Shown here in pieces: positions 1-64,000 of a DNA stretch of 64,000 nt. Numbering within the stretch: the stretch's first letter is position 1; the number at the start of each line of letters is the position of its first letter. Source of the DNA: Patescibacteria group bacterium (GTDB taxonomy: Bacteria > Patescibacteriota > Patescibacteriia > Magasanikbacterales > JBBTQS01); assembly GCA_038065555.1 (NCBI GenBank), contig JBBTQS010000001.1, positions 467,901 through 531,900 on the forward strand, written 5' to 3'. The notes beneath the pieces are model-generated. The model was not told the DNA's origin. It made no database searches and was given only the letters and a program-made list of their open reading frames with translations. The position numbers were made by a program, and so were the translations under genes.

Positions 1-835
1 CCTTATATGTCACGCGTGGAAATGGTTTTTGCTTGATCGTGTAGCCGAGTTTCTCCATGACGAGAATAGTCATCTCTTCGAGGGTCTGCATGACGTCCTC
101 GCGGTTCACAAAGCTCATTTCCAAGTCGAGCTGCGTGAACTCAAATCCACGATCTGCTCGAGGATCTTCGTCGCGGAAGCAGCGTGCAATCTGGAAATAC
201 CGCTCAATACCACCCACCATCAAGAGCTGCTTGTACTGCTGCGGACTCTGTGGGAGCGCGAAGAACTTACCAGGCTGGAGGCGTGATGGAATGATGAAGT
301 CGCGCGATCCCTCAGGCGTCGACTGTGTGAGATACGGCGTCTCGACTTCCACGAAATCCTTCGCGAAGAAATACTCGCGCATGAGCCGAACCATTTCGCT
401 GCGCAAACGCACGTTGCGCTGCACACGCTCACTGCGCATATCGAGATAGCGATGCTTGAGACGCAATTCTTCGGTAACAGGCGAGGTGTCTCGGTCAATT
501 TCGAACGGAAGCGCTGGACAGGTCGCGAGTACTGCTACGCGCTTCGCAAGTACCTCAACAGTACCAGTCTTCATGTCCGGATTAATCTGCTTCGCGCCAC
601 GCGCCTGCACCACACCATGGATTTCCAGCACAAATTCACCACGAATCGTGTCGAGCGTTGCAGCAGACTCTGCATCGAGCTCAGCAGGAACGCACACAAC
701 TTGCACAATGCCTGAGCGATCGCGCACATCAAGAAAAACAATCTTGCCCATGTTGCGGCGGGCCAACACCCATCCTTTGAGGAGCACCTCGGATCCTTCG
801 CGTCCAACGGTTTCTACTGCAGTGCTTCGTTCCAT
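1..835 (-). CDS. aspS: Aspartyl-tRNA synthetase, bacterial type. This is the N-terminal part; the gene runs off the left edge of the window.
   Basis: Reverse-strand translation from an ATG at about 835 reads MERSTAVETVGREGSEVLLKGWVLARRNMGKIVFLDVRDRSGIVQVV...FFALPQSPQQYKQLLMVGGIERYFQIARCFRDEDPRADRGFEFTQLDLEMSF, which is the class II AspRS OB-fold plus motif 1/2 region. The frame stays open to nt 1. It is absent from the ORF track because no stop lies inside the window. Confidence 0.85.
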   Translation of the reverse strand, partial: MERSTAVETVGREGSEVLLKGWVLARRNMGKIVFLDVRDRSGIVQVVCVPAELDAESAATLDTIRGEFVLEIHGVVQARGAKQINPDMKTGTVEVLAKRVAVLATCPALPFEIDRDTSPVTEELRLKHRYLDMRSERVQRNVRLRSEMVRLMREYFFAKDFVEVETPYLTQSTPEGSRDFIIPSRLQPGKFFALPQSPQQYKQLLMVGGIERYFQIARCFRDEDPRADRGFEFTQLDLEMSFVNREDVMQTLEEMTILVMEKLGYTIKQKPFPRVTYK

Positions 836-839
836 AGTC

Positions 840-2135
840 TTACGGATAAATTCTTGAAATCGTTCGTGGGAACGGAATCGTCTCACGAATGTGATGTACA
901 CCTGTCATCCACGCAACCATACGCTCGAGACCAATGCCAAATCCTGCATGAGGAACCGAGCCATACTTGCGCAAATCGAGATACCACTGGAATGCCTCAA
1001 GCGACAATCCTTCATACTCAATCTTGGACTTGAGTGTCTCGTAATCATCTTCACGCTGCGAGCCACCAATAATCTCGCCATACCCATCTGGTGCAACGAG
1101 ATCGGCACACAACACCGTCCCAGGATTGGTTGGGTCTGGCTTCATATAGAACGCCTTGATGTGCGCTGGCCAGTTGGTGACAAATACCGGCTGACCGAAC
1201 TCCTTCGTGAGCAACGTCTCATCGTCATTGCCGAGATCCTCGTCTTCCTTGATATCAGATCCATGCGCCTGGAGATATTTCACAGCTTCTGCATGTGTCA
1301 TGCGCACAAATCCAGTCTTGATGCGCTCAAGCGCCGTCACATCGCGCTCAAGAATTGCCAGCTCTGGTCGGTTGAGCTCGAGCACGCGCGTAATAATGTG
1401 CATGACCATCGCCTCCTGCACCTCCATGTTCATTTTTTGATCATGAAACGCCATTTCTGCGTCCATCATCCAGAATTCTGTGAGATGTCGACGTGTTTTG
1501 CTCTTCTCCGCACGAAATACTGGACCAAAGTCGAACACCTTGCCCAGCGACATGATCGCCGCCTCAATATAGAGCTGCCCCGACTGCGACAAATACGCGG
1601 TGCCTTCTTCGAAGTACGGCACCTCGAAGAGCGTCGTCGTCCCTTCGCACGCATTAGGCGTCAAAATCGGCGAATCAATCTTCGTGAACCCATTACTGTT
1701 GAAATATTCGTAAATCGCGTTGATCACTGTGTTGCGCACACGCTGAATCGCCCACTGCGATGGCGCACGCAACCAAAGATGACGATTCTCCATCAAGAAA
1801 TCCGGACCATGTTCCTTTTTGCCAATCGGATACTCCTGCGCAACCGATACGATCTCCAATCCCCGCACCTGCAACTCGTACTCCTCTTTCTTTGGATGCT
1901 TCGCGACTACGCCTGTGACGTAGACAGATGTTTCGAGCGTGATTGTCTGTGCTGCTTCCCAGACTGCATCATCAGCATCCTGCTTGTTCAGGATTGCTTG
2001 GACAAACCCTGACCCATCGCGAATTTGGAGGAACATGATGCTCCCCGACGAGCGAAAATTGTATACCCACCCCCCGAGCGTGACCTCAGACCCTACAAAT
2101 TCGCCTAATTTTGCAACCGGAGTAAGTGTTTTCAT
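840..2135 (-). CDS. asnS: Asparaginyl-tRNA synthetase
   Basis: The 431-aa product carries class IIb signatures: FGPVFRAEKSKTRRHLTEFWMMDAEMAF, GGSQREDDYE and HAGFGIGLERMVAWMTGVHHIRETIPFPR. The length is typical of AsnRS. Confidence 0.85.
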   Translation of the reverse strand: MKTLTPVAKLGEFVGSEVTLGGWVYNFRSSGSIMFLQIRDGSGFVQAILNKQDADDAVWEAAQTITLETSVYVTGVVAKHPKKEEYELQVRGLEIVSVAQEYPIGKKEHGPDFLMENRHLWLRAPSQWAIQRVRNTVINAIYEYFNSNGFTKIDSPILTPNACEGTTTLFEVPYFEEGTAYLSQSGQLYIEAAIMSLGKVFDFGPVFRAEKSKTRRHLTEFWMMDAEMAFHDQKMNMEVQEAMVMHIITRVLELNRPELAILERDVTALERIKTGFVRMTHAEAVKYLQAHGSDIKEDEDLGNDDETLLTKEFGQPVFVTNWPAHIKAFYMKPDPTNPGTVLCADLVAPDGYGEIIGGSQREDDYETLKSKIEYEGLSLEAFQWYLDLRKYGSVPHAGFGIGLERMVAWMTGVHHIRETIPFPRTISRIYP

Positions 2136-2143
2136 ATGGAATA

Positions 2144-2173
2144 ACTCTACCAGAGAGTGGACCCCCTTGACAA
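2144..2173 (-). promoter_or_regulatory. Sigma-70-like promoter for asnS: TTGTCA, 18-nt spacer, TAGAGT. The -10 ends about 8 nt before the ATG, so the mRNA is leaderless or nearly so.
   Basis: Read on the reverse strand directly upstream of the asnS start codon. The same region also reads TTGACA-16-TAGTAT on the plus strand. Confidence 0.4.
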
Positions 2174-2663
2174 ATTTCTAGAATCTGGTAGTATTGGAAC
2201 CAATCGACGCCCTGAGATCGCTAATCGTGAGTGACGAAAGTCTCTCAAACGACAGCGACTCTGGAACGCCGGCTCGCCCATTTTGGTATACTATTCGCTG
2301 AAAAAGGGAAAACAGTGCCACTGTGCACCAAGGACTCACCTTTTCGACCATGCGATTGCGTTCACACCACTTGAACCAGGTGTAACACGAATTGCAAGGC
2401 CGGGCCTCTCATTGAATGAGTTGCCGCAGCGCTGGCGAAGAAATGTCGCCGATGGAATGGTGGAGAGCGTGTCGCTCCCTCCCCTAGCCGAGTCCAACGG
2501 CTAGTAGAACAGACAGTTCACAGAGCATCGACACGTGCAATGTGATAATGTGTGTGGCAAACGCGCCAAGAATCGGCCACCCAAGGTTCGTGGGTGGAAT
2601 AACAAGGGGCATGTAAGATGCTCAAGCCACACACCTAGGGACCGAAGAAAACGCGGAGTTTCG

Positions 2664-2701
2664 CGGTCCGCTCTGCGTCGCAAGACAAAGAGCGGACCGC
2701 A
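2664..2701 (-). terminator. Probable intrinsic terminator downstream of recO. It has a 12-bp perfect stem (GCGGTCCGCTCT/AGAGCGGACCGC) and a 14-nt loop, and on the minus strand it is followed by a TTTTCTT run.
   Basis: Inverted repeat read directly from the sequence, about 50 nt past the recO stop. Confidence 0.5.
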
Positions 2702-2753
2702 CCTATAACCAACACCCTCTTCCAAAGTAACTGCGGAAGGGGGTGTTTATTTA

Positions 2754-3293
2754 CTACAACTCCAAAATCGCCCAGGCGCGCAACGGCCGCTCGAAATACG
2801 TCTCCATCGTCGTTCGTACATGATGCGCTGGTGCTGCAAATCCAGCTGCCTCGAGAATGCGTCGGCCCAGCTGCTGTGACCACGCATCCACAAGTCCCGG
2901 AGTGAGTGTTTGCTCCTCCAAATACATTCTTGCAACCAGCAACACATCCCACAGCCCATGCTGCATATCTGCTTGTCGCTGTGTTTCCAAAATAATTGCA
3001 CACAAAAATTGTAAACCTTGCATCCCAAGAAGCGTCTCTCGCAACGCCGTTGGCACACGCACTGGCTCAGAAGAAATCACCCGATCAAATTGTTTTCCTT
3101 GCGCTGTAGTAAGGAATGTCACCGTCCCCGGCTCCAGACGCATGCGCTGCTTACTCGTGGATTTGCGTGCACCAATAGCAATCGCATCACACAACCCATG
3201 CGTGCGGGAATACCAACTAATACGGAGATCGTTTTCTTTGTGCGGACGCGCGGCAAGGACAATGGCATCGTGCGTGGTGAGGATCGTTGCCAT
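2754..3293 (-). CDS. recO: DNA repair protein RecO, short form (179 aa). Only the N-terminal OB-fold region is recognisable.
   Basis: The N-terminal pattern AIVLAARPHKENDLRISWYSRTHGLCDAIAIGARKSTSK resembles the RecO OB-fold. It sits beside ruvX/map, as in many genomes. There is no C-terminal zinc-finger region. Confidence 0.5.
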   Translation of the reverse strand: MATILTTHDAIVLAARPHKENDLRISWYSRTHGLCDAIAIGARKSTSKQRMRLEPGTVTFLTTAQGKQFDRVISSEPVRVPTALRETLLGMQGLQFLCAIILETQRQADMQHGLWDVLLVARMYLEEQTLTPGLVDAWSQQLGRRILEAAGFAAPAHHVRTTMETYFERPLRAWAILEL

Positions 3294-3302
3294 AGCGCAC
3301 CA

Positions 3303-3695
3303 TTACTCGTGATGCATTTCCAACCAGTCTTCGAGGAGCACCATGGCAGAACGCTCGTGAATACTCGATCCTGATCCACCGCGAGACGCAGCCTCACTAC
3401 TGGTGTGTGCTTCGGAATATGTCCGGACTTCACATGTCACCGCAGGGCGCAAAAGGTCTACAAATGTTTTGGTTCGTTTGGACTGTGCACTCTCATCACC
3501 TGAGAGCATGAGTGGCATACCCACAACGATCAGTCCGACTGATTCGCGCGCAACGTGCGCAGCAATCTGCGCGACGACTTGTGCATCATCAGTGCGTGCT
3601 ATGGTGCCATGCGGCAATGCAATACTCGTGCCGGCAGGCGCATACGCAAGTCCGACCCATTTGCTGCCGTAGTCTACGGCAAGGATATTTTTCAT
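3303..3695 (-). CDS. ruvX: Holliday-junction resolvase-like protein RuvX/YqgF
   Basis: The N-terminus MKNILAVDYGSKWVGLAYA matches the YqgF family. It is 130 aa and overlaps the end of map by 4 nt. Confidence 0.8.
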   Translation of the reverse strand: MKNILAVDYGSKWVGLAYAPAGTSIALPHGTIARTDDAQVVAQIAAHVARESVGLIVVGMPLMLSGDESAQSKRTKTFVDLLRPAVTCEVRTYSEAHTSSEAASRGGSGSSIHERSAMVLLEDWLEMHHE

Positions 3696-4489
3696 AGTTC
3701 ATCAGGTCGACGCGTTGCAACCACAGCTCCATCCTCAGTGATAATCACCGTGTGTTCGAAATGCGCAGAGTTCTTGCCGTCACGCGTCAGAATTGCCCAG
3801 CCATCACGCGCAATATCTACCTCATACGTACCTGCATTAATCATCGGCTCAATCGCAATGACCATGCCAGGAACCAACTTCTCAGTCGCAAACCGCTTGA
3901 GCCACACATTGGGAATATTTGGTTCTTCGTGTACTTCATGTCCCACACCATGTCCCACAAGCGCAACGACAATGCCATACCCAAATGGACGAATATATTC
4001 CTCCACCGCGCGACCAATATCAGCAATTGCAGATCCAGGTCCAACTGTTGCAATGGCGCGATACAACGACTGTTGCGTGCGTGTAAGGAGCTGCTGCGCT
4101 GATTGTGCAATAACACCCACGGGAACAGTGATAGCAGTATCTGTGAAAAGTCCTTTCTCTTTGCTCCCCTTCTTGTACGGCCACTCCATACCAATATCCA
4201 GACCAATAATGTCACCAGACTTGAGTGCGGTGTCGTTAGGAATACCATGCACAACCACCTCATTTACCGAGGTACACAATGTCGCTGGAAACCCTTTCTT
4301 GCCACCTGCCTTGTACCCCTTGAACGCTGGCTTGCCACCCACTTCAAGAATGCGACGCTCTGCAAGCGCGTCGAGCTCACGAGTCGTCACGCCAGGTGCA
4401 ACTGCTGCAGCAACTTCAGCCAGAATTTGGCCGAGCAATAGCCCACCTTCTTTAATTTTTGCAATTTCCTCGAGAGATTTGAGACGCAT
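3692..4489 (-). CDS. map: Methionine aminopeptidase type I
   Basis: Conserved MAP blocks: FKGYKAGGKKGFPATLCTSVNEVVVHGIP, HGVGHEVHEEP and IEPMINAG. I placed the start at the internal Met of MRLKSLEEIAK, 132 nt inside the track ORF 3692..4621. The longer ORF would overlap the next gene. Confidence 0.85.
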   Translation of the reverse strand: MRLKSLEEIAKIKEGGLLLGQILAEVAAAVAPGVTTRELDALAERRILEVGGKPAFKGYKAGGKKGFPATLCTSVNEVVVHGIPNDTALKSGDIIGLDIGMEWPYKKGSKEKGLFTDTAITVPVGVIAQSAQQLLTRTQQSLYRAIATVGPGSAIADIGRAVEEYIRPFGYGIVVALVGHGVGHEVHEEPNIPNVWLKRFATEKLVPGMVIAIEPMINAGTYEVDIARDGWAILTRDGKNSAHFEHTVIITEDGAVVATRRPDEL

Positions 4490-4500
4490 ACAAAGACAGC

Positions 4501-6267
4501 CTACCGCACCAGAGTGCTCGTGTCCATGGGCGTACTGTAGACTCGTACTTGCGCATCTTCGCGCACCAATTCCAGCCCTGCAACACGCGCCTCCAGATCG
4601 ATCTGCGCCGCGCGATACCAATACAAATGCACCACCACAAAGACTGGTCCTTCGATGCCTGCAATAGCCTCAGCAACCGACTGATGCAACAACACTTCTG
4701 ACCGAAGCGCGCTATCCCCCGTCGCATCCACAGGAAATCGAGATGGAAACCCATGTACTTTGAGCCCCGCTTGTGCGAAGACCTGATCACACAACACTGT
4801 GCCAGTAGTAATCCATTGCGCGCTGCGAATATCTGCACCCGAAACCACCCGCACCGTCGAACCTGCTGATGGATACATTGCGTACCAGCTCAACGTCATA
4901 GCAACTGCCAGAACAACAACCAGTGCGGCAGACTGCGTGCGTGCGGTGTATCTCGCTGCAGCGACTGCAATCGCCGGAACAATGACAACCAACGCGACGA
5001 GCAACAGGCGCCACGCATATTCATACTGATCAATCGCAGCAACATTCGGCGCCGGAACAAACATCCACAACAACACCGCGCTGATCCCAACACCAGCAAC
5101 AAGCCCACTCGCAACACGTCGATACATCTCAGGAACAAAAGAACGCGACTTCATGAGAATATATATTCCTGCAACCAAGAATCCCAATCGAACACCATAC
5201 GTGTTCATCACGAATTGCGCACCACTAACCCACGAATTCGCCTGTTCGAAAAATGGAACACCGCTGCGCATACGCATCCACCCAAACAATCCAACAAGTG
5301 CAAGCACAATCATGAACACACTACTTACCACGCTGACTCGTCCACGCACTCGCCACAACGCAATTGCTCCACTCAACGCTACAGGAATACCAATGAGCGG
5401 ATGAAGGAGACCCGTAGCGAGGATAAGTACTCCAAAAAACACTAAGACAGGGATCGTGTGCCTCGCTGCCAGCGGCGCAAGCAGCAGCAACACGACAGTC
5501 AACAATACTCCCGCACTCCACGGAGTAGACAGCACAAAAATCGGCACACTTACCACTCCCAGCAATACTGCAGCACGACGCGCTGTCAGCGCCTGCATCC
5601 CCCACAACACTTCAAATGCCCACGGAGCAACCCACGCCTGCATCATCGCCGCAGCTACCGGCACAATCCAAGTACTCAACAACGCAATGGGAATCGTAGT
5701 AACAAAATGTACTCCCGCCAACGCGGCGTAGTAGCTGCTATACAAGAACTGCAATGGCAACACCTGCCCATGCGCTACCACCTCACGTAGTGCTGCTTCA
5801 TGCACCACCGGATCAAATCCATACCCATGCACAAATACAAACTGCGCCAATCCGAATGTAACAAGCCCATGCAAGGCCAAAAGCATTCGACTCTCTTGAT
5901 TCCCGCGCATCAGGAGATACCACGTACCTAATCCGTACATCGCACAGACTACACCCGTAAGCCACGAACCGTACCACCACGGAGTAACCACTGCTGCATC
6001 AGTTCGCAACACCCACACTGGCGCAAGTACTATCGCAGCCACCAGTGCCTTGAGATACCACGCAACTGCGCCACCTTCACTTGAAGACACAACAGGAGCA
6101 GGTGCAGACTCGACGGAAACCCTTCGTGCCAACACCAACGCCAGCCCACCACTGATCACCAACACCACCACACTTGTAGCCAACGCAATCCCAAACAAAA
6201 AATATTGCGCTGTACACAGCGCAATACCCAACGAAATCCAGCTGATCGCAAAAATTACCAAGTTCAC
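4501..6267 (-). CDS. Polytopic integral membrane protein of 588 aa with at least 12 predicted TM helices and a ~120-aa C-terminal soluble domain. Function unknown; a GT-C-like glycosyltransferase is possible.
   Basis: Highly hydrophobic repetitive TM segments. A hydrophilic segment HGYGFDPVVHEAALREV follows the early helices. No confident family match. It is inserted between adk and map. Confidence 0.6.
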   Translation of the reverse strand: MNLVIFAISWISLGIALCTAQYFLFGIALATSVVVLVISGGLALVLARRVSVESAPAPVVSSSEGGAVAWYLKALVAAIVLAPVWVLRTDAAVVTPWWYGSWLTGVVCAMYGLGTWYLLMRGNQESRMLLALHGLVTFGLAQFVFVHGYGFDPVVHEAALREVVAHGQVLPLQFLYSSYYAALAGVHFVTTIPIALLSTWIVPVAAAMMQAWVAPWAFEVLWGMQALTARRAAVLLGVVSVPIFVLSTPWSAGVLLTVVLLLLAPLAARHTIPVLVFFGVLILATGLLHPLIGIPVALSGAIALWRVRGRVSVVSSVFMIVLALVGLFGWMRMRSGVPFFEQANSWVSGAQFVMNTYGVRLGFLVAGIYILMKSRSFVPEMYRRVASGLVAGVGISAVLLWMFVPAPNVAAIDQYEYAWRLLLVALVVIVPAIAVAAARYTARTQSAALVVVLAVAMTLSWYAMYPSAGSTVRVVSGADIRSAQWITTGTVLCDQVFAQAGLKVHGFPSRFPVDATGDSALRSEVLLHQSVAEAIAGIEGPVFVVVHLYWYRAAQIDLEARVAGLELVREDAQVRVYSTPMDTSTLVR

Positions 6268-6911
6268 AAACCCACGGCTGCAAAAACATCCTTCTGCACC
6301 GCTTCAATACTCTGCTGCCCATTAATGCGATGCACCAATCCCCGATCCGCATACACCGCAATAAGCGGCTGCGTCATTGCATGAAAAATTTCCAAACGCT
6401 TGCGGACTGCTTCCTCCACATCGTCCGCACGCTGTACGAGTTCCTCACCACACACGTCACACACACCTGCAACCTTCGAAGGATTGAAGTCCACGTGATA
6501 AATATGATTCTGTGTGCACTGCCGACGTCCTGTAATTCGACGAACTGCCTCGTCGTCGTCAATCTCAATCGCAATCACATGCGTAACAGTAGCAAATGTG
6601 TCGAGATCCTTCACCTGCTGCAGGTTACGAGGATACCCATCGAGAATCCAACCACCAACTGCGTCAGGCTCCTGCAATCTTGCAGCCACCAACGCGCCAC
6701 TTACTGAATCTGGAACCAAATTACCACCTTCAATAATAGCCTGGATCTGGACACCAATCTCTGTCTTACGCTTGATGTTGTCGCGCAACAACACCCCTGT
6801 TGAAATCGTGGGGATACACAAAGCCGCAGAGAGTCGTTCTCCCTGCGTGCCTTTGCCTGAGCCTTGGATACCCATGAGCAAGATGTGCTTTGGTCCCCCT
6901 AGTTCACCCAT
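6264..6911 (-). CDS. adk: Adenylate kinase
   Basis: P-loop GIQGSGKGTQ, ILDGYPRNLQQ, and a LID region with a Cys/His pattern (CTQNHIYH...VCDVCGEEL). 215 aa. Confidence 0.9.
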   Translation of the reverse strand: MGELGGPKHILLMGIQGSGKGTQGERLSAALCIPTISTGVLLRDNIKRKTEIGVQIQAIIEGGNLVPDSVSGALVAARLQEPDAVGGWILDGYPRNLQQVKDLDTFATVTHVIAIEIDDDEAVRRITGRRQCTQNHIYHVDFNPSKVAGVCDVCGEELVQRADDVEEAVRKRLEIFHAMTQPLIAVYADRGLVHRINGQQSIEAVQKDVFAAVGL

Positions 6912-6920
6912 ATCACCTAC

Positions 6921-7289
6921 CTATTTCTTGTGCTTCCAAACAATTGGGATAATACGTTTGCCAGCGATATCGTACGCTTGCTTCTCCGTGAAGTGGAACT
7001 TGTGCATCAACTTCGAAACCAGCGCGCGTTTGATATTCTCTGCATTCTCTTTTCCCTGATATTCCCAGCCATCACGATCTCCACCTTGCAGATCTCTCAC
7101 CACGTCATCAGCGATCGCATGTGCTGTCTCGTGATTCTTCAGATGATCGTACTTCTGCCCAATGAGCGGCTTCAGACTGTGATACACCTGTGATGCAACC
7201 TCGCGTCGTTCTCTGCCAGGACCTTTTTCACCGTGCTTGTTCTCACGGCGACCAGTAAATTGTCCGAGAATTCTATCAAGGAGTCCCAT
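6921..7289 (-). CDS. Hypothetical charged protein of 122 aa, tightly packed between secY and adk
   Basis: A clean ORF with K/E/R/H-rich, protein-like composition (...HETAHAIADDVVRDLQGGDRDGWEYQGKENAENIKRALVSKLMHKF...). The gaps to its neighbours are 9 nt and 26 nt. No recognisable family. Confidence 0.45.
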   Translation of the reverse strand: MGLLDRILGQFTGRRENKHGEKGPGRERREVASQVYHSLKPLIGQKYDHLKNHETAHAIADDVVRDLQGGDRDGWEYQGKENAENIKRALVSKLMHKFHFTEKQAYDIAGKRIIPIVWKHKK

Positions 7290-7315
7290 AGAGTGCGTTG
7301 GTTACGATGCGTGTA

Positions 7316-8599
7316 TTATACACCATCGTAACTGCGCATGCTCAATTGACCGTCGATTTGTTTCCAGGTTTCGATTGCTACACTTACAACGATGAGGATG
7401 CTGGTACCACCAATGCTCAACGCATTCGTACCGAGGAATCCCTGCACAACAAGTGGCAACACAGCGATAATCGAGAGGAAGAGTGCGCCAGCGAGTGTGA
7501 TGCGCATGATGACATTCGTGAGGTAGGTCGCTGTCTGAGAACCTGGACGAATACCTGGCACAAATGCACCTTGCTTTTGCAAATTCTCTGCCATGCGATC
7601 TGGGTGCACCACCACCGACGTGTAGAAGAAGGTGAAGGCGAAAACCAGAATGAAGTAGATAATGCCGTAGAAGGTCTGGTTCTGGAACATGCTCACAACC
7701 CAGTTAGCCGACGACGCAATCCAATCTGTCTGCGCGCGCACGAAGAACTGCGCGATAAGCGGTGGGAATGTCACCATCGAAATGGCGAAGATAATTGGAA
7801 TCACACCAGCCATGTTGACGCGAAGTGGCAATGACGTTGTCATACCAGATCCCACACGTGTCCCCTGCACTTGGCGTGCGTAAGACACTGGAATATTGCG
7901 CTGACCTTCGGTGATAAATACTACACCTACGATCGTAATAAGCACCAACACCACAATAGCGATCAAGAGTGGCAACTGTGATGGATCGTATGCGCCGATC
8001 AGGTTACCAATCGATGTTGGGAGCGAAGCAACGATACCTGCAAAAATGAGAAGTGAAATACCGTTACCCACCTTCTTCTCCGTGATCAACTCACCAATCC
8101 ACATGAGGAACGTCGTACCTGCAGTCGCCACCACCATAATAGTAAGGGTGTCGAACCAGGTCATATCAAGTGGCAAAATGTGCAACGATGAGCTGCGCAA
8201 CAACACAACGAGGCTATACGCCTGGATAAGTGCCAATGGAACAGAGAGATAACGAGTATACTGGTTGATCTTCTTCTGACCGAATTCACCATCCTTGGAC
8301 AATTCTTCGAGTCGTGGCACCACCATGGTGAGGAGCTGGAAGATAATTGACGAAGTGATGTACGGACCAACACCCAACATCAAGATGGAGAAGTTCTGCA
8401 ACGTACCACCAGAGAAAATGTTGAGGAGTCCGAGGAACTGGTTCCCTTCGAGGAAGAGACGCAAGTTATCTGTATTGATGCCTGGAACCGGGATGCTCGC
8501 GAGGAGTCGGAAGAGCACCAGCATTCCCAATACGTACAAGATGCTGTTGCGCAATTCCGGAATCGAGAAGATTTTTCGGAGGGTGTTCATAAACGGCAC
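7316..8599 (-). CDS. secY: Preprotein translocase subunit SecY
   Basis: 427-aa polytopic protein with SecY signatures (LGMLVLFRLLASIPVPGIN, GTTFLMWIGELITEKKVGNGISLLIF). It sits in the canonical position after rplO. Confidence 0.95.
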   Translation of the reverse strand: MPFMNTLRKIFSIPELRNSILYVLGMLVLFRLLASIPVPGINTDNLRLFLEGNQFLGLLNIFSGGTLQNFSILMLGVGPYITSSIIFQLLTMVVPRLEELSKDGEFGQKKINQYTRYLSVPLALIQAYSLVVLLRSSSLHILPLDMTWFDTLTIMVVATAGTTFLMWIGELITEKKVGNGISLLIFAGIVASLPTSIGNLIGAYDPSQLPLLIAIVVLVLITIVGVVFITEGQRNIPVSYARQVQGTRVGSGMTTSLPLRVNMAGVIPIIFAISMVTFPPLIAQFFVRAQTDWIASSANWVVSMFQNQTFYGIIYFILVFAFTFFYTSVVVHPDRMAENLQKQGAFVPGIRPGSQTATYLTNVIMRITLAGALFLSIIAVLPLVVQGFLGTNALSIGGTSILIVVSVAIETWKQIDGQLSMRSYDGV

Positions 8600-8646
8600 A
8601 TGAATGTTCGGCTAGCCACAACGGCCGGCCAAAAGACAGGCGTGGA

Positions 8647-9090
8647 TTACGCCTTCACCGAACCGCCAGCTTTTTCGATAGCTTCCTTAGCACTTGGGCT
8701 AACGGCGCAGCCAGCAACAGAGACTTTGCTTCGCATCTCACCGCCACCAACAATCTTCACCGCACCATACTGGGCAATGAGACCGAGCTTGAGGAGAGAG
8801 TGTGGAGTTACACGTCCTTCTGCCTTGCCTGCAAAAGCAGACGAGAGCATAGCGAGCGTAACAGTGTATGCCTTTGGAGCGAGACTCTTGAAGCCACGGT
8901 TCTTCGGCAAGTTGCGCAAGTTCATCATGAGTGAGCGACGGCTGATGCGATTGCTACCACCAGTACGTGCGCGCTGACCCTTGATACCACGACCACAGTA
9001 GTTGCCGTGTTTGCTGTCGCCACGACCAACACGCGTGCGGTTGCGGCGGCTCAGGGTATTCTTTTTGAGTGCGTGTGCAAGCGTTGACAT
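8647..9090 (-). CDS. rplO: 50S ribosomal protein L15
   Basis: RGDSKHGNYCGRGIKGQRARTGG... is typical of L15. 147 aa. Confidence 0.9.
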   Translation of the reverse strand: MSTLAHALKKNTLSRRNRTRVGRGDSKHGNYCGRGIKGQRARTGGSNRISRRSLMMNLRNLPKNRGFKSLAPKAYTVTLAMLSSAFAGKAEGRVTPHSLLKLGLIAQYGAVKIVGGGEMRSKVSVAGCAVSPSAKEAIEKAGGSVKA

Positions 9091-9094
9091 ACGG

Positions 9095-9721
9095 TTAGTT
9101 CTTGGAGCGCTGCAAACGCGTCAATTGCTCGAGTGCGTTGAATGCAGCCTTGATATTATTGATCTTGCTCTTGGATCCGAGAATCTTGCTCGAGATGTTC
9201 GGAATACCTGCGAATTCAAGTACGGTTCGGAGAGACCCACCAGCGATAACACCAGATCCTTTTGGTGCTGGCATGAGCTTCACGATCGCTGCGCCGAACT
9301 TCGCGTCTACTTCGTACGGGATTGTGTCCTTCACGAGTGGAACGCGAATGAGACGCTTCTTTGCCTGACGAACGGCTTTGTTCACTGCAGCCTGCACGTC
9401 TCCAGCCTTTGCAACGCCGAATCCAACGCGCAATTTGCGATCGCCGATAACAACGGTTGCGCGGAAACGCATGCGCTTACCACCCTTGGTCACACGCGTA
9501 ACACGTGCGAGCTCTACAATGGTCTGGTCGAACTCTGGTACTTCGCGCTCTTCGCGATTGCCACCACGTCCGCCATCGCGACGTCCGCCACCCTGACCGT
9601 CACGGCGAGGACCGCCTTGACCCTGACGTCCACCACCCATGCCACCCTGACGTGGACCATTCTGTGGAGCGACGGCACCAGGTGCCTGCTGCTTCGTTGG
9701 TTGTGTCGATGTGTCTGTCAT
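9095..9721 (-). CDS. rpsE: 30S ribosomal protein S5 with a Gly/Arg/Gln-rich low-complexity N-terminal extension
   Basis: S5 core VTRVTKGGKRMRFRATVVIGDRKLRVGFGVAKAGDV...GSGVIAGGSLRTVLEFAGI. I set the start at MTDTSTQ, 39 nt inside the track ORF, because that leaves an 8-nt gap to rplR. Confidence 0.9.
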   Translation of the reverse strand: MTDTSTQPTKQQAPGAVAPQNGPRQGGMGGGRQGQGGPRRDGQGGGRRDGGRGGNREEREVPEFDQTIVELARVTRVTKGGKRMRFRATVVIGDRKLRVGFGVAKAGDVQAAVNKAVRQAKKRLIRVPLVKDTIPYEVDAKFGAAIVKLMPAPKGSGVIAGGSLRTVLEFAGIPNISSKILGSKSKINNIKAAFNALEQLTRLQRSKN

Positions 9722-9728
9722 ACAATTT

Positions 9729-10100
9729 CTAGAAAATAAGGCCAGCCTCGCGTGCACCATCGGCTACCGCGCGTACACGACCATGATAGCGGAAACCACC
9801 ACGATCGAATACTACTGTGGTAATCCCCTTTGCTTTTGCTGCTTCTGCGATGGCCTTGCCTACGGCAAATGCGAGGGCAACCTTTGCGCTGCGCTCACCT
9901 GCTGCATCTACCTTCACTGCGCCGCTGTGTACCGCCACAATTGTGGTGCCTGCGGTGTCATCAATAAGCTGCGCATACATGCTGCGCGCGCCACGAAACA
10001 CGCTCAAGCGAGGACGCTCTGCGGTTCCACTAATCTTTGCACGAATGCGACCATGTCGGCGCATGCGCGTCACTGCTTTGTGCTGTGTAAACACTTTCAT
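9729..10100 (-). CDS. rplR: 50S ribosomal protein L18
   Basis: RPRLSVFRGARSMYAQLIDD...GKAIAEAAKAKGITTVVFDRGGFRYHGRVRAVADGAREAGLIF. Confidence 0.95.
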   Translation of the reverse strand: MKVFTQHKAVTRMRRHGRIRAKISGTAERPRLSVFRGARSMYAQLIDDTAGTTIVAVHSGAVKVDAAGERSAKVALAFAVGKAIAEAAKAKGITTVVFDRGGFRYHGRVRAVADGAREAGLIF

Positions 10101-10684
10101 AGTACCGTCGGTTTAATGAGATGGAGTAAAAATTCGAGATTCCCTCCTTTGGCTCCGGTGATGGGCGATGCAATCACGTCGACAATGGGCATGCCATCGG
10201 CGATCAGTGCTGCAACTACGCGATCCTTCTCAGCGATACACTCTTCGAGCGAGAGCATGCCATGGCTTTTGCCACGAGCATGTCCCACGCGTTCGTAGTG
10301 CGGCTTGAGAAGACTCACGATGTGCCCGCCTTCGCGGAGTATGGAGAGAGCGTGTGGGAGAATCCGGCTCTGTGGTGTCCAACCGACATCGATGGAGACC
10401 ACGTCTACTTGTTCCGGAATGACAACGGTCTGTGCGTCAGTGCGTTCGAGCACTACGACGCGCGGATCATTGCGCAACTTCCAGTCGAGTACGCCGTATC
10501 CTTTGTCCACTGCATAGACGCGCGAGGCGCCATGCGACAACCAGACTTCCGTAAATCCTCCTGCGTGACAGCCGAGATCTGCTGCAACCGCACCTTGGAT
10601 TGGGAGGTCTTTCCATGCATCACATGCATGTGCGAGCTTCGCACCTGCTCGGCTCACACCTGCATGCGATGCAGCAGACGACAT
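10097..10684 (-). CDS. tlyA: TlyA-like FtsJ-fold rRNA 2'-O-methyltransferase of 195 aa, lacking the N-terminal S4 RNA-binding domain. It is embedded in the spc ribosomal operon.
   Basis: Motifs SRAGAKLAHA, DLGCHAGGFTEVWLSHGASRVYAVDKGYGVLDWKLRNDPRVVVLERTD and LLKPHYE match TlyA/hemolysin-A-family methyltransferases. The start lies 7 nt after the rplF stop, and its stop overlaps the rplR start by 4 nt (ATGA). Confidence 0.75.
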   Translation of the reverse strand: MSSAASHAGVSRAGAKLAHACDAWKDLPIQGAVAADLGCHAGGFTEVWLSHGASRVYAVDKGYGVLDWKLRNDPRVVVLERTDAQTVVIPEQVDVVSIDVGWTPQSRILPHALSILREGGHIVSLLKPHYERVGHARGKSHGMLSLEECIAEKDRVVAALIADGMPIVDVIASPITGAKGGNLEFLLHLIKPTVL

Positions 10685-10691
10685 AGACGTA

Positions 10692-11231
10692 TTACGCCTT
10701 TGCGGTCTTACCTGCCTTGCGGCGAATCACTTCTTCTGCGTACTTGATACCCTTACCCTTGTATGGTTCAGGCTTGCGTACTTTGCGGATATTGCTTGCA
10801 ACCTGACCAACCGCCTGCTTGCTTGCGCCGCTGAGCGTGATCACGTTCTTCTCCACCACAGCAGTCACTCCTTCTGGGAGATCGTACTGTACAGAGTGCG
10901 AGTAGCCAACATCGAGCTTGATGCCCTTACCTGCTAGTGCAACCTTGTATCCGACACCATTGAGCTCGAGCTTGCGCTCAAATCCCTTGGTTACGCCATC
11001 AACCATGTTCTGAAGAAGACTTGCGTAGAGACCCCAAAGTGAGCGGTCTGCTTTCTTTTCTTCATCCTTCACTGCTACGTGGAGACCTTCGTCATCCTTC
11101 GTGATGGTGACGTGTGGGTGGATGCGCTCAAGAAGCGTACCCTTAGGTCCCTTTACTTTTACCTCAGCTGCAGTGAGTGTGACCTCAACGCCTGCTGGGA
11201 TTACGATGATTTGTTTGCCGATACGAGACAT
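10692..11231 (-). CDS. rplF: 50S ribosomal protein L6
   Basis: MSRIGKQIIVIPAGVEVTL... and the two-domain L6 pattern. The start is taken at MSRIGK, inside the track ORF. Confidence 0.95.
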   Translation of the reverse strand: MSRIGKQIIVIPAGVEVTLTAAEVKVKGPKGTLLERIHPHVTITKDDEGLHVAVKDEEKKADRSLWGLYASLLQNMVDGVTKGFERKLELNGVGYKVALAGKGIKLDVGYSHSVQYDLPEGVTAVVEKNVITLSGASKQAVGQVASNIRKVRKPEPYKGKGIKYAEEVIRRKAGKTAKA

Positions 11232-11241
11232 AGTCTTGCGA

Positions 11242-11631
11242 TTAGTACACGGTGCAAACCACTTCACCGCCGATGCCCGCTGTCTTTGCTTCCTTATTTG
11301 TCATAAGGCCGCGAGACGTGGACAAGATAGCAATACCGTAGTTGTTGCGAACCGTTGGCACATGGTCCTTGCCGACGTAGCGGCGGTGTCCTGGTGTGCT
11401 CACGCGCTGCACATCTGTGATCGCGCTCATGGAGCCACGATACTTGAGACGTACGCGAATGGTTGGACGAGGGTCTTCGACACGCACTGCCGACACAACA
11501 TAGCCTTCACGTACGAGGATTTCAGCAATAGCCATCTTCATTCCTGAAAGTGGGATATCTACCGATTCCTTGCGAACGCGTGCGGCGTTGCGAATGCGGG
11601 TGAGCATGTCTGCGATTGGATCTGTGAACAT
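11242..11631 (-). CDS. rpsH: 30S ribosomal protein S8
   Basis: MFTDPIADMLTRIRNA... is the canonical S8 N-terminus. The start is taken at the internal Met. Confidence 0.95.
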   Translation of the reverse strand: MFTDPIADMLTRIRNAARVRKESVDIPLSGMKMAIAEILVREGYVVSAVRVEDPRPTIRVRLKYRGSMSAITDVQRVSTPGHRRYVGKDHVPTVRNNYGIAILSTSRGLMTNKEAKTAGIGGEVVCTVY

Positions 11632-11635
11632 ACAA

Positions 11636-11821
11636 TTACCAGCTAGATTTACGAACGCCAGGGAGAAGTCCCTTGTTAGCCATTTCGCGGAAACAAATGC
11701 GGCAAAGATCGAAGTCACGCATGTAGCTGCGGAACCGACCACATGCAAAGCAACGACGTACTTTGCGTGTAGAGAACTTCGGTTCGGCCGCAGATTTTGC
11801 TCGGTGTGCTGCTGATGCCAT
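11636..11821 (-). CDS. rpsZ: 30S ribosomal protein S14 type Z (zinc-binding, 61 aa)
   Basis: [38 protein letters not shown] with a CxxC...CxxC motif. The start is set at [10 protein letters not shown]. Confidence 0.9.
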
Positions 11822-11831
11822 ACGTGTTCGA

Positions 11832-12365
11832 TTATTTCTTGAATGGGAAGCCGAGCTCCTCAAGGAGCACGCGCGATTCCTTCGCGTCAGTAGCCGACGT
11901 CACAAAGGTGATTTCGAGACCATGGACACGGGACGCATCTTCAGCAGTAACTTCTGGGAATGCGAGCTGTTCCTTGAATCCGATCGTGTAGTTGCCGTTC
12001 TTGTCGAATCCCTTGGTAGAAATACCGTGGAAATCGCGCACACGTGGGAACGTAATGCGGAGCAACTTCTCTGTGAAATCGTACATACGAGCGCCGCGAA
12101 GCGTCACCTTGAGACCGACCACCTGACCTTCGCGAACTTTGAAGTTCGAGATGGAAATGCGAGCAGTTGTGCGGATTGGCTTCTGACCTGTGATCTTAAC
12201 GATCGTCTTTTCTACGAAATCAACGTAGCCTTCGTCCTTGAGGTGCTTACCGACGCCTACGTTAATGACGACCTTCTGCAACTTCGGGAGTGAGAGGAGA
12301 TTGGTGCGACCGAGGCGCTCCTTGAGCTTCGGTACAACGGTTTTGAGGTAGTGTTCCTTAAGCAT
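11832..12365 (-). CDS. rplE: 50S ribosomal protein L5
   Basis: [19 protein letters not shown]...[12 protein letters not shown]...; the start is taken at the internal Met of the L5 N-terminus. Confidence 0.95.
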
Positions 12366-12369
12366 AGTA

Positions 12370-12669
12370 TTACTTCTTTGCCGTTGCCTTCTTCGTAGCC
12401 TTTGGCTTTGCAACCTTCTTCTCTTCCGAAGCAACTGCAGCTTCCTTCTCAACAAGTACTACATTGGAAGCGTGCAATGGCGCTGCAAATTCAACGCGCT
12501 GTCCAGGCTGACCCTGCTTCATCGAGCGCACGTGCTTCTTGAGCATGTTTGCACCCTCAACAACCACACGGTTTTCCTTTGGGAACACCTGAATGATCTT
12601 GCCTGTCTTACCTTTGTCTTTGCCAGCGATGATTTTCACTTGATCGCCGGTTTTGATTTTCATCTTCAT
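12370..12669 (-). CDS. rplX: 50S ribosomal protein L24 with a Lys-rich C-terminal tail
   Basis: MKMKIKTGDQVKIIAGKDKGKTGKI... is the KOW motif. The start is at 12669 (or at 12663). Confidence 0.9.
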   Translation of the reverse strand: MKMKIKTGDQVKIIAGKDKGKTGKIIQVFPKENRVVVEGANMLKKHVRSMKQGQPGQRVEFAAPLHASNVVLVEKEAAVASEEKKVAKPKATKKATAKK

Positions 12670-12679
12670 ACGGTTGGTA

Positions 12680-13051
12680 TTAGAGAACTTCCGGCGCAAG
12701 AGAAACAATCTTCTGGTAGCCAGCGTTGCGCAATTCGCGTGCTACTGGTCCAAAGATACGAGAACCCTTCGGCTCTTTGCTCTTTCGGTCGATAATAACT
12801 GCTGCGTTGTCGTCAAAACGAATGTACGTTCCGTCAGCGCGGCGGATCTCCTTGTGCTGTCGAACAATCACAGCGTGCACAACTTCAGACTTCTTGATAA
12901 GTCCGCGAGGCGCAGCCTGCTTCACAGCGCAGGTGATAATGTCGCCGATCTGTGCGTAACGCTTTTTGTAGCCGCCGAGTACACGGATACACTGGAGCTG
13001 CTTAGCTCCGGTGTTGTCCGCGACGACGAGCATGGAACGATGTTGAATCAT
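12680..13051 (-). CDS. rplN: 50S ribosomal protein L14
   Basis: [27 protein letters not shown]... Confidence 0.95.
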
Positions 13052-13063
13052 ACGGGTATCGTT

Positions 13064-13450
13064 TTATGCCTTGGATACAATGCGCCAGCGCTTCGTCTTG
13101 CTCATTGGGCGAGTTTCTTCCATCACCACAATATCGCCATCAACGAACTGGTCGTTCTCATTGTGTGCGTGGAACTTCTTGCTCACGCGGTAGCGCTTGC
13201 CATAGATCGGGTGAGCCTTCATGCGGTCCACACGAACAACGGCAGTTTGCTGCATTTTGGTGCTGACCACGACGCCAGTGATACGGCGGCGCTGACCATC
13301 ACGAACAACCGCCGGAGCTCCAGCACGTGGTGCGCGAGGCGCCTTTGGTGCTTTTGGTGCGGCTGCTGTCTTTGGTTTTGGAGCTGCCTTGGCTGCAGCG
13401 GGCTTCTTGCCAGCTGTCGCCTTGGAGCTTGCGGTTGTTTTCTTTTCCAT
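13064..13450 (-). CDS. rpsQ: 30S ribosomal protein S17 with a Lys/Ala/Pro-rich N-terminal extension
   Basis: S17 core RRRITGVVVSTKMQQTAVVRVDRMKAHPIYGKRYRVSKKFHAHNE, preceded by an AKAAPKPKTAAAPKAPKAPRAPRA repeat. Confidence 0.9.
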   Translation of the reverse strand: MEKKTTASSKATAGKKPAAAKAAPKPKTAAAPKAPKAPRAPRAGAPAVVRDGQRRRITGVVVSTKMQQTAVVRVDRMKAHPIYGKRYRVSKKFHAHNENDQFVDGDIVVMEETRPMSKTKRWRIVSKA

Positions 13451-13459
13451 AGACTGAAA

Positions 13460-13660
13460 TTATTTTGTGGCTGTTTGCCCCATCTGTGTGAGGCACGTTT
13501 CCACACGGGCGACGTCACGCTTGAGGTTGCGCAACTTGCGCACATTGCGTTCCTGCCCGGCGAACAATGCGAATTCGATCTGCAAGCGCTCTGCCTTCAA
13601 CTCGCGGAGCATCTTGAGAAGCTCTGCGTGTGGTTTGGTGCGAAGATCTTTGATCGTCAT
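13460..13660 (-). CDS. rpmC: 50S ribosomal protein L29
   Basis: MTIKDLRTKPHAELLKMLRELKAERLQIEFALFAGQ...; the start is at the internal Met, placing it immediately after the rplP stop. Confidence 0.9.
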   Translation of the reverse strand: MTIKDLRTKPHAELLKMLRELKAERLQIEFALFAGQERNVRKLRNLKRDVARVETCLTQMGQTATK

Positions 13661-13661
13661 A

Positions 13662-14072
13662 TTACTTGCGAACAAATCGAGTAAGGCATGGAAGCTTGTA
13701 TGCTGCGAGATCCATTGCCTCGCGAGCTGTAGCTTCTGGAACACCATCGATCTCGAACATTACTGTACCTGGACGAACCACACATACGTAGTGGTCTACC
13801 GAACCCTTACCAGATCCCATCGGTACCTCAGCACCCTTCTTGGTGATTGGTTTGTCTGGGAAGATACGGATCCAAATCTTACCGCCACGTGCCACAAAAC
13901 GTGTCATAGCACGACGTGCAGCTTCGATCTGTCGGCTCGTAACCCATGCATGGGTTGTCGCCTTGAGGCCATAGCTACCGAACGCCACGGTCAACTTCGT
14001 GGTCGCGATGCCTTTCATGCGTCGGCGACCCTTCATCCACTTGCGGTGTTTTACTTTTTTTGGAAGCAACAT
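13662..14072 (-). CDS. rplP: 50S ribosomal protein L16
   Basis: [38 protein letters not shown]... Confidence 0.95.
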
Positions 14073-14082
14073 AGACGTTCAG

Positions 14083-14760
14083 TTAGGCGTTTTTCTCTTG
14101 AGCGAACTTGTCCTGCTTGCCGCCGAACACGAGACCACGGTTGATCCACACCTTGATACCAATCTTGCCGTACATGGTGTGCGCTTCGGTGTGTGCGTAA
14201 TCAATGTCAGCGCGAAGTGTCTGGAGAGGAATCTTGCCCTGTGCAAGTGTTTCGGTACGAGCAATTTCTGCGCCGTTGAGACGTCCAGACATTGTGCACT
14301 TCACACCCTCAGCTCCTGCCTTCATCACACGTTCAATCGCGGACTTCATCACACGGCGAAATGCCATGCGCTTCTTCGTGTCGTCAACAATCTGCTCAGC
14401 CACAATCGCGGACGAAAGAGATGGCTGCTTCACTTCGAACACCTGTACCTTGACCTTCGAATCCTTCGCAAAGTACTTGGTCTGGAGTTCTTTCTTGAGA
14501 TCTTCGATACCAGCGCCGCCGCGACCGATAATCACACCTGGCTTTGCAACGAGTGCCGAAACCGTCACTTCATTCGCATTGCGTGCGATAGAGAGTGAGT
14601 CAAGACCTGCCTCGCGCAATTTCTTCGTAAGGAATTTGCGCACTGCAACTTCCTCTTTGAGGAGCGCGGTGTATGGCTTGCCGTGACGTCCGAACCAGCG
14701 GGAATCCCACGGATAGAGAATGGTCAAGCGGTGTGCTTTTGGATGTACGTTGTGACCCAT
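14083..14760 (-). CDS. rpsC: 30S ribosomal protein S3
   Basis: MGHNVHPKAHRLTILYPWDSRWFG... with a KH domain plus the S3 C-terminal domain. 225 aa. Confidence 0.95.
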   Translation of the reverse strand: MGHNVHPKAHRLTILYPWDSRWFGRHGKPYTALLKEEVAVRKFLTKKLREAGLDSLSIARNANEVTVSALVAKPGVIIGRGGAGIEDLKKELQTKYFAKDSKVKVQVFEVKQPSLSSAIVAEQIVDDTKKRMAFRRVMKSAIERVMKAGAEGVKCTMSGRLNGAEIARTETLAQGKIPLQTLRADIDYAHTEAHTMYGKIGIKVWINRGLVFGGKQDKFAQEKNA

Positions 14761-14771
14761 AGTGTTGTGTG

Positions 14772-15164
14772 TTACTCAGCCTTTGCTTCAACCACTGCTT
14801 CACTGGAAGCTGGCTGTGCATCTGGTGCCGTGCCCTGGAGTGTTACCCACACGTGGCAGCTGTGGCGACGAATCGGCGCAGCGGTACCACGAGCGCGAGG
14901 CATCGAGCGATACTGCATCGAACCCTTGTTCACCTGAATGGTGTGGATAACAAGCGTCGAAGCATCTGCTTTGCTGTTGTGTACGGCGTTCGCTTCTGCG
15001 CTCTTGATGAGCTTCATGACTGGCTTGCGAGCTGCCTTGTTCATTGCGGAGAGCTGCGCATATGCCTGTTCGATCGGAAGACCACGAACGAGGTCGACTA
15101 CAAGACGCACCTTCTTGTCAGAAATGTGCAGGCCGTTGAGTCGTGCTTCTGCTTGAATCGTCAT
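14772..15164 (-). CDS. rplV: 50S ribosomal protein L22
   Basis: AEARLNGLHISDKKVRLVVDLVRGLPIEQAYAQL... Confidence 0.9.
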   Translation of the reverse strand: MTIQAEARLNGLHISDKKVRLVVDLVRGLPIEQAYAQLSAMNKAARKPVMKLIKSAEANAVHNSKADASTLVIHTIQVNKGSMQYRSMPRARGTAAPIRRHSCHVWVTLQGTAPDAQPASSEAVVEAKAE

Positions 15165-15173
15165 ATGCGGAAA

Positions 15174-15494
15174 TTATTTCTTTGGTGCTGGCTTTGCCGC
15201 TGCTGGCTTGGCGCCTGGGGCGTCAGTCTTGAGCATCTTACCGCCATGGCGGAAGAATTTGCGGGTTGGTGAGAATTCACCAAGCTTGTGTCCAACCATA
15301 TCTTCAATGACAAGTACTTCAATGAAGTCCTTACCATTGTGCACCGCGAACTTGAGACCAACCATTTCTGGCGTGATCGTGCTGCGGCGGGACCAGGTCT
15401 TGATAGGCAGCGTCGAGCGAACTGCGCGTGCTGCATCTACCTTCTTCTGGAGTTTTTCGTCTACGAATGGGCCTTTTTTGAGACTGCGAGACAT
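15174..15494 (-). CDS. rpsS: 30S ribosomal protein S19 with an Ala/Lys/Pro-rich C-terminal tail
   Basis: [20 protein letters not shown]...[29 protein letters not shown]. Confidence 0.95.
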
Positions 15495-15496
15495 AC

Positions 15497-16345
15497 TTAC
15501 TTGGTGTTACCACGACGTGGACGACGTGACACAATAAATCTGTCACTCGCTTTCTTCGGCTTGCGGGTCTTAACACCCAACGCCTTCTTACCCCATGGGG
15601 TCTTCGGTGCCTTGAGACCGATAGAGTTCTTACCTTCACCACCACCGTGTGGGTGATCTACTGGGTTCATAACCTTACCACGAACCGACGGACGGATACC
15701 GCGATGGCGTGAGCGACCTGCCTTACCGAGGCGCACGAGACGATGGTCAGGGTTGCTCACCATGCCAACGCTTGCTGATGCTTCCTTCGGAATGAGGCGA
15801 ACTTCGCCTGATGGCATCTTCACGTGAGCGAATTTGCCTTCGATAGCCATGAGCTGCACCTGTACACCTGCACTGCGAGCCACCTTTGCGCCAGTACCTG
15901 GAGCCAACTCGATGTTGTGCAAGAAGGTACCAACTGGGATGAACTCAAGTGGCATGCGTGTGCCAAGCTTTGCATCAATCGCTTTTTGCGAAGAGATCAC
16001 GGTTGCGCCTACTGCAAGTGTATCTGGGGCAACAATATATGCGCGTTCCTTGTCTGCAGTGTACTCAATGAGTGCAATGCGAGAGTTGCGGTTCGGATCG
16101 TACTCGATCGCGATAACCGTTGCAGGAATGTCGTAGCGCTTCTGATAGAAATCAACAAGACGAATGTAGCGCTTGTGGCCACCGCCCTGATGACGCACAG
16201 TGATTGTACCATTGGTACGACCAGAATGCTTCTTACGAATAATGATGAGCTTTTTTTCTGGCTCCCACTTCGTAATATCCTGATACGCATCGACGCTCGC
16301 GATGCGTCGACCACTGTTATTTGCGTTGTACTTCTTAATCGGCAT
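15497..16345 (-). CDS. rplB: 50S ribosomal protein L2
   Basis: 282 aa; ...[11 protein letters not shown]... is the L2 signature. Confidence 0.95.
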
Positions 16346-16355
16346 AGAGGTTCAG

Positions 16356-16766
16356 TTAGACGCCGGTGTGGACACTGATTGTGTCGCCTTCCTTGAGCAC
16401 TACGCGTGCGATCTTGCGATCACTGCGTACACCAACCGAGCGACCGTAGCGTACTACCTTGCCAGCGCGGTTCAAGATGCGAACCGACGCAGGCTTCACT
16501 CCGAAGAGCTGGAACACTGCCGTTGCAACCATGAACTTGTTGGCAAAATTTGCTACTACGAAGGTGTACACGCGGTGTGCCTCGTCTGTTGTAGCCTTCT
16601 CCGTAACATGCGCACGCAAAATTACTTCCTGTGGATGGAGTCCTGTTGCTGGTGTAGACGAGCTAACCTTTGCAGCAGATGCTGCAGTGGTCATGATCGT
16701 TTCTTCGGTCTTTACTGCGTCTTCCGAAGTCGTTTCGTTTTTTGGCTTTTTGCTGAAGATACCCAT
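16356..16766 (-). CDS. rplW: 50S ribosomal protein L23 with an N-terminal extension
   Basis: L23 core EVILRAHVTEKATTDEAHRVYTFVVANFANKFMVATAVFQLFGVKPASVRILN. The start is taken at MGIFSKKPK, giving an 11-nt gap to rplD. Confidence 0.85.
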   Translation of the reverse strand: MGIFSKKPKNETTSEDAVKTEETIMTTAASAAKVSSSTPATGLHPQEVILRAHVTEKATTDEAHRVYTFVVANFANKFMVATAVFQLFGVKPASVRILNRAGKVVRYGRSVGVRSDRKIARVVLKEGDTISVHTGV

Positions 16767-16776
16767 AGGATTCTGC

Positions 16777-17409
16777 TTATGCGCTGTACTTCTTCGCAAG
16801 AGCCTCTACCGCAGACTTGCTCATGATCATGTACGGGTGCTGAACCATATCGAGCACACCGAACTCACCAACGAACGTGGTCTTCACGGTCGCGATGTTG
16901 CGCGTCATCTGCAAGAGTGCTTCGTCCTTCTTGTCACTCACCACGATTGCGCGGCGGCGTGACACTGGAAGAGCAGCCTTGAGTGATGCGAAGAGCTTGG
17001 TCTTCGGTTCTGCAAATGCGAAATCGTCGACAATGAGCAACGCGCCGTTAGCAATACGATCCGAAAGGATCATGCGCATTGCCTTGGACTTTGCCTTCTT
17101 GTTGATTGCTTCCTTGAAATTGCGATCATTGCGAGGTCCGAACGTGATTCCACCGCCGCGCCATAGTGGTGAGCGGATAGAGCTGTGACGTGCACGACCT
17201 GTTCCCTTCTGGCGCCATGGTTTCTTACCACCACCACGCACTTCACCACGGGTCTTGGTGTGTGCAAGCACCTGACGCTGATTCGCAAATGACGAAACAA
17301 CGACGTCATGAACAAGAGTCGTGTTCACCTCAACACCAAATACTTCTGGTGCGAGATCAACCGTTCCTGTCTGTACTCCTAGCTTGTTGTAAACTGGTAC
17401 CTGAATCAT
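16777..17409 (-). CDS. rplD: 50S ribosomal protein L4
   Basis: MIQVPVYNKLGVQTGTVDLAPEVFG...RGGGKKPWRQKGTGRARHSSIRSPLWRGGG. Confidence 0.95.
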   Translation of the reverse strand: MIQVPVYNKLGVQTGTVDLAPEVFGVEVNTTLVHDVVVSSFANQRQVLAHTKTRGEVRGGGKKPWRQKGTGRARHSSIRSPLWRGGGITFGPRNDRNFKEAINKKAKSKAMRMILSDRIANGALLIVDDFAFAEPKTKLFASLKAALPVSRRRAIVVSDKKDEALLQMTRNIATVKTTFVGEFGVLDMVQHPYMIMSKSAVEALAKKYSA

Positions 17410-17419
17410 AGGAGTGTCG

Positions 17420-18145
17420 TTATTCGCTTACCGCTGGAGCAGCTACCTCTTCGGCTACTGCTGGCGCTGCTTGCTCTTCTACCGGAGCTGCTACTACTTC
17501 CTCAACTGGTGCTTCTGCTACTGGTGCTGTAGCTGCTGCAACAACCATTTCTCCTTCAGCCATGACCATCACAAGACCACCGCGAGCACCAGGAACTGCA
17601 CCCTTTACGAGTACTTCACCTGCTGCTTCGTCGATCGTAACGATCTCAAGGTTGTGTACCGTAACGCGGTCGTCACCCATGTGACCACCCATACGAGTAC
17701 CCTTGAACACGCGCTGTGCATTGGTAGAACCAATGGAACCTGGCATGCGCAAGTTGTCCTTGTGACCGTGGCTTGCAGGACCACCGCCGAACCCATGGCG
17801 CTTGACTACACCCTGGAACCCTTTACCCTTCGACTGTCCGACGACGCTGACGCGATCGCCTGCAGCAAAAGAAGCAAGGGCGAGAGTATCGCCACGCTTG
17901 AGTGATTGCTCGGTTGCGTATTCACGCAACTTCGCAAACGAAGGCAACCCCGAAAGGTGCCCAGCCATTGGCTTGTTGAGAGCTTTCGCCTCACCAGTTC
18001 CAATCTGCACAAGCTGTTTGCCAGCTTGCGAATAAACACGCGTAACAACACAAGGCTGCACGCGCACGCGAGTCACAGGAACCACGGTTCCGTCTTCACG
18101 AAACACCTGGGTCATGTTCAATTTTGTTCCGATTAAACATTTCAT
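17420..18145 (-). CDS. rplC: 50S ribosomal protein L3 with an Ala/Pro/Glu/Val-rich C-terminal extension
   Basis: MKCLIGTKLNMTQVF...QSKGKGFQGVVKRHGFGGGPASHGH... is the L3 core. The C-terminal 50 aa are an APVEE-type repeat. The track ORF begins two codons earlier at a TTG. Confidence 0.9.
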   Translation of the reverse strand: MKCLIGTKLNMTQVFREDGTVVPVTRVRVQPCVVTRVYSQAGKQLVQIGTGEAKALNKPMAGHLSGLPSFAKLREYATEQSLKRGDTLALASFAAGDRVSVVGQSKGKGFQGVVKRHGFGGGPASHGHKDNLRMPGSIGSTNAQRVFKGTRMGGHMGDDRVTVHNLEIVTIDEAAGEVLVKGAVPGARGGLVMVMAEGEMVVAAATAPVAEAPVEEVVAAPVEEQAAPAVAEEVAAPAVSE

Positions 18146-18395
18146 AACCAAAAGGCTAGAATCCGGTGTCGTTCGGACCTACTATGAGGTCGTGTGAACA
18201 ACGCCGAGTTCTAGCCTTCTTCTGGGGCCGGTGCTTGCGCACGCAGGAGGGAAAGAAGATAGGGCCGCCATCGCTACACAAAAAATGCGTAATTTAGGCT
18301 CATTTCTTTGCTTGATGTAGCGATGTTTTCCCTTCAACAGTCACCCAACGGATCTTATCGCGTCACAAGCAAGAAGTAGATTTGTCAATACTCTA

Positions 18396-18740
18396 TTACA
18401 TCTTCATCTCGATGTCAACACCTGCTGGCAAGTGAAGGTTCATCAAGGAGTCAATCGTCTTTGGAGTCGGGTTGACGATGTCAATGAGACGCTTGTGCAC
18501 GCGGATTTCGAACTGCTCGCGAGCTGTCTTGTGGACAAACGACGATCGGTTCACCGTGTACTTACGCTTCTCAGTCGGCAACGGAATTGGGCCAACAACA
18601 GACGCTCCGGTACGGGTAGCCGTATCCATGATCGTACGTGTTGATTCATCAATGACCGTGCTGTCATACGCACGAATCTTGATGCGGATTCGCTGCGTTA
18701 CTTCATCAGCCTTCTTCGGTTTTGTAGTTGTCTCGGTCAT
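18396..18740 (-). CDS. rpsJ: 30S ribosomal protein S10
   Basis: [72 protein letters not shown]. Confidence 0.95.
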
Positions 18741-18749
18741 AAGGACCCT

Positions 18750-18810
18750 TTACCATTTAAAGAAACCTCTAGGTCTCTATCCCCTAGCAATGCCAAGGGA
18801 TAGAGACGCG
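18750..18810 (-). terminator. Hairpin downstream of tuf: an 11-bp stem GTCTCTATCCC/GGGATAGAGAC, followed on the minus strand by GGTTTCTTTAAAT.
   Basis: Inverted repeat read from the sequence in the 73-nt tuf-rpsJ spacer. Confidence 0.45.
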
Positions 18811-18813
18811 AGC

Positions 18814-20004
18814 TTACTTCAAAATCTTTACTACTACACCTGCTCCAACGGTGCGGCCACCTTCGCGGATAGCGAAGCGCTGCTTTTCCTCGAGAGCAAC
18901 TGGAGTGATGAGCTTGACCTTCAAGTTCACTGTGTCACCAGGCATAACCATTTCCGAACCCTCTGCGAGAGTTACTTCACCAGTTACGTCAGTAGTGCGC
19001 ATGTAGAACTGAGGCTTGTAGCCATTGAAGAACGGCTTGTGACGGCCACCTTCTTCCTTCGAGAGGATGTACACTTCTGCTTCGTACTCTGTGTGAGGAG
19101 TTACCGAACCAGTCTTTGCAAGTACCTGACCGCGCTCAACATCTTCCTTCTTTGTACCGCGGAGCAAGAGACCAGCGTTGTCTCCAGCCATGCCGGATTC
19201 AAGCTGCTTGTTGAACATTTCGATACCAGTAACAGTCGTCTTCACGGTGTCCTTGATACCAACGATTTCAACTTCATCACCGATCTTGATACCACCACGC
19301 TCGATACGACCAGTAACTACTGTTCCACGACCTTCGATAGAGAAGACGTCTTCAATAGGCATGAGGAACGGCTTGTCTGTGTCGCGCTGTGGAGTTGGGA
19401 TGTACGTGTCAACCGCGTTGATAAGGTCGAGAATTGGCTTGGAAGCTGCATCGTCGCCTGGGTTCTCAAGAGCCTTGAGAGCCGAACCGCGGATAATTGG
19501 GGTGTCCTTGCCTGGGAAGTTGTACTTCGTAAGGAGGTCACGAACTTCTTCTTCTACAAGGTCAACAAGTTCTGGATCAGAAACCATGTCTACCTTGTTG
19601 AGGAACACAACAATGTATGGCACACCTACCTGACGAGCAAGAAGGATGTGTTCGCGGGTCTGAGGCATCGGACCATCTGTTGCCGAAACAACGAGAATAG
19701 CTCCGTCCATCTGTGCAGCACCCGTGATCATGTTCTTCACGTAGTCGGCGTGACCAGGACAGTCAACGTGCGCATAGTGGCGAACATTGCTCTGGTATTC
19801 TACGTGTGCCGTTGCAATGGTGATTCCTCGAGCGCGCTCTTCTGGAGCTGCGTCAATTTGGTCTACACCCTTGTCCTGTGCTTTCATGCCGTGGGCACTG
19901 AGCACTTTCAAGATGCACGCCGTGAGAGTGGTCTTGCCATGGTCAACGTGACCAATGGTACCAATGTTCACGTGCGGCTTGCTGCGGTCAAACATTTCTG
20001 CCAT
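18814..20004 (-). CDS. tuf: Elongation factor Tu
   Basis: [20 protein letters not shown] and NKVD. 396 aa. Confidence 0.97.
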
Positions 20005-20094
20005 ACGTTTTTAATTAATTGGCTAAACTTTGAATCGATTTAGTACGTTTCCTGCGGAGTATAGCACGAGGTTTTTCTCCTTGTCAACTGGGGA

Positions 20095-22170
20095 CTACTT
20101 CTTCCCCGCGACGATTTTTTCTGCAACATTACGCGGAACTTCAGCGTAGTGGAAGAACACCATCGTGGAGTTTGCTCGACCCTGAGTCATGGAGCGCAAG
20201 TTCGTCATGTAGCCGAACATTTCGGACAATGGAACGAGTGCGCGGATGACCTTCACCTGACCGCGATCTGTCATTTCCTGGATCTGACCGCGCTTGCTGT
20301 TGAGGTCACCGATAACATCACCCATGAAATCCTCAGGAGTCGTCACGTCAACCTGCATGATAGGCTCGAGAAGTACTGGACCTGCTTGCTTGCACGCTTC
20401 TTGGAACGCGTACGAACCTGCCATCTTGAACGCAGCTTCGTTGGAGTCCACATCGTGGTACGAACCATCAAATACTGTCGCCTTGATGTCGAGAATTGGA
20501 TATCCAGCAACAACACCACGGTCAAGAGACTCCTTAATACCCTTCTGGATTGCAGGAATAAATTCACGTGGAATCACACCACCCTTAACCTCGTCAACGA
20601 ATTCAAAGCCCTTACCTGCTTCAAGTGGTTCAATGCGCAACCAGCAGTGTCCATACTGACCACGACCACCAGACTGCTTGATGTACTTACCTTCAGCTTC
20701 TGCAGATTTGCGGATGGTTTCTTTGTATGCAACCTGTGGCGCACCAACGTTTGCTTCTACACCGAACTCGCGCTTCATGCGGTCGATGAGAATTTCGAGG
20801 TGCAACTCTCCCATACCGCGAAGAATGGTCTGACCAGTCTCTTCATCTGTAAATACGTGGAAGGTTGGATCTTCTTCGGACAATTTGCCCAGCGCCATGC
20901 CCATTTTTTCTTGGTCAACCTTGGTCTTCGGCTCAACAGCAACCGAGATAACTGGTTCTGGGAATACAATGTTCTCGAGAATAATTGGATGATCTTCGTC
21001 GCAAAGTGTGTCTCCTGTGTGTGTATCCTTGAGACCTACTGCTGCAGCGATTTCACCTGCGTATACTTCGTTCACGTCCTCGCGGTGATTCGCGTGCATA
21101 CGAAGGATGCGAGAGAGACGCTCCTTCTTGCCGGAGGTTGGGTTGAACAAGTAGGAACCCGCAGTGATCATACCGGAGTACACGCGGAAGAAGGTCAATT
21201 TACCCACAAATGGGTCGGTCATGATCTTGAACGCGAGTGCGGAGAATGGTTCCTTGTCATCAGCGTGACGTGCGATCTTCACTTCGGTGTCTGCAACTTC
21301 TGTTCCCTGGATAGCAGGAATATCAAGTGGCGATGGGAGGAAGTCTACAACAGCGTCGAGCATGAATGGAACGCCTTTGTTCTTGAGCGCCGAACCACAA
21401 AGTACTGGAACAAGCTTGTTTGCAATTGTTGCTTTGCGAAGTACGCGCTTGAGATCTTCTACAGAAATTTCCTTGCCATCGAAGAATGCTGCCATGAGTG
21501 TTTCGTCATGCTCAACAATCGCTTCGACGAGCTGGGTGCGGTACTTCTTTGCAAGATCAACCATGTCTGCAGGGATGTCGCGCTCGTCAATAACCTTACC
21601 CATGTCATCCATGTAGTAGAACGCGCGCATCTTGATGAGGTCAATGAGACCTGCAAATGTGTCTTCAGCGCCGATTGGAAGCTGAATAGGATGTGCGTGC
21701 TTGGTGAGACGTGTGTGGATCGATGCAAGATCTTTGTAGAAATCTGCACCAGTGCGGTCCATCTTGTTGATGAAGCAAATGCGAGGTACTTCGTACTTGT
21801 CTGCCTGGTGCCAAACAGTCTCAGACTGTGGCTCTACACCTGCAACGCCATCGAAGATCACGGCACCACCGTCAAGTACGCGCAATGAGCGCTCTACTTC
21901 TGCAGTGAAGTCAACGTGACCAGGAGTATCAATAATATTGATGCGCGCGTCGTTCCAGAAGCATGTCGTAGCAGCGCTGGTAATGGTAATACCGCGCTCG
22001 CGCTCCTGTTCCATCCAGTCCATTTCTGCTGCGCCATCGTGTACTTCACCAATCTTGTGCTTCTTACCAGTGTAGAAAAGCACACGCTCCGTAACCGTGG
22101 TCTTACCCGCATCAATGTGGGCAATAATACCGATGTTACGTGTTCGTTCAAGAGAATATTCACGAGGCAT
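20095..22170 (-). CDS. fusA: Elongation factor G
   Basis: [24 protein letters not shown] and a five-domain EF-G architecture. 691 aa. Confidence 0.97.
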
Positions 22171-22202
22171 AGAACAGTGGAATCAAAGGAAAAAACGAGA
22201 AA

Positions 22203-22673
22203 TTAGAATCGTGCGAAGTGAGCAAATGCACGGTTCGCTTCGGCCATGCGGTGTACGTCCATCTTCTTCTTCACCGCGTCACCTTCGCCAATCGATGCAA
22301 GTACCAACTCTTCGGTGAGCTTCTCTACCATTGCGCGGCCTTTCTTCTTGCGAGCTGCTTCGATGAGCCAGCGATATGCAAGAGCCATGCGGCGTTCTGG
22401 ACGAACTGGCATTGGAACCTGGTAGTTAGCACCACCCACGCGCTGGGAACGTACTTCCACCTGCGGCGTGATATTCTTCATTGCTTCTTCGAATACTTCC
22501 ATTGCTTTGCGAGTTGTCTTTGCTTCTGCTGCTTCGAGAGCGCCGTAGACGATCCCTTGTGCAATAGACTTCTTGCCAGCAACCATCACATAGTTGATAA
22601 AACGTGCAATCTCAATTGAGCCATACTTGGCGTCCGGGAGAAACGTTCGTTTTGGAGCTTGTTTACCACGCAT
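22203..22673 (-). CDS. rpsG: 30S ribosomal protein S7
   Basis: 156 aa. ...RVGGANYQVPMPVRPERRMALAYRWLIEAARKK is the S7 signature. Confidence 0.95.
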   Translation of the reverse strand: MRGKQAPKRTFLPDAKYGSIEIARFINYVMVAGKKSIAQGIVYGALEAAEAKTTRKAMEVFEEAMKNITPQVEVRSQRVGGANYQVPMPVRPERRMALAYRWLIEAARKKKGRAMVEKLTEELVLASIGEGDAVKKKMDVHRMAEANRAFAHFARF

Positions 22674-22684
22674 AGGTCAATGTA

Positions 22685-23110
22685 TTACTTCTTTTCTTTT
22701 GGACGCTTTGTACCGTAGAGCGAGCGGCTGCGGCGGCGAGAGTCGATTCCAGCGGTGTCGTATACGCCACGCACAATGTGGTAGCGAACACCAGGAAGAT
22801 CTTTTACACGTCCGCCACGGATGAGTACGATGGAGTGTTCCTGGAGGTTGTGACCTTCACCTGGAATGTATGCCGTAACTTCCATACCATTGCTGAGGCG
22901 CACACGAGCGATCTTACGAAGAGCCGAGTTAGGCTTCTTCGGAGTCATCGTCGTTACTTTGACACAAACACCGCGCTTGAATGGCGCGCCCTTAGCAAGG
23001 TACGTTCGCTTGCGTGCAATTGCATTCGTTGTGAACTGCAAAGCTGGCGACTTGGACTTCGCTTTTGGCTGTGTTCGACCCTTGCGGATGAGTTGGTTCA
23101 TCGTTGGCAT
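22685..23110 (-). CDS. rpsL: 30S ribosomal protein S12
   Basis: [12 protein letters not shown]...[10 protein letters not shown]...[18 protein letters not shown]. Confidence 0.97.
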
Positions 23111-23312
23111 AGCACTCGTATCGTATTCGCAGTATATAAAAAAAGACTGCTTGCGGGGGTATTGTACGGAAACGTCTGGTAGAAGTCAAGAGTCTGGGGT
23201 GTGTATATTTACGCAAAGTCTCTCACGAGGACAAATTGACAAAAAATATAAGAAAACATACGATCTCCCCGGTCTTCACAGCCACAGACGTGGCAATACA
23301 AGGAGAGACTCC

Positions 23313-23774
23313 ATGAGTGCACCTGATCATTCCATCGTCATTCTTCCTCCGCGTGATACCTTCACGCTGCCACCAGGCATCACGATCCAGACCAGCGGCG
23401 TACCCGGCGCGATTCCAATCGGAGGCATGGAAATCGAGCTCCGGATCGTTCCCATCACCGACAACCATCAACTGCCCCAAGCCCCCGCAGGGTTCGTGGT
23501 AGGCAGCTGGCTCATCGGCAGCCTCATGATCCTACACCCGGCGCGAATCCACACCGACTGGGACAACACCACACTGTGGCTCCCCTTCGGCGAGTACAAC
23601 AGTGAAGGCAGCGCCTGCAAGATGACCCTCGTGTGCACGAGCAAGCCCGGTACCAAGCACACAGATCCATCTGGTCGACGCTGGACAGCGGAGTACCCGA
23701 ACCTCAGCCAACTGCGCAGCGGCGCACATGCGGCAGTATTTGTCAGCGCGCGCTGTGTGGTTCCGAGCGCATAG
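23313..23774 (+). CDS. Hypothetical protein of 153 aa, GC-rich (about 62%)
   Basis: A consensus RBS AAGGAGAG lies 7 nt before the ATG. An upstream TTGACA-17-TACGAT element is present. Composition is protein-like and there is no family match. A terminator hairpin follows at about 23800-23860. Confidence 0.5.
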   Translation: MSAPDHSIVILPPRDTFTLPPGITIQTSGVPGAIPIGGMEIELRIVPITDNHQLPQAPAGFVVGSWLIGSLMILHPARIHTDWDNTTLWLPFGEYNSEGSACKMTLVCTSKPGTKHTDPSGRRWTAEYPNLSQLRSGAHAAVFVSARCVVPSA

Positions 23775-23804
23775 CACGGACTGACTAGGCGCCGCCTGGT
23801 CCCA

Positions 23805-23862
23805 ACCGAACACCCCACCCGTCACCATTGTAACTATGGTCGGCAGTGGGGTGTTTGTTTTT
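23805..23862 (+). terminator. Intrinsic terminator: 10-bp stem AACACCCCAC/GTGGGGTGTT, 26-nt loop with an inner ACCAT/ATGGT stem, then TGTTTTTTGTGG.
   Basis: Read directly. It is located between the convergent hypothetical and M50 peptidase genes. Confidence 0.6.
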
Positions 23863-23871
23863 TGTGGCAAT

Positions 23872-24486
23872 TTACCACCCTGTGAGCAACGTGGTGAGAT
23901 AATTAATGATCGGGAAGAGATATTTGAATCCAGTGATCGCAAATACAAAGACGATCAGTAATCCCCAACGCTCCAAGAACATTTCGATGTTGTGTGCCTG
24001 ACGCGGCAACAATGCGAGCAACAATTTGCTTCCATCAAGTGGTGGAATCGGCACGAGGTTGAAAATCGCCAATACAATGTTGATCTCCACGATCATCGTA
24101 CCAAGCAGAACAAAGAGAGACGGCTCCCCCATCATGTTGGCAATGCGCACAACAATCCCGAAGAGTACAGCAAGAAGCAAGTTGCCCAATGGCCCAGCGA
24201 GTCCGACAAGCACCGGTCCCCACTTCTGGTTGCGCAGGTTGTATGGGTTATATGGGACAGGCTTGGCGTACGCGAACAAGAATCCACCCCCTGATGCAAT
24301 GAAGAGCGCCAGCGGCAGGATAATCGTACCCATGAGGTCGATATGCTTGAGCGGATTCATGGTCAGGCGCCCAGCACGCTTGGCAGTATCGTCCCCCAAC
24401 ATATGCGCAGTCCAGCCATGCATATATTCATGGAAGACAGCAGATGGGACGAGAATGAGATACATGAAGAGACGGAGGAGGATCAT
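23872..24486 (-). CDS. Site-2-protease-family (M50) integral membrane zinc metalloprotease
   Basis: HEYMHGWTAH (HExxH) in the first TM region, and NLVPIPPLDGSKLL (the LDG motif). The start is taken at MILLRLFMYLIL, because the upstream track ORF extension is non-membrane junk. Confidence 0.75.
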   Translation of the reverse strand: MILLRLFMYLILVPSAVFHEYMHGWTAHMLGDDTAKRAGRLTMNPLKHIDLMGTIILPLALFIASGGGFLFAYAKPVPYNPYNLRNQKWGPVLVGLAGPLGNLLLAVLFGIVVRIANMMGEPSLFVLLGTMIVEINIVLAIFNLVPIPPLDGSKLLLALLPRQAHNIEMFLERWGLLIVFVFAITGFKYLFPIINYLTTLLTGW

Positions 24487-24497
24487 AGGTATGCTAT

Positions 24498-24526
24498 TTG
24501 ACACGTTTCTGCGTCTAGAGTAGAAT
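24498..24526 (+). promoter_or_regulatory. Sigma-70-like promoter for rpmB: TTGACA, 17-nt spacer, TAGAAT.
   Basis: Consensus hexamers read directly, about 30 nt upstream of the rpmB ATG. Confidence 0.55.
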
Positions 24527-24555
24527 AACCGTATCAAATTTTTGCTGCAAATGCT

Positions 24556-24762
24556 ATGTCCAGACTCTGTGACCTCTGCGCCCGCGGGCCAGCTCGCTCG
24601 AACAACCGAAGCCACTCCATGCGCCAGACACCGCGCCGAGTTTTCGTGAATTTGCAGTCCAAGTCCATTGGCGGCGAGAAATACCGCATCTGCACCCGCT
24701 GCATTCGCACCATTGCAAAGCCAGAACGCGTGAAGAAGGAGAAGACAGCAAAAGCAGTCTAA
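24556..24762 (+). CDS. rpmB: 50S ribosomal protein L28
   Basis: MSRLCDLCARGPARSNNRSHSMRQTPRRVFVNLQSK compares to E. coli L28 [36 protein letters not shown]. A terminator with a T-run follows at about 24795-24830. Confidence 0.85.
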   Translation: MSRLCDLCARGPARSNNRSHSMRQTPRRVFVNLQSKSIGGEKYRICTRCIRTIAKPERVKKEKTAKAV

Positions 24763-24903
24763 AGCTCACCACGCACGACACAAGAGCCCGCGACAATGCG
24801 GCGCTCTTTTGTTTTGTCCGCACAAGTTAAAAAGGTGCTCGGCAAACCAAGATCCAAGGGATCAAGATCTGCCGAGCACCAAGTTGCCAAGTTCCGAGGG
24901 CTG

Positions 24904-25686
24904 TTACTTCCCGAGGAACTCCGGCACCGCATAGGCCGGAGCCGCACGGCCGCGGTCGTAGGCATTCACGTCGAGCTTCGAGTCGCCAGCGTAGAACCAC
25001 GTGCTCGGCACGAGGCGACGCTCGTAGCCGGGAACCCTGCACTCGAGGCCGGCCATCCAGAGATATGGATGTTCCTCCGAACCGTCCATGCGCCGAGCGA
25101 CCTCCGGGTGCTGCGCGAGCATCGCGAGGATCTCACGACCAGGCATCGGTCGCTCGTCCGTGAGCACGCTTTCCGGAGACAGCCCGTAGTTGGCAGTGCG
25201 ACTGAACCGCACCCACCGCTGACGCCAACTGGGGTACTCCGTCTTGCCCCGCAGGAAGAAGTGCTCAGCGTCAGTCTTGAACTCCGGCCACCACCAGCTC
25301 TTCTGCTGCTGTCGCGCCACCCACGACCACACGATCTGCTGCTCCTGCTCCAGCGAGCCGAAGCAACGGTCGAGGATCACGACGTCACCAGGGTCGTCGG
25401 TGTAGTCGAGCGGATCGGGCGAACCCTCCCACCAGAACTTCCGGACGTCCACGTTGTTCGCGACGCATTCGGCATCGTAGATCGGAAGGATCTCCGTGTT
25501 GCGCACGTAAATCCCGTGGACGAGGCGGAACTCCGGTTCCTGCTTGAGCCTTGCCACCCACCTGGCGGTCAGGTCGTCGTTGCCGAGGAGTTTCCTCACC
25601 ATCGGTACGTCCATACCAGCACGACCGAGTCGATCGAAGTGCTCGACCATCTGTGTACCGTAGATTTGAGATGCGAGACCAGCCAT
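24904..25686 (-). CDS. Hypothetical Trp-rich protein of 261 aa, in a GC-rich island (about 64% GC)
   Basis: Protein-like composition (…FWWEGSPDPLDYTDDPGDVVILDRCFGSLEQEQQIVWSWVARQQQKSWWWPEFK…). The start is taken at MAGLASQ with an upstream AAGGCAGG. The antisense ORF 24796..25692 is Arg/Leu-rich and rejected. A 10-bp-stem hairpin lies downstream at about 24838-24883. Confidence 0.5.
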   Translation of the reverse strand: MAGLASQIYGTQMVEHFDRLGRAGMDVPMVRKLLGNDDLTARWVARLKQEPEFRLVHGIYVRNTEILPIYDAECVANNVDVRKFWWEGSPDPLDYTDDPGDVVILDRCFGSLEQEQQIVWSWVARQQQKSWWWPEFKTDAEHFFLRGKTEYPSWRQRWVRFSRTANYGLSPESVLTDERPMPGREILAMLAQHPEVARRMDGSEEHPYLWMAGLECRVPGYERRLVPSTWFYAGDSKLDVNAYDRGRAAPAYAVPEFLGK

Positions 25687-25866
25687 TTCTGACCTGCCTT
25701 TTTGCTTGCCGCTGACCCGCCAGATGCCACGCCGAGATGGCGCACCCTGACTAGCCTGTGTTAAGAACGGCGATATTAGGCCAATAATTAGCCAAATACC
25801 GCCAGGCCCAACTGACATGAGGTACGGGATAATATAGCTGATTCTGGCGTTTTTGTCAACCCCCTG

Positions 25867-25895
25867 TTGACAGTTCCACCCCCAGGTGCTATAGT
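25867..25895 (+). promoter_or_regulatory. Sigma-70 promoter for the DEAD-box helicase: TTGACA, 17-nt spacer, TATAGT. A GTCAAC/GTTGAC palindrome overlaps the -35, and a ~110-nt 5' UTR follows.
   Basis: Perfect -35 and near-consensus -10 read directly. The palindrome TTGTCAACcccctGTTGACA spans 25853-25872. Confidence 0.6.
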
Positions 25896-26006
25896 ATGCA
25901 CCTAAGTCTGGTCCGAATACGGGCCGCCGACTCGAAAACCCATCGATGCGTCCGTAGTTGCTATGTGGCCATGTAGGTAAGTTCGGGTCACTAGCAATTT
26001 TTTTGT

Positions 26007-27449
26007 ATGTCAGAAATGACACCAGGAGCAGAGGGTTTTGAATCCTTGGGTATTGATGCGCACATTCTTGAGCGCCTTACCAAACTCAAGTACACCACAC
26101 CAACGCCAATTCAGGCTGCTGCAATCCCCGTCGCCCTCACAGGCACAGACGTTGTCGGTATTGCACAAACAGGTACAGGCAAGACCCTCGCCTTTGGTGT
26201 TCCAATGTTGCAAACACTCGCAAAGTCCGAGAAAGGCCAAGGCCTCATTCTCGTACCAACACGCGAACTTGCACTGCAAGTTGAAGAAACCATGATCAAG
26301 ATCGGTTCCCATTTTGGGCTTGTCACTGCGGTACTGATCGGTGGTGCTTCTATGCAAATGCAGATTCGCAACTTGCGCCGCAATCCGCACGTGATCATCG
26401 CGACCCCAGGTCGCCTTGCAGATCACTTGCAGCAGCGCACGTGCTCATTGCAAGATATCGAAATCGTCGTTCTCGACGAAGCCGATCGCATGTTTGATAT
26501 TGGGTTCGCTCCACAAATCAAGAAAATCATGGCGCAGGTGCCGACAGAACGTCAGACGTTCCTCTTCTCCGCAACCATGCCACCAGCTATTGCTGCCATT
26601 GCTGCAGCGTATATGCGCTCCCCGAAACGTATTGAAGTAGCACCAGCTGGTACCAGTTCTTCGCAAGTAACACAGTCTCTCTACGTGGTGTCCAAAGACC
26701 ACAAGACGTCCCTCCTCGATCACCTTCTCCGCAAGCACGAGGGCACGGTGCTCGTCTTCTCTCGCACCAAACACGGCGCTCGCAAGATCGCCATGGCAAT
26801 CCGTGCGATGGGTCACACTTCTGTAGAAATTCACTCCAATCGTTCACTTGCGCAGCGCAAAGAAGCGCTTGCAGGATTCAAATCCGGTAAGTATCGCATC
26901 CTTGTCGCAACCGACATCGCCGCTCGCGGTATTGACGTAACAGGAATCACCCTCGTGGTGAACTTCGACCTCCCAGATAATAGCGAGGACTACGTACACC
27001 GCATCGGTCGAACCGGTCGCGCAGGCATGTCTGGTCTTGCAATCTCATTTGCACAGCCAGATCAGCGCAATGATGTTCGCGACATTGAACGCCTTATTCG
27101 TAAGTCGATCCATGTTGAAGAACTTCCAGACAACTTGCCCGCTCCTATTCGTCTCCCTGCAGAACCTCGCGCCGAATTCTCACGCCATGAGCGTGGTGGA
27201 TCTGGCGGCGGTTACGGCGGCGGACGCTCGGGTTCTGGTGGTCGCGGCGGTTCACGCGGTGGCTACGGTGGCGGCAACGGCGGTGGCGAACGAGAATATC
27301 GTCGCCCTACCAGTGGCAGCACCAGCCGCGCTCGCTCCAATAGCTACGGTTCGCAAGGCGGATTCGGTAGCAGCCGTGGCGGTGGCGCTGGATTTGGCGG
27401 CGGTTCTCGTCGTCCAAAGGAAGCACCGAAGTTCACGCGTCACTTCTAA
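26007..27449 (+). CDS. DEAD-box ATP-dependent RNA helicase with a Gly/Arg-rich (RGG-type) C-terminal tail
   Basis: Q-motif region, AQTGTGKT, DEAD, SAT and HRIGRTGRAG. The C-terminal ~90 aa are GGYGGGRSGSGGRGGSRGGYGGGNGG... Confidence 0.95.
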   Translation: MSEMTPGAEGFESLGIDAHILERLTKLKYTTPTPIQAAAIPVALTGTDVVGIAQTGTGKTLAFGVPMLQTLAKSEKGQGLILVPTRELALQVEETMIKIGSHFGLVTAVLIGGASMQMQIRNLRRNPHVIIATPGRLADHLQQRTCSLQDIEIVVLDEADRMFDIGFAPQIKKIMAQVPTERQTFLFSATMPPAIAAIAAAYMRSPKRIEVAPAGTSSSQVTQSLYVVSKDHKTSLLDHLLRKHEGTVLVFSRTKHGARKIAMAIRAMGHTSVEIHSNRSLAQRKEALAGFKSGKYRILVATDIAARGIDVTGITLVVNFDLPDNSEDYVHRIGRTGRAGMSGLAISFAQPDQRNDVRDIERLIRKSIHVEELPDNLPAPIRLPAEPRAEFSRHERGGSGGGYGGGRSGSGGRGGSRGGYGGGNGGGEREYRRPTSGSTSRARSNSYGSQGGFGSSRGGGAGFGGGSRRPKEAPKFTRHF

Positions 27450-27463
27450 AGTGCGCTAGCACA

Positions 27464-27540
27464 AACACCCCCAATTTATTCTTTCCAAGTCCTCCCCGTA
27501 AACTGAGGTCCGGGCTTGGAAAGAATAAATTGGGGGTGTT
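27464..27540. repeat. Long hairpin element, copy 1: a 26-bp perfect stem flanking the conserved 25-nt core TCCTCCCCGTAAACTGAGGTCCGGG, followed by TTTTTATT. It probably also serves as the bidirectional terminator for the helicase and corA.
   Basis: Arms AACACCCCCAATTTATTCTTTCCAAG / CTTGGAAAGAATAAATTGGGGGTGTT are exact reverse complements. The same core recurs at 38287 and, inverted, at 39163. Confidence 0.8.
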
Positions 27541-27554
27541 TTTATTACTGCACG

Positions 27555-28475
27555 TTAGAGCCAACGTTTGCGCGTAAAGATTGCGAGGAGGAAGATGGTG
27601 CTCACGAATGTGATCGCGATAATGAACGTGAAAGCCTGTGGATGTGATGCAAATGGTAGCGCGACGTTCATGCCGAAGAGACTGGTGACAAATGTTGGCA
27701 CCATGATGAGAATCGTGAGCGCAGTGAGCAACTTGATCACGCGATTCAATGAGTTGGTCATGATCGTTGAATACGCTTCGCGGATGTTGCGCATGTTCTG
27801 CACGTCGGCGTTGGCGTTCTCGATAATCTGACCAGCGCTCAACTCCAAGTCCTCAACAAGATCCTGGTCCTGTTCGTAGAGCGGAACATACTTGCCAGAG
27901 AGCAGTGCGTTGAGCATCGCACGACCTGGGACAAGTGCCGCAACGAAGTCGATGAGCACGCGCTCGAATGTCACGAACTGGATAATATCTCGGTCAGAGA
28001 CTGCGTGCAGATCAACACTCACAGAGCGAACCTTGCGACTAATCGATGTCAGGAATCCTGAGTAGCGCGCGAGCATTTGATTGAACAACTGCAATATGAA
28101 ATTCACCTTTTGTGTTGTAATGAGACTTGAAGCATTTGTCTGAAATGCCGTGAGCATCGGGATAGGTCGTGGTGCAATCGTGATCACGCCTTCAGCTGTG
28201 TGCACAATCAGAAGTGGCATTGTTGAGATGTGCTCCCCGTCTTGTACCGGCACACGCATGAAGAGGTAGATGTTGCCATCCTCTACTTCCAGACGCGGAA
28301 CTTCGTATGGATCGAGCGCGTCACGCAAATGACCGAGCTCGAGTTTGTGTTTTGCAACGAGCATTTCCAGCTCGTTCTCTGTAGGAGTCTCTGCGTACAA
28401 CCACGCACCAGCCTTCCAACTCGTGAGTGTACGCAAATCAGTATCCTTGATGGATTTGTAGAAGTATTTGATCAT
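27555..28475 (-). CDS. corA: CorA-family magnesium/cobalt transporter
   Basis: Two C-terminal TM helices with the GMN signature (LFGMNV). 306 aa. Confidence 0.85.
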   Translation of the reverse strand: MIKYFYKSIKDTDLRTLTSWKAGAWLYAETPTENELEMLVAKHKLELGHLRDALDPYEVPRLEVEDGNIYLFMRVPVQDGEHISTMPLLIVHTAEGVITIAPRPIPMLTAFQTNASSLITTQKVNFILQLFNQMLARYSGFLTSISRKVRSVSVDLHAVSDRDIIQFVTFERVLIDFVAALVPGRAMLNALLSGKYVPLYEQDQDLVEDLELSAGQIIENANADVQNMRNIREAYSTIMTNSLNRVIKLLTALTILIMVPTFVTSLFGMNVALPFASHPQAFTFIIAITFVSTIFLLAIFTRKRWL

Positions 28476-28496
28476 ACAGCATGCAACAGAACAATC

Positions 28497-30359
28497 TTAG
28501 CGAAGTACGCCACCCCACTCCACAACAGTGAATCCTTTGCGCTCTGGCGTCCGTATTGGCAACGGCTCTACTTCCTTGCGCTCTGTCAGCGGCTGATAAT
28601 CCATGAGAATGCGAATCGTGGTGTCAGGACGCGGTGTCACACGCAGCGGTGCGATGCGATTCATGAGCGTGTTGTCGTAGAACGTCACGAAATAGTACGG
28701 CGTTCTCTGCATGCGAGGTACCCAGAACTCCGCGAAATCTGCTCGCTCCTGCGTGTTGAGGCCGAGTTGCGTAAGTGTGCGCTCGAGGAACGCTGGCACC
28801 TCATCCTTTGCCACAACGAAACCACGTGATTCTGGCGTTCCAACTACAGACCCCTTTCCTTCCCAGAACAAATATCCCCACGTTTTGTTATCACGAACAT
28901 CTGTGAGTCGTCCTGTTGGTTCAGCGATGACATTCCACCCACCTGTCGGATAAAGCGGCTCAGTGATCGAAAATCCGTTCATTGGTTGCACTTGTACATT
29001 CACCTGTTGCGCCTTCTCTGGGTAGAGATAGATCACAGGCTTGCCACATTCTGCCACAGGCAAGAATTCAGTGCTGTGCATCTCATACGCGCGTCCAAAT
29101 TGATCCTGCCAGAAAATAATCGGATGGAGTGCTACAAATGCGTCGTAGCTGAGCGTCGTGCCTGGATGACGATACTCATAGGATGTGCGATGTGCATCAT
29201 ACATCCCCTTCAATTTCGCATGGTTAGGATCACGATATTCGTACACACGCGTATCCCCTGCGCCCTCAAATCCTGGAATCACGCGTCCAGCAATTTTGAA
29301 CTCAGCATTATTTGCAAGTGTTGTATCGGAGATCATGAGCAACGTGAACCCGCAACCACCCGCAGTATACGGTGCATAGGCGATGGTGTTGTTGGTTCCG
29401 TTGCTCCACGTTATTGCTGTCGCGTTATCAGCCTCAGGGCGCGCAACGGCAAATGGAAGATCCATCCGATATTTAACGTATGACCCGTCAGCCAACGGTG
29501 CGTAGAATAATCCAGTGCTCACCTTCTTTTCTCGGTACAACATGATCATGGTGGTGGTGCTGTTGCGCCACACAGGGACACTCACTGCTGGCTCGTAGTC
29601 AGAGGCAACGAACCAATTCATTTCTTCTGGGTACGTTGAGAATGGTGAGCCATCACCAAATACCGACCCTCCAAATTCACCGTCCATCGCAAAAGACACA
29701 CGTTCCTTCACCGAAACAATTTCCGTCGGTAACTCGAGCTCGTCAATTTTGATTGAATTATTCCAAACAGTGCCAGGCGCAACCTTCCACTCATCCATAC
29801 GGTCGCGCAGTTCATACACCTCACCTAGCCCCACGATGACTTGATCATTCGAATATGACCCGAGCACCACGTGCGCAGTACCTCGCTTGAGAACGTGCAG
29901 GAAAATAGGTTGTCCATACTCCACAAGACCATCTGCTCGAACAATGTGAATCTCCGCACCATTCCAAGCACCTTCTTCTCGCACCGTCCCTACGAACCAC
30001 TGCTTATACTTCGTTGTCGAAGTCACATTGGCAGTGAAAAACGTCACAGGAACTGACTTTGGCGCTGTTTCCCAGACAACATCCCCTGGCACAAACTGTG
30101 CGTAGATTTCATCCTGATTTTCTCCAGACGTTGGAGGTACGTTCTCTGGAGTACTTGTTGCCACTGTCTGTGGCTGCTGCTGTCGCATCGATGCATTCAC
30201 GAAGTATCCAGCAACAAACGCACCAAGAACTAACACGACAACGACCACCCAACCGAACACACGTGCGCCACTGCGCACTTCAGGCGACTGCATGTGATCC
30301 ATGGTTTCTTTTTTGAATGGAGGTTGCGATGGAGCCGCTGGCTTTTTTGGTTCTTCCAT
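28497..30359 (-). CDS. Large membrane-anchored extracellular protein of about 620 aa with a single N-terminal TM helix. Function unknown.
   Basis: TM segment VFGWVVVVVLVLGAFVAGYFV followed by a long Asn/Thr/Trp/Tyr-rich ectodomain. The start is taken at MEEPKKP, immediately after the stop of the upstream gene. The track ORF starts 54 nt earlier and would overlap. Confidence 0.6.
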   Translation of the reverse strand: MEEPKKPAAPSQPPFKKETMDHMQSPEVRSGARVFGWVVVVVLVLGAFVAGYFVNASMRQQQPQTVATSTPENVPPTSGENQDEIYAQFVPGDVVWETAPKSVPVTFFTANVTSTTKYKQWFVGTVREEGAWNGAEIHIVRADGLVEYGQPIFLHVLKRGTAHVVLGSYSNDQVIVGLGEVYELRDRMDEWKVAPGTVWNNSIKIDELELPTEIVSVKERVSFAMDGEFGGSVFGDGSPFSTYPEEMNWFVASDYEPAVSVPVWRNSTTTMIMLYREKKVSTGLFYAPLADGSYVKYRMDLPFAVARPEADNATAITWSNGTNNTIAYAPYTAGGCGFTLLMISDTTLANNAEFKIAGRVIPGFEGAGDTRVYEYRDPNHAKLKGMYDAHRTSYEYRHPGTTLSYDAFVALHPIIFWQDQFGRAYEMHSTEFLPVAECGKPVIYLYPEKAQQVNVQVQPMNGFSITEPLYPTGGWNVIAEPTGRLTDVRDNKTWGYLFWEGKGSVVGTPESRGFVVAKDEVPAFLERTLTQLGLNTQERADFAEFWVPRMQRTPYYFVTFYDNTLMNRIAPLRVTPRPDTTIRILMDYQPLTERKEVEPLPIRTPERKGFTVVEWGGVLR

Positions 30360-30360
30360 A

Positions 30361-32235
30361 TTAGCGAGGGAGAGAGAATGAACAATTGATGAGTTGCTTT
30401 TTGATTGCATCACTCACGCGCGAATGTTGTGAGAGATCTTTGCACAGTATAGCACGCTTCGATCCCAACAGGAGTTCCATCTGCATCGCATTGTTGTACA
30501 CGGGCATCAGTATGAACTGCGTTGCAGTAGGTTCGACTGAGAGTCCAACAGTGAGTCCAGTCTTCGTAGGCTCCGAGAAGAGTTGATCGAAGATGAAATT
30601 CCCCAGTGAGTAAAAAATCGCTTTTCCTTTGTACACCTCAATCGGCTGAACCACATGCGGATGTGCACCAATCACAACGTCCGCTCCTGCATCGATCATG
30701 GCGTGCGCAATAACCTCCTGACTCGAGTGCCAACCGTTCTGCTGATACTCCACTCCCCAATGCGGCATTGCAACAATATAGTCTGTCTTTGGTTCCAACT
30801 CACGAATCATTTTTGCAAGTGCTGGTACACCATTATCCCCTGTGAACTGATGAAATGCCACAAATCCAACCTTCTGCCCACGCACGTCTCGAATCGCAGT
30901 CACTGGCCGATTGAGTGGATCACCAAAGTAATCAACACTCGCCTCTGTGAGATACTTGTGCGTTTGCTTGAGCCCTGATTCACCGAAATTATGTGTGTGA
31001 TTATTACCCAGACTCACCATCGTAATACCGAGGTCATACAATGTCTTCGCATGTCGCGGCTCTGAGGTGAATGTGAGCAACCCATTTGGCTTCGCTACTG
31101 ACTTGAATGTGGTGAGCGGCGTCTCGAGGTTCGCCACCGTGATATCAGACCCGGAGATGAATCGTTCGATCTTCGCATATGGCCAACGATCCCCTTTTGC
31201 ATCGAACGTCGCACGCACTTTGCGATCGAGCATCATGTCGCCGAAGGCATGAATCGTAAATCGCGGCACCTCAACTCGACCACCTGTCACATAATATCCT
31301 GTGAAGTGTGAAGTATTCTCCGAGCTCTCCGGCTTCTTCGTGATCGAGTTACTACTTGTACGTGCAATTTGTCGCCACGCCAACGTCGCCTCGCCCTCAG
31401 CATCAATATCACGCATCATTTCTAACATGAATTGCAACCCTGGACGAGAATCAATATCGAGAGTACGCGCACCTCTTGCATCAAGAGTCTGCAACACTGT
31501 ACCTGCAGTCTGATCATGAAATAACGCCACATCCTCCGGAAGATAATGTGAGAAATCAAACGACCCAACAATGAGCACATCATCTGGCACATTCGCGTGC
31601 ACAATATCAGCCAACGCAGCAACAGTATCACTCGTAACTGAATCCCGAATCATGATCGGAACAATCGTTGCATTGGGCAGTGACGCACGGATGAACGGCA
31701 CAATACTGTAAACAGCGTGCTCCTTCGCAAAGGGAGCTTCTTCAACAGCAATTGTGGAAGTCGCAACCGTGAGCGCTGCAACAGCCGCAGCGTTGCTCTG
31801 CAGTACACCAAATGGCGTATTCCAAGGGCGAGCCGATGTAATGACTGCTGCGCGACCTTGCGTAAAATGATTCGGCGCGATCAACAGCACGGTTACTTTG
31901 CGATCACTTGCCACACCATCGAAGGCCTGCGCCACACGATCTGCAACCAACAAGTGATGCGGCACAATGAGTGCACGAGCACGCTGACCATCTCCACGTG
32001 TAGCAGTTTCGTCTGCTGCAAATTTCATCCGTGCTGCTGCGTATGCATCTTCGAACAATCGTTTGCTCAGGCCCGGAACCGTATGGCACGTGACCGCTTC
32101 ACACACGGACGGTGTGTTGAATCGCATCGTTGTCAGCACGTTCCAGGTCCGAGGCGCCGCAGCCGACACCCAGAACCCGACGCCAAAGGCTGCTGCAATA
32201 CTGAGTGCTGCAACGACTGCGATTCGATTGTTCAT
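30361..32235 (-). CDS. Fusion protein: N-terminal signal/TM segment, then a Memo/AmmeMemoRadiSam-B-like domain, then a C-terminal CapA-family (PgsA-like metallophosphatase) domain.
   Basis: The C-terminal half has CapA blocks GNNHTHNFG, MPHWGVEY, GAHPHVVQP and YSLGNFIFDQ. The N-terminal half (ALIVPHHLL...LLIAPNHF...) weakly resembles Memo-family proteins. The N-terminus MNNRIAVVAALSIAAAFGVGFW is hydrophobic. Confidence 0.7.
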   Translation of the reverse strand: MNNRIAVVAALSIAAAFGVGFWVSAAAPRTWNVLTTMRFNTPSVCEAVTCHTVPGLSKRLFEDAYAAARMKFAADETATRGDGQRARALIVPHHLLVADRVAQAFDGVASDRKVTVLLIAPNHFTQGRAAVITSARPWNTPFGVLQSNAAAVAALTVATSTIAVEEAPFAKEHAVYSIVPFIRASLPNATIVPIMIRDSVTSDTVAALADIVHANVPDDVLIVGSFDFSHYLPEDVALFHDQTAGTVLQTLDARGARTLDIDSRPGLQFMLEMMRDIDAEGEATLAWRQIARTSSNSITKKPESSENTSHFTGYYVTGGRVEVPRFTIHAFGDMMLDRKVRATFDAKGDRWPYAKIERFISGSDITVANLETPLTTFKSVAKPNGLLTFTSEPRHAKTLYDLGITMVSLGNNHTHNFGESGLKQTHKYLTEASVDYFGDPLNRPVTAIRDVRGQKVGFVAFHQFTGDNGVPALAKMIRELEPKTDYIVAMPHWGVEYQQNGWHSSQEVIAHAMIDAGADVVIGAHPHVVQPIEVYKGKAIFYSLGNFIFDQLFSEPTKTGLTVGLSVEPTATQFILMPVYNNAMQMELLLGSKRAILCKDLSQHSRVSDAIKKQLINCSFSLPR

Positions 32236-32244
32236 ACGAAATGA

Positions 32245-33429
32245 TTAGATGCGAGATTCAACCTGCAACACGTACGAAGTGAGATAGCGCGACTCTGGGA
32301 AATACACAGACTGTGGATGATCCGTGCTCTGCCCAACAACAGCGAGCACACGTACGATGACTCCAGCCTGCACCGACGCACGGCGCAACACGAACTGAAA
32401 ATCATCTTCGGTCAAGAAATGTGAGCAGCTCGACGTCACAAAGATTCCACCCGTCTTCACCAGACGTAGCGCCGCACGATTGAGGAAGTGATATGCCTTC
32501 ATTCCCTCTTCTTGGTCCTTCTGAGACTTAATCAGCGCTGGTGGATCGAGAATCACCATGTCATATTCTGGTGTACGACGATCACCGAACCACTGAAACA
32601 CATCAGACTCAACATTCTCAACTTTTTTCGATGACAACTTGTTCGCCTTGAGCATCGCCTCGCACCCTGCGAGCGCAAACGCCGAGCTATCCACATTCAC
32701 AACACTCTCTGCCCCACCCTTGAGTGCTGCAACTGCTGACGCACCTGTGTACGAAAATACGTTTGCAACTGTCTTGCCCTCTGCATAGCGTTCGATCAAA
32801 TCACGCAAATCCTTTTGGTCGAGAAATGCGCCGGTCTTTTGTCCTTGCAACACGTACGCGATCGATGCACGACCATGTTCAACGTACGCAACTGCATCCT
32901 CAGTCTCGCCGTAGATCACGCCTTCCTTTGCATCGAGTCCCTCGTCGCGTCGCACACCAATATCACTGCGCTCAACAATCGCACGTGGCGAGAAGATGTG
33001 TGTGAGTGCATCAACAATCTCCGTACGCATGTTCTCCATGGTCGTAATCGAAATCTGTAGAACAAGCACATCGTCATATCGATCAACAACCAATCCAGGG
33101 AGTCCATCAGACTCGCCGAACACCACGCGATATCCTGTTGTGTCAGTCCCCGGTCCGTAGCCGAGCAACTTGCGTCGCTCGTTGGCAGCGCGAATCTTCT
33201 TCTCGATCCATGCACTATCGATCACGGCGTCATCCCATGCCATCATGCGCACCGCGATCGACCCATGACTGGAATACGATCCAACGCCCAAGAGCGAGCC
33301 AGTGGCACTTACCACTCCCACCATGGATCCGTGGACAATTTTTTCATCCTTATTATCAATGGCGCCAGAGAAAATCCATGGATGACGGACACCTACGGTT
33401 GCCTCTTTGCCTTTTTTCAACTGAATCAT
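32245..33429 (-). CDS. rlmI: Class I SAM-dependent 23S rRNA m5C methyltransferase, RlmI/YccW family (PUA-like N-terminus plus methyltransferase domain)
   Basis: Architecture and motifs (…VANVFSYTGASAVAAL…DMVILDPPAL…GGIFVTSSCS) are typical of RlmI. The start is taken at MIQLKKGKEATVG. Confidence 0.7.
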   Translation of the reverse strand: MIQLKKGKEATVGVRHPWIFSGAIDNKDEKIVHGSMVGVVSATGSLLGVGSYSSHGSIAVRMMAWDDAVIDSAWIEKKIRAANERRKLLGYGPGTDTTGYRVVFGESDGLPGLVVDRYDDVLVLQISITTMENMRTEIVDALTHIFSPRAIVERSDIGVRRDEGLDAKEGVIYGETEDAVAYVEHGRASIAYVLQGQKTGAFLDQKDLRDLIERYAEGKTVANVFSYTGASAVAALKGGAESVVNVDSSAFALAGCEAMLKANKLSSKKVENVESDVFQWFGDRRTPEYDMVILDPPALIKSQKDQEEGMKAYHFLNRAALRLVKTGGIFVTSSCSHFLTEDDFQFVLRRASVQAGVIVRVLAVVGQSTDHPQSVYFPESRYLTSYVLQVESRI

Positions 33430-33500
33430 CGGGTACATATCGAGTAAAAAACGAATAAAGCGCTTCAAATTATCACTGGACCTATGGTACACTAGCGCAT

Positions 33501-34259
33501 ATGTTGTCACAACCCTACCTGCGCCACCTCAGAACGGTCGGACAATTCACGGTTTGGCTCGTAAATGGTGCACACGTACGAAGTGAAATCAACGAACAGT
33601 TCACCAACTTCGGCCAGCACTACCGATTCCCGTTCATTCCCAAATACGAATTCTGGATTGACCACCTCACTCACCCGCAGGAGATCCACTATTTCATCGA
33701 CCACTTGATCGCCGAGTGGCGCGCGATGGACGCAGGTGCGTCCTATGTCGATGCCATTGGTCATGCAGATCGTATTGAGCGCGCGGAGCGTCACCACAGT
33801 CGGATTTATCGTGAGTTGCACGGACACGAACGCTCACATCCCAAGGAAGTGCTCCGCCACATCCACGTGGAGCCACTACGCAAGTACAGCACTCGCGAGC
33901 TTGCCGTCTGGATTGTGCGCAGCGACGTCATCAGAGATCTTTTTTATGTCGACTTCACCGAAGGCGGGCACGGATTTGTCTATCCATTTGTTCCGATGAA
34001 CGAGGTGTGGATCGACGAAGACCTCACACCACACGAGCGACCATACGTCGTGCTCCACGAATTACACGAACGCAACCTCATGGCGCACCATCGCTACGAC
34101 TATCCACGCGCCCACCGCAGCGCAAGCGCAGTAGAAGCATTTTGTCGTCACCATCCAACAGCAATACAACGCAAAATCGCGGCCGAGGCACGTGTTGCTG
34201 CCCGACCGCGATCCATTGTCACACCTAATTACAAATGGTGGGATGTGGTGAAAGCTTAG
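33501..34259 (+). CDS. Hypothetical His-rich protein of 252 aa with an internal tandem duplication. A metal-binding role is possible.
   Basis: Two repeats share the pattern [FY]x[FY]PF[IV]PxxExWID..LT..E..Y[FV][IV].H[LE][IL].E, and the protein has 27 histidines. Its 3' end overlaps the convergent anti-sigma-like gene by 4 nt. Confidence 0.55.
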   Translation: MLSQPYLRHLRTVGQFTVWLVNGAHVRSEINEQFTNFGQHYRFPFIPKYEFWIDHLTHPQEIHYFIDHLIAEWRAMDAGASYVDAIGHADRIERAERHHSRIYRELHGHERSHPKEVLRHIHVEPLRKYSTRELAVWIVRSDVIRDLFYVDFTEGGHGFVYPFVPMNEVWIDEDLTPHERPYVVLHELHERNLMAHHRYDYPRAHRSASAVEAFCRHHPTAIQRKIAAEARVAARPRSIVTPNYKWWDVVKA

Positions 34260-34993
34260 TCTCGATCCACATTCAGACGTCGAATCCCAAACGCACGGAT
34301 ACCGTCGCCGTCTTCTTCACCAAAGATCATAATGTCATCCCCAACACGCAGCTCACGACCTTGAGCCTTTTTTGTTCCTTTGTTGGTGCGAACACGAATC
34401 CGTTTTCCCTCTCGCTCTTCGCCTGGATGTATTGCAGGTCGAGCCATTGGCGGCGCAATACGAATTTCTGGTTCACCATTATGCATCTCAACAACCCTAC
34501 CCCGCTTCACTTCATGCACAGGGAGTGACTCATAATGTTGGTACACTGGCTGCGCAATTGGCAATCGATGACTCGGCCCATGGATCGGCGTGTAATACGC
34601 AAGTGCAGCACCACCTAGCGCCACAAATACCAATCCAGCTACGACGGTATACAACAGTGGTCGTCGATACGCAAATGCATACCGACGCACCAACACCTCG
34701 AGCACCAGCACAAAGACAAATGCAATTCCGATCACAAGCCATGGCAATGAATACAAGAAGTACCCAACCCCACGCATGCCGAACTCAGGCAGAAATCCAA
34801 TATCTGTAGTGCGCGCAACAAATACTACGAAGCTCACCAAATACAACCCAACCAACAACACGAGTACCACACCCAACACTGCAAGTGCCGCGCGCAATAC
34901 AAAGTGCCATCGTGGTCGCATCGCGACACGACCCTCCTGAATCTTTTGCTCGATCAGGTCTCGAATAGATTGTGGTTCTTGTGGTGTGCTCAT
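34256..34993 (-). CDS. Putative membrane-bound anti-sigma factor of 245 aa, translationally coupled to the ECF sigma gene
   Basis: A 4-nt overlap with the upstream ECF sigma gene. Cytoplasmic N-terminus, then 3-4 TM helices. No conserved motif, so the call rests on position alone. Confidence 0.4.
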   Translation of the reverse strand: MSTPQEPQSIRDLIEQKIQEGRVAMRPRWHFVLRAALAVLGVVLVLLVGLYLVSFVVFVARTTDIGFLPEFGMRGVGYFLYSLPWLVIGIAFVFVLVLEVLVRRYAFAYRRPLLYTVVAGLVFVALGGAALAYYTPIHGPSHRLPIAQPVYQHYESLPVHEVKRGRVVEMHNGEPEIRIAPPMARPAIHPGEEREGKRIRVRTNKGTKKAQGRELRVGDDIMIFGEEDGDGIRAFGIRRLNVDRD

Positions 34994-35556
34994 ACGAGAT
35001 GCTCGGGGTTCTGAATATACGACTTCAATTTTTCGCGAGCCCGCCGCAGACGAACGCCCACAGTCGCAACAGGCAAACGCAAAATCTCGGCAATTTCCTT
35101 GTAATCCAGCTCCTGGAAGTAATACAACACAAGGGGCTCTCGATATTTCACATCGAGCTCTGCTAGATGCTTTTCGATCTGCTGCCGCACCTGCGTTCGG
35201 TGCATCGCATCCTCTGGATCCTCAATATTCCCTGCCAACTGTGGCAAAAGTGTGTCGAAATCAAGTGACACCACACGCTCGCGGCCCTTCTTCTTGATCG
35301 CATTAATGAATTCGTTGTGCGCGACGCGGTAGAGCCACGATGAGAACTTGCGATCCGGATCCACACTGCGCAAGTTCGTGTACGCCTTGATGAACACATC
35401 CTGTACACAATCCTGACACTCCTCTGCATCGAGCAAGAACTTGCGCGCATACCGCAACATCTTCGCCTCGTACCGCTCGATCAATTCGCGAAATACAAAA
35501 AGTTCACCTGCCTGCACCCGCACGACCAATTCTTCATCAGTAGGAGTCGTGGGCAT
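34990..35556 (-). CDS. ECF-type RNA polymerase sigma-70 factor
   Basis: Sigma-70 region 2 (…QDVFIKAYTNL…FSSWLYRVAHNEFINAIKKK) and region 4 (…LDYKEIAEILRLPVATVGVRLRRAREKLK). 188 aa. Confidence 0.85.
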   Translation of the reverse strand: MPTTPTDEELVVRVQAGELFVFRELIERYEAKMLRYARKFLLDAEECQDCVQDVFIKAYTNLRSVDPDRKFSSWLYRVAHNEFINAIKKKGRERVVSLDFDTLLPQLAGNIEDPEDAMHRTQVRQQIEKHLAELDVKYREPLVLYYFQELDYKEIAEILRLPVATVGVRLRRAREKLKSYIQNPEHLV

Positions 35557-35566
35557 ACGCAGTGGG

Positions 35567-35908
35567 CTACCGTGCGTCTCCTGATCCCTGGATCACGCCG
35601 CGATCTTTGCGCGAAAGCAACTTCGCAATATTCGCCTCAGCAATATCGTCGAGCGAGAGGTCGAGCTGCAGCGCGAGCTGCGCCGTGTACCACAACACAT
35701 CGCCCAACTCAGCACGCAGCTGTTCCTTGCGCTCTGCATCGACTACACCGTTGAAGTCGCGAATGATTTTCTTAATCTTGCCCGCAACCTCACCTGCTTC
35801 ACTTGCAAGCCCTAATGCCGGATACACATACCCCGCGCCAAATGCTGGATACATCGCAGTGAGTTTGCTTTTCTCCTGATATTCTTGAAATGTCATAGTA
35901 CTGATCAT
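35567..35908 (-). CDS. MazG-like nucleoside triphosphate pyrophosphohydrolase family protein (small single-domain)
   Basis: …ASEAGEVAGKIKKIIRDFNG…ELGDVLWYTAQLALQLDLSLDDIAEANIAKL is the MazG/NTP-PPase helix pattern. Confidence 0.7.
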   Translation of the reverse strand: MISTMTFQEYQEKSKLTAMYPAFGAGYVYPALGLASEAGEVAGKIKKIIRDFNGVVDAERKEQLRAELGDVLWYTAQLALQLDLSLDDIAEANIAKLLSRKDRGVIQGSGDAR

Positions 35909-35985
35909 CGTACGCTGTGTAGATCAGCCCGTCAAAACAAAGACCGACCCACACCCGTACGAGTGCAAGTCGGTCACCGCAGCAA

Positions 35986-36561
35986 TTACCTTGTTACAAA
36001 TCGAAATCCTGTTGCTGCCTCCAGAATTTGTTCCGGCGTAAATGACGTCTGTTGGAGCAAGTCCACGATGAGCCACGCCCGTTCACGCCCTGTGTTGAGC
36101 GCAGCGACACCAGCGAGCACCTCCAGACAATGCGGCGTATGGAACAACACCTCATCAATGTTGGGCGATGTCGGCACCCCCTTGTCTTGCCTCGATGGCG
36201 TGACCAGGTGGAGCAACCAATCCGTCACAAGACTCGCCGCCACCACGATCGTCGGATCACGTCGTGATTCGCCAACGAGCAAGGACGCAACGCAATCATG
36301 GTATCCACCATACGCACACCGATCTGAGAGATGGGATCGCACCGACGAACATTGTTGCGTTGGTACTGCATATGGCACACCTGCGGTGAGAAACGCATCC
36401 ACACACCGCAACACACCGAGATACCCATCAAGTGCCGTAACACTCGATGGACGAAGTATACGGAACACCTCGTCCGGAAACGGTCCATCGCGGCGGGCAA
36501 GCCCGGCCTTGACGCACAGTTCGAACGAGGTCAAGAAATCAGCACTAGTCTTTGTTCCCAT
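35986..36561 (-). CDS. Hypothetical protein of 191 aa
   Basis: A protein-like ORF. The opposing 293-aa plus-strand ORF is Ser/Thr/Arg-rich junk. No confident family. Confidence 0.4.
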   Translation of the reverse strand: MGTKTSADFLTSFELCVKAGLARRDGPFPDEVFRILRPSSVTALDGYLGVLRCVDAFLTAGVPYAVPTQQCSSVRSHLSDRCAYGGYHDCVASLLVGESRRDPTIVVAASLVTDWLLHLVTPSRQDKGVPTSPNIDEVLFHTPHCLEVLAGVAALNTGRERAWLIVDLLQQTSFTPEQILEAATGFRFVTR

Positions 36562-36585
36562 TATCTCCCTCGCAACCGTTGGTCA

Positions 36586-37152
36586 TTATTCGTTGACGCG
36601 AGCACTGTACTCACCCGTCTCCGTATTCACGAGAATTTCCTCGCCTTCCTTGATGAAGATTGGTGCCTGCACATGGAGGCCATTGTCGAGCGTAATATCC
36701 TTGGTCACGTTGCCAGCAGTGCTGTCCCCGCGAACCGCAGGAGGTGCTTCGACGACACGGTACTGAACCTTCTTCGGCAACTGGATCGTTACCACACGCT
36801 CTTCGAACATGACACCGAGTACCTCGAGGCCTTCCTTGAGATACTTCACATCATCGCCGATCGTGTCTGCCTCGATCTCCTCGGTCCCGAAGGTAACCTG
36901 GTTCATGAACGAGTAGAACGTACCGTTGTTGTAGAGATACTGGAGGTTGACGTACTGCACCTGTACATTGTCGATGCTTTCGCCTGACTTGTACGTGATG
37001 TTAGTACCCTTACCACTCGTAATACTCTTCATCTTTGTCTTCACGAACGCCGAACCCTTGCCTGGATTCACAAACTGCGCGTCAGTGATGACGTAGAGGT
37101 CGTTCTGGTGGCGAATAATGCCGCCCTTCTTAATGTCTGTTGTATCGCCCAT
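36586..37152 (-). CDS. efp: Elongation factor P
   Basis: 188 aa. The loop VNPGKGSAFVKTK carries the conserved modifiable Lys, and the three-domain length fits EF-P. Confidence 0.9.
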   Translation of the reverse strand: MGDTTDIKKGGIIRHQNDLYVITDAQFVNPGKGSAFVKTKMKSITSGKGTNITYKSGESIDNVQVQYVNLQYLYNNGTFYSFMNQVTFGTEEIEADTIGDDVKYLKEGLEVLGVMFEERVVTIQLPKKVQYRVVEAPPAVRGDSTAGNVTKDITLDNGLHVQAPIFIKEGEEILVNTETGEYSARVNE

Positions 37153-37156
37153 ACTA

Positions 37157-38215
37157 TTAATCGAAAAGAATTGACATCGGCAATGCTATCACGTCATTGA
37201 TATTCTGGCAACCAGTCATGACCTGCACCATTCGGTCAATTCCCAGAGCAATTCCAGAGGATTCTGGCATTCCAGCGCGCAGCGCGTCGATGAATTCACG
37301 ATCTACTGCAAAGACATCTTTGCCAGCAAGCCGTCGCTCCTCGCGCTCCAACTCAAGGCGTCGCAACTGCTCATGGTGATCCGTGAGTTCTCCAAACGCA
37401 TTGGCCAACTCCATCCCGCTCACATACAACTCAAACCGCTGCGCATAGCGTGGATCATTTGGCGCCAATCGCGCCAGCGCCGCCATCTCCGCAGGATATC
37501 CATACAAGAACACAGGACCAGACTCCGCAGTACCAATATTCGGTTCAATCTCATTCAAGAAAACGCGATAGAACAAATCTGCGTACGACTCAGTCTCAGC
37601 AGCAGCGTACCCCTTCTCACGACACAACACATACATCGCCTCACGCGTCAGGTACTGCTCGAGATCAACATTTGCATACTGTCGCCACACATCACGCATG
37701 TGCAATCGCGCCCAAGGCTGACGGAGAATCCGCGATTGCTCAATGGCTGGCCGAACTGCATCCGCGTGCGGCCCATCAAGTAATGCATTGGCCACAGAGA
37801 CGAAGAGTGATTCAGTATCATCCATGATCGCCCAGTAATCTGCCCCAGCACGATACCACTCAATCATCATGAACTCTGGATTGTGTGTTCCGCCGAATGA
37901 CTCATTGTCACGAAAAACTTTTTGCATGGAGAAGATGCGCTGCTCTCCTGCTGCAAGCAACTTCTTCATGGTGTACTCAGGCGAGGTATGCAAATACCCC
38001 GTGCGCTCCACATTCTTGTCATCACGCACAGCGATCCGCATCGGCGACAAATACGGCTCCTGCCCCGGAAGTTGCAAGATCGTAGGCGCATCAACTTCAA
38101 CAAATGACTGCAACCAGAAAAATGTGCGGGTCAACCGCATGATCTCCGATCGAATCTGCAAATTCTGCCGCACGCGGCGAAGGTGTTCCAGGTGGCGCAT
38201 ACGCATTGTATTCAA
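37157..38215 (-). CDS. epmA: EF-P lysine lysyltransferase EpmA (PoxA/GenX), a truncated class II LysRS paralogue
   Basis: Class II motifs (…FRDNESFGGTHNPEFMMIEWY… and …GMPESSGIALGIDRMVQVMTG) without an anticodon-binding domain. It lies immediately upstream of efp. Confidence 0.8.
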   Translation of the reverse strand: MNTMRMRHLEHLRRVRQNLQIRSEIMRLTRTFFWLQSFVEVDAPTILQLPGQEPYLSPMRIAVRDDKNVERTGYLHTSPEYTMKKLLAAGEQRIFSMQKVFRDNESFGGTHNPEFMMIEWYRAGADYWAIMDDTESLFVSVANALLDGPHADAVRPAIEQSRILRQPWARLHMRDVWRQYANVDLEQYLTREAMYVLCREKGYAAAETESYADLFYRVFLNEIEPNIGTAESGPVFLYGYPAEMAALARLAPNDPRYAQRFELYVSGMELANAFGELTDHHEQLRRLELEREERRLAGKDVFAVDREFIDALRAGMPESSGIALGIDRMVQVMTGCQNINDVIALPMSILFD

Positions 38216-38261
38216 TTACGAGGTAAGTGAACCACGGGGGTGGGAACAATGCAACACAGCG

Positions 38262-38336
38262 AAGCCAAGCAAAGCTCTTTTCCCAGTCCTCCCCGTAAAC
38301 TGAGGTCCGGGCTGGGAAAAGAGCTTTGCTTGGCTT
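38262..38336. repeat. Long hairpin element, copy 2: a 25-bp perfect stem (AAGCCAAGCAAAGCTCTTTTCCCAG / CTGGGAAAAGAGCTTTGCTTGGCTT) around the identical 25-nt core.
   Basis: It sits in the divergent intergenic region between epmA and the 38443 gene, which is not a terminator position. Confidence 0.8.
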
Positions 38337-38442
38337 TACCGTATCGTCACGTTCACACTCCATAGACACTCACCGCGCACTTTGATATAGTCCTCCCTCG
38401 CACCCATGCGAGCAACCACTAGAGAAAGGAAGCATCGAACTC

Positions 38443-39018
38443 ATGAAGCCGCTCATTCTGACAATCATGCGAGCAAGTACCAACAAGGACCCTCAGGACC
38501 CCACGAGCCACATGCGGGGCGAGGTGGTAGAGGGTTTGCCATCGCACATCGGAGATTCGTACATCATCCTCAACAATCTCCTCGAACACGAACGTGTCTG
38601 GAGCACACTCGGGTACTTCGTAACCTTCGACGCAAACCTCGGTGACAAAGACAAAGATCAATTCGTGATTCTTTTCACCGAGTGCACAGTCCTTCCTCCG
38701 ATCAACGCAGGAGAGCTCACGAAGTCGGACCACATCTGCAAGGTGTTCCAGGATATCATCATGCGTCCGTCTCCACTCCAACTTCACGACGTGCCGCTCA
38801 TCCCGGGTCCTCGTACCATATTCACCGGCGGCAAACTGGAGATGCACTTCGAACGCGAAGAATTCGGACCATGGTCAGCGCAGGCGCGGATCGAGACACA
38901 ATGCCTCCACGGTGGATATTCCAGCATCCCCAAAGAGGTGTACACGGCACTGGCACAGGAGCTCAAATGCCCTCTCCAGCTCGCCCACATACACACATTC
39001 AACCCCACAGACTCCTGA
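38443..39018 (+). CDS. Hypothetical protein of 191 aa
   Basis: RBS AAAGGAAG precedes the ATG. Its own terminator lies at about 39050-39095 (10-bp stem ACGCCATCGG/CCGATGGCGT plus a T-rich run). Confidence 0.5.
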   Translation: MKPLILTIMRASTNKDPQDPTSHMRGEVVEGLPSHIGDSYIILNNLLEHERVWSTLGYFVTFDANLGDKDKDQFVILFTECTVLPPINAGELTKSDHICKVFQDIIMRPSPLQLHDVPLIPGPRTIFTGGKLEMHFEREEFGPWSAQARIETQCLHGGYSSIPKEVYTALAQELKCPLQLAHIHTFNPTDS

Positions 39019-39132
39019 CGCGCGTCACGCGCTCTCAGGTCTCAACATGACGCCATCGGCTCCTCACGGTCCCGATGGCGTTCGTCTTTTCTGAAGGGTG
39101 TTTTGCTTTGCCGACGCACAACTAGTGATGTA

Positions 39133-39216
39133 GCCAAACCCCTCCAGTACTTCGTGAGCAAACCGGACCTCAGTTAACGGGGAGGATTTGTGAATGAAGT
39201 GCTGGAGGGGTTTGGC
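39133..39216. repeat. Long hairpin element, copy 3: 30-bp arms with 5 mismatches (3 of them G·U on the plus strand) around the core in inverted orientation, CCGGACCTCAGTTAACGGGGAGGA.
   Basis: It lies between two independent terminators of the convergent genes. The core differs from copies 1 and 2 by one A-to-T change. Confidence 0.75.
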
Positions 39217-39234
39217 GGCATCAGTGTTCGTGAA

Positions 39235-39275
39235 GTTGGGTAAAACAAAACACCGGCCGAAGCCGGTGCCCTGAA
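39235..39275 (-). terminator. Intrinsic terminator of the RRM gene: stem GCACCGGC/GCCGGTG, loop TTCG, then TTTTGTTTT.
   Basis: Read directly on the reverse strand, just after the stop codon. Confidence 0.65.
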
Positions 39276-39287
39276 TTTCGGATGAAA

Positions 39288-39602
39288 TTAGCGATCGAAT
39301 CCGCCACGGCGGAAACCACCAGTGCTTCCACCTGCTGGACGAGGACCACGATCTTCACGTGGCTGTGCAACGGATACGCGGATAGCGCGGCCGTCAACTT
39401 CCTTACCATCAAGCTGAGCAATAGCAGCTTCAGCTTCTGCGTCCGTAGAGAATTCTACGAAGCCGAAACCTTTCGAGCGTCCAGTAGCATGATCTTTCAC
39501 AACTGTAGCAGATACAACAGTACCTACCTGAGAGAATGCAGCGTGCATGCTCTCATCTGTGGTCGCCCATGCGAGTCCGCCGATAAACAACTTATTTGCC
39601 AT
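39288..39602 (-). CDS. RRM-type RNA-binding protein (RNP-1/RNP-2 motifs) with a Gly/Arg-rich tail
   Basis: MANKLFIGGLAWATTDESM… is RNP-2, and …KGFGFVEF is RNP-1. The start is taken at the internal Met. Confidence 0.85.
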   Translation of the reverse strand: MANKLFIGGLAWATTDESMHAAFSQVGTVVSATVVKDHATGRSKGFGFVEFSTDAEAEAAIAQLDGKEVDGRAIRVSVAQPREDRGPRPAGGSTGGFRRGGFDR

Positions 39603-39754
39603 AGTAACTTTTTCTATATCCTGCACGGCGACCTTTACAGCACGTACAGATAGAGCAATTCTAGCACATTTGGACCGGGTTGTCAATGGCCCAAAACGCC
39701 CGTGTTGTTGTGAGGCTTATTCTGGCGTATACTAGGGCTATATTTGTTTTTTCT

Positions 39755-40414
39755 ATGATGCGCAACAGCTCAATGTCCCGGCGCGAGCACGGGGTCACAC
39801 CCACGGACGAAACCCATATCATGACAGCGGAAGAGCGTTCGCACATCGAAGCCATGGCGTCCAATGTGCGAAAAGGGCGTGTTGCAGTGAGCCGCATAGA
39901 GACGCTCCCCCCAGCTGATGGTGTTGAATACGGATTCGAAGAGCTCGTCGACACAGTGAAAACCGAGGAGACGCTTGCAGACAGCAACCCTCACCCAGTG
40001 GATAGAACAAGCGCTGGACATCGTCGCGCGCAGAACCTCGTACACAAGCACCTGAGCTCTCCACCAGATGCGCACGAGGTGACACTTGATACGCCGACTC
40101 ACTCCAGTGCACGCCACGAAGCCCAACGCCCATTCGAGCTACGCGAGTCTACAAAGACAGAACAAGAAGTTATTATCACCGCGCTCACTAGTGCTCTGGG
40201 TACAAAACTCGACATAGCAATCGCATTCCTACTCTTGAAACGCATCAGTACCGAGTTACCAGATGGACTGTTGGATTACTGCACGATGACCAAGGAGCGA
40301 ATCCGCGAGGAAATGACATTGGTCCAAGAGGCAAACAAGGCAAACATCGACATGCCCTACACGGTTGCACAACTCCAGAAGGCACTCGACTACCTCGACG
40401 AGCAAACACGCTAA
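39755..40414 (+). CDS. Hypothetical protein of about 219 aa
   Basis: An upstream TTGTGA…TATACT promoter-like element. No family match. Confidence 0.4.
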   Translation: MMRNSSMSRREHGVTPTDETHIMTAEERSHIEAMASNVRKGRVAVSRIETLPPADGVEYGFEELVDTVKTEETLADSNPHPVDRTSAGHRRAQNLVHKHLSSPPDAHEVTLDTPTHSSARHEAQRPFELRESTKTEQEVIITALTSALGTKLDIAIAFLLLKRISTELPDGLLDYCTMTKERIREEMTLVQEANKANIDMPYTVAQLQKALDYLDEQTR

Positions 40415-41112
40415 TCCCCGACCTTCACAATCATTGCTTGTGAGCGCGAGAGCGCAATCACAGGTTCTTTTTTGTCTGCAAAAAATTCGTGGAATGCCAG
40501 ACCAGCCCCTCGGTCTGTAGTGATTGCGTCGTGCGTAATAATGATGCCACCGGGAGCGAGGCGTGGGTAGAAATATTTCAACCCTTCGAGTGTCCATTCG
40601 TAGAGATCAACATCGAGATGCACGAACGAGAATTGCGTGTCTGCAATAGGTGCGGCGGTGTCTGGGAAAAGTCCTGGGTACAGGAATACACTGTCGTAGC
40701 CTGCAACAGCCCGTTGCGCGATCTCGATCGTCGCACTGTATTGCCCTTCCTTGAACCCCTCATAATCGTGAATACCTGTTCGTGGAAGCCCAGTGAATGT
40801 GTCGAAGAGGTGGAGCGCCTTGGTCCCCTTGAATTCACAGATAAGACGCGCAGATCCGCCGCGATAGGTCCCGACTTCGGCAATGTCACCGGGGGTTTTT
40901 GCTACTGACTGGAGCAGTGCAACGAGCTGGTATGCTTCGTCGTCAGCAAGAAGTAAATCACACTGCGCCTTGATCTCGCGAACACGTTGGATGATCGCCG
41001 TCTTCTCGGGCAGATTGTAATACAGCGTAATATGAGGCCAGCGAGAAAAAAGTGCGAACAGTGTCTTGCTCACGATAGCGCGCGGTGTGCGTAGAAGTGA
41101 ACGCCATGTCAT
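40411..41112 (-). CDS. Class I SAM-dependent O-methyltransferase, TylF/MycF (macrocin-O-methyltransferase)-like family
   Basis: …DIAEVGTYRGGSARLICEF…LFDTFTGLP…HLDVDLYEWTLEGLKYFYPRLAPGGIIITHD. The start is taken at the internal Met of MTWRSLL. Confidence 0.65.
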   Translation of the reverse strand: MTWRSLLRTPRAIVSKTLFALFSRWPHITLYYNLPEKTAIIQRVREIKAQCDLLLADDEAYQLVALLQSVAKTPGDIAEVGTYRGGSARLICEFKGTKALHLFDTFTGLPRTGIHDYEGFKEGQYSATIEIAQRAVAGYDSVFLYPGLFPDTAAPIADTQFSFVHLDVDLYEWTLEGLKYFYPRLAPGGIIITHDAITTDRGAGLAFHEFFADKKEPVIALSRSQAMIVKVGD

Positions 41113-41216
41113 AGAGATTTCTAGAATACCACTAGCTCGAATACTGTGACAAATAGTTCGCCTCTCCCCGACCATTTGGTCAGAGAGAGGCGGAGTTGGA
41201 AGTCGTGCACGACGCA

Positions 41217-41855
41217 CTATTTCCAGAGGTACAGGTTGACGCGTGTGAAGAATCGCCACGAGCCTGGCACGTTGGGAGTGAGATCGAATCCCAACCACAA
41301 ACCCACGATCTTGCCACGCAGGAGCGGACCAGTCGCGAGCTCGTACACATCGTTGGTGTCAGCGACGAGTTCACTGAAGAGCGAAAGCGTCACGTCCGTT
41401 CCCACCTTGAAGTTGAGCACGACCTGACCGTAGAACGAGATGCGGTCACTGCCATCTGGCTTCTTGTTGTGCTGCGGGAAGTAGGTGTCGAACTGCAGAC
41501 ACAGACTCAGATCCTCCGCGCCCAACTGCAGGAACTCCAGCCACAAACTCGCGATGACCGACGAAGTCCCCGCAGAAGTGGCCATAGCACCCGAGTACAG
41601 TCGAATGCGGATCTCCTTGTGGAACGTCCACTCCAGTCCTACGTAGCCGAAGACCAACGCAGAGCCCGTATTCACCGTCCAGTTGACGTTGCCGAACATG
41701 GAGATCGCACCATCGACCGCAGGCGTATGTGTGTACTTCCACAACGCCTCCGATCCTTTGACACTGATCTGAACAGCACTGTCTGTTGCATGAGCAGTCA
41801 GCGACCCACAGAGAATCGCACCCCAGCATACGAATGCTGCGAGCATCTTTTGCAT
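41217..41855 (-). CDS. Secreted protein of 212 aa with an N-terminal signal peptide and a beta-rich sequence that ends in an aromatic residue
   Basis: MQKMLAAFVCWGAILCGSLTAHA is the signal peptide. The body has alternating hydrophobic residues and ends …FTRVNLYLWK. Confidence 0.55.
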   Translation of the reverse strand: MQKMLAAFVCWGAILCGSLTAHATDSAVQISVKGSEALWKYTHTPAVDGAISMFGNVNWTVNTGSALVFGYVGLEWTFHKEIRIRLYSGAMATSAGTSSVIASLWLEFLQLGAEDLSLCLQFDTYFPQHNKKPDGSDRISFYGQVVLNFKVGTDVTLSLFSELVADTNDVYELATGPLLRGKIVGLWLGFDLTPNVPGSWRFFTRVNLYLWK

Positions 41856-41999
41856 ACCCAGTCCCCCTGCGCATCAAGCGCATGTGCACGTGACTAACGA
41901 ATGATTCGTCAGTGCGAGATTCTTACCACGCGTGAGAAGGGACAGTCAACGCCAGCGTACCAATTCCAATCGCACTTGCAGTATTCAAAAATAGTTTTG

Positions 42000-42073
42000 T
42001 CGGGCTAACACGACTTGAACGTGCGACCTCATGCACCCCATGCATGCGCTCTAGCCAACTGAGCTATAGCCCG
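42000..42073 (-). tRNA. tRNA-Pro (anticodon GGG)
   Basis: Reverse strand CGGGCTA-TA-GCTC-AGTTGGCTA-GAGC-G-CATGC-ATGGGGT-GCATG-AGGTC-GCACG-TTCAAGT-CGTGT-TAGCCCG-A gives a 74-nt cloverleaf with U33, G37 and the GGG anticodon. No CCA is encoded. Confidence 0.8.
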
Positions 42074-42152
42074 TAGTAAGCGGAAAGAGGGTCCAGTCAC
42101 CAAAGGTGACGTCGACCCGAACACCAACTGTACCCACGTATCAGTTTGTACC

Positions 42153-42308
42153 GGTTTGCGGTATTTGTTTGCGAGGGGCCAACGGAGGCCGACCGGTCAG
42201 CTGTATCCGCCGCAAGGCGATACGCGTCGTCCGGTCGGCCGAGTTAGAGACGCGGTTCCACGGTTAGTGGAACCGACGTTGTACCCTCGCAAACAAATAC
42301 CGCAAACC
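42153..42308. repeat. 156-bp structured element bounded by perfect 25-bp terminal inverted repeats (GGTTTGCGGTATTTGTTTGCGAGGG), with internal nested hairpins.
   Basis: Read directly. The inner 106 nt contain GGCCGACCGG…CCGGTCGGCC and GGTTCCAC…GTGGAACC palindromes. It lies upstream of tRNA-Pro on the minus strand. Confidence 0.6.
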
Positions 42309-42451
42309 ACCATGCGATGTACCCCCGATGTATCAGGTGGGTAGCCCGTGTGTTTCGCCACGGCGATCACGATCCAGACATGAACCCGGCGGAGATAATT
42401 GTAGAGAATATCGCACAGCAGTAGCGGCTCCACCAGTATACGGATCAGTCA

Positions 42452-42482
42452 CATACAAATCAAGAACGCGCAGGAGACCTGC
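42452..42482 (-). terminator. Terminator hairpin downstream of ndk: a 14-bp perfect stem CAAGAACGCGCAGG/CCTGCGCGTTCTTG with a 3-nt loop.
   Basis: Read directly, about 20 nt after the ndk stop. On the minus strand it is followed by a T-rich ATTTGTATGT. Confidence 0.5.
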
Positions 42483-42503
42483 GCGTTCTTGGGGTGAGAG
42501 AGC

Positions 42504-42986
42504 CTAGGCTCGCTCGTCTTCGATGTATACGTGGAGATAGTCGCTCTTGTCGTAGTCGTAGATCTCTTCTTCGCGGAAGAATCGTGGCACTTCTGCCTGT
42601 GCCGCTTCGACTGAATCAGAGGTGTGGATCACGTTGCATGCTACGCTCATCGCATAGTCGCCGCGGATCGAACCTGCTTCTGCTTCGCGAGCCTTGGTAA
42701 CGCCGGTGATGAGACGCACAGCGTTGACCACGCCAAGTCCTTCCCAGCACATCACCACAACTGGCGCGCTCATCATGAAACGCTCAACACCAGGGTAGAA
42801 TGATTTGCTCGCAATGTGTGCGTAGTGCTCGCGCAATACTGCTTCATCGAGGCGCATCATTTTCGTTCCTACCAACTTGAGGCCTTTGTTCTCAAATCGC
42901 GAAGTGATCTGACCTAGAAGTCCACGCTGAATAGCGTCTGGCTTCACGATCACAAGTGTTTTTTCCTTGAGTCCTGAGAATTCCAT
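42504..42986 (-). CDS. ndk: Nucleoside diphosphate kinase
   Basis: …TLVIVKPDAIQRGLLGQITSRFENKGLKLVGTKMM…NVIHTSDS… (NDK active-site His region). The start is taken at MEFSGLKEK. Confidence 0.9.
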   Translation of the reverse strand: MEFSGLKEKTLVIVKPDAIQRGLLGQITSRFENKGLKLVGTKMMRLDEAVLREHYAHIASKSFYPGVERFMMSAPVVVMCWEGLGVVNAVRLITGVTKAREAEAGSIRGDYAMSVACNVIHTSDSVEAAQAEVPRFFREEEIYDYDKSDYLHVYIEDERA

Positions 42987-43133
42987 AGTCGTTCCGTTAA
43001 TTGGTCCGAGTATACCAAAGATAGCCACTTCGTCAAGAAATCGAATAAAAAATGAAGAGGTCCGTAGTGGTTGGATTACCACGGACCACTTCGGTGCTTC
43101 GCTCGATCGCGCGAAGCCGCGAACGAAACTAGT

Positions 43134-44180
43134 TCAGATCATGATGCGACGGTAGCAGTCGTACACTGCCCGGAAGTACTTCAACCTCGCGTTGATGTCC
43201 GCCCCCCACCCTGGAACATGCGGGAGACTCGCAACGCAGTCGACGTGAACCGTTGGACCAGTGTCCTTGCGCGGCTCGATGTCACTGATGAGCGGTTCCC
43301 CGTCCGGACCATGCACCGTCAGCATCCTGGCTTCTCGCTCCATGCCCTTGATGATGCGCTGCCAGTCGAAGATCCGATCCTCGACGAAGCAGACGATCTG
43401 GAGAATAGGCGTACTGCTGCTCGCCAGTTGCAGCTGTCCCTCGTGAAGCGCTCGGCGAACTTCGATCTCGTTGCCCAGTCCGCTCTTGAATGCGAGCTCC
43501 ATGAATGCCAGCGGCGCGTCAGGGATCGCAGACAGGTACGCTGCCTCGAAATCCTCACGCTCAGGCTGACTGCCTGCGTAGAGTCGGTAGAGCGTGTCGC
43601 TGTTGGCGATCATCCCTTCCTTCCCCGAACTGTGGTTCGTCGCCAGTGCTCGCATCGCATCACGGAGTGCTGCCCATCCGCCATTGCCCCAGAACGACTT
43701 GTTCGAGAACCAGAGCGGCGCGCGTTCCCACGGAGGCGGTGCTTCTGCGATCACATGCCACACGATCTTGGCGTGGAGTGCTCGCAGCAACGGCAAAATG
43801 CGCAGTGCGATCACCGACCCCATGGAATGCCCATGGACGACTGCCCACTTGAACCGGTTCGGATGTGCGTCGAGGTACGCACTGATCATGTGCGCGACTT
43901 CCACAGCCTGCTCGTTGAGCGTCTGGCGTGTGAGACCTGATGCTGACTCACCAGCTGCGGTCTGCCGTCGTGAGATGTAGACGATGGTTGTACCAGCGCC
44001 CACATCGTCTTGCCGCTCCTGCATGGATTGCTCGGATTCGTTGAACCCCGAGATCATGAAGCTCACCGCCTCACTGCCCAGAGATTCCCACTCACCGTTG
44101 CGAACCACCACCACACGGTCAAGGCGCTCGTGTTTGTACTTGAGCTCGACCGTGTGTCGCCTTTTATCACGCTTGTTCAT
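43134..44180 (-). CDS. Alpha/beta-fold hydrolase (lipase/esterase-type GxSxG), GC-rich
   Basis: VVHGHSMGSVIAL is the nucleophile elbow. The start is taken at MNKRDKRRH with GGGAG 7 nt upstream, and a minus-strand TTGACA-17-TATGGT promoter lies at about 44250-44279. The track ORF extends to 44222. Confidence 0.65.
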   Translation of the reverse strand: MNKRDKRRHTVELKYKHERLDRVVVVRNGEWESLGSEAVSFMISGFNESEQSMQERQDDVGAGTTIVYISRRQTAAGESASGLTRQTLNEQAVEVAHMISAYLDAHPNRFKWAVVHGHSMGSVIALRILPLLRALHAKIVWHVIAEAPPPWERAPLWFSNKSFWGNGGWAALRDAMRALATNHSSGKEGMIANSDTLYRLYAGSQPEREDFEAAYLSAIPDAPLAFMELAFKSGLGNEIEVRRALHEGQLQLASSSTPILQIVCFVEDRIFDWQRIIKGMEREARMLTVHGPDGEPLISDIEPRKDTGPTVHVDCVASLPHVPGWGADINARLKYFRAVYDCYRRIMI

Positions 44181-44439
44181 CGTATACTCCCTGCGTCTGC
44201 GTTGCAGACATCCAACAGCCATAGCTGCGCCTCGAATTGAGGACGCGATACCATAGCACCAAGAGTCGATTTTGTCAATGTTTGAAGCAAAATCGACACG
44301 TACTTGCCATTTGGAACAAACATGGTAGGCTACAAATAGCTACCTGTTGTGTGCTCCCCTGCCTGAATGGCGCCGTTACCACGGCAGCTTCCCCATCTCC
44401 CTAGGTGCGAGATACCACTCCCCCAGGGGCACACAACTC

Positions 44440-44503
44440 GAGGTCCACGAACTTCATGCCAATAACGGCGTGGCAGACAAGTTCGTGGACCTCTTTCTTT
44501 TTT
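44440..44503 (+). terminator. Plus-strand intrinsic terminator: 15-bp perfect stem GAGGTCCACGAACTT/AAGTTCGTGGACCTC, 24-nt loop, then TTTCTTTTTT. The T-run abuts the stop codon of the minus-strand helicase.
   Basis: Read directly. The canonical U-tract is on the plus strand, yet no plus-strand ORF precedes it. Confidence 0.55.
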
Positions 44504-46565
44504 AGTGACGATTGAGCAACCCCTTCGCGTCATTCCATGCGCCTGCATCTGGATCTGGCTCGTAGGAAATCTCGTCATCATCGATGTGTGGTGCGCTCGA
44601 CGCACCTGGTCGCAACACCGTGGTGACGCGACGCATTCCCGTCTGGAGATTCTCGATGAGCTCGGGAGATATTTCGTCGAGAAATTGTGATGGCTGCTCA
44701 GCAACCATATATTCCTTACCGCTCGATTGCGGATAGGTGAAGTAGAGCTGGTGACGCGCACGCGTGATTGCTACATAGAACAGTCGGCGCTCTTCCTCAA
44801 TACCATCTGGTTCCTTGAGCGCACGCTCATGTGGAAATCCTGGCATGAGCATGTGGATCACAAAAACTGCATCCCACTCGAGGCCCTTGGATTGGTGGAT
44901 CGTAGAGAGCACAAGACGTGTGTTGGGGCGATTATCTCCAAATCGATTATCCTTTTGGTTACTGAATTGTTCCTGCAAGCTCGCTTCAGCGAGGAATGAA
45001 TCGAGATCCTCGATGCGTGCTGCAAGTCGTGCCAACTCCTGGAGATCTTCATATCGATCTTGCCACTCTGCGTACTGCGCTTGCATGTACTCACGATAGT
45101 GCGGCGACTTGAGTACGGTCTCGATGAGTGCTTGTGGTGAACGCTGCGGCGCATCCAGAAGTGCTTGGATAATTTGCATGCACTGATCCCAGCCGACTTT
45201 CGCACGTCCTGTGAGATCTGCTCCCACGGCTGCGATATCTTCGAATTTCTCGACCTTGCGAATAATCTGCACAATCTTCTGTGCCGTTGCTGGCCCGATA
45301 CCATCCATCATGCCGAGCACTCGCATCCATGCGAGCTGGTCCTCCATGTTGTGCATGATACGTAACCACGCGAGCGTATCCTTCACATGTGAGCGCTCGA
45401 AGAACCGCGTTCCGCCACGCATCTCATACGGAATTCCACGCCGCGCGAGCTCGAATTCGAGTGCTTGCGCATGATGCACCGCACGAAAGAGCACACAAAT
45501 ATTTGCCGGGTTCCAGCCGCCTGCACGCAACGATTCAATACGTCGTGCAATGAAGTCAGCCTCCTCTGCTGGAGTATCTGCTGGCACAATCATCGGCTTG
45601 ATCGATGCGTCGCGCATACTGCGCAACTCCTTTTCAAACTGCTTTTTGTTGTGCTTGATCACGCTGTTGGCAACTGACACAATGTCGGGCGATGAGCGAT
45701 AATTCACCACCAGACGGTAGATCGTTGCACCCGGAAAATCTTTTTCGAAATCGAGAATGTTCTGGATGTTGGCTGCACGGAATGAATAAATACTCTGCGC
45801 ATCGTCCCCCACTACGAGTACATTCTTGTGCACGCTCGAGAGCTGCTTCACGATACTTGCTTGAATCGTATTGGTATCCTGATACTCATCGACGAGTACA
45901 TACCGGAACTGCATTGCCAATCGTGCTCGCACTTCAGTATTCGTCTCCAACAGGCGCGCGAGATTCTCGAGCAGGTCATCGAAGTCCATGACGTTCCCTT
46001 CGAGCTTCTTTGCAACGTATCGTCGTGCAATGCGCTCGAAGTCATCAGCAAAAATATCGTAGGATTCGTAGCGCTCCTCTACTACATCTACCACCGTGCG
46101 TCCTGCGTTGCGTGAGTATGAAATAATTCCCTGAATAATCGCTGGCGACGGGAATTTGCGCTTGCTATTGGTGACGCCAACACCCTCCTCGACGATACAG
46201 CGCTTGAGCAAGTTCACCGCATCGTCTGCATCGAGAATAGTGAAATTATTTTTGTAACCCAGATGTTGGGCGTAGGATTTGAGAATGCGGACAGCGATAC
46301 TGTGGAATGTGCCACTCCAGAATCCTGTGAGCTTGCGGTCGAGGAGCTTCTCAGCGCGCTCAAGCATCTCCCGTGCAGCCTTGTTGGTGAATGTGACAAG
46401 GAGGATGTTCTCCAATGGTACTCCCTGCTCCAACAAGTACGCCACACGATACGTAATCGTACGAGTTTTGCCCGAACCTGCACCGGCCAGAACGAGCACT
46501 GGACCATCTCCACTTACTACTACGCGATATTGTTCTTCGTTGAGTTCTTCTTTGTAATTGATCAC
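44502..46565 (-). CDS. pcrA: UvrD/PcrA/Rep-family ATP-dependent DNA helicase (superfamily 1)
   Basis: …LNEEQYRVVVSGDGPVLVLAGAGSGKTRTITYRVAYLL…TFTNKAAREM…VLVDEYQDTN… and the full SF1 motif set. The start is probably GTG at 46565 ((M)INYKEELNEEQ, cf. PcrA MNY…LN). The longer ATG ORF to 46676 would overlap tgt. Confidence 0.85.
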   Translation of the reverse strand: MINYKEELNEEQYRVVVSGDGPVLVLAGAGSGKTRTITYRVAYLLEQGVPLENILLVTFTNKAAREMLERAEKLLDRKLTGFWSGTFHSIAVRILKSYAQHLGYKNNFTILDADDAVNLLKRCIVEEGVGVTNSKRKFPSPAIIQGIISYSRNAGRTVVDVVEERYESYDIFADDFERIARRYVAKKLEGNVMDFDDLLENLARLLETNTEVRARLAMQFRYVLVDEYQDTNTIQASIVKQLSSVHKNVLVVGDDAQSIYSFRAANIQNILDFEKDFPGATIYRLVVNYRSSPDIVSVANSVIKHNKKQFEKELRSMRDASIKPMIVPADTPAEEADFIARRIESLRAGGWNPANICVLFRAVHHAQALEFELARRGIPYEMRGGTRFFERSHVKDTLAWLRIMHNMEDQLAWMRVLGMMDGIGPATAQKIVQIIRKVEKFEDIAAVGADLTGRAKVGWDQCMQIIQALLDAPQRSPQALIETVLKSPHYREYMQAQYAEWQDRYEDLQELARLAARIEDLDSFLAEASLQEQFSNQKDNRFGDNRPNTRLVLSTIHQSKGLEWDAVFVIHMLMPGFPHERALKEPDGIEEERRLFYVAITRARHQLYFTYPQSSGKEYMVAEQPSQFLDEISPELIENLQTGMRRVTTVLRPGASSAPHIDDDEISYEPDPDAGAWNDAKGLLNRH

Positions 46566-46614
46566 AAACTGTTGCGTTATGGAGCCGCGGGCGGTATAGT
46601 CGCCCCACAGTAGT

Positions 46615-47793
46615 ATGAACACCTTTTTTACACAGGTCAAAGTGGACAAGTCTGGCCGAGCACGCCTGGGCATCATTCACACAGATCACGGCGATATCGA
46701 AACGCCGGTTTTCATGCCCGTTGGAACACAGGCTACAGTGAAGGCGCTAGGCAATGACGATCTACTCGCTGCAGATGCTTCGATTATTCTTGGTAACACG
46801 TATCACTTGCATCTGCGTCCAGGAGAAGACCGCATCGCAGCACTTGGAGGACTCCACGCATTCATGAATTGGCAACGACCGATGCTCACTGACTCCGGTG
46901 GATTCCAGGTGTTGTCCCTCGGCGCACAGATGGCACGCAACGGTGGTGAGGATGCGAAGAATCAAATGGCGCGTATCGACGAGGACGGTGTGACATTCCG
47001 CTCACACATCGACGGATCAACACACCGATTCACCCCAGAATCCTCTATTGGTGTTCAAAAAAAACTCGGCGCAGATATTATCATGGCATTTGACGAATGC
47101 ACGCCCGATGACGCTGATCATGACTATGCGTCACGCGCCATTGGCCGTACACATCGATGGGCTGAGGAATCTGTAGCAGCATTTCAATCGATCCCGCAGG
47201 TGCATGCGCATCGACAATTTTTGTTCGGTATTATTCAGGGAGCCAACCATGCAGACTTGCGTGTGGAGTCTGCGAAGTTCATCACCGCACTCCCCTTCGA
47301 CGGCATCGCCATTGGCGGCGAATCAATTGGATACAACATGGCAGCAACGCGTGAGACACTTGATCTCCTCGCACAATATCTCCCAGAGGACAAACCACGC
47401 TACACCATGGGCGTTGGTTCCTCACCACAAGATCTCTTCGATGTTGTCGAGCGCGGTGTAGATATGTTCGACTGTGTTGCGCCAACACGACTCGCTCGCA
47501 ACGGTGCTCTCTATTCGCGCGCAGCAGGAGCCGAAAAAAAGTTTCGCATCAATATCACTAACGCGCCATTTGCCGAGGACTCGCGCCCAATCGAGGAAGG
47601 CTGCACATGCTACACCTGCCAGAATCACACACGTGCGTACCTCCACCACCTCTTTGCAGCAGACGAATTGCTCGCCATGCGTCTGGCATCAATTCACAAT
47701 GTCTTCTTCATGCTCGAGTTGATGAGAAATATCCGTGCGGCGATTGCACGAGACGAATTCCTATCATTCAAAGAGAGCTGGCAAAAATCATAG
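46615..47793 (+). CDS. tgt: Queuine tRNA-ribosyltransferase
   Basis: …GRARLGIIHTDHGDIETPVFMPVGTQATVK…LAMRLASIHN… and a C-terminal Zn-site CxCxxC…H region (CTCYTCQNHTRAYLHH). Confidence 0.93.
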   Translation: MNTFFTQVKVDKSGRARLGIIHTDHGDIETPVFMPVGTQATVKALGNDDLLAADASIILGNTYHLHLRPGEDRIAALGGLHAFMNWQRPMLTDSGGFQVLSLGAQMARNGGEDAKNQMARIDEDGVTFRSHIDGSTHRFTPESSIGVQKKLGADIIMAFDECTPDDADHDYASRAIGRTHRWAEESVAAFQSIPQVHAHRQFLFGIIQGANHADLRVESAKFITALPFDGIAIGGESIGYNMAATRETLDLLAQYLPEDKPRYTMGVGSSPQDLFDVVERGVDMFDCVAPTRLARNGALYSRAAGAEKKFRINITNAPFAEDSRPIEEGCTCYTCQNHTRAYLHHLFAADELLAMRLASIHNVFFMLELMRNIRAAIARDEFLSFKESWQKS

Positions 47794-47970
47794 GCACTAA
47801 ATCCTCGGAGCACAACGTCCCATTCCCTCACCAGGAATGGGCGTCTCGTTCTCGGGCAGCCAGATAACGCTTCACGCCTTGCGGCGCGTACTGCTGGCTG
47901 GCTACCCTCCGAAAGTCTCCGAGAATTCAGTGCCTATGATTTTTGCCAGCTGCCACTGATTGATAGGTAC

Positions 47971-47999
47971 TTGACACGTGCAATCACCCCTGGTAGAGT
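47971..47999 (+). promoter_or_regulatory. Sigma-70-like promoter for the 48022 gene: TTGACA, 17-nt spacer, TAGAGT.
   Basis: Read directly. It is followed by RBS AAGGAGGGAAG 6 nt before the ATG. Confidence 0.55.
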
Positions 48000-48021
48000 C
48001 TTCGCACAAGGAGGGAAGCCG

Positions 48022-48366
48022 ATGCCAACATCTCGTAGCATCGCGCTTGCTTGTGCAGTACTCTTGCTTGCATTAGACGTGGCTGCGCTGAGCCTGAGCT
48101 CCCTAGAGGGCCTGGTACTCGGTCGCAGACAAGCGCCACAACGGTTCTTCGGTACAGCGTCTCCAGACGTGCCGCTGCCTGTTGTGACGGTCGAGGCAAG
48201 TAGCCCATTTATCCTCGAACACGCTGTTGAAGTCTCCAGAGAGCGGGACGCAACGACAACGGCGAGCTCGAGGTGGATGCGAGAATGCACAGGCAAACGA
48301 GCCCGGTTTCGGGGTCCTCCCTTGCGATGTCCTGAACGACGTCGCGCGAGGGATCCCCCGAGGTAG
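48022..48366 (+). CDS. Small secreted protein of 115 aa with a signal peptide and an Arg-rich C-terminus. Very GC-rich.
   Basis: The strong RBS, own promoter and own terminator (hairpin plus GTTTTTCTTATTTT at about 48372-48420) support a real gene. The signal peptide is MPTSRSIALACAVLLLALDVAALS. No family match. Confidence 0.5.
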   Translation: MPTSRSIALACAVLLLALDVAALSLSSLEGLVLGRRQAPQRFFGTASPDVPLPVVTVEASSPFILEHAVEVSRERDATTTASSRWMRECTGKRARFRGPPLRCPERRRARDPPR

Positions 48367-48433
48367 GGTGTTCGGCGGTTCACACATGTGAGCCGCCGTT
48401 TTTCTTATTTTAGACAAAATTGGGGTGTTAATA

Positions 48434-48462
48434 TTGACAAAACGCATTTTTTGTGCTATATT
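48434..48462 (+). promoter_or_regulatory. Sigma-70-like promoter for the 48508 gene: TTGACA, 17-nt spacer, TATATT.
   Basis: Consensus hexamers read directly. RBS GAGGTG lies 8 nt before the ATG. Confidence 0.6.
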
Positions 48463-48507
48463 CTTGGGTCGTGTAATTTCGCACGGCCAGTTCTAGAGGT
48501 GTTTCCC

Positions 48508-49101
48508 ATGCGTCTTTCCAAGATGATTCTCGCGCTTGTCCTCATGTTCGTTGGCCTCGTGACTGACACGGCGGCGGCGGATCGGGGTCGGGGTGGATAC
48601 CGTGTCCGGACCCATTCGCATCGGACGTACCATCGTCCGGTACGGGTGCGACGTGTGCGCAGCCACAACTATATCCGCGCCCCGCGCGTGGTGTTCGTGG
48701 CTCCGGCGCCGGTCGTGTTCGTACGCCAGCGCCCGCAGTACGTGTATGAGGCTCCGGCCGAGCAGGTCGCGCAGCCTAGCAACTCCCCGCTCACGCCGGA
48801 GCAGTACGCGCCGGTGTGCGGCGCCGACGGGATGACGTACTTCAACAAGTACGTCGCTCTCAAGTGGACTGCGAGCGTGCGCCACGAAGGTGAGTGCACT
48901 GTGGGCGAGGCGCAAGCGGGTTACTACTCGCTGCGCAGCACCAAGAGCATTCGCTGGATGTTCGCGCAGGGGGCGAAGCGCACGTACGGGACAACCGGCG
49001 TATGCTTCTCGACCGCAGACTGTCTCGACACGGAGACGTGTCAGTCGGTGCCTGACGAGGCCGACCAGTACTGCAAGCACAGCAAGAACCAAAACGAGTA
49101 G
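48508..49101 (+). CDS. Secreted protein of 197 aa with a signal peptide, an Arg/His/Val-rich low-complexity region and a Kazal-like domain. About 66% GC.
   Basis: Signal peptide MRLSKMILALVLMFVGLVTDTAAA. The stretch PVCGADGMTYFNKYVALKWTASVRHEGEC resembles the Kazal protease-inhibitor core (C-G-x-D-G-x-T-Y-x-N). There are further cysteines C-terminally. A terminator follows at about 49115-49160. Confidence 0.55.
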   Translation: MRLSKMILALVLMFVGLVTDTAAADRGRGGYRVRTHSHRTYHRPVRVRRVRSHNYIRAPRVVFVAPAPVVFVRQRPQYVYEAPAEQVAQPSNSPLTPEQYAPVCGADGMTYFNKYVALKWTASVRHEGECTVGEAQAGYYSLRSTKSIRWMFAQGAKRTYGTTGVCFSTADCLDTETCQSVPDEADQYCKHSKNQNE

Positions 49102-49169
49102 TCGATCGCGCAACGCGACGACACTCGGCGGCGACCTATTTCCTGATGGAGATATGGTCGCCGTTTGTT

Positions 49170-50201
49170 TTAGAGAATCAACATCGCGTCGCCGAAGCTA
49201 TAAAAAAAGTATTCGCGTGCAATGGCATCGTCATACGCAGCACGAATGTGCTCGCGACCGGCGAAGGCGCTCACGAGTACCAGGAGTGTGGACTTGGGCA
49301 AATGAAAATTAGTGATCATGGCGTTGATCACGCGAAACGTAAACCCAGGCTTGATAAAACAATTCACGTCCCCTACGTACGAGCAGAGTTCGCCACCGTG
49401 CATTGCAGCCACACCCTCGAGTGTGCGGACAGTGGTGGTGCCTACAGCAACGACGCGCTTGCCTGCGCGGTGAGCTGCCGCAATTGCTTCAACGGTTGCG
49501 GTCGTGACTTCTACCCACTCGCTGTGCATTTCGTGCTCCTCGATGGTATCTGTCTTCATGGGTTGGAACGTGCCGATGCCGACGTGGAGTGTTACTTCGG
49601 CGAACTGTACTCCGCGCTCGCGCAGTGTCGCAATTAATTCCTCCGTGAAATGAAATCCTGCAGTAGGGGCAGCAACCGATCCTTCGGCGGTTGCATACAC
49701 TGTCTGGTACTGCGCAATTTCGGTTGGCTCAGCACCAACGTAGGGTGGCACCGGAATGTGACCATAGCGATTGCTCAACTCGCGCACTGCGGCTGGGTCG
49801 AGCTCGAATCGAACATACACCCGGCCGTCTTCCCCCTTATCAACAATCACACAGGAGAAATCCTCTGCAAATTGCACAATGTCTCCCACGTGCGCCTTGC
49901 GACCTGGACGCATGAGGGTTTGCCACACACCATCAGCGGTGTGGCGCAACAAAAAAACTTCGATCTCAGCGCCGCTCGGAAGATGCCCGAAGAGTCGAGC
50001 CTTGAACACCTTGGTGTTGTTCCACACCAGCAGGTCTCCAGGTTCTAGATATTCGACGATGTCGCGAAACACGCGATGCTCGCGCTCCCCTGTCTCACGG
50101 TTGAGCACTAAAAGTTGGCACGCGTCGCGTGGCTCCTTGAGCTGCTGCCCGATGCGTGATTCTGGGAGTTCGTAATCGTATTCACCTACCGACGTTGCCA
50201 T
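49170..50201 (-). CDS. queA: S-adenosylmethionine:tRNA ribosyltransferase-isomerase
   Basis: MATSVGEYDYELPESRIGQQLKEPRDACQLLVL… and the length (343 aa) are typical of QueA. Confidence 0.9.
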   Translation of the reverse strand: MATSVGEYDYELPESRIGQQLKEPRDACQLLVLNRETGEREHRVFRDIVEYLEPGDLLVWNNTKVFKARLFGHLPSGAEIEVFLLRHTADGVWQTLMRPGRKAHVGDIVQFAEDFSCVIVDKGEDGRVYVRFELDPAAVRELSNRYGHIPVPPYVGAEPTEIAQYQTVYATAEGSVAAPTAGFHFTEELIATLRERGVQFAEVTLHVGIGTFQPMKTDTIEEHEMHSEWVEVTTATVEAIAAAHRAGKRVVAVGTTTVRTLEGVAAMHGGELCSYVGDVNCFIKPGFTFRVINAMITNFHLPKSTLLVLVSAFAGREHIRAAYDDAIAREYFFYSFGDAMLIL

Positions 50202-50204
50202 ACA

Positions 50205-51290
50205 CTAGAGATACTTGCGGTTGGCTACATGTTCTTCGAACGTGCTTCCGTAATATACGGTTCCATCCTTGCTGGTTAGGAAAAACCATTTGTTGTTCGG
50301 AAGCGGATTGAGCACTGCGCGGATCGAATCGAGGCTCGGATTGTTGATCGGGCCTGGTGGAAGACCACGATGCTTGTACGTGTTATACGGCGATGTGTTC
50401 TTGATATCCTGCGCGCTTGCTGAAGGTGTATTCTTCTCGGTGATGTAGTTGACGCTGGAATCAACCTGCAATGGCCATTGGCCCTCGAGCCTGCGCCACA
50501 TAATGTCCGCAACTCTGCGGCGATCCTCAGTGCCACGTACTTCTGCTTCAACAATACTTGCCATGGTGAGCACCTCGAAGAACGAATAGTTCTTGTAGAA
50601 TCTGTCGCTTGTGATGTCCCCGCTCGTAACCCCTTTCACCTTGTCCTGCATCTCAACCATTGCTTTCTCAATAATTTCATCAACTGTTGCGTTGGCAAAC
50701 ACGCGATACGTGTCCGGGAAAATAAATCCTTCGGCAGAGACATTCTGTGGACGCGTCTCCAGTACACCAAGATCAGGAAGTGATCGCTCTGGCGCGCCAA
50801 CGCCTGACACATACACGCGCGCGGGAACTCCTGTGACCTTGTAGAGTTCCTCTGGACTCTCAATGACTTGCTCGCGTACCAGATAACTCGCGATATCACG
50901 CAAATCCCAACCTTCGATGAACGTGAGTGATTTCTCTTGGCTCTCATTCTGACTGGTGAACGTTGCGAGGAGCTCAATAATACTCTCATTGCGTGGCACA
51001 GTGAACAAACCTGCTCTGATCGAGCGATCTGCGTCCGTCGCCTTGGCAGCAAATTCAAAAAGCCAAATATCCTTCGAAGGCAGCGCATCAAGACGTGCTA
51101 ATTCCTCTGCAACTGATCGCACTGACGCACCCTTCTGAATGACCACACTCACTTCTCCCTCACCATCACGCAGCCATAGAGGCCATACGATCATGAAGAA
51201 GGTACACAGAACCACCACAGCAACAGCAATAATCCATTGAGACGTACGCGGACGACGAGCAGTTGCGTGCAAGCTGGTGGTAATGGGCAT
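50205..51290 (-). CDS. mltG: Endolytic murein transglycosylase MltG (YceG-like)
   Basis: N-terminal TM helix followed by a YceG domain (…NPSLDSIRAVLNP…YYGSTFEEHVANRKYL). Confidence 0.8.
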   Translation of the reverse strand: MPITTSLHATARRPRTSQWIIAVAVVVLCTFFMIVWPLWLRDGEGEVSVVIQKGASVRSVAEELARLDALPSKDIWLFEFAAKATDADRSIRAGLFTVPRNESIIELLATFTSQNESQEKSLTFIEGWDLRDIASYLVREQVIESPEELYKVTGVPARVYVSGVGAPERSLPDLGVLETRPQNVSAEGFIFPDTYRVFANATVDEIIEKAMVEMQDKVKGVTSGDITSDRFYKNYSFFEVLTMASIVEAEVRGTEDRRRVADIMWRRLEGQWPLQVDSSVNYITEKNTPSASAQDIKNTSPYNTYKHRGLPPGPINNPSLDSIRAVLNPLPNNKWFFLTSKDGTVYYGSTFEEHVANRKYL

Positions 51291-51301
51291 GAAGGAGATG
51301 A

Positions 51302-52390
51302 TTAGAGATGACGAGGACCGTCTTCGTGGTCGGAAATTTTCTTGATAAGCGCTTTGAGTTCACCTGACTTCTCTGCCGGACAGATGAGCAGTACATCCTC
51401 GGTGTCTACTACGATTGTATCGTCCATGCCAAGGATTGCAACCATCTTTCCTTCTGGTGCAAACACGAGATTACCTGCAGATTCGTGCGACACAATGTTG
51501 CCACGATGCACGTTGCCTTCTTCGTTCTTTTCCATCAAGTGCTTGATCGTCTGCCACTTGCCTACATCACTCCACTGCATGGATGTGTCGACAACAGTGG
51601 TGAGCTCGGAGACGTGCTGCATGAGCATTGTCTCGATGGTCTCAGATGGAATCTGCGCATACGCTTGGTGGACTGCTGCGCTGTCCGATTTGCCCATGGC
51701 TTCTACAGCCTGCTGTGCTGCAGCCCAGATTTCTGGCTTGTACTGTTCCCACAATCGCGCTGCAGTGCCGAGTGTCCATCCATACATTCCGATGTGCGCG
51801 AAGTAGCGACCTGTGGCGATGAGTTCGCGGCTGCGAGCTTGGTCAGGCTTCTCCACCCAATCTGCGATGAGTGTGACACTGTGACCCGGCGTCTCGTCCA
51901 CAAGTGTTCCGGTGCTCACATACGTGTAGCCATCACTTGGCACAACCGGCAATGTCGATGGAGCAACGACGTACTCGTCATGATCCTTGAGGAATTGTTC
52001 GATGTCTTGCATGAGCATGCGAAATGCTCCTTCGTCTCCAATATAATCATCAGACGGGATCGTCATGATGACGGTCTTCTCGTCCACTCCTTGGCTACGC
52101 AAGTATGCAGTCTCGAGGGCAATAGCAGCGCCGGTGTTGCGGGCTTCAGGCTCAAGAATATAATTCTTCGACGGAACCTCAGGGAGCAACTCGGCAAGTG
52201 CTTCTACATATTCTTCATTACAAGAAACATACACATCATTACAGGATGCAAGAAGGCTATACACGCGCTCAAACGCCATGCGCAAGAGCACGCGATTGCC
52301 AAAAATGGTCTGGAACTGCTTTGGTTTGTGACGACGAGAAAGTGGCCACAAACGCGTCCCGTGTCCTCCTGCGCGGATAACAATTTTCAT
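51302..52390 (-). CDS. Mannose-1-phosphate guanylyltransferase-like sugar nucleotidyltransferase
   Basis: MKIVIRAGGHGTRLWPLSRRHKPKQF is the nucleotidyltransferase G-rich loop. 362 aa with a C-terminal cupin-less beta-helix-like region. Confidence 0.75.
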   Translation of the reverse strand: MKIVIRAGGHGTRLWPLSRRHKPKQFQTIFGNRVLLRMAFERVYSLLASCNDVYVSCNEEYVEALAELLPEVPSKNYILEPEARNTGAAIALETAYLRSQGVDEKTVIMTIPSDDYIGDEGAFRMLMQDIEQFLKDHDEYVVAPSTLPVVPSDGYTYVSTGTLVDETPGHSVTLIADWVEKPDQARSRELIATGRYFAHIGMYGWTLGTAARLWEQYKPEIWAAAQQAVEAMGKSDSAAVHQAYAQIPSETIETMLMQHVSELTTVVDTSMQWSDVGKWQTIKHLMEKNEEGNVHRGNIVSHESAGNLVFAPEGKMVAILGMDDTIVVDTEDVLLICPAEKSGELKALIKKISDHEDGPRHL

Positions 52391-52399
52391 ACAGTTCTA

Positions 52400-53998
52400 C
52401 TAGATTAACGGACTGCCGGTCATGTCGTTGGGCTGCGGCACCTGGAGAATTTTTAGCACGGTTGGGGCAACGTCGGCAAGAATGCCAACAGGAGGGAGTA
52501 CACTGAGGTCTCCTTCGATCACATCCCCTGTTCCACCGCGAACACCCTCCCACTGTCGACCAATGATCACAAACGGAATTGGATTGGTACTGTGTTCCTT
52601 GTCCATCACGCCTGTCTGCACGTTGACAAGCTCTTCGCCGTTGCCATGATCTGCGGTAATGAGCAACACACCACCTTTGGCGAGTGTCACATCGACAATT
52701 TTGCCGATACATGTGTCGAGTACTTCCATGGCCTTCACCGTGGCATCGAGCTTGCCTGTGTGTGCGACCATGTCGGCGTTGGCATAATTCATCACGATGA
52801 AGTCGTACTTCTCCGATTCAATAGCACGAACTGTTGCATCAGTGACTTGATGTGCAGACATCGCAGGCTCGAGATCATACGAAGCGACCTTGGGTGATGG
52901 AATGATCTGTCGATCTTCTCCAGGAAATGGTTCTTCGCGCGTGCCGTTGAGGAAGAATGTGACGTGCGCGTATTTCTCTGTCTCTGCAATATGGAACTGC
53001 TTGAGACCAGCATCACTGATAGACTCAGCCAGTCCATTGTGTACAACCTGTGGAGGAAATGCGACGTGTGTGGGCAGTCCTTGCTCGTACTCTGCCATGG
53101 TTGCAAAAAAGAGATTCTGCACTGGCGCGCGTTCGAATTTCTCGAATGTTGGAATCACAAAGGCCTGTGCCAACTGTCGTGCTCTGTCTGGGCGAAAATT
53201 CGTGAAGATCACTGCGTCGTTGTCGCCCACCTTTGCCACAGGTGCGCCACTCTTTGTCACAACGGTTGTAGGCGCAAATTCCTCGTCATAGACTTTGTGA
53301 TCGTACGAGGCAGTCATTGCTGCGACTGGATCCTGCGCTGTTTCTTTGCTGACACCCTTCACGAGCATGTCGTACGCAAGTTGCACACGATCCCAACGAT
53401 TGTCTCGATCCATTGCGTAGTATCTGCCACAAAGTGATGCGATCTGACCTACGCCGATCTCAGCGATCTTCTGTTGTAGTCGTTCGATACTTCCCTTACC
53501 ACTATTGAATGCAGTATCGCGACCATCGAGAAATGCATGCACAAAGACACGAGTGAGTCCTTGATCCTTTGCGAGCTTGAGTACTGCGTAGATATGCTCT
53601 TCGGAACCATGGACATTGCCTGGACTTGTAATTCCTAGGATGTGGAGTGCGCTGTTATTCTGCTTTGCATGAGCAACTGCGCCCAAGAGCGCTTCGTTCT
53701 GGAAAAATTCTCCGCCAGTAATGCTCTTCTCGATGAGCGGAAGCATTTGGTAATACACACGACCCGCACCAATGTTGAGATGTCCTACTTCTGAGTTGCC
53801 CATTTCACCACGTGAGAGTCCGACGTCTACTCCAGATGCAGTGATTGTCATTGCTGGGTACGTGCGAATCAGACGCGAGAACACGGGCATTTTTGCGCGG
53901 GCAATTGCGTTGCCATCCCCTGCAGGTGCAATACCAAAACCATCACAAATCATGAGCACGACGGGTTTGGGACGATTGGATTGACCAGGAGTTGTCAT
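52400..53998 (-). CDS. gpmI: 2,3-bisphosphoglycerate-independent phosphoglycerate mutase
   Basis: …PVVLMICDGFGIAP…SEVGHLNIGAGR…ADHGN… and the length (532 aa). Confidence 0.93.
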   Translation of the reverse strand: MTTPGQSNRPKPVVLMICDGFGIAPAGDGNAIARAKMPVFSRLIRTYPAMTITASGVDVGLSRGEMGNSEVGHLNIGAGRVYYQMLPLIEKSITGGEFFQNEALLGAVAHAKQNNSALHILGITSPGNVHGSEEHIYAVLKLAKDQGLTRVFVHAFLDGRDTAFNSGKGSIERLQQKIAEIGVGQIASLCGRYYAMDRDNRWDRVQLAYDMLVKGVSKETAQDPVAAMTASYDHKVYDEEFAPTTVVTKSGAPVAKVGDNDAVIFTNFRPDRARQLAQAFVIPTFEKFERAPVQNLFFATMAEYEQGLPTHVAFPPQVVHNGLAESISDAGLKQFHIAETEKYAHVTFFLNGTREEPFPGEDRQIIPSPKVASYDLEPAMSAHQVTDATVRAIESEKYDFIVMNYANADMVAHTGKLDATVKAMEVLDTCIGKIVDVTLAKGGVLLITADHGNGEELVNVQTGVMDKEHSTNPIPFVIIGRQWEGVRGGTGDVIEGDLSVLPPVGILADVAPTVLKILQVPQPNDMTGSPLI

Positions 53999-54009
53999 AC
54001 GGACTTCCG

Positions 54010-55269
54010 TTAGCGAGCGGCGAGTTCTGCTTCGATAGCCATGACGCGATTATATTTCTCTACACGCTCGGAACGAGAAAGCGAACCAGCTTTGAGATAG
54101 TCAGCGTTCACAGCAACTGCGAGATCTGCGATGGTTGTGTCCACTGTCTCGCCACTGCGATGTGAGACAGAGACCTTGTACCCGTGCTTCTTCGCAAGCG
54201 TGATTGCGTCGAGCGTCTCTGTGAGTGTTCCAATCTGATTGACTTTGATGAGAATCGCGTTAGCTACTCCTCGATCAATGCCCATTTGCAGACGCTGTGT
54301 GTTGGTGACGAAGAGGTCGTCGCCGACAATGACGTGCTTGCTCCCGAGCGTGCTGGTGATCTTCGCCCAGTTCTCCCAATCATCTTCAGCAAGTGGATCC
54401 TCAATGGAGACAAATGGGTACTTCTTGCACCATTTGTTCACTGTCTCGATCATTTCTTCGCCAGTAAGTGTGTGATCTGCATGCAGTGCGTACTTGCCAT
54501 CTTTGTAGAATTCAGACGCAGCAATGTCGAGCGCGAGTGAAAAATCTTTGCCTGGCTTGTACCCAGATTTCTCAATAGCACGAACCAGGAATTCAAACGC
54601 CTCTTCCTCCGCCTTGAATGGCGGCGCAAATCCGCCCTCATCCCCTACAGCAACGCTATACCCAGCCTTTGCTCCCATGGATTTGAGTGTCTGAAAAACT
54701 TCTGCGCCCATGCGAACACGCTCCGCGAATTTCTTCGCAAGCGGGAGAATCATGATTTCCTGTACGTTGAGGCCCGAGTTTGCATGACGCCCACCATTGA
54801 TAACGTTCATGGTTGGCTGTGGCATTTGCCACTTCGTCTCCTTGCGATTCCAGAGCGCGCGGATGTAGCGGTACAACGGCTGTTTGCGTGATGCTGCGGC
54901 AGCGTGTGCAACAGCAAGCGAAACTCCGAGAATGGCATTAGCGCCGAGCTTCTTCTTATTAGGTGTTCCATCGAGCTGACACAACATCTCATCAATCTTG
55001 CGCTGCGCTGTTGCGTCCATGCCACGCAGTGCACGAGCAAAAAGTGTGTTCACGTTCTTCACTGCCTTCAACACACCTTTGCCTTGGTAGCGCTTGCTCG
55101 TGGTGTCGCGTAATTCCCACGCTTCGTGGATTCCAGTCGACGCACCTGATGGCACGCTTGCCCAACCATACGATCCGTCAGCGAGACGTACTTCTACTTT
55201 CACCGTAGGATTACCACGGGAGTCGAGGATTTCGGATGCGACGATAGATTTGATAGCTGACTTTTGCAT
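54010..55269 (-). CDS. eno: Enolase
   Basis: …ILDSRGNPTVEV-type N-terminus (ILDSRGNPTVKVEV), …SHRSGETVDTTIADLAVA…, 419 aa. Confidence 0.97.
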   Translation of the reverse strand: MQKSAIKSIVASEILDSRGNPTVKVEVRLADGSYGWASVPSGASTGIHEAWELRDTTSKRYQGKGVLKAVKNVNTLFARALRGMDATAQRKIDEMLCQLDGTPNKKKLGANAILGVSLAVAHAAAASRKQPLYRYIRALWNRKETKWQMPQPTMNVINGGRHANSGLNVQEIMILPLAKKFAERVRMGAEVFQTLKSMGAKAGYSVAVGDEGGFAPPFKAEEEAFEFLVRAIEKSGYKPGKDFSLALDIAASEFYKDGKYALHADHTLTGEEMIETVNKWCKKYPFVSIEDPLAEDDWENWAKITSTLGSKHVIVGDDLFVTNTQRLQMGIDRGVANAILIKVNQIGTLTETLDAITLAKKHGYKVSVSHRSGETVDTTIADLAVAVNADYLKAGSLSRSERVEKYNRVMAIEAELAAR

Positions 55270-55278
55270 ATCTTGTTG

Positions 55279-56283
55279 TTAAACGACTGCTTGAGCGAGC
55301 GCTGTCAGAAGTGCTCTGTGTTCCTTTGTTGCGCGTTCGATACGAGCATTGGTCTCCTGCTCGTGCTGATCTACTACTTCTGTTGCGCGAGCAATTGCAT
55401 CTTCAACACTCTTGCGAACAGTTGGACTCTTCATATCTTGTGCCAAAAGTGCCTCCTTATCACGAAGGAGATTCAAACGAGCAGCATCTCGTGCACGCAG
55501 CGCCTCTGCAGTCGTTCTGTCAAACATATCAACCAACAGAAGTTGCGTCTCCATTATCCTCCCTGCGAGATCTTCACGAGATTCTCTTGCATGCTCTATA
55601 AGCGCGTCAGCAGCACGACGCATATCGCCCGCCCCCTCTTGCAGTTGTTCAACGAACGCTCCAGGCTCGCGCAGCAAATCAGCAGCTCGAAGCGTGTTCA
55701 TTATGTTATCCAGCCACAAGCTCTCGTACTTGGTCCCACCAATTACTCGCTTGAGTTTTGCGCCTACACCCTGGGCATCGAGCGTACGCAATGCATGAAC
55801 TGTCATTCGATACCGCTCGATGTCCCCAGGATTTGGGAGTGAATTTTGATTTGTACCATCTTCTTGCACTGATATCACTCCTGATTCCACTTGTAACTCT
55901 ATCGCGCTTGCAGACGCATCAATCGCTGTATAAATCTCCTGCCGATCCGCTGCGTTAGGTGCGAGAATGCGCACAACATCTAGTATCGACGGAGGATTAT
56001 TCGCCCCCGATTGCGGTGCGCTCTCGGCTCGAACAAATGCATCAGCAACTTGCTGAGCACCAAATCGATCTACAAGTGTCTGCAGTCCACTTTCGGCACA
56101 CTGAAGTAGAGCGTGGCCGCGAGATGACTCTTGCTTGATCGCCCGCTGCTCAGCAATCGCATCTGCAAGAATCTCAGCATGCTCACTTTGAGGCTCCTTC
56201 CCCTCTCGTTCTCGAGATTCGACGATCGCAGCTGCAATCGCTTCCCTGTCACCAGAATGTACCTCGATGGGTTTCCTTGCCAT
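55279..56283 (-). CDS. Hypothetical alpha-helical, coiled-coil-like protein of about 335 aa inserted between pgk and eno
   Basis: Ala/Glu/Arg/Leu-rich with heptad-like stretches. No motif recognised. It abuts the pgk stop. Confidence 0.5.
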   Translation of the reverse strand: MARKPIEVHSGDREAIAAAIVESREREGKEPQSEHAEILADAIAEQRAIKQESSRGHALLQCAESGLQTLVDRFGAQQVADAFVRAESAPQSGANNPPSILDVVRILAPNAADRQEIYTAIDASASAIELQVESGVISVQEDGTNQNSLPNPGDIERYRMTVHALRTLDAQGVGAKLKRVIGGTKYESLWLDNIMNTLRAADLLREPGAFVEQLQEGAGDMRRAADALIEHARESREDLAGRIMETQLLLVDMFDRTTAEALRARDAARLNLLRDKEALLAQDMKSPTVRKSVEDAIARATEVVDQHEQETNARIERATKEHRALLTALAQAVV

Positions 56284-56292
56284 ACAAATCAA

Positions 56293-57477
56293 TTATTTAG
56301 TGAGGGCGCTGATTCCAGGTAGCGCAGTACCTGAGAGGAATTCGAGCATGGCGCCGCCGCCTGTGCTCACATGACGGATATACTGTACCATATGGTGCCG
56401 ACGAGCTGCATCCACGGTTTCGCCACCGCCTATGACCACGTGCGCGCCACGGCGCGCTGCTGCTCCTACCGCAGCCATGATCGCCAATGTGCCTAGCTGA
56501 TACTCACGTCGCTCAAACATCCCAAGCGGGCCATTCCAAACAATCGTTTGTGCGGTTTCAATAATTTCTCGGTACTGCGCAATCGTGGCTGGTCCAATAT
56601 CATTAATCGACAACGCTTCGTCGGCAAGAGTGTGCGGCCGATGCTCTACGGCAACATGACGCACATGCATCTCATGTGCTTTGCCAACCGCTACGTCTAC
56701 CGGCACGTAGACTTCCTTCTTTTTAGTGAGCGCGAGTGCCTCACGCAGGTAGTCTGTGTCGCAGACAGAATTTCCTACATCGTATTTTTGACTTGCTAAT
56801 ACTGTGTTGGCCACACCACCTCCGAGCAAAATCGCATCGAATTTGGGACCGAGCGCCTCGATAACAGGAAGTTTGGTTTCGATCTTCACGCCACCAATGA
56901 TAAGCACCGCGGGACGCTGCGGTCGGAACACCTGCGAGAGCTCTGCTACTTCACGCTCGAGCTGCAGTCCTGCATAGGACGGGAGATGACGCGTTACGGC
57001 GACTACACTTGCTGCCGCACGATGACACACGGAGAATCCATCGTTCACGTATACATCCCCAAGCGCTGCGAGCTCCTTGCCAAACGTCGCATCATTCTTG
57101 TCCTCCCCTGGATAAAATCGAATATTTTCTAGCACAACGATAGTCCCCGGCTGTTGTGCATCAAGCACGTGCGTAAGCGCGGGTGTTCCAACGCGAGCCG
57201 CAGCAAATGTTACAGAGGCCTTCACAAGCCGACTGAGATGTTCGGCAATCGGTGCAACAGAAAGCGATGTCACGCGCTTGCCCTCAGGTCTACCCAAATG
57301 TGTGAGAACACGAACACGAGCTCCTTGTGTTGTCAGCGCTGTAAGAGTCGCGAGTGCAGCAACAATGCGCGAGTCGTCAGACACGCGCCCCTTCTCCATT
57401 GGCACGTTGAGGTCGAGGCGTACGAGCACGCGGGTGCCGCGGGTAATTCGGGCCTCTTGCATGCGAGCCATTGCCAT
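56293..57477 (-). CDS. pgk: Phosphoglycerate kinase
   Basis: …RVLVRLDLNVPMEKGRVSDDSRIVAALATL…TGGGAMLEFL… The start is taken near MAMARMQEA; the exact start is uncertain within about 15 nt. Confidence 0.93.
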   Translation of the reverse strand: MAMARMQEARITRGTRVLVRLDLNVPMEKGRVSDDSRIVAALATLTALTTQGARVRVLTHLGRPEGKRVTSLSVAPIAEHLSRLVKASVTFAAARVGTPALTHVLDAQQPGTIVVLENIRFYPGEDKNDATFGKELAALGDVYVNDGFSVCHRAAASVVAVTRHLPSYAGLQLEREVAELSQVFRPQRPAVLIIGGVKIETKLPVIEALGPKFDAILLGGGVANTVLASQKYDVGNSVCDTDYLREALALTKKKEVYVPVDVAVGKAHEMHVRHVAVEHRPHTLADEALSINDIGPATIAQYREIIETAQTIVWNGPLGMFERREYQLGTLAIMAAVGAAARRGAHVVIGGGETVDAARRHHMVQYIRHVSTGGGAMLEFLSGTALPGISALTK

Positions 57478-57488
57478 AGCGCGAGAAA

Positions 57489-58982
57489 TTATGAAGCAAG
57501 TTGACGCACTAATTCGTCTTGCAACGCCGTAGCATCTACAGTGCCTGCAGCAGCGCGCATACACTGCCCAACGAAGTACCCCATGAGCGCGACTTTGCCC
57601 GCGCGATACTGCGCCACCTGAGCAGGCGACGCGGCAAGTACTCGTGCAACAATATCTGCAACAGCTCCTGTATCCTGATTTTGTGCCAAACCATTTTGCT
57701 CCATGAGCACATCAGGATCTCCCCCGTTTTCAATAAGAAGATCAAGCAACTTTTGTGCGTTGGTGTTGGTAATCTTGTTGTTGGCAATAAGCGCGAGGAA
57801 TTCTGCAAAATTCTCTGCACTGACGCGCGCAGCAAACTGCGAGATATCCTCAGCACGGTCACGCAACCGACCAATGAGTCGGCTCAATACCCATCCAGAA
57901 ATACGGCGTGCAGTCTCTGCGACTTCTTCACCTTTCACCATCGTGCAATATTCGGAGTACACTTGCTCGGCGTAGCTCCCAAGCGCTTCGTCTGCGCTGA
58001 ATTGCACCGCATCTGCTGCGGTGAATCCATACTCGGTCATGAACCTCGTTCTGCGAGCTGCTGGCAACTCTGGAAGTCGCGTCTGCGCAACGATCGCGTC
58101 GAGTGAAAACGGTGGAATATCTGGTTCGGGGAAATAGCGATAGTCGTGAGCCGCTTCCTTGGTGCGTTGCTCGCGTGTTACCTGGGCTTGGTCATCCCAT
58201 CCGCGCGTTGTCGTAACCATAGGAATAGTTCCAGCCTCCCAAAGCTGCGTCTGGCGTTCGATTTCGAATTGCACTGCACGCTCTACGGCGCGGAATGAAT
58301 TGATGTTCTTCACTTCCGTCTTGGGGTAGAACTGACGCGGACGCCCCGTAGTTGCGTCATACTCCTCTTCTGGGACCAGACTCACATTCACATCGCAGCG
58401 AAGCTGGCCATTCTCCATTTCGGCATCTGAGACATCGAGGTATGTGAGTACCAGACGCAACTCTTGCATGTACGCTTTCGCCTCAGCTGCCGAGTGCATA
58501 TCAGGTTCGCTCACAATCTCAATAAGTGGCGAGCCTGCGCGGTTGAAATCCACTACCGTCTTGTCTCCCTGGTGCCATGACTTGGCTGCATCTTCTTCAA
58601 TATGCAGACGTGTGACACCAATAACGCGCTCGTGCCACTCTTGCCCCTCACCCACCATGATACGAAGTGAGCCGTTCTCGGCGACTGGTCGATCGTATTG
58701 CGTAATTTGGTATCCCTTAGGAAGATCGGGATAAAAATAATTTTTGCGATCAAACTTGGTCGGAGAATTGAGCGTACACCCCAGAGCAAGCCCAGCTCGA
58801 ACAGCAAAAACAATCGCTTGTCGATTGGGCATGGGCAGCGCACCTGGCTGCGCCGTACAAATCGTACAAATCGTGGTGTTGATTGGAGCGTCTGTACGCT
58901 GATTGGGACACGCACAGAACATCTTGCTCGCGGTCTTGAGTTGCGCGTGTACCTCAAGGCCAATAATCGGAATCAGTCGCAT
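57489..58982 (-). CDS. gatB: Asp-tRNA(Asn)/Glu-tRNA(Gln) amidotransferase subunit B
   Basis: MRLIPIIGLEVHAQLKTASKMFCACPN… and a YqeY-like C-terminus. 497 aa. Confidence 0.95.
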   Translation of the reverse strand: MRLIPIIGLEVHAQLKTASKMFCACPNQRTDAPINTTICTICTAQPGALPMPNRQAIVFAVRAGLALGCTLNSPTKFDRKNYFYPDLPKGYQITQYDRPVAENGSLRIMVGEGQEWHERVIGVTRLHIEEDAAKSWHQGDKTVVDFNRAGSPLIEIVSEPDMHSAAEAKAYMQELRLVLTYLDVSDAEMENGQLRCDVNVSLVPEEEYDATTGRPRQFYPKTEVKNINSFRAVERAVQFEIERQTQLWEAGTIPMVTTTRGWDDQAQVTREQRTKEAAHDYRYFPEPDIPPFSLDAIVAQTRLPELPAARRTRFMTEYGFTAADAVQFSADEALGSYAEQVYSEYCTMVKGEEVAETARRISGWVLSRLIGRLRDRAEDISQFAARVSAENFAEFLALIANNKITNTNAQKLLDLLIENGGDPDVLMEQNGLAQNQDTGAVADIVARVLAASPAQVAQYRAGKVALMGYFVGQCMRAAAGTVDATALQDELVRQLAS

Positions 58983-58983
58983 A

Positions 58984-59877
58984 CTATTTCTCCATTGCGA
59001 GCGATCCAGGGGTCACACGGCGAACGGTTGTTGCACCTTCCCCCGTTGTCTCGCGTGCATTCACGTAGAGCGTGTATGCCATGCAGAGGAAAATAGGTGT
59101 CAACACAATGAGCGGAATCATGCTCACCACAATACTCACGAGCGTAACTGTTACTGCTGCGGTAGTAGAACCTTGTTCGATCGCTTCTACCCACGGACTA
59201 AATGCAAGCAACTGCAGTTGCGTGAGCAAGAAGTCTGACGCCAACGAGAACAATACCGCTGCACCAACAAGCACGACGAGTCTCCCCATCATTGCGCGTG
59301 TGCGACCAATAACGAGAGCCCGAGAACGCTTGAAAGCCTGAATACCCTTCATGTTCTCGAGTACCACGACGAATCCGACAAAAAAGAACCAGCATGCAAA
59401 AAGTACTGCAGGAAGAATGTACGCGTAATACCCCGCCTGCAGTGTGATTCCCAGCAAGAACACAACGAAGAAAAGCGATGGTACCATGGTGAACGCATCA
59501 GCGTAGATCGTACGAATATGTTGAATTTGCTCTTCTTCTGGAGTCGAGTGAACGTGCTGTACTGCACGAACCGCGCCCACGAACCAGTAGCAGAGCAATG
59601 CGAACGTCACAAAAACGCCTACAATAGACAATATCCACAAAAATGGCATTCCGAGCGCCGAACGAACGGATTCAAGGAATGGGTACAATGCTGCAAGTCG
59701 AGCACCTGCAGGTGACGCTGTCAAAATCGCAAACCACAAGACAAATACTTGTGCAGCACCTAACAAACTGATGGCAGCAAACACAAGTCCGACGCGCGTC
59801 AGTAGTCGTGCGCCTTTCACATAGAGTTCCCATCCACTTCGGATAATGTCAGGGAACGTCATGAGTCGATGGTTCAT
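58984..59877 (-). CDS. Hypothetical polytopic membrane protein of 297 aa
   Basis: Six to eight hydrophobic helices. Its start overlaps the tmk stop by 4 nt. No family recognised. Confidence 0.55.
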   Translation of the reverse strand: MNHRLMTFPDIIRSGWELYVKGARLLTRVGLVFAAISLLGAAQVFVLWFAILTASPAGARLAALYPFLESVRSALGMPFLWILSIVGVFVTFALLCYWFVGAVRAVQHVHSTPEEEQIQHIRTIYADAFTMVPSLFFVVFLLGITLQAGYYAYILPAVLFACWFFFVGFVVVLENMKGIQAFKRSRALVIGRTRAMMGRLVVLVGAAVLFSLASDFLLTQLQLLAFSPWVEAIEQGSTTAAVTVTLVSIVVSMIPLIVLTPIFLCMAYTLYVNARETTGEGATTVRRVTPGSLAMEK

Positions 59878-60599
59878 AGGTCGACAGTGAGGTATTGCGA
59901 AAGCATTGCTCGCAATTGTGGCTCAAGTATAGCAAGTTCCTGATCTGCGGGGAAGCGATTGATCACGGTGCCGCGGGATTCAAAAAGCGCAGTGAATTCT
60001 GTACTGCGATAGCACGCGTCGAGCTCCTTCTGGAATGCGAGATATTCGAAGATTGCGTTGTCATCCTTTTGTGCCGCGCGAGCTGCGAGGCGTTCCATGC
60101 ATCGCTCCGGTGTGACATCCATGAGCATGAGAACATCCGGTCGATGTGTGAGTGCAAACGCATTCCCCTCTCGCGCTGCAATCTCCGCCATCGACAACTC
60201 GTGATTGTTGTAGCAAGACTGATAGCAAAGCGAAGTGGAAACACCTCTGTCTTGAATCACATGCATCCCACGCGCCATTGCAGGAACAAGCACACGGGTG
60301 TAGAGCACAAGTCTATCGAGGGCAAACGCATCAGCCATTGCAGCTCCGGTGTATGTCCGACCGTTGCGCTGGACCATTTCTTCACGAATTGCAGCGCCAG
60401 TCCACACGTATGTCGGCTCAGCCGAAAGAATGGCAAATGTATCTGCGGGAATCTCGTGGGGCTCAGGATGACGCCCATGCTCTTTCCAAAAATCTTTGAG
60501 AGAAAATACTTGGTATTGTCGTGCTTCAAGCAAATCCTGCCATGTACGCATGATCGTGGATTTGCCCGAACCATCAATACCGTCAATCATGATGAACAT
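59874..60599 (-). CDS. tmk: Thymidylate (dTMP) kinase
   Basis: MFIMIDGIDGSGKST is the P-loop, with a DRGVSTSLCYQ-type LID region. 241 aa. Confidence 0.8.
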   Translation of the reverse strand: MFIMIDGIDGSGKSTIMRTWQDLLEARQYQVFSLKDFWKEHGRHPEPHEIPADTFAILSAEPTYVWTGAAIREEMVQRNGRTYTGAAMADAFALDRLVLYTRVLVPAMARGMHVIQDRGVSTSLCYQSCYNNHELSMAEIAAREGNAFALTHRPDVLMLMDVTPERCMERLAARAAQKDDNAIFEYLAFQKELDACYRSTEFTALFESRGTVINRFPADQELAILEPQLRAMLSQYLTVDL

Positions 60600-60606
60600 A
60601 GGGATG

Positions 60607-61158
60607 TCAGGTTCGTTCTATAAGCGCGTCTAACTGTGCAATGAGTGCTGCGTGTGCTCCATTATTATCAATCTCGATATCTGCAGATGCGGCGACCTGG
60701 CCGATGGTCTGCTCGGTGCTGCGCTCATGCTCCGCCACAAACATATCAAACGTCTTGCTGCGATCGTCCGCATTTTCGTTGCGCGCCTGGATACGTTCGT
60801 ATCGTGTCTCCATCGCTGCCGTAATATGAACGAGAGTGAATCCAGGCAGCTGGCGCAGTATCTCAATATCTTGTGGTCTGCGAATTCCATCAATACAAAT
60901 CACTGAGGCAACATGATCCTTGATCTCTTGGCGGACGACTTCTGCCATCAGATCTTCCCCGAATGCCCCACGAAGTGCCTCAGAAACTCGAATCAGATTA
61001 TCGCGGGTTTGGGGCAAATACAGGCGTGTGAGCACATCACGCAACATCGTCGAATACCGAATAGTTACTGCGCCGTGACGCTCATGCAAATACTGGCACG
61101 CCGTCCCTTTGCCGCTTGCCATCTGTCCAACAAATCCAAAAATTTTCTTGGGTGCCAT
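60607..61158 (-). CDS. P-loop nucleotide/nucleoside kinase family protein (CoaE / dNMP-kinase-like)
   Basis: GFVGQMASGKGT is a Walker A. 183 aa. It is found in a nucleotide-metabolism neighbourhood. The exact substrate cannot be assigned. Confidence 0.55.
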   Translation of the reverse strand: MAPKKIFGFVGQMASGKGTACQYLHERHGAVTIRYSTMLRDVLTRLYLPQTRDNLIRVSEALRGAFGEDLMAEVVRQEIKDHVASVICIDGIRRPQDIEILRQLPGFTLVHITAAMETRYERIQARNENADDRSKTFDMFVAEHERSTEQTIGQVAASADIEIDNNGAHAALIAQLDALIERT

Positions 61159-61189
61159 AGGATATTTTCAGAGAAATCGCACTGATCTC

Positions 61190-61903
61190 TCAAGAAGCAT
61201 ACCGTGCAACAAGGGGGTCATGCAACAGGCAGCTGAGGGCTTTGACTGTTTCGTATGGATCGATAATCGTGTGTACAGTGCCATTGATCGCAACCGTGTC
61301 GCCATCAAACGCAATAGCAACACCCGCAGGATCCTCGACAATACCAGCGAGCAGCAACCCACGACGCAAGAGTGGCCCAACCTCGGGGTGATCCCCTGTA
61401 ATACAAACCTTCGGCACTTCGTGCCAATTCGGACGTGACTGCGGGAGTACTTCGAATTTCTCTGTTGCTTCTTCCACGAGGTACACGCGACTGACTCCTG
61501 CATCAAGCATCGCTGTCCAACACGGTTTGCAGCACCACCAGTGACCATAGAGATACGCATCAGCGCCTGCCAAATCAACCCCTTGCTCCTTCGCACGCTG
61601 TACTGCTGTGGCCTCTGCATGTGGCCCGCGGCATAGTGCGCACAAATCGTATCGCTCGCCGGTTTTGCACCCAATAGCCTTACGTACACAAAAAATTGGC
61701 TGCTCTGTTATTGCTTCGTTATTGCCTGCTTGCGCGAGTACGGCGCCATCACGCACAAATACCGATCCCACACGCCACATGCATCCACGAGCAACTGTTT
61801 CGCTAACGCGACGTGCGTGTTGCATGAATGGATCACTCTCCGGAACATACGCAATACTTCCCTCTTCAGGCAAAAAAGGGAGTGGTTTTGGGGATGTGTA
61901 CAT
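61190..61903 (-). CDS. dCMP/cytidine deaminase-fold zinc enzyme (ComEB/dCMP deaminase-like) with a C-terminal extension
   Basis: HAEATAV … CKPCWTAM gives the H-A-E / C-x-x-C zinc-binding signature of the CDA superfamily. Confidence 0.7.
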   Translation of the reverse strand: MYTSPKPLPFLPEEGSIAYVPESDPFMQHARRVSETVARGCMWRVGSVFVRDGAVLAQAGNNEAITEQPIFCVRKAIGCKTGERYDLCALCRGPHAEATAVQRAKEQGVDLAGADAYLYGHWWCCKPCWTAMLDAGVSRVYLVEEATEKFEVLPQSRPNWHEVPKVCITGDHPEVGPLLRRGLLLAGIVEDPAGVAIAFDGDTVAINGTVHTIIDPYETVKALSCLLHDPLVARYAS

Positions 61904-61912
61904 ATTGTGTTC

Positions 61913-62569
61913 TTACTTCACCTGGAACTGAGATTTGAGTCCGTCGATGTTGCCTGAGCGGATGAAGTCTACTTCTTCTTTGCTATCTGTCTTCGCGCCC
62001 AGACCGTACGGCGTTGCATCCTGATATTTCGCATCTGCTGTTCCATGCTTGGTTGCGTCTTCACGAGACAGCGCGCTGCTGAGACTATGGAATACGAGCT
62101 GACACACACGCTCACCTGGGTACATCTTGATCGCGTGATTGGTACTATTGAATGCTGGAATGATCAAATGTCCGTTATAAAACGCATCAACTACTCCACC
62201 CTCAATAATCAAACCACGACGGATCACCGAACTGCGAGGCGACAACATCGCTGCGTACGTTCCATCATTGAACGTGACCTTCTCGAGTGTGGAAATAATC
62301 ACGAACTCTTTGGGCTGGATTTCGAAACACTGTCCTGGCGAGAGCTTGATCAACTGATAATACTCCTTGGGTTGGGCATACTCGAGATAATCTGCTGCCA
62401 CTCCAATGCGCCCACCAGTCGTGAGCTCTGTGGTCTTGGAAACATAAAAGCTCCACCCTACGCGCAAATCAATAGAGTTAGGCTGCAATTGGAATGAGTC
62501 GAGCGCTGGAGTGAACGCAAGTTTGCCGTCTGTAATATACTGTCGTAATTCTGTGCGGTTGAGAATCAT
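61913..62569 (-). CDS. dcd: dCTP deaminase (dUTPase-fold)
   Basis: …NSIDLRVG… and the beta-rich trimeric dUTPase-like pattern. 218 aa. Confidence 0.8.
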   Translation of the reverse strand: MILNRTELRQYITDGKLAFTPALDSFQLQPNSIDLRVGWSFYVSKTTELTTGGRIGVAADYLEYAQPKEYYQLIKLSPGQCFEIQPKEFVIISTLEKVTFNDGTYAAMLSPRSSVIRRGLIIEGGVVDAFYNGHLIIPAFNSTNHAIKMYPGERVCQLVFHSLSSALSREDATKHGTADAKYQDATPYGLGAKTDSKEEVDFIRSGNIDGLKSQFQVK

Positions 62570-63096
62570 ACGGATTTGATTACCTTGTAGTGCAATGACA
62601 CAACGGTGTCATTGAGCCGTTCGACTGAGAGGAGCTGCAAGCGCGTGTCAGCAGCAAACGGCTGATCCGCTGGCTCTGCAAAGAGCGGCAAACCAGTACC
62701 AAACACAATCGGCTCGACCGTGAGAATCATTTCGTCGATGAGACCTGCCGCGAGAAAGAGTCCATTGATCGTTGCGCCACCTGCAATAATACATTCGGTG
62801 AAACCACGCTGCTCAAGCGACGCAATGATGTCTGCGGGATTTCCTTGCACGAACTCTACTTGATCTGGAATAGATTGCTGTGTGGCTGCGTCGTAGGACA
62901 TAACTACAATCAGACGCTCTGGTAATGGGCGGCCGATTGTTGCATACGTCTTCGCACCCATGATCATGACGCGGGCGCGCTTTGTCACAGACACGAAGAG
63001 TTGCTTGTCCTCTTTGCTGGTCCAATCTGCGAGATGATCTGAGGTCTTGCCGATCTTGCCGTCGGCGGTGATGCACATGAGGAGGGTGACCTTCAT
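62566..63096 (-). CDS. Dihydrofolate reductase-family protein (RibD C-terminal/YwjB-like)
   Basis: MKVTLLMCITADGKIG…MIMGAKTY…IAGGATINGLFLAAGLIDEM. Its end overlaps the dcd start by 4 nt. Confidence 0.7.
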   Translation of the reverse strand: MKVTLLMCITADGKIGKTSDHLADWTSKEDKQLFVSVTKRARVMIMGAKTYATIGRPLPERLIVVMSYDAATQQSIPDQVEFVQGNPADIIASLEQRGFTECIIAGGATINGLFLAAGLIDEMILTVEPIVFGTGLPLFAEPADQPFAADTRLQLLSVERLNDTVVSLHYKVIKSV

Positions 63097-63143
63097 AGTA
63101 GGGGTACTATGCCAAAGAACACACAGTGTTGTAAACTACACCC

Positions 63144-64000
63144 ATGAAATACCCTGGTAAATCACTCCAATGGTCCGGATTGGTTCTCGGATGCGCTGCA
63201 GTGTTGGCTCTGGCTGCGTGGGGCGGATATTGGTACGGAACCAGGCAAACATCGAGCACACCACAATCACAACGCGGGGTATTGTTGCGCACCAACACAG
63301 GTGAGCTCCCCCATATCAATCCACTCCTCATGTGCGAGGTGGCAACGGAGGAAGTAACTGAATTGCTGCCCATCAAAGCAGTGCTCGAAGATCGCGTAGC
63401 AACACTGCGACGCAATAGAGACATCACACAAGCATCACTCTACGTGCGCACGCTCAACAGCGGACGGTGGTTCGAAATTAATCCAGACGAACAGTACACG
63501 CCGGCAAGTTTGCTCAAGACTGCGATGCTTATGGCGTACTTGCGCATTGCTGAAATGCAGCCAGAGATACTCAATGTTTCGATTCCTTTTGTGCCGAAGT
63601 CTGCGGCAACCACGGCTGTTGTTGCCCCCACTACGACGCTCACACCTCGCCAGTCATACACGATTGGTACGTACCTCAATCAACTCATTGTTGAATCTGA
63701 CAACCAAGCTCTTGAGGTTTTGCGTGCGTATCTCGCCGCTCATCATCCAGCAGCACTCGCTCAAACCTACAAAGATCTCGCGCTACCAACTGACAACGAC
63801 CCTACAGCACATTCCATCACGCCGCGGATGTACTCGCGTCTCTTCTCTTTGCTTTACAACGCAACATATCTCGGACGCGAAACATCCGAGGCTGCCATTG
63901 AACTCCTGATCGCCAGCTCATACAAAAAAGGACTCGTCGCAGGCGTTCCAGCGGGCATGAGTGTCGCACACAAATTTGGCGAACGTGCGATTGCAACGCC
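63144..64000 (+). CDS. Membrane-anchored serine hydrolase, class A beta-lactamase / penicillin-binding-like. This is the N-terminal part; the gene runs off the right edge.
   Basis: My own translation from the ATG at about 63144: TM anchor LVLGCAAVLALAAWGGYWYG, then TPASLLKTAM (SxxK), ESDNQA (SDN) and VAHKFGER (KTG-like). It is missing from the ORF track because no stop lies in the window. Confidence 0.6.
   Translation, partial: MKYPGKSLQWSGLVLGCAAVLALAAWGGYWYGTRQTSSTPQSQRGVLLRTNTGELPHINPLLMCEVATEEVTELLPIKAVLEDRVATLRRNRDITQASLYVRTLNSGRWFEINPDEQYTPASLLKTAMLMAYLRIAEMQPEILNVSIPFVPKSAATTAVVAPTTTLTPRQSYTIGTYLNQLIVESDNQALEVLRAYLAAHHPAALAQTYKDLALPTDNDPTAHSITPRMYSRLFSLLYNATYLGRETSEAAIELLIASSYKKGLVAGVPAGMSVAHKFGERAIAT

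What the first reader, a model, noticed from the sequence alone, without database searches (positions are those of the whole stretch)
42074..42503. 156-bp element with perfect 25-bp terminal inverted repeats and nested hairpins upstream of tRNA-Pro
GGTTTGCGGTATTTGTTTGCGAGGG at 42153-42177 and its exact reverse complement at 42284-42308 flank 106 nt. That interior is itself highly structured, with GGCCGACCGG/CCGGTCGGCC and GGTTCCAC/GTGGAACC palindromes. The perfect TIRs suggest a recently inserted miniature element or a structured ncRNA. It lies between the ndk terminator and the tRNA-Pro gene, in the tRNA's 5' region on the minus strand.
Basis: seen in the sequence. Interest (0 to 1): 0.5.

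Follow-up and report, generated by a model that had tools for sequence, protein, structure and literature searches.

The report
Y-shaped nested palindrome family in Patescibacteria
The 156-bp hairpin upstream of tRNA-Pro is real, but it is not a classical miniature transposon: it is one copy of a rare, undescribed family in ultra-small groundwater bacteria, built from a conserved 106-nt Y-shaped core that sits between inverted copies of the neighbouring host DNA.

Summary
A perfect 25-bp inverted repeat (42153-42177 / 42284-42308) encloses 106 nt with two nested hairpins. The 25-mer occurs nowhere else. The conserved part is the 106-nt core. A second copy lies at 47811-47916, also exactly 106 nt, between unrelated 72-nt arms. 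Further copies occur at two other loci in related and unrelated Patescibacteria. Junction nucleotides are conserved and all three helices covary (26 of 41 pairs). Almost every pair is Watson-Crick, so the acting strand, and RNA versus DNA, stay unresolved. Relatives lack the element at both window loci. In both cases the gene-side arm is native host sequence and the other arm is an inverted copy of it. At the first locus the native arm is the 3' trailer of an unannotated conserved ncRNA. At the second it is the last 55 nt of tgt. In one lineage the second core is flipped between its arms, and the arms evolve in concert. There is no Rfam, phage or plasmid match, and no transposase or reverse transcriptase nearby. 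Best reading: a non-autonomous insertional palindrome resembling REP elements and MITEs, passively co-transcribed with tRNA-Pro. How it moves is unknown.

The parts
42284..42308 (-). Element A, native arm. On the minus strand this is the 5' arm, GGTTTGCGGTATTTGTTTGCGAGGG. Its first 9-10 nt form the 3' end of the upstream ncRNA and the rest is that RNA's U-rich trailer.
   Evidence: GGTTTGCGG is present in L016, which lacks the element. The whole arm aligns with native spacer sequence in outgroup L123.
42178..42283 (-). Element A, 106-nt conserved core, a three-way junction. Read on the minus strand: UACA / P2 / CUC / P3 / GC.
   Evidence: It aligns without gaps to the core of element B. Covariance-model score is 158.5 bits. 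Covariation is shown.
42153..42177 (-). Element A, tRNA-side arm. It is an exact inverted copy of 42284-42308 and is inferred to be a duplicate of the host flank.
   Evidence: It is absent from L016 and from L123/L124.
42247..42283 (-). P2 module: short hairpin GGTTCCAC/GTGGAACC (42254-42274) with conserved flanks. On the minus strand these read ACAACGUC ... GCGUCUC, with a CGTC tag and a bulged U.
   Evidence: ACG/CGU and C/G at the base of the hairpin are invariant in 10 of 10 sequences, and five of the pairs above them show changes on both sides.
42181..42246 (-). P3 module: long hairpin GGCCGACCGG/CCGGTCGGCC (42187-42240). It has a 3-bp covarying base, a conserved internal loop (CUCG / CUCCG on the minus strand), and a tip CGCC-UUGC-GGCG (42208-42219), which reads as a GCAA loop on the plus strand.
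42300..42428 (-). Unannotated conserved structured ncRNA directly upstream of the element. Its ends are approximate. Its 3' end overlaps the native arm.
   Evidence: It is nearly invariant across window, L010 and L016. It is conserved next to ndk in L123 and L125. 17 of 40 pairs are compensatory and many are G-U. No Rfam match.
42435..42463 (-). Promoter-like site TTGATT-17-TATACT. It is inferred to drive the ncRNA, element A and tRNA-Pro as one transcript.
   Evidence: Both hexamers are conserved in L010 and L016. No other minus-strand promoter-like site lies before the tRNA.
41999..42073 (-). tRNA-Pro(GGG), 79 nt downstream of the element on the minus strand.
   Evidence: 60 bits
42461..42491 (-). 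ndk intrinsic terminator hairpin, a perfect 14-bp stem.
   Evidence: (I2)
47811..47916 (+). Element B, 106-nt core. This is the second family member in the window.
   Evidence: 157.9 bits
47739..47810 (+). Element B, native arm: the last 55 nt of the tgt coding sequence (stop codon at 47791-47793) plus 17 nt.
   Evidence: The Pfam TGT domain reaches residue 391 of 392. The C-terminus is homologous to tgt in L010 and L016.
47917..47988 (+). Element B, inverted copy of 47739-47810 (59 of 72 Watson-Crick pairs, with the inner ~35 nt nearly perfect). It is absent from empty sites in relatives.

Best explanation
Element A is one copy of a small family of nested palindromes restricted to Patescibacteria. 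The unit of the family is a 106-nt Y-shaped core. It has a short hairpin tagged by CGTC, a long hairpin, conserved junction and internal-loop nucleotides, and freely covarying stems. I read it as a non-autonomous, selfish insertion of the same broad kind as REP elements and MITEs. It lands immediately 3' of a transcription unit. Shown: the core is inserted relative to relatives that lack it. The long 'terminal inverted repeat' is not element sequence. It is the native upstream flank plus an inverted copy of that flank on the far side of the core. Inferred: the inverted copy was made at insertion or repair by fold-back DNA synthesis. In this model the compact core brings its 3' end next to its 5' end, so the 3' end can prime copying of the upstream flank. 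Afterwards the two arms recombine or gene-convert at the DNA level. That keeps them perfectly complementary, lets them change in parallel, and can flip the core. In this window the copy is probably transcribed from the promoter at 42463-42435 as a spacer between a conserved ncRNA and tRNA-Pro. It would be removed during processing, with RNase P cutting at the tRNA and the 25-bp duplex serving as a natural RNase III substrate. No regulated function needs to be assumed. The mobilising enzyme is unknown and is not encoded nearby.
For: Family and structure. A and B have cores of identical length (106 nt) that align without gaps between unrelated arms. Copies C (L108) and D (L079/L115) add two more loci. 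Across 10 sequences, 26 of 41 pairs change on both sides and 94% of cells are paired. Slid controls give 35-43%, and 0 of 500 shuffles reach the observed value. An independent MAFFT plus RNAalifold run gives the same Y shape, with 27 of 45 pairs compensatory.

Insertion. B is absent downstream of tgt in L010, L011, L012, L016 and L013, where the stop codon is followed within 7 nt by the next gene's promoter. A is absent in L016 and in the outgroup L123/L124, where the ncRNA is followed by a 45-nt spacer and then tRNA-Pro.

Host-derived arms. B's left arm is genuine tgt coding sequence. A's ndk-side arm aligns to the outgroup's native spacer.

DNA-level behaviour. Core helices have 364 Watson-Crick, 10 G-U and 6 A-C pairs. 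The adjacent bona fide ncRNA is rich in G-U pairs. The inner ~35 nt of B's arms are nearly perfect within each lineage yet differ in many positions between window and L004, with both arms changing in parallel. The B core is inverted in L004.

Position. At all 4 loci the element abuts the 3' end of a gene and has the same orientation relative to it.

Possible spread. D sits in a MAG labelled Saccharibacteria and recurs in a contig (L115) from the same aquifer well, Hainich H41, as contigs matching the window's ndk locus. It shares the covarying GUU/AAA base of P3 with B and C.

Transcription. The promoter-like site is conserved and no other one lies before the tRNA.
Against: No transposase, integrase, HUH enzyme or reverse transcriptase appears among the 30 window ORFs scanned or in the called genes of the related loci. 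Copy number is low: two in 64 kb and none in a further 20 kb. Only three to four independent loci came from two very large collection scans, though the exact-match pattern was strict. No clear target-site duplication was found. The direct repeat flanking A is marginal, with 13 of 500 shuffles scoring as well. Strongly conserved junction nucleotides and helices kept intact at about 35% divergence are also what a functional RNA would show. Hairpin tips read G-N-N-A (GCAA, GUGA, GUAA, GAUA, GACA) on the strand opposite to the one co-transcribed with neighbouring genes. This explanation does not account for that. The fold-back step is pure inference. The L004 flip rests on a single short-read contig.
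Confidence: 0.45

Rival explanations
1. It is a new class of functional structured RNA. It could be a cis-acting 3'-end module for stabilisation, termination or processing, or a small trans-acting RNA. The long closing stem would be free to vary, and the conserved three-way junction would bind a protein or ligand. Presence or absence among relatives would reflect gene gain and loss, not mobility.
For: Junction and internal-loop nucleotides are invariant while all helices covary. The family persists at the orthologous locus across lineages of 75-87% local nucleotide identity. At 4 of 4 loci it directly follows a gene in the same orientation, so it would be co-transcribed. In locus C the closing stem ends in a T-run, like an intrinsic terminator. 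Hairpin tips are G-N-N-A on one strand.
Against: G-U pairs make up only about 2.5% of pairs and are no commoner than A-C (10 versus 6). The neighbouring true ncRNA has many G-U pairs. The G-N-N-A strand is the one not co-directional with the flanking genes. A 72-nt arm copied from a coding sequence, a flipped core and concerted arm evolution are DNA-level events. There is no Rfam match even at E-values of 5-10.
Confidence: 0.25
2. It is a host DNA-level device: an invertible segment (inverton), a recombination site or a cruciform-forming site. The inverted arms would be the recombination substrates, and the orientation of the core would matter for neighbouring gene expression or replication.
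For: The core of B has opposite orientation in L004 between the same arms. The arms evolve in concert. The helices are almost purely Watson-Crick, so both strands and a cruciform are equally possible.
Against: Only one flip was seen among about 14 assembled copies, and it separates lineages of about 87% identity rather than variants within a population. No invertase or recombinase gene is nearby. The arms differ at every locus, so no common recombinase site exists. The core holds no promoter-like site. An inverton does not need covarying internal hairpins.
Confidence: 0.12
3. This is the first reader's main reading: a classical, recently inserted MITE defined by its perfect 25-bp terminal inverted repeats and mobilised by a transposase that recognises those ends.
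For: The repeat is perfect and about the right size, and the site is polymorphic among relatives. In the B/C subfamily the innermost 7-8 bp next to the core (CTCGGAG/CTCCGAG) are shared between unrelated loci and may travel with the core.
Against: The 25-mer has no other copy. The element has no BLAST match in phages or plasmids. The ndk-side arm is native host sequence. The arms are unrelated between A, B, C and D. The insertion is old, being shared with L010.
Confidence: 0.05
4. It is a retron-like or other reverse-transcriptase template RNA. The closing stem would correspond to a1/a2, the short hairpin to msr and the long hairpin to msd.
For: The architecture matches: a closing inverted repeat of variable sequence, then a short and a long hairpin.
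Against: No reverse-transcriptase domain appears in any called gene within 10 kb at any locus. There are several copies per genome next to housekeeping genes. No conserved G lies at the stem/core boundary, where the core begins with U or C followed by ACA.
Confidence: 0.04
5. It is a tRNA-Pro leader or regulatory structure.
For: It lies in the inferred tRNA-Pro precursor and is conserved, with covariation, at this locus in L004 and L010.
Against: L016 and L123/L124 have the same ncRNA and tRNA-Pro without it. Other copies lie beside tgt, 3' of another tRNA, and 3' of a membrane-protein gene.
Confidence: 0.02

Closest known systems
REP / BIME elements, especially the CGTC-tagged REP super-family (Di Nocera et al. 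2013, PMC3733652)
   Same: Both are small extragenic palindromes placed mainly 3' of genes between co-directional ORFs, and probably transcribed. Both are heterogeneous in stem sequence and can fold into larger hairpins. CGTC REPs have no known dedicated transposase. The short hairpin here carries a CGTC head, a 6-9 bp stem and mostly a 5-nt loop.
   Different: Here the unit is a 106-nt three-way junction, not a 20-40 bp hairpin. The stems start with G or C, not A/T. There is no CCA tail. The CGTC is partly base-paired. Copy number is low. The outer arms are copies of host flanks.
Bacterial MITE-like palindromic repeats that fold as RNA hairpins (Correia/NEMIS, ERIC, RUP). This comparison rests on my own knowledge.
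   Same: They are 100-160 bp non-coding insertions, co-transcribed with neighbouring genes. Their long terminal stem forms a potential RNase III site. They are polymorphic between strains.
   Different: Those families are defined by conserved terminal inverted repeats and a target-site duplication, and they have tens to hundreds of copies. Here the ends are locus-specific and the interior is the conserved part. No target-site duplication was found.
Parvovirus/AAV inverted terminal repeat: a T-shaped hairpin with flip and flop forms. This comparison rests on my own knowledge.
   Same: Both have a long stem closing two small internal palindromes. The interior is found in two inverted configurations. 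Self-priming from a folded 3' end is the mechanism I infer for making the arms.
   Different: This element is not at a replicon end and has no Rep protein or nick site. It sits between housekeeping genes of a bacterial chromosome. The resemblance is architectural only.
Invertons (invertible promoters flanked by inverted repeats). This comparison rests on my own knowledge.
   Same: A short segment is flanked by inverted repeats and found in both orientations.
   Different: There is no invertase, no promoter in the segment and no common repeat sequence. The flip was seen between lineages, not within a population.
Retron msr-msd ncRNA. This comparison rests on my own knowledge.
   Same: A closing inverted repeat of variable sequence is followed by a short hairpin and a long hairpin.
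   Different: There is no adjacent reverse transcriptase and no branching G. Copies are multiple and dispersed.

Membership tests
Classical MITE | Terminal inverted repeats conserved among copies | tested here: not met
   The 25-mer is unique in the window. The arms of A, B, C and D are unrelated apart from 7-8 nt shared by B and C.
Classical MITE | Direct target-site duplication flanking the ends | tested here: inconclusive
   There is no duplication directly at the ends. An imperfect 16-19 nt direct repeat lies 8-9 nt outside each arm, but 13 of 500 shuffles score as well.
Classical MITE | Many dispersed copies and a cognate transposase | tested here: not met
   There are two copies in 64 kb, none in 20 kb more, and few in two collection scans. 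No transposase domain was found in the ORFs scanned. The whole genome was not available.
CGTC-tagged REP (PMC3733652) | CGTC head next to an 8-9 bp stem with a 4-5 nt loop | tested here: met
   ACAA-CGTC precedes a 6-9 bp stem in all 10 sequences, and loops are mostly 5 nt with a range of 3-7. Unlike in REPs, the CGTC is partly paired.
CGTC-tagged REP (PMC3733652) | A/T pairs at the first two stem positions, and an unpaired CCA-like tail | tested here: not met
   Stems begin GG, GC, CC or GA. The 3' flank is GCGUCUC (compared).
CGTC-tagged REP (PMC3733652) | High copy number | tested here: not met
Inverton | Both orientations present, and a site-specific invertase | tested here: inconclusive
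   One flipped copy was found in a different lineage. No invertase appears in the called genes. Heterogeneity within a population cannot be tested with these tools.
Retron | Reverse-transcriptase gene adjacent to the ncRNA | tested here: not met
   No reverse-transcriptase domain was found within 10 kb at the A/B loci. No ORF of reverse-transcriptase size lies next to D.
Integron attC | R''/R' core sites (RYYYAAC ... GTTRRRY) and an integron integrase | tested here: not met
   Reading the sequence gives GGCCAAC ... GTTGTAC, which does not fit the consensus, and the motif is not kept in B. No integrase was found.
Any Rfam 15 RNA family | Covariance-model match | tested here: not met
   Nothing overlaps the elements at the E-value limits used: E <= 10 for A, and E <= 5 for B, C and D. 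Nothing in the whole window reaches a gathering score.
Functional structured RNA (generic) | Compensatory covariation, with G-U tolerated on the transcribed strand only | tested here: inconclusive
   Covariation is strong. However, counts are 364 Watson-Crick, 10 G-U and 6 A-C pairs, with no clear strand bias.

The most novel reading that the evidence does not exclude
The cores are a new kind of structure-specific mobile element in Candidate Phyla Radiation (Patescibacteria) bacteria. Instead of making a direct target-site duplication, the element copies the upstream host flank in inverted orientation by self-primed fold-back synthesis. That builds a long, perfectly paired hairpin around itself, which then flips and homogenises. 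The 24-nt 'small core' hairpins in the same window would be a second element using the same mechanism.
Probability: 0.18. Interest if true: 0.8.

Novelty: new variant of a known kind. Interest (0 to 1): 0.58.

Why it matters
Patescibacteria have tiny, streamlined genomes, and very little is known about their non-coding DNA. This window holds a previously undescribed family of structured palindromes inserted between housekeeping genes. Their long 'inverted repeats' are made from the host's own flanking sequence, including the end of a coding gene. If the inferred fold-back origin is right, it is a way of building long hairpins and potential double-stranded RNA de novo, and it leaves a signature unlike that of known bacterial transposons. 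On the practical side, these palindromes can flip, can break short-read assemblies and create spurious ORF calls. They also show that a perfect terminal repeat is not by itself evidence of a transposon end. The work also exposed an unannotated conserved ncRNA next to ndk in this clade.

Tried and rejected
1. Rfam scans of A, B, C, D and the whole window found only tRNAs and chance hits.

2. BLAST of the 181-nt region against phage and plasmid collections found nothing. Motif scans of viral contigs gave 2 hits, both rejected by the covariance model.

3. The genome and metagenome motif scans returned 79 and 20 stretches. All but 2 and 3 of these were chance hits, mostly in contigs whose record titles name high-GC taxa, and did not score with the model.

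4. A group II intron domain 5 reading of the long hairpin was considered because of an AGC...GNRA resemblance. I rejected it by hand, because the pairing register and bulge do not fit and Rfam gives no intron hit.

5. By reading the sequence against consensus motifs recalled from memory, I found no hammerhead, twister or hairpin ribozyme core motif and no integron attC core sites.

6. 'Hypervariable stems' were considered when L009 (about 95% identical to the window overall, about 97% outside the core) showed a completely different core. I rejected this. L009 carries an L004-type core as a recombination tract, and the core's divergence of about 35% matches that of the fast-evolving neighbouring gene.

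7. I tried to assign the strand from G-U versus A-C mismatches in the long arms. The apparent 6:1 bias in B follows the tgt sense strand rather than the core orientation (L004 gives 3:2), so it is uninformative.

8. A rebuilt 10-sequence model found no further copies in the window or in 20 kb beyond it.

9. Five literature searches found no description of such elements in Patescibacteria.

Full report
OBSERVATION. The finding is accurate. GGTTTGCGGTATTTGTTTGCGAGGG (42153-42177) and its exact reverse complement (42284-42308) enclose 106 nt. With two mismatches the repeat runs to 32 nt. The 25-mer, allowing up to 3 mismatches, occurs only at these two places in the 64-kb window, and none is expected by chance. 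The interior contains GGCCGACCGG/CCGGTCGGCC (42187-42196 / 42231-42240). It also contains GGTTCCAC/GTGGAACC (42254-42261 / 42267-42274). Either strand folds into the same Y shape, with z-scores of -9.8 and -11.4. tRNA-Pro(GGG) is at 41999-42073 on the minus strand, ndk is at 42504-42986 on the minus strand, and the ndk terminator is at 42461-42491.

THE CONSERVED PART IS THE INTERIOR, NOT THE ENDS. A scan of the window for inverted repeats found a second element at 47739-47988. It has 72-nt arms and, again, exactly 106 nt between them. Read on the minus strand for A and the plus strand for B, the two interiors align without a single gap. They share these blocks: (U/C)ACAACGUC, a short hairpin, GCGUCUC-NNN-CUCG, a long hairpin tipped by CGCC-UUGC-GGCG, and CUCCG-NNN. 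The stems have different sequences but keep their pairing, with 18 of 41 pairs changed on both sides. A covariance model built from the two finds only these two sites in the window, and so does a later 10-sequence model. Nothing in Rfam 15 overlaps the elements, at E up to 10 around A and up to 5 around B, C and D. At gathering scores nothing matches anywhere in the window. Phage and plasmid collections give no BLAST hit.

ORGANISM AND RELATIVES. The window's Tgt protein is identical to one from a MAG named 'Patescibacteria group bacterium', and its nearest named relatives are Magasanikbacteria. Contigs carrying the same ndk come from groundwater metagenomes, including well H41 of the Hainich aquifer. 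Motif scans of the genome and metagenome collections returned mostly chance hits in unrelated genomes. The model confirmed only a few of them. One is the orthologue of A in a lineage of about 75% local nucleotide identity (L010/L110/L043). Another is a third locus, C, directly 3' of a tRNA, with 21-nt perfect arms (L108). The last is a fourth locus, D, in a MAG labelled Saccharibacteria and in another H41 contig (L079/L115), where the long hairpin is expanded to about 130 nt. The family is therefore real but rare and, as far as the strict pattern can tell, confined to Patescibacteria.

STRUCTURE. In a 10-sequence alignment, 94% of cells form standard pairs and 26 of 41 pairs show changes on both sides. 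Sliding the partners by 1-3 columns drops pairing to 35-43%, and none of 500 shuffles reaches the observed values. A structure-blind MAFFT plus RNAalifold run recovers the same three-way junction, with 27 of 45 pairs compensatory. The helices are almost entirely Watson-Crick: 364 Watson-Crick, 10 G-U and 6 A-C pairs. The conserved ncRNA next door is full of G-U pairs. This contrast makes me think the element's helices are maintained at the DNA level, or are young copies. It also means the acting strand cannot be called. The hairpin tips read GCAA, GUGA, GUAA, GAUA and GACA, with one GGAG, on the strand opposite to the one that runs with the flanking genes. I cannot reconcile this with the co-orientation described below.

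INSERTION AND HOST-DERIVED ARMS. B is absent in L010, L011, L012, L016 and L013. There the tgt stop codon is followed within 7 nt by the TTGACA of the next gene's promoter. In the window, the left arm of B is the genuine end of tgt. The Pfam TGT domain runs to residue 391 of 392, and the C-terminus is homologous to that of relatives. The right arm is therefore an inverted copy of the last 55 coding nucleotides plus 17 nt. For A, L016 lacks the element. So do more distant relatives (L123/L124, ndk 87% identical), in which the same upstream ncRNA is followed by a 45-nt spacer and then tRNA-Pro. The ndk-side arm of A aligns with that native ncRNA end and U-rich spacer. The 'perfect TIR' is therefore host sequence plus its inverted duplicate. 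Because L010 has the element with homologous arms, the insertion is old, and L016 probably lost it. In the B/C subfamily the innermost 7-8 bp (CTCGGAG/CTCCGAG) are shared between unrelated loci and may belong to the element.

DYNAMICS. In L004 the B core lies in the opposite orientation between the same arms. This rests on one short-read contig and needs confirmation at read level. The inner ~35 nt of B's arms are almost perfectly complementary in each lineage, but they differ at many positions between window and L004. Both arms, including the last tgt codons, changed together. I first took the completely different stems of A in L009 and L004 for hypervariation. That was wrong. L004 is only 87% identical overall. 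L009, which is about 97% identical outside the core, carries an L004-type core as a recombination tract. The core's divergence of about 35% equals that of the neighbouring fast-evolving gene. So the stems drift at roughly the neutral rate while keeping their pairing, and the junction motifs stay fixed.

CONTEXT OF COPY A. Between the ndk terminator and the element lie a conserved promoter-like site (TTGATT-17-TATACT, 42463-42435) and a structured RNA of about 130 nt. That RNA is conserved next to ndk in five lineages, shows compensatory changes and has no Rfam match. No other minus-strand promoter-like site precedes tRNA-Pro. I therefore infer a single precursor made of the ncRNA, element A and tRNA-Pro. 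In L016 the ncRNA runs straight into the tRNA. At all four loci the element sits directly 3' of a gene, between co-directional genes, in the same relative orientation. The chance of that is about 1 in 8. No transposase, integrase or reverse transcriptase was found in the 30 window ORFs scanned or among the called genes of related loci.

INTERPRETATION. The best-supported reading (0.45) is a non-autonomous insertional palindrome resembling REP elements and MITEs. Its unit is the Y-shaped core. Its long stem is built from the host flank, and I propose fold-back synthesis primed by the core's 3' end as the way that stem is made. The arms then recombine with each other. In this copy the element is passively transcribed and processed out. 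The main rival (0.25) is a genuine functional RNA class. Conserved junctions and covariation fit it, but the near absence of G-U pairs, the coding-derived arm, the flip and the strand conflict do not. A DNA inversion switch or cruciform site (0.12), a retron-like template (0.04), a classical TIR-defined MITE (0.05) and a tRNA leader (0.02) fit worse.

COMPARISON WITH KNOWN SYSTEMS. The closest described kind is the REP/BIME world, in particular the CGTC-tagged REPs. These are extragenic palindromes 3' of genes, with an 8-9 bp stem, a 4-5 nt loop, a CGTC head and no known transposase (PMC3733652). The short hairpin here has the CGTC head and the right stem and loop sizes. It fails the A/T-first stem rule, the CCA tail and the copy-number criterion, and the unit is a 106-nt junction rather than a simple hairpin. 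I therefore do not file it as a member. The T-shaped, flip/flop AAV terminal repeat is an architectural analogue only. Five literature searches found no description of such elements in Patescibacteria.

VERDICT. The feature is real and statistically overwhelming. I rate it a new variant of a known kind, namely small structured palindromic repeats. It has an unusual and unexplained way of acquiring its arms. Interest is moderate to good (0.58).

Noticed in passing
window 27445-27559, 38237-38361, 39117-39232 (cores at 27490-27513 +, 38287-38310 +, 39163-39186 -): This is a second 'apex core' family. The 24-nt sequence TCCTCCCCGT(A/T)AACTGAGGTCCGG sits at the exact tip of three long, locus-specific inverted repeats with arms of 46-53 nt. 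Two of them lie between convergent genes and look like bidirectional terminators. Relatives keep the core while both arms change in parallel, or differ completely (L002). One locus lacks it in L010. No hits in viral contigs.
   Followed up: partly
window about 42300-42428, minus strand: An unannotated structured RNA of about 130 nt lies just downstream of ndk, with its own conserved promoter-like site at 42463-42435. It is conserved in at least five lineages (window, L010, L016, L123, L125), with compensatory changes and many G-U pairs. No Rfam match. In L016 it abuts tRNA-Pro directly, and in L125 no tRNA follows. Its function is unknown.
   Followed up: partly
L079:1979-2091: Right next to family member D, and just upstream of the gltX promoter, lies another Y-shaped nested palindrome (30-nt arms, two internal hairpins) with unrelated sequence. 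This architecture may be common in Patescibacteria intergenic DNA.
   Followed up: no
window 27.4-48.0 kb: All five apex-core palindromes in the window (two large, three small) lie within about 20 kb. None is in the other 44 kb, which holds the ribosomal-protein operon and glycolysis genes, nor in 10 kb beyond each end.
   Followed up: partly
L002:10989-12970, versus the window region just downstream of tRNA-Pro (about 41856-41998): A close relative (about 97% identity) carries an insertion of about 1.9 kb, with a radical-SAM gene and a 139-aa ORF, immediately downstream of tRNA-Pro. The window lacks it.
   Followed up: no
L122, L123, L124 (ndk loci of relatives): Three independent short-read contigs end 160-245 nt after ndk, within or just past the ncRNA/tRNA-Pro region. 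This may be a sign that repeats or palindromes here break assemblies.
   Followed up: no
window 38097-38363 (minus strand; equals L001:14624-14890): An 88-aa gene called in the public assembly covers the small-core hairpin at 38237-38361 and is probably a spurious ORF created by the palindrome.
   Followed up: no
window 42129-42144 and 42318-42336: An imperfect direct repeat (TGTACCCACGTATCAG / TGTACCCCCGATGTATCAG) lies 8-9 nt outside each arm of element A. Only the ndk-side copy exists in L016. The extended alignment is only marginally better than shuffles (13 of 500).
   Followed up: partly

Follow-up and report, generated by a model that had tools for sequence, protein, structure and literature searches.

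Two GC-rich genes for small, apparently exported proteins lie between the queuosine genes tgt and queA of an uncultured Hainich groundwater bacterium (a Patescibacteria/CPR MAG). The locus raises the question of how these genes came to be there and what their products might do. The initial annotation regarded positions 47794-49169 as two independently promoted genes inserted there, probably by horizontal acquisition, the larger one encoding a possible secreted protease inhibitor. We examined this region within the window, which is the whole 64,000-nt stretch of DNA analyzed, and compared it with related loci (given L numbers below). The assignment of the flanks as queuosine genes was borne out by strong Pfam matches, and a protein identical to the tgt product carries the name Tgt, Patescibacteria group bacterium, in the protein database. 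The flanking genes and the two units between them are as follows.

46615..47793, + strand: tgt (tRNA-guanine transglycosylase), left flank; Pfam TGT, 472.7 bits
47971..47999, + strand: ORF1 promoter, TTGACA-17-TAGAGT with TG before the -10 (extended -10); 10/12 matches
48008-48014, + strand: ORF1 ribosome binding site AAGGAGG, 7 nt upstream of the ATG at 48022
48022..48366, + strand: ORF1, 114 aa, an orphan and probably a small exported protein (sequence features, positional homologs)
48373..48408, + strand: ORF1 intrinsic terminator, 11-bp stem with 8 GC pairs and a U-run (stem plus TTTTTCTT at 48373-48398)
48434..48462, + strand: ORF2 promoter, TTGACA-17-TATATT with TG before the -10; 11/12 matches
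48496-48501, + strand: ORF2 ribosome binding site GAGGTG, 6 nt upstream of the ATG at 48508
48508..49101, + strand: ORF2, whole coding sequence, 197 aa (strain comparison, ortholog)
49127..49172, + strand: ORF2 terminator, 17-bp stem (49127-49165) with a U-rich tail over the queA stop codon
49170..50201, - strand: queA, right flank; Pfam Queuosine_synth, 419.6 bits

The tgt and queA genes are convergent, and queA is also convergent with ORF2. The spacer holds two monocistronic units, ORF1 and ORF2, each with its own strong sigma-70-type promoter, Shine-Dalgarno site, signal-peptide-like N-terminus and terminator formed by a hairpin and U-run. The two-gene layout is confirmed, but it leaves out the opening 177 nt of the interval, which contain no gene and no promoter. 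The overall yield of our promoter scan was not above chance (4 sites versus 2.4 ± 1.8 in shuffles), and the ORF1 and ORF2 promoters are its top-scoring sites, correctly placed and conserved in position in sister species. The counterparts of the ORF1 promoter, read by eye, are TTGACA-17-TACTCT in L088 and TTGACA-(17-18)-TACTGT in L090. The ORF2 promoter is orthologous to TTGACT-17-TATGCT in L088, and both share the spacer sequence TTTTTGTG. The 3' half of the ORF1 terminator stem (GCCGCCG / GTCGCCG) and the T-run are also kept in L088. The ORF2 terminator and a small upstream hairpin lie in a 73-nt stretch (49100-49172) with a folding energy of -39.4 kcal/mol (z -6.2).

Both products are predicted to be exported. 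This judgment uses sequence heuristics (n-region, h-region and cleavage site), and both N-termini have a basic n-region followed by an 11-residue hydrophobic core (Kyte-Doolittle ~3.1). The signal-like segment of ORF1 reads MPTSRS-IALACAVLLLAL-DVAA|L, with VAA|L as the putative cleavage site, and that of ORF2 reads MRLSK-MILALVLMFVGLV-TDTAAA|D. These features agree with the signal peptides proposed in the initial annotation.

The GC content of ORF1 is 60.0% and that of ORF2 is 64.0%, versus 52.6% for the window (sd 2.6% in 600-nt windows). The earlier estimate of 62-66% is thus a little above the ORF1 value. Only one peak in the window exceeds that of ORF2 (63.8%), and the third-position GC (GC3) of ORF2, 0.80, is the highest among the 64 window ORFs (mean 0.56, sd 0.07; z about +3.3), the background being the 64-kb window rather than the whole genome. 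In ORF1 the GC values are 0.65/0.60/0.55 by codon position, so that the excess GC is spread over all three positions. Atypical composition in the codon-specific sense is therefore found for ORF2 and not for ORF1.

One explanation for this pattern is a recent horizontal event, in which both genes came together from a GC-rich donor into the gap between tgt and queA. The composition of ORF2 is as expected for such an island, the spacer content differs among relatives, and the closest non-orthologous matches to the Kazal-like domain of ORF2 are large multi-Kazal proteins of other bacteria. However, the GC of ORF1 is not concentrated at third positions, and the spacer lacks any integrase or transposase ORF, att-like direct repeats and tRNA (the window's sole tRNA gene lies at 41999-42073). 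The distribution of the genes also argues against a recent arrival. ORF1 homologs occupy the same position behind the same promoter in three species, and ORF2 is present in two, with orthologous promoters that in the case of ORF2 include the spacer sequence.

The relationships among these species are informative. The tgt genes of L088 and L090 are 94.9% identical, which makes these two species sisters, and the window species is 86-87% identical to either; the tgt and queA identities place it as their outgroup. (The closest tgt among 80 loci kept from a scan of a genome collection is 58% identical; the closer relatives came from the protein database.) The tgt-queA spacer holds ORF1, ORF2 and a further gene, ORF3, in L088, ORF1 only in L090, and an ORF3-like gene only in L124. 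Other genes are found at this site in L091 and L093, and in L123 tgt has no queA neighbor. Since the window species is the outgroup to L088 and L090, ORF2 would predate their split and have been lost in L090, and its absence from both L090 and L124 is best read as loss. A recent island is accordingly quite unlikely, and the proposed insertion by horizontal acquisition is not sustained: at the same site, ORF1 has homologs in L088 and L090, and ORF2 has an ortholog in L088. One observation does not fit simple vertical descent, since the GC3 of ORF2 is 0.80 in the window and 0.62 in the L088 ortholog.

The explanation that we favor, to which we assign a probability of about 0.6, is that ORF1 and ORF2 are ancestral, variable cassettes for small exported proteins, and that a structured element (el1, described below) was inserted next to them later. 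It builds on observed gene anatomy, homology, orthology, presence and absence of genes, and conservation of the el1/el2 structure. In this genus-level clade of groundwater Patescibacteria, the tgt-queA spacer would be a variable locus with one to three self-contained mini-operons, each having its own promoter, ribosome binding site and terminator and coding for one small exported protein. Two of these are found in the window species. Both would go back to an ancestor shared by the three sister species, with cassettes lost in relatives.

ORF1 matches only itself among 5.8 billion proteins, and it has no Pfam or NCBIfam match. An orphan of this kind could be an incidental reading frame, in which case the promoter-to-terminator unit (48006-48405) would be a non-coding RNA or leader. 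Its even GC distribution would be consistent with this possibility, as GC at second positions is about 0.38-0.43 in neighboring genes. The few differences between strains ([0,3,3] by codon position; 2 synonymous and 4 nonsynonymous) show no third-position bias, the transcript folds better than shuffles (z -4.5), and an antisense frame of equal length is also open. However, the strong Shine-Dalgarno site at 7 nt and the ATG are kept in three species. The positional homologs in L088 (113 aa) and L090 (82 aa) have diverged to 26-28% identity, yet frames of 114, 113 and 82 codons have stayed open, for which we estimate a chance probability of roughly 4e-5 (using a stop-codon frequency of 0.032 at 60% GC). 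The hydrophobic N-terminal segment and the C-terminal RxRDP motif are conserved as well. The shared features are I-A-C-x-C and R-x-R-[AI]-R-D-P together with the ribosome binding site and ATG, and the middle has diverged.

The low strain divergence of the segment that includes ORF1 and el1 was considered as a sign of constraint, and this was rejected. Windows of 200 nt inside housekeeping genes are equally low, which suggests a recombination mosaic, and such a mosaic may also account for the low divergence of ORF1. A minus-strand ORF at 47934-48383 ends in SWQKS* like tgt, and it was likewise rejected as a degraded second tgt: tblastn finds only the last 22 tgt residues copied, and there is no Pfam match. 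This ORF is a shadow frame that shares third positions with ORF1.

A non-coding unit is an alternative, though an improbable one. The promoter, ribosome binding site, start codon, hydrophobic N-terminus and RxRDP tail of ORF1 recur in two sister species, which indicates that ORF1 is probably translated. It would then be a fast-evolving, small exported basic protein whose disordered-looking tail ends in RRRARDPPR.

ORF2 is a real gene, because its differences between strains are biased toward third positions ([5,3,23] by codon position; 19 synonymous and 8 nonsynonymous) and because an ortholog exists. The corresponding synonymous and nonsynonymous counts for the flanking genes are 49/5 for tgt and 26/2 for queA. 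Strain L007 carries an in-frame 3-nt indel within ORF2. The encoded protein can be divided into four parts.

48508..48579, + strand: signal peptide, residues 1-24, predicted cleavage AAA|D (sequence features)
48580..48777, + strand: Arg/His/Val/Pro-rich basic low-complexity region, residues 25-90 (alignment gap in the L088 ortholog)
48790..48900, + strand: Kazal-like domain, residues 95-131 (profile and homolog matches)
48997..49074, + strand: C-terminal 4-Cys module with C166, C172, C178 and C189 (invariant columns versus the L088 ortholog)

Residues 26-76 of the basic region have a pI of 12.0, with 14 R+K and no D/E. The 4-Cys module follows the pattern VCF-x3-DCL-x2-E-x-C...YC and matches no Pfam or NCBIfam family. 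The L088 ortholog is 34% identical, versus 87% for the housekeeping neighbors, and keeps PE[QE]YAPVCGxDG...HxGEC...VCF...DCL...C...YC. In place of the signal peptide it has a lipobox, LIGC, and the basic stretch is absent. ORF2 appears to be a small, fast-diverging and surface-tethered protein whose predicted anchor has switched between lipobox and basic stretch.

The Kazal-like core PVCGADGMTYFN, C-terminal to the Arg/His-rich stretch as first described, is supported by several searches. The Pfam match to Kazal_1 is borderline (21.0 bits, cutoff 21), and that to Kazal_2 (19.3 bits) falls below its cutoff of 22.8; the L088 ortholog lies below both cutoffs (16.1 and 15.1 bits). A phmmer search gave 1798 matches at E≤1e-3, all on residues ~95-132, and the bacterial protein P0002 matches at E 3.6e-9 (5.8 billion sequences). 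PDB matches include ovomucoid (1.2e-7) and the leech-derived tryptase inhibitor LDTI (1.9e-4). Judged by these matches, the Kazal homology of ORF2 is real, but degenerate.

The closest relatives of the ORF2 domain are bacterial multi-Kazal proteins (P0002, 333 aa, with 57% identity in the Kazal core; P0003, 249 aa; and matches of 400-2500 aa), some of which carry C-x5-C-x5-C spacer modules that resemble the ORF2 tail. In these proteins the domain is repeated in long tandem arrays, each repeat having four to six cysteines, whereas ORF2 has one degenerate copy. Like established Kazal inhibitors (PF00050/PF07648; MEROPS I1; for example the ovomucoid third domain and the leech-derived tryptase inhibitor), to which it has significant sequence matches, ORF2 is predicted to be exported and has the core [YF]-x-P-V-C-G-x-D-G-x-T-Y-x-N ... 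H-x-G-x-C with the right spacing. Unlike them, it is a single domain set between a basic low-complexity stretch and a 4-Cys tail, and only two of the six canonical cysteines are present, Cys104 (Cys3) and Cys130 (Cys6). Cys1 and Cys2 are absent, Cys4 is replaced by Tyr and Cys5 by Trp. The same two cysteines are kept in the L088 ortholog.

In the Kazal fold an alpha-helix packs on a small beta-sheet, and the reactive-site loop Cys2-P2-P1-P1' is pinned by the 2-4 disulfide. The six cysteines of a canonical domain are bonded 1-5/2-4/3-6 (PMC1236909). If ORF2 were a functional inhibitor of this type, then its secretion might serve to block a serine protease, Glu-specific or otherwise, belonging to a host or competitor. 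The homology itself is consistent with this function. In addition, Thr-Pro-Glu-Gln of ORF2 aligns with Cys-Pro-Lys-Ile of LDTI, which puts Pro-Glu at P2-P1 in the LDTI and ovomucoid alignments, and this pair is kept in both orthologs. Cysteine loss alone does not abolish activity, since a two-disulfide Kazal domain that lacks Cys3 and Cys6 still inhibits (PMC1236909). That domain, from the oomycete effector EPI1a, is likewise a reduced-cysteine Kazal in a secreted protein of an organism living on other cells, but it keeps the 1-5 and 2-4 bridges (PMC1236909). ORF2 is the reverse and could form only the 3-6 bridge. Because four of the six defining cysteines are missing, including the Cys2 that pins the reactive-site loop, canonical inhibition is doubtful. 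The low scores of the L088 ortholog point the same way. In an AlphaFold2 model of ORF2, residues 103-119 have secondary structure compatible with the Kazal fold; with a pLDDT of 42.8 the model is unreliable and too poor to confirm the fold, and it was set aside. The protease inhibitor proposed in the initial annotation is therefore unlikely in its canonical form, and a textbook tight-binding role is the less likely one for ORF2.

We favor a different role for ORF2. The protein would be exported through Sec and probably retained on the cell surface through the strongly basic stretch near its N-terminus; the L088 ortholog would use a lipoprotein anchor instead. It would display a Kazal-derived domain with a single disulfide, Cys104-Cys130, together with the 4-Cys tail. 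The most likely function of such a protein may be to bind an extracellular protein partner, which would be a protease or surface protein belonging either to this bacterium or to a host cell.

The segment between tgt and the ORF1 promoter (47794-47970) is a lineage-specific insertion made up of a structured element and a duplicate, in inverted orientation, of the final 55 nt of tgt. Its parts overlap.

47739..47810, no strand assigned: left arm of an inverted repeat, 72 nt, 82% complementary; the native tgt 3' end (its final 55 nt, the outer part of the arm) plus 17 nt after the stop
47786..47941, - strand (inferred): el1, a ~156-nt three-way-junction element (folding, homology to 42153-42308)
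47917..47988, no strand assigned: right arm of the inverted repeat, overlapping the -35 hexamer of the ORF1 promoter

A long stem closes el1; hairpin A, whose apex is CGCC-GCAA-GGCG, is joined by the linker CGAGnnnGAGACG to hairpin B, and ACGUUGU comes next. The minus strand folds better (-95.8 kcal/mol, z -8.9) than the plus strand (-71.7, z -4.5). The element is homologous to a paralog in the window at 42153-42308 (el2) and to L088:1521-1676. Across the aligned copies 97% of cells are paired, versus 30-40% in slid controls, and 29 pairs are changed on both sides, so that covariation supports the structure. In sister species el1 is absent between tgt and the promoter, and TTGACA begins 7-10 nt past the tgt stop in L088, L090 and L124. 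From 47935 outward, the right arm repeats the final ~55 nt of tgt in inverted and decaying form, and tblastn shows that only tgt residues 371-392 are copied on the minus strand. The left arm is the original, because the tgt C-terminus is homologous to the tgt of relatives. Strain L006 has three non-compensated changes in the outer right arm.

The segment could instead be just a long terminator hairpin of tgt rather than a distinct element. It sits immediately behind the tgt stop codon, and on either strand there is a U5 tract past the closing stem. Nevertheless, the same three-way-junction core recurs at 42153-42308, where the stems are quite different, no U-tract is present, and a predicted, conserved promoter for the tRNA-Pro leader lies upstream. 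Another species has retained that copy with compensatory changes, and no comparable structure follows tgt in the sister species. We therefore regard a simple tgt terminator as very unlikely. As part of the ancestral cassette model, el1 would have landed between the tgt stop and the ORF1 promoter later, in the window lineage only. Its hairpin may then have seeded the inverted duplication of the adjacent 55 nt of tgt by fold-back, and el1, with its U5 tracts on both sides, may now terminate transcription in both directions between tgt and the cassettes.

No Rfam family matches el1 or el2 at E≤10 in small-range scans of 47700-49250 and 41900-42560, which returned only noise and tRNA-Pro. Large-range Rfam scans missed even this tRNA-Pro (60 bits in the small-range scan) and so were not relied on. 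No minus-strand promoter was found for el1, and its strand, as indicated by G.U pairs, is antisense to all neighboring genes. Model R1 detected no further copies in 16 related loci, in ~20 kb of extra flanks (mainly of the same genome), or in L123 and L124.

Like MITEs and REP-like palindromes, el1 and el2 are short, non-coding, intergenic, hairpin-forming, present in more than one copy and polymorphic for presence between species. Unlike those repeats, their closing stems share no sequence while the interior is conserved, no direct target duplication was found at el1 or el2, and in el1 the outer stem duplicates the end of the flanking gene in inverted orientation. A widespread MITE was also rejected: in a scan of metagenome contigs the el1 stem sequence matched 27 times singly and never as a pair, which agrees with the tens of matches expected by chance from a rough guess of the collection size. 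The stem-matching contigs had no blastn similarity to the el1 core, and the one match to the core pattern in a viral scan was rejected by the covariance model.

Cultivated Patescibacteria live attached to other microbes and, to our knowledge, few of the surface proteins behind this way of life have been identified. Comparative evidence makes ORF2 a concrete candidate for a host- or protease-facing protein, and we found no literature linking Kazal domains with Patescibacteria. ORF2 would extend the range of the Kazal scaffold to a one-disulfide form, and the variable cassette locus might offer a simple marker for strain comparison. The list of non-coding elements that we know of in this phylum is very short, and el1 could join it, subject to confirmation across whole genomes. 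So far the significance proposed for this locus rests throughout on comparison of sequences.

A broader and more tentative proposal, perhaps correct but well short of even odds, has two linked parts: el1/el2 may exemplify a novel class of Patescibacteria element, either structured RNA or folded single-stranded DNA, and the tgt-queA spacer may be a cassette hot spot. If this is true, then the class would be defined by a ~156-nt three-way junction with a GCAA-capped hairpin, whose long closing helix can grow by inverted copying of its flanks. A promoter fixed just past the tgt stop would drive interchangeable, fast-evolving surface proteins for an episymbiotic lifestyle, including the new single-disulfide Kazal derivative.

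The window also contains a second, unrelated family of long hairpins (27445-27559, 38237-38361 and 39117-39232), in which the apex is conserved and the stems are variable.

The initial annotation of the tgt–queA spacer described two GC-rich, separately promoted genes for secreted proteins, one Kazal-like, and took their GC content to suggest horizontal acquisition. Every element that it listed (promoters, ribosome binding sites, terminators, GC content and N-termini) is found in the spacer. The observation is therefore confirmed, whereas the interpretation is only partly supported. The features are as follows.

Features of the tgt–queA locus
46615-47793, plus strand: tgt (Pfam TGT, 472.7 bits)
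47794-49169: whole tgt–queA spacer, the scope of the finding
47971-47999, plus strand: ORF1 promoter, TTGACA-17-TAGAGT (10/12; TG before the -10)
48022-48366, plus strand: ORF1, 114 aa
48434-48462, plus strand: ORF2 promoter, TTGACA-17-TATATT (11/12; TG before the -10)
48508-49101, plus strand: ORF2, 197 aa
49170-50201, minus strand: queA (Pfam Queuosine_synth, 419.6 bits), convergent with tgt

Both genes have the near-consensus sigma-70 promoters claimed for them, and sister species keep these promoters. They are the two best promoter-like sites between 46.5 and 50.5 kb. The scan of this range is overall not above chance (4 sites versus 2.4 ± 1.8), and the weight of the two calls comes from position and conservation in sister species rather than from scan statistics. 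AAGGAGG lies 7 nt upstream of the ORF1 ATG (48022) and GAGGTG 6 nt upstream of the ORF2 ATG (48508). The ORF1 terminator has an 11-bp stem followed by TTTTTCTT, and that of ORF2 has a 17-bp stem and a U-rich tail overlapping the queA stop. The genes are indeed GC-rich (60.0% for ORF1 and 64.0% for ORF2, versus 52.6% for the window), and ORF2 forms the second-highest GC peak across the 64 kb. By sequence heuristics, both proteins are predicted to begin with a signal peptide (basic n-region, hydrophobic core and small-residue cleavage motif).

The suggestion of an episymbiont-type (CPR) organism was a reasonable guess, since the tgt and ORF2 matches point to groundwater Patescibacteria. Contigs recovered from well H41 of the Hainich groundwater (0.1 and 0.2 μm filter fractions), one of them 359,651 bp long, encode an identical ORF2 protein. 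The Tgt protein is identical to an NCBI-named Tgt from a "Patescibacteria group bacterium" MAG, and the nearest named tgt relatives are Candidatus Magasanikbacteria (62–64% identity).

Several results indicate that ORF2 is a genuine, Kazal-derived and probably exported protein. Comparison with strain L007 gives 19 synonymous and 8 non-synonymous codon differences (5, 3 and 23 changes by codon position) and one in-frame 3-nt deletion. The corresponding counts are 49 and 5 for tgt and 26 and 2 for queA, which shows that ORF2 is under purifying selection that is several-fold more relaxed than on its neighbors. An antisense open frame spanning ORF2 (48493-49113, minus strand) was rejected as a shadow ORF because its third codon positions are those of the ORF2 frame and it has no homologs or domains.

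The Kazal-like core held up in homology searches. Kazal_1 scores 21.0 bits (cutoff 21) and Kazal_2 19.3 bits (cutoff 22.8). A word-indexed search matched a 333-aa multi-Kazal protein (E = 3.6e-9), and exhaustive phmmer returned 1798 proteins at E ≤ 1e-3, every match falling on residues ~95–132. Among solved structures, ovomucoid (1.2e-7), agrin and leech-derived tryptase inhibitor (LDTI; 1.9e-4) are matched. Judged by these alignments, the Kazal homology is real; ORF2 descends from Kazal domains and is predicted to work like them.

A canonical Kazal domain has six cysteines joined as disulfides 1-5, 2-4 and 3-6 (PMC1236909). The ORF2 sequence, TPEQYAPVCGADGMTYFNKYVALKWTASVRHEGEC, keeps only Cys3 and Cys6; Cys4 is replaced by Tyr and Cys5 by Trp, and upstream Cys1 and Cys2 are missing. 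An oomycete two-disulfide variant is active without Cys3 and Cys6 (PMC1236909), but these are exactly the pair that ORF2 keeps. A search for a characterized precedent for a Cys3/Cys6-only Kazal domain found none. According to the LDTI alignment, P2–P1 (the reactive-site positions) are Pro-Glu. Measured against the inhibitor scaffold, ORF2 departs from the family definition in two respects, its cysteine pattern and the lack of a pinned reactive loop, and we therefore class it as a Kazal-derived domain rather than a Kazal inhibitor. The Kazal ancestry behind the proposed "secreted protease inhibitor" stands; canonical inhibition is doubtful. The domain is followed by a four-cysteine module, VCFSTADCLDTETC...YC, for which protein-family searches gave no match. 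The AlphaFold model of ORF2 (pLDDT 42.8) is too low in confidence to use.

The content of the spacer varies among relatives.

Spacer content in related loci (tgt identity to the window; TTGACA after the tgt stop)
L088/L089, 87%: three separately promoted genes, one ORF1-like, one ORF2-like and a third for a small membrane protein; L088:7183-7200
L090, 86%: only an ORF1-like gene between tgt and queA; L090:7183-7200
L124, 85%: only a gene resembling the third L088 cassette; L124:2045-2075
L123, 77%: queA not adjoining tgt
L091, 73%: spacer genes unrelated
L093, 69%: spacer genes unrelated; L093:7222-7235

By tgt (94.9%) and queA (93.0%) identity, L088 and L090 are sister species, with the window as outgroup (86–87%). 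Since both the window and L088 have ORF2, its distribution is most simply explained by ancestral presence and loss in L090. Window and L088 share an orthologous ORF2 promoter and leader, down to the promoter spacer TTTTTGTG. These relationships, and the ORF1-like genes of L088 and L090, argue against a recent horizontal acquisition, and the locus is no classical genomic island. The two ORF2 proteins are 34% identical and keep LxPE[QE]YAPVCGxDG, HxGEC and the four tail cysteines. The L088 protein has a lipobox (LIGC) and lacks a basic stretch, whereas the window protein has a predicted cleavable signal peptide followed by a ~65-residue stretch whose core (residues 26–76) has a pI of 12. We infer that each stays attached to the cell surface in its own way.

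The composition of ORF2 does not follow from plain vertical descent. Its GC3 of 0.80 tops the 64 crude ORFs of the window, whose mean is 0.56 (SD 0.07); the L088 ortholog has 0.62. Possibly, ORF2 was replaced xenologously by a GC-richer family member via the conserved flanks. ORF2 is not the sole compositional outlier in the window, as two further hypothetical genes (24904-26022 and 43134-44222, both minus strand) have GC of 0.60–0.62 and GC3 of 0.71–0.75, with no recorded Pfam families.

ORF1 is probably translated, as a small exported basic protein (pI of the mature part 11.4). It might instead not be a protein gene: its GC is near-even across codon positions (0.65/0.60/0.55), its six differences from strain L007 and five from strain L006 lack third-position bias, and its antisense frame is equally open, because both frames share third positions. 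However, the corresponding position in L088 and L090 also carries a promoter of this type (extended -10, TGnTAnnnT), a strong RBS and an ATG, opening frames of 113 and 82 codons, respectively. The N-terminus (I-A-C-x-C-G, hydrophobic, then an AxA-like site) and the C-terminal end (R-x-R-[AI]-R-D-P) also recur, which favors translation. No relatives outside the species were found among 5.8 billion proteins, and protein-family searches gave no domain match. The antisense frame (47934-48383, minus strand) shares third codon positions with ORF1, has no homologs or domains, and was rejected as a shadow ORF. Both cassette genes are ordinary in kind, coding for small, predicted exported proteins of a CPR bacterium. 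They have one unusual feature, the Kazal derivative with its single disulfide and its change of anchor, and ORF2 also has a GC3 that plain vertical descent does not predict.

In L088, L090, L124 and L093, a TTGACA hexamer lies 2–10 nt past the tgt stop irrespective of the gene that follows, so tgt has no terminator of its own in these relatives. This constant position makes the spacer look like a fixed promoter site with interchangeable cassettes downstream. The third cassette type (L088:8230-8512; L124:2045-2320) has a promoter and RBS and encodes a protein of 61–66 aa that starts M(NK)HQ[ST]VW[GW]LF, has a single membrane segment and ends in a basic tail.

Overlooked initially were the 177 nt between the tgt stop and the ORF1 promoter (47794-47970), present only in the window species. 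In sister species the ORF1 promoter directly follows the tgt stop, and this segment is an insertion. It contains most of el1, a ~156-nt structured element with a paralog, el2.

Structured elements
47786-47941, minus strand: el1, beside tgt
42153-42308, plus strand: el2, between ndk and tRNA-Pro, on the strand opposite to el1

A repeat search found a 72-nt inverted repeat (47739-47810 with 47917-47988, 82% complementary). The left arm is the native tgt end, whose translation, ARDEFLSFKESWQKS, is homologous to relatives' C-termini; the right arm is an inverted copy that includes just the last 22 tgt codons. Strain L006 has three uncompensated changes in the outer right arm, indicating that it is decaying. 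A copy of the element would have entered the window lineage behind the tgt stop, where its hairpin would then have caused the neighboring tgt end to be duplicated in inverted orientation by folding back. The el1 core, which lies between the two arms, is far more stable than its shuffles, folding at −95.8 kcal/mol on the minus strand (z −8.9) and −71.7 on the plus strand (z −4.5). On either strand the stem runs into a U5 tract (GATTTTTG in both cases), and el1 may therefore now terminate transcription in both directions, separating tgt from the cassettes.

The two elements agree in architecture and core sequence: both have CGGAGG, a hairpin A with the cap CGCC-GCAA-GGCG, a hairpin B whose loop is GGUnAG, CGAGnnnGAGACG as the linker between the hairpins, and ACGUUGU after hairpin B. 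The closing stem of el2 has 32 bp (94% complementary), and the element folds at −110 kcal/mol (z −11.4). It has an ortholog with compensatory changes in L088 (L088:1521-1676), and L090 lacks it. Across the three copies, 97% of pair cells are paired versus 30–40% with slid partners, and 29 of 61 pairs changed on both sides versus 1–4 in slid controls. On the el1(−)/el2(+) strand, G.U occurs at 12 pair positions versus A.C at 2 (binomial p about 0.01), and all four strain polymorphisms in stems toggle between Watson–Crick and G.U, which suggests that this is the strand that folds. This strand is antisense to the neighboring genes and promoter scans found no promoter for it, which makes a role as folded single-stranded DNA possible.

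Rfam scans gave nothing over ranges of 64 kb and 24 kb, yet a 661-nt scan recovered tRNA-Pro (41999-42073) at 60 bits (cutoff 29); large-range negatives are therefore unreliable. Small-range scans gave no match for either element. Unlike MITEs, the copies vary in their terminal stems and conserve the interior. The elements fit no curated RNA family and no standard mobile-palindrome class. Searches of related loci, ~20 kb of extra sequence (mainly of the same genome), viral contigs and JGI metagenomes gave no further copies. Of all these findings, the structured element is the most novel; so far it has turned up at only two sites within a single small clade.

Between the ndk terminator and el2 lie ~150 noncoding nucleotides (42309-42463, minus strand) that are ~84% identical in L090 and ~75% in L088, the latter alignment also spanning el2. 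The region starts with TTGATT-17-TATACT, a predicted promoter on the minus strand that all three species retain; this suggests that the tRNA-Pro transcript has a long leader (~355 nt in the window, ~125 nt in L090). This leader could hold another RNA; its 42309-42463 region has no Rfam match. A second family of near-perfect long hairpins (27445-27559, 38237-38361 and 39117-39232; −53 to −81 kcal/mol) has a common apex, CCGGACCUCAGUU[UA]ACGGGGAGGA, on quite different stems with near-perfect cores of ~22–30 bp. Two lie between convergent genes and the third between divergent genes, and one adjoins a gene for an RRM_1 RNA-binding protein.
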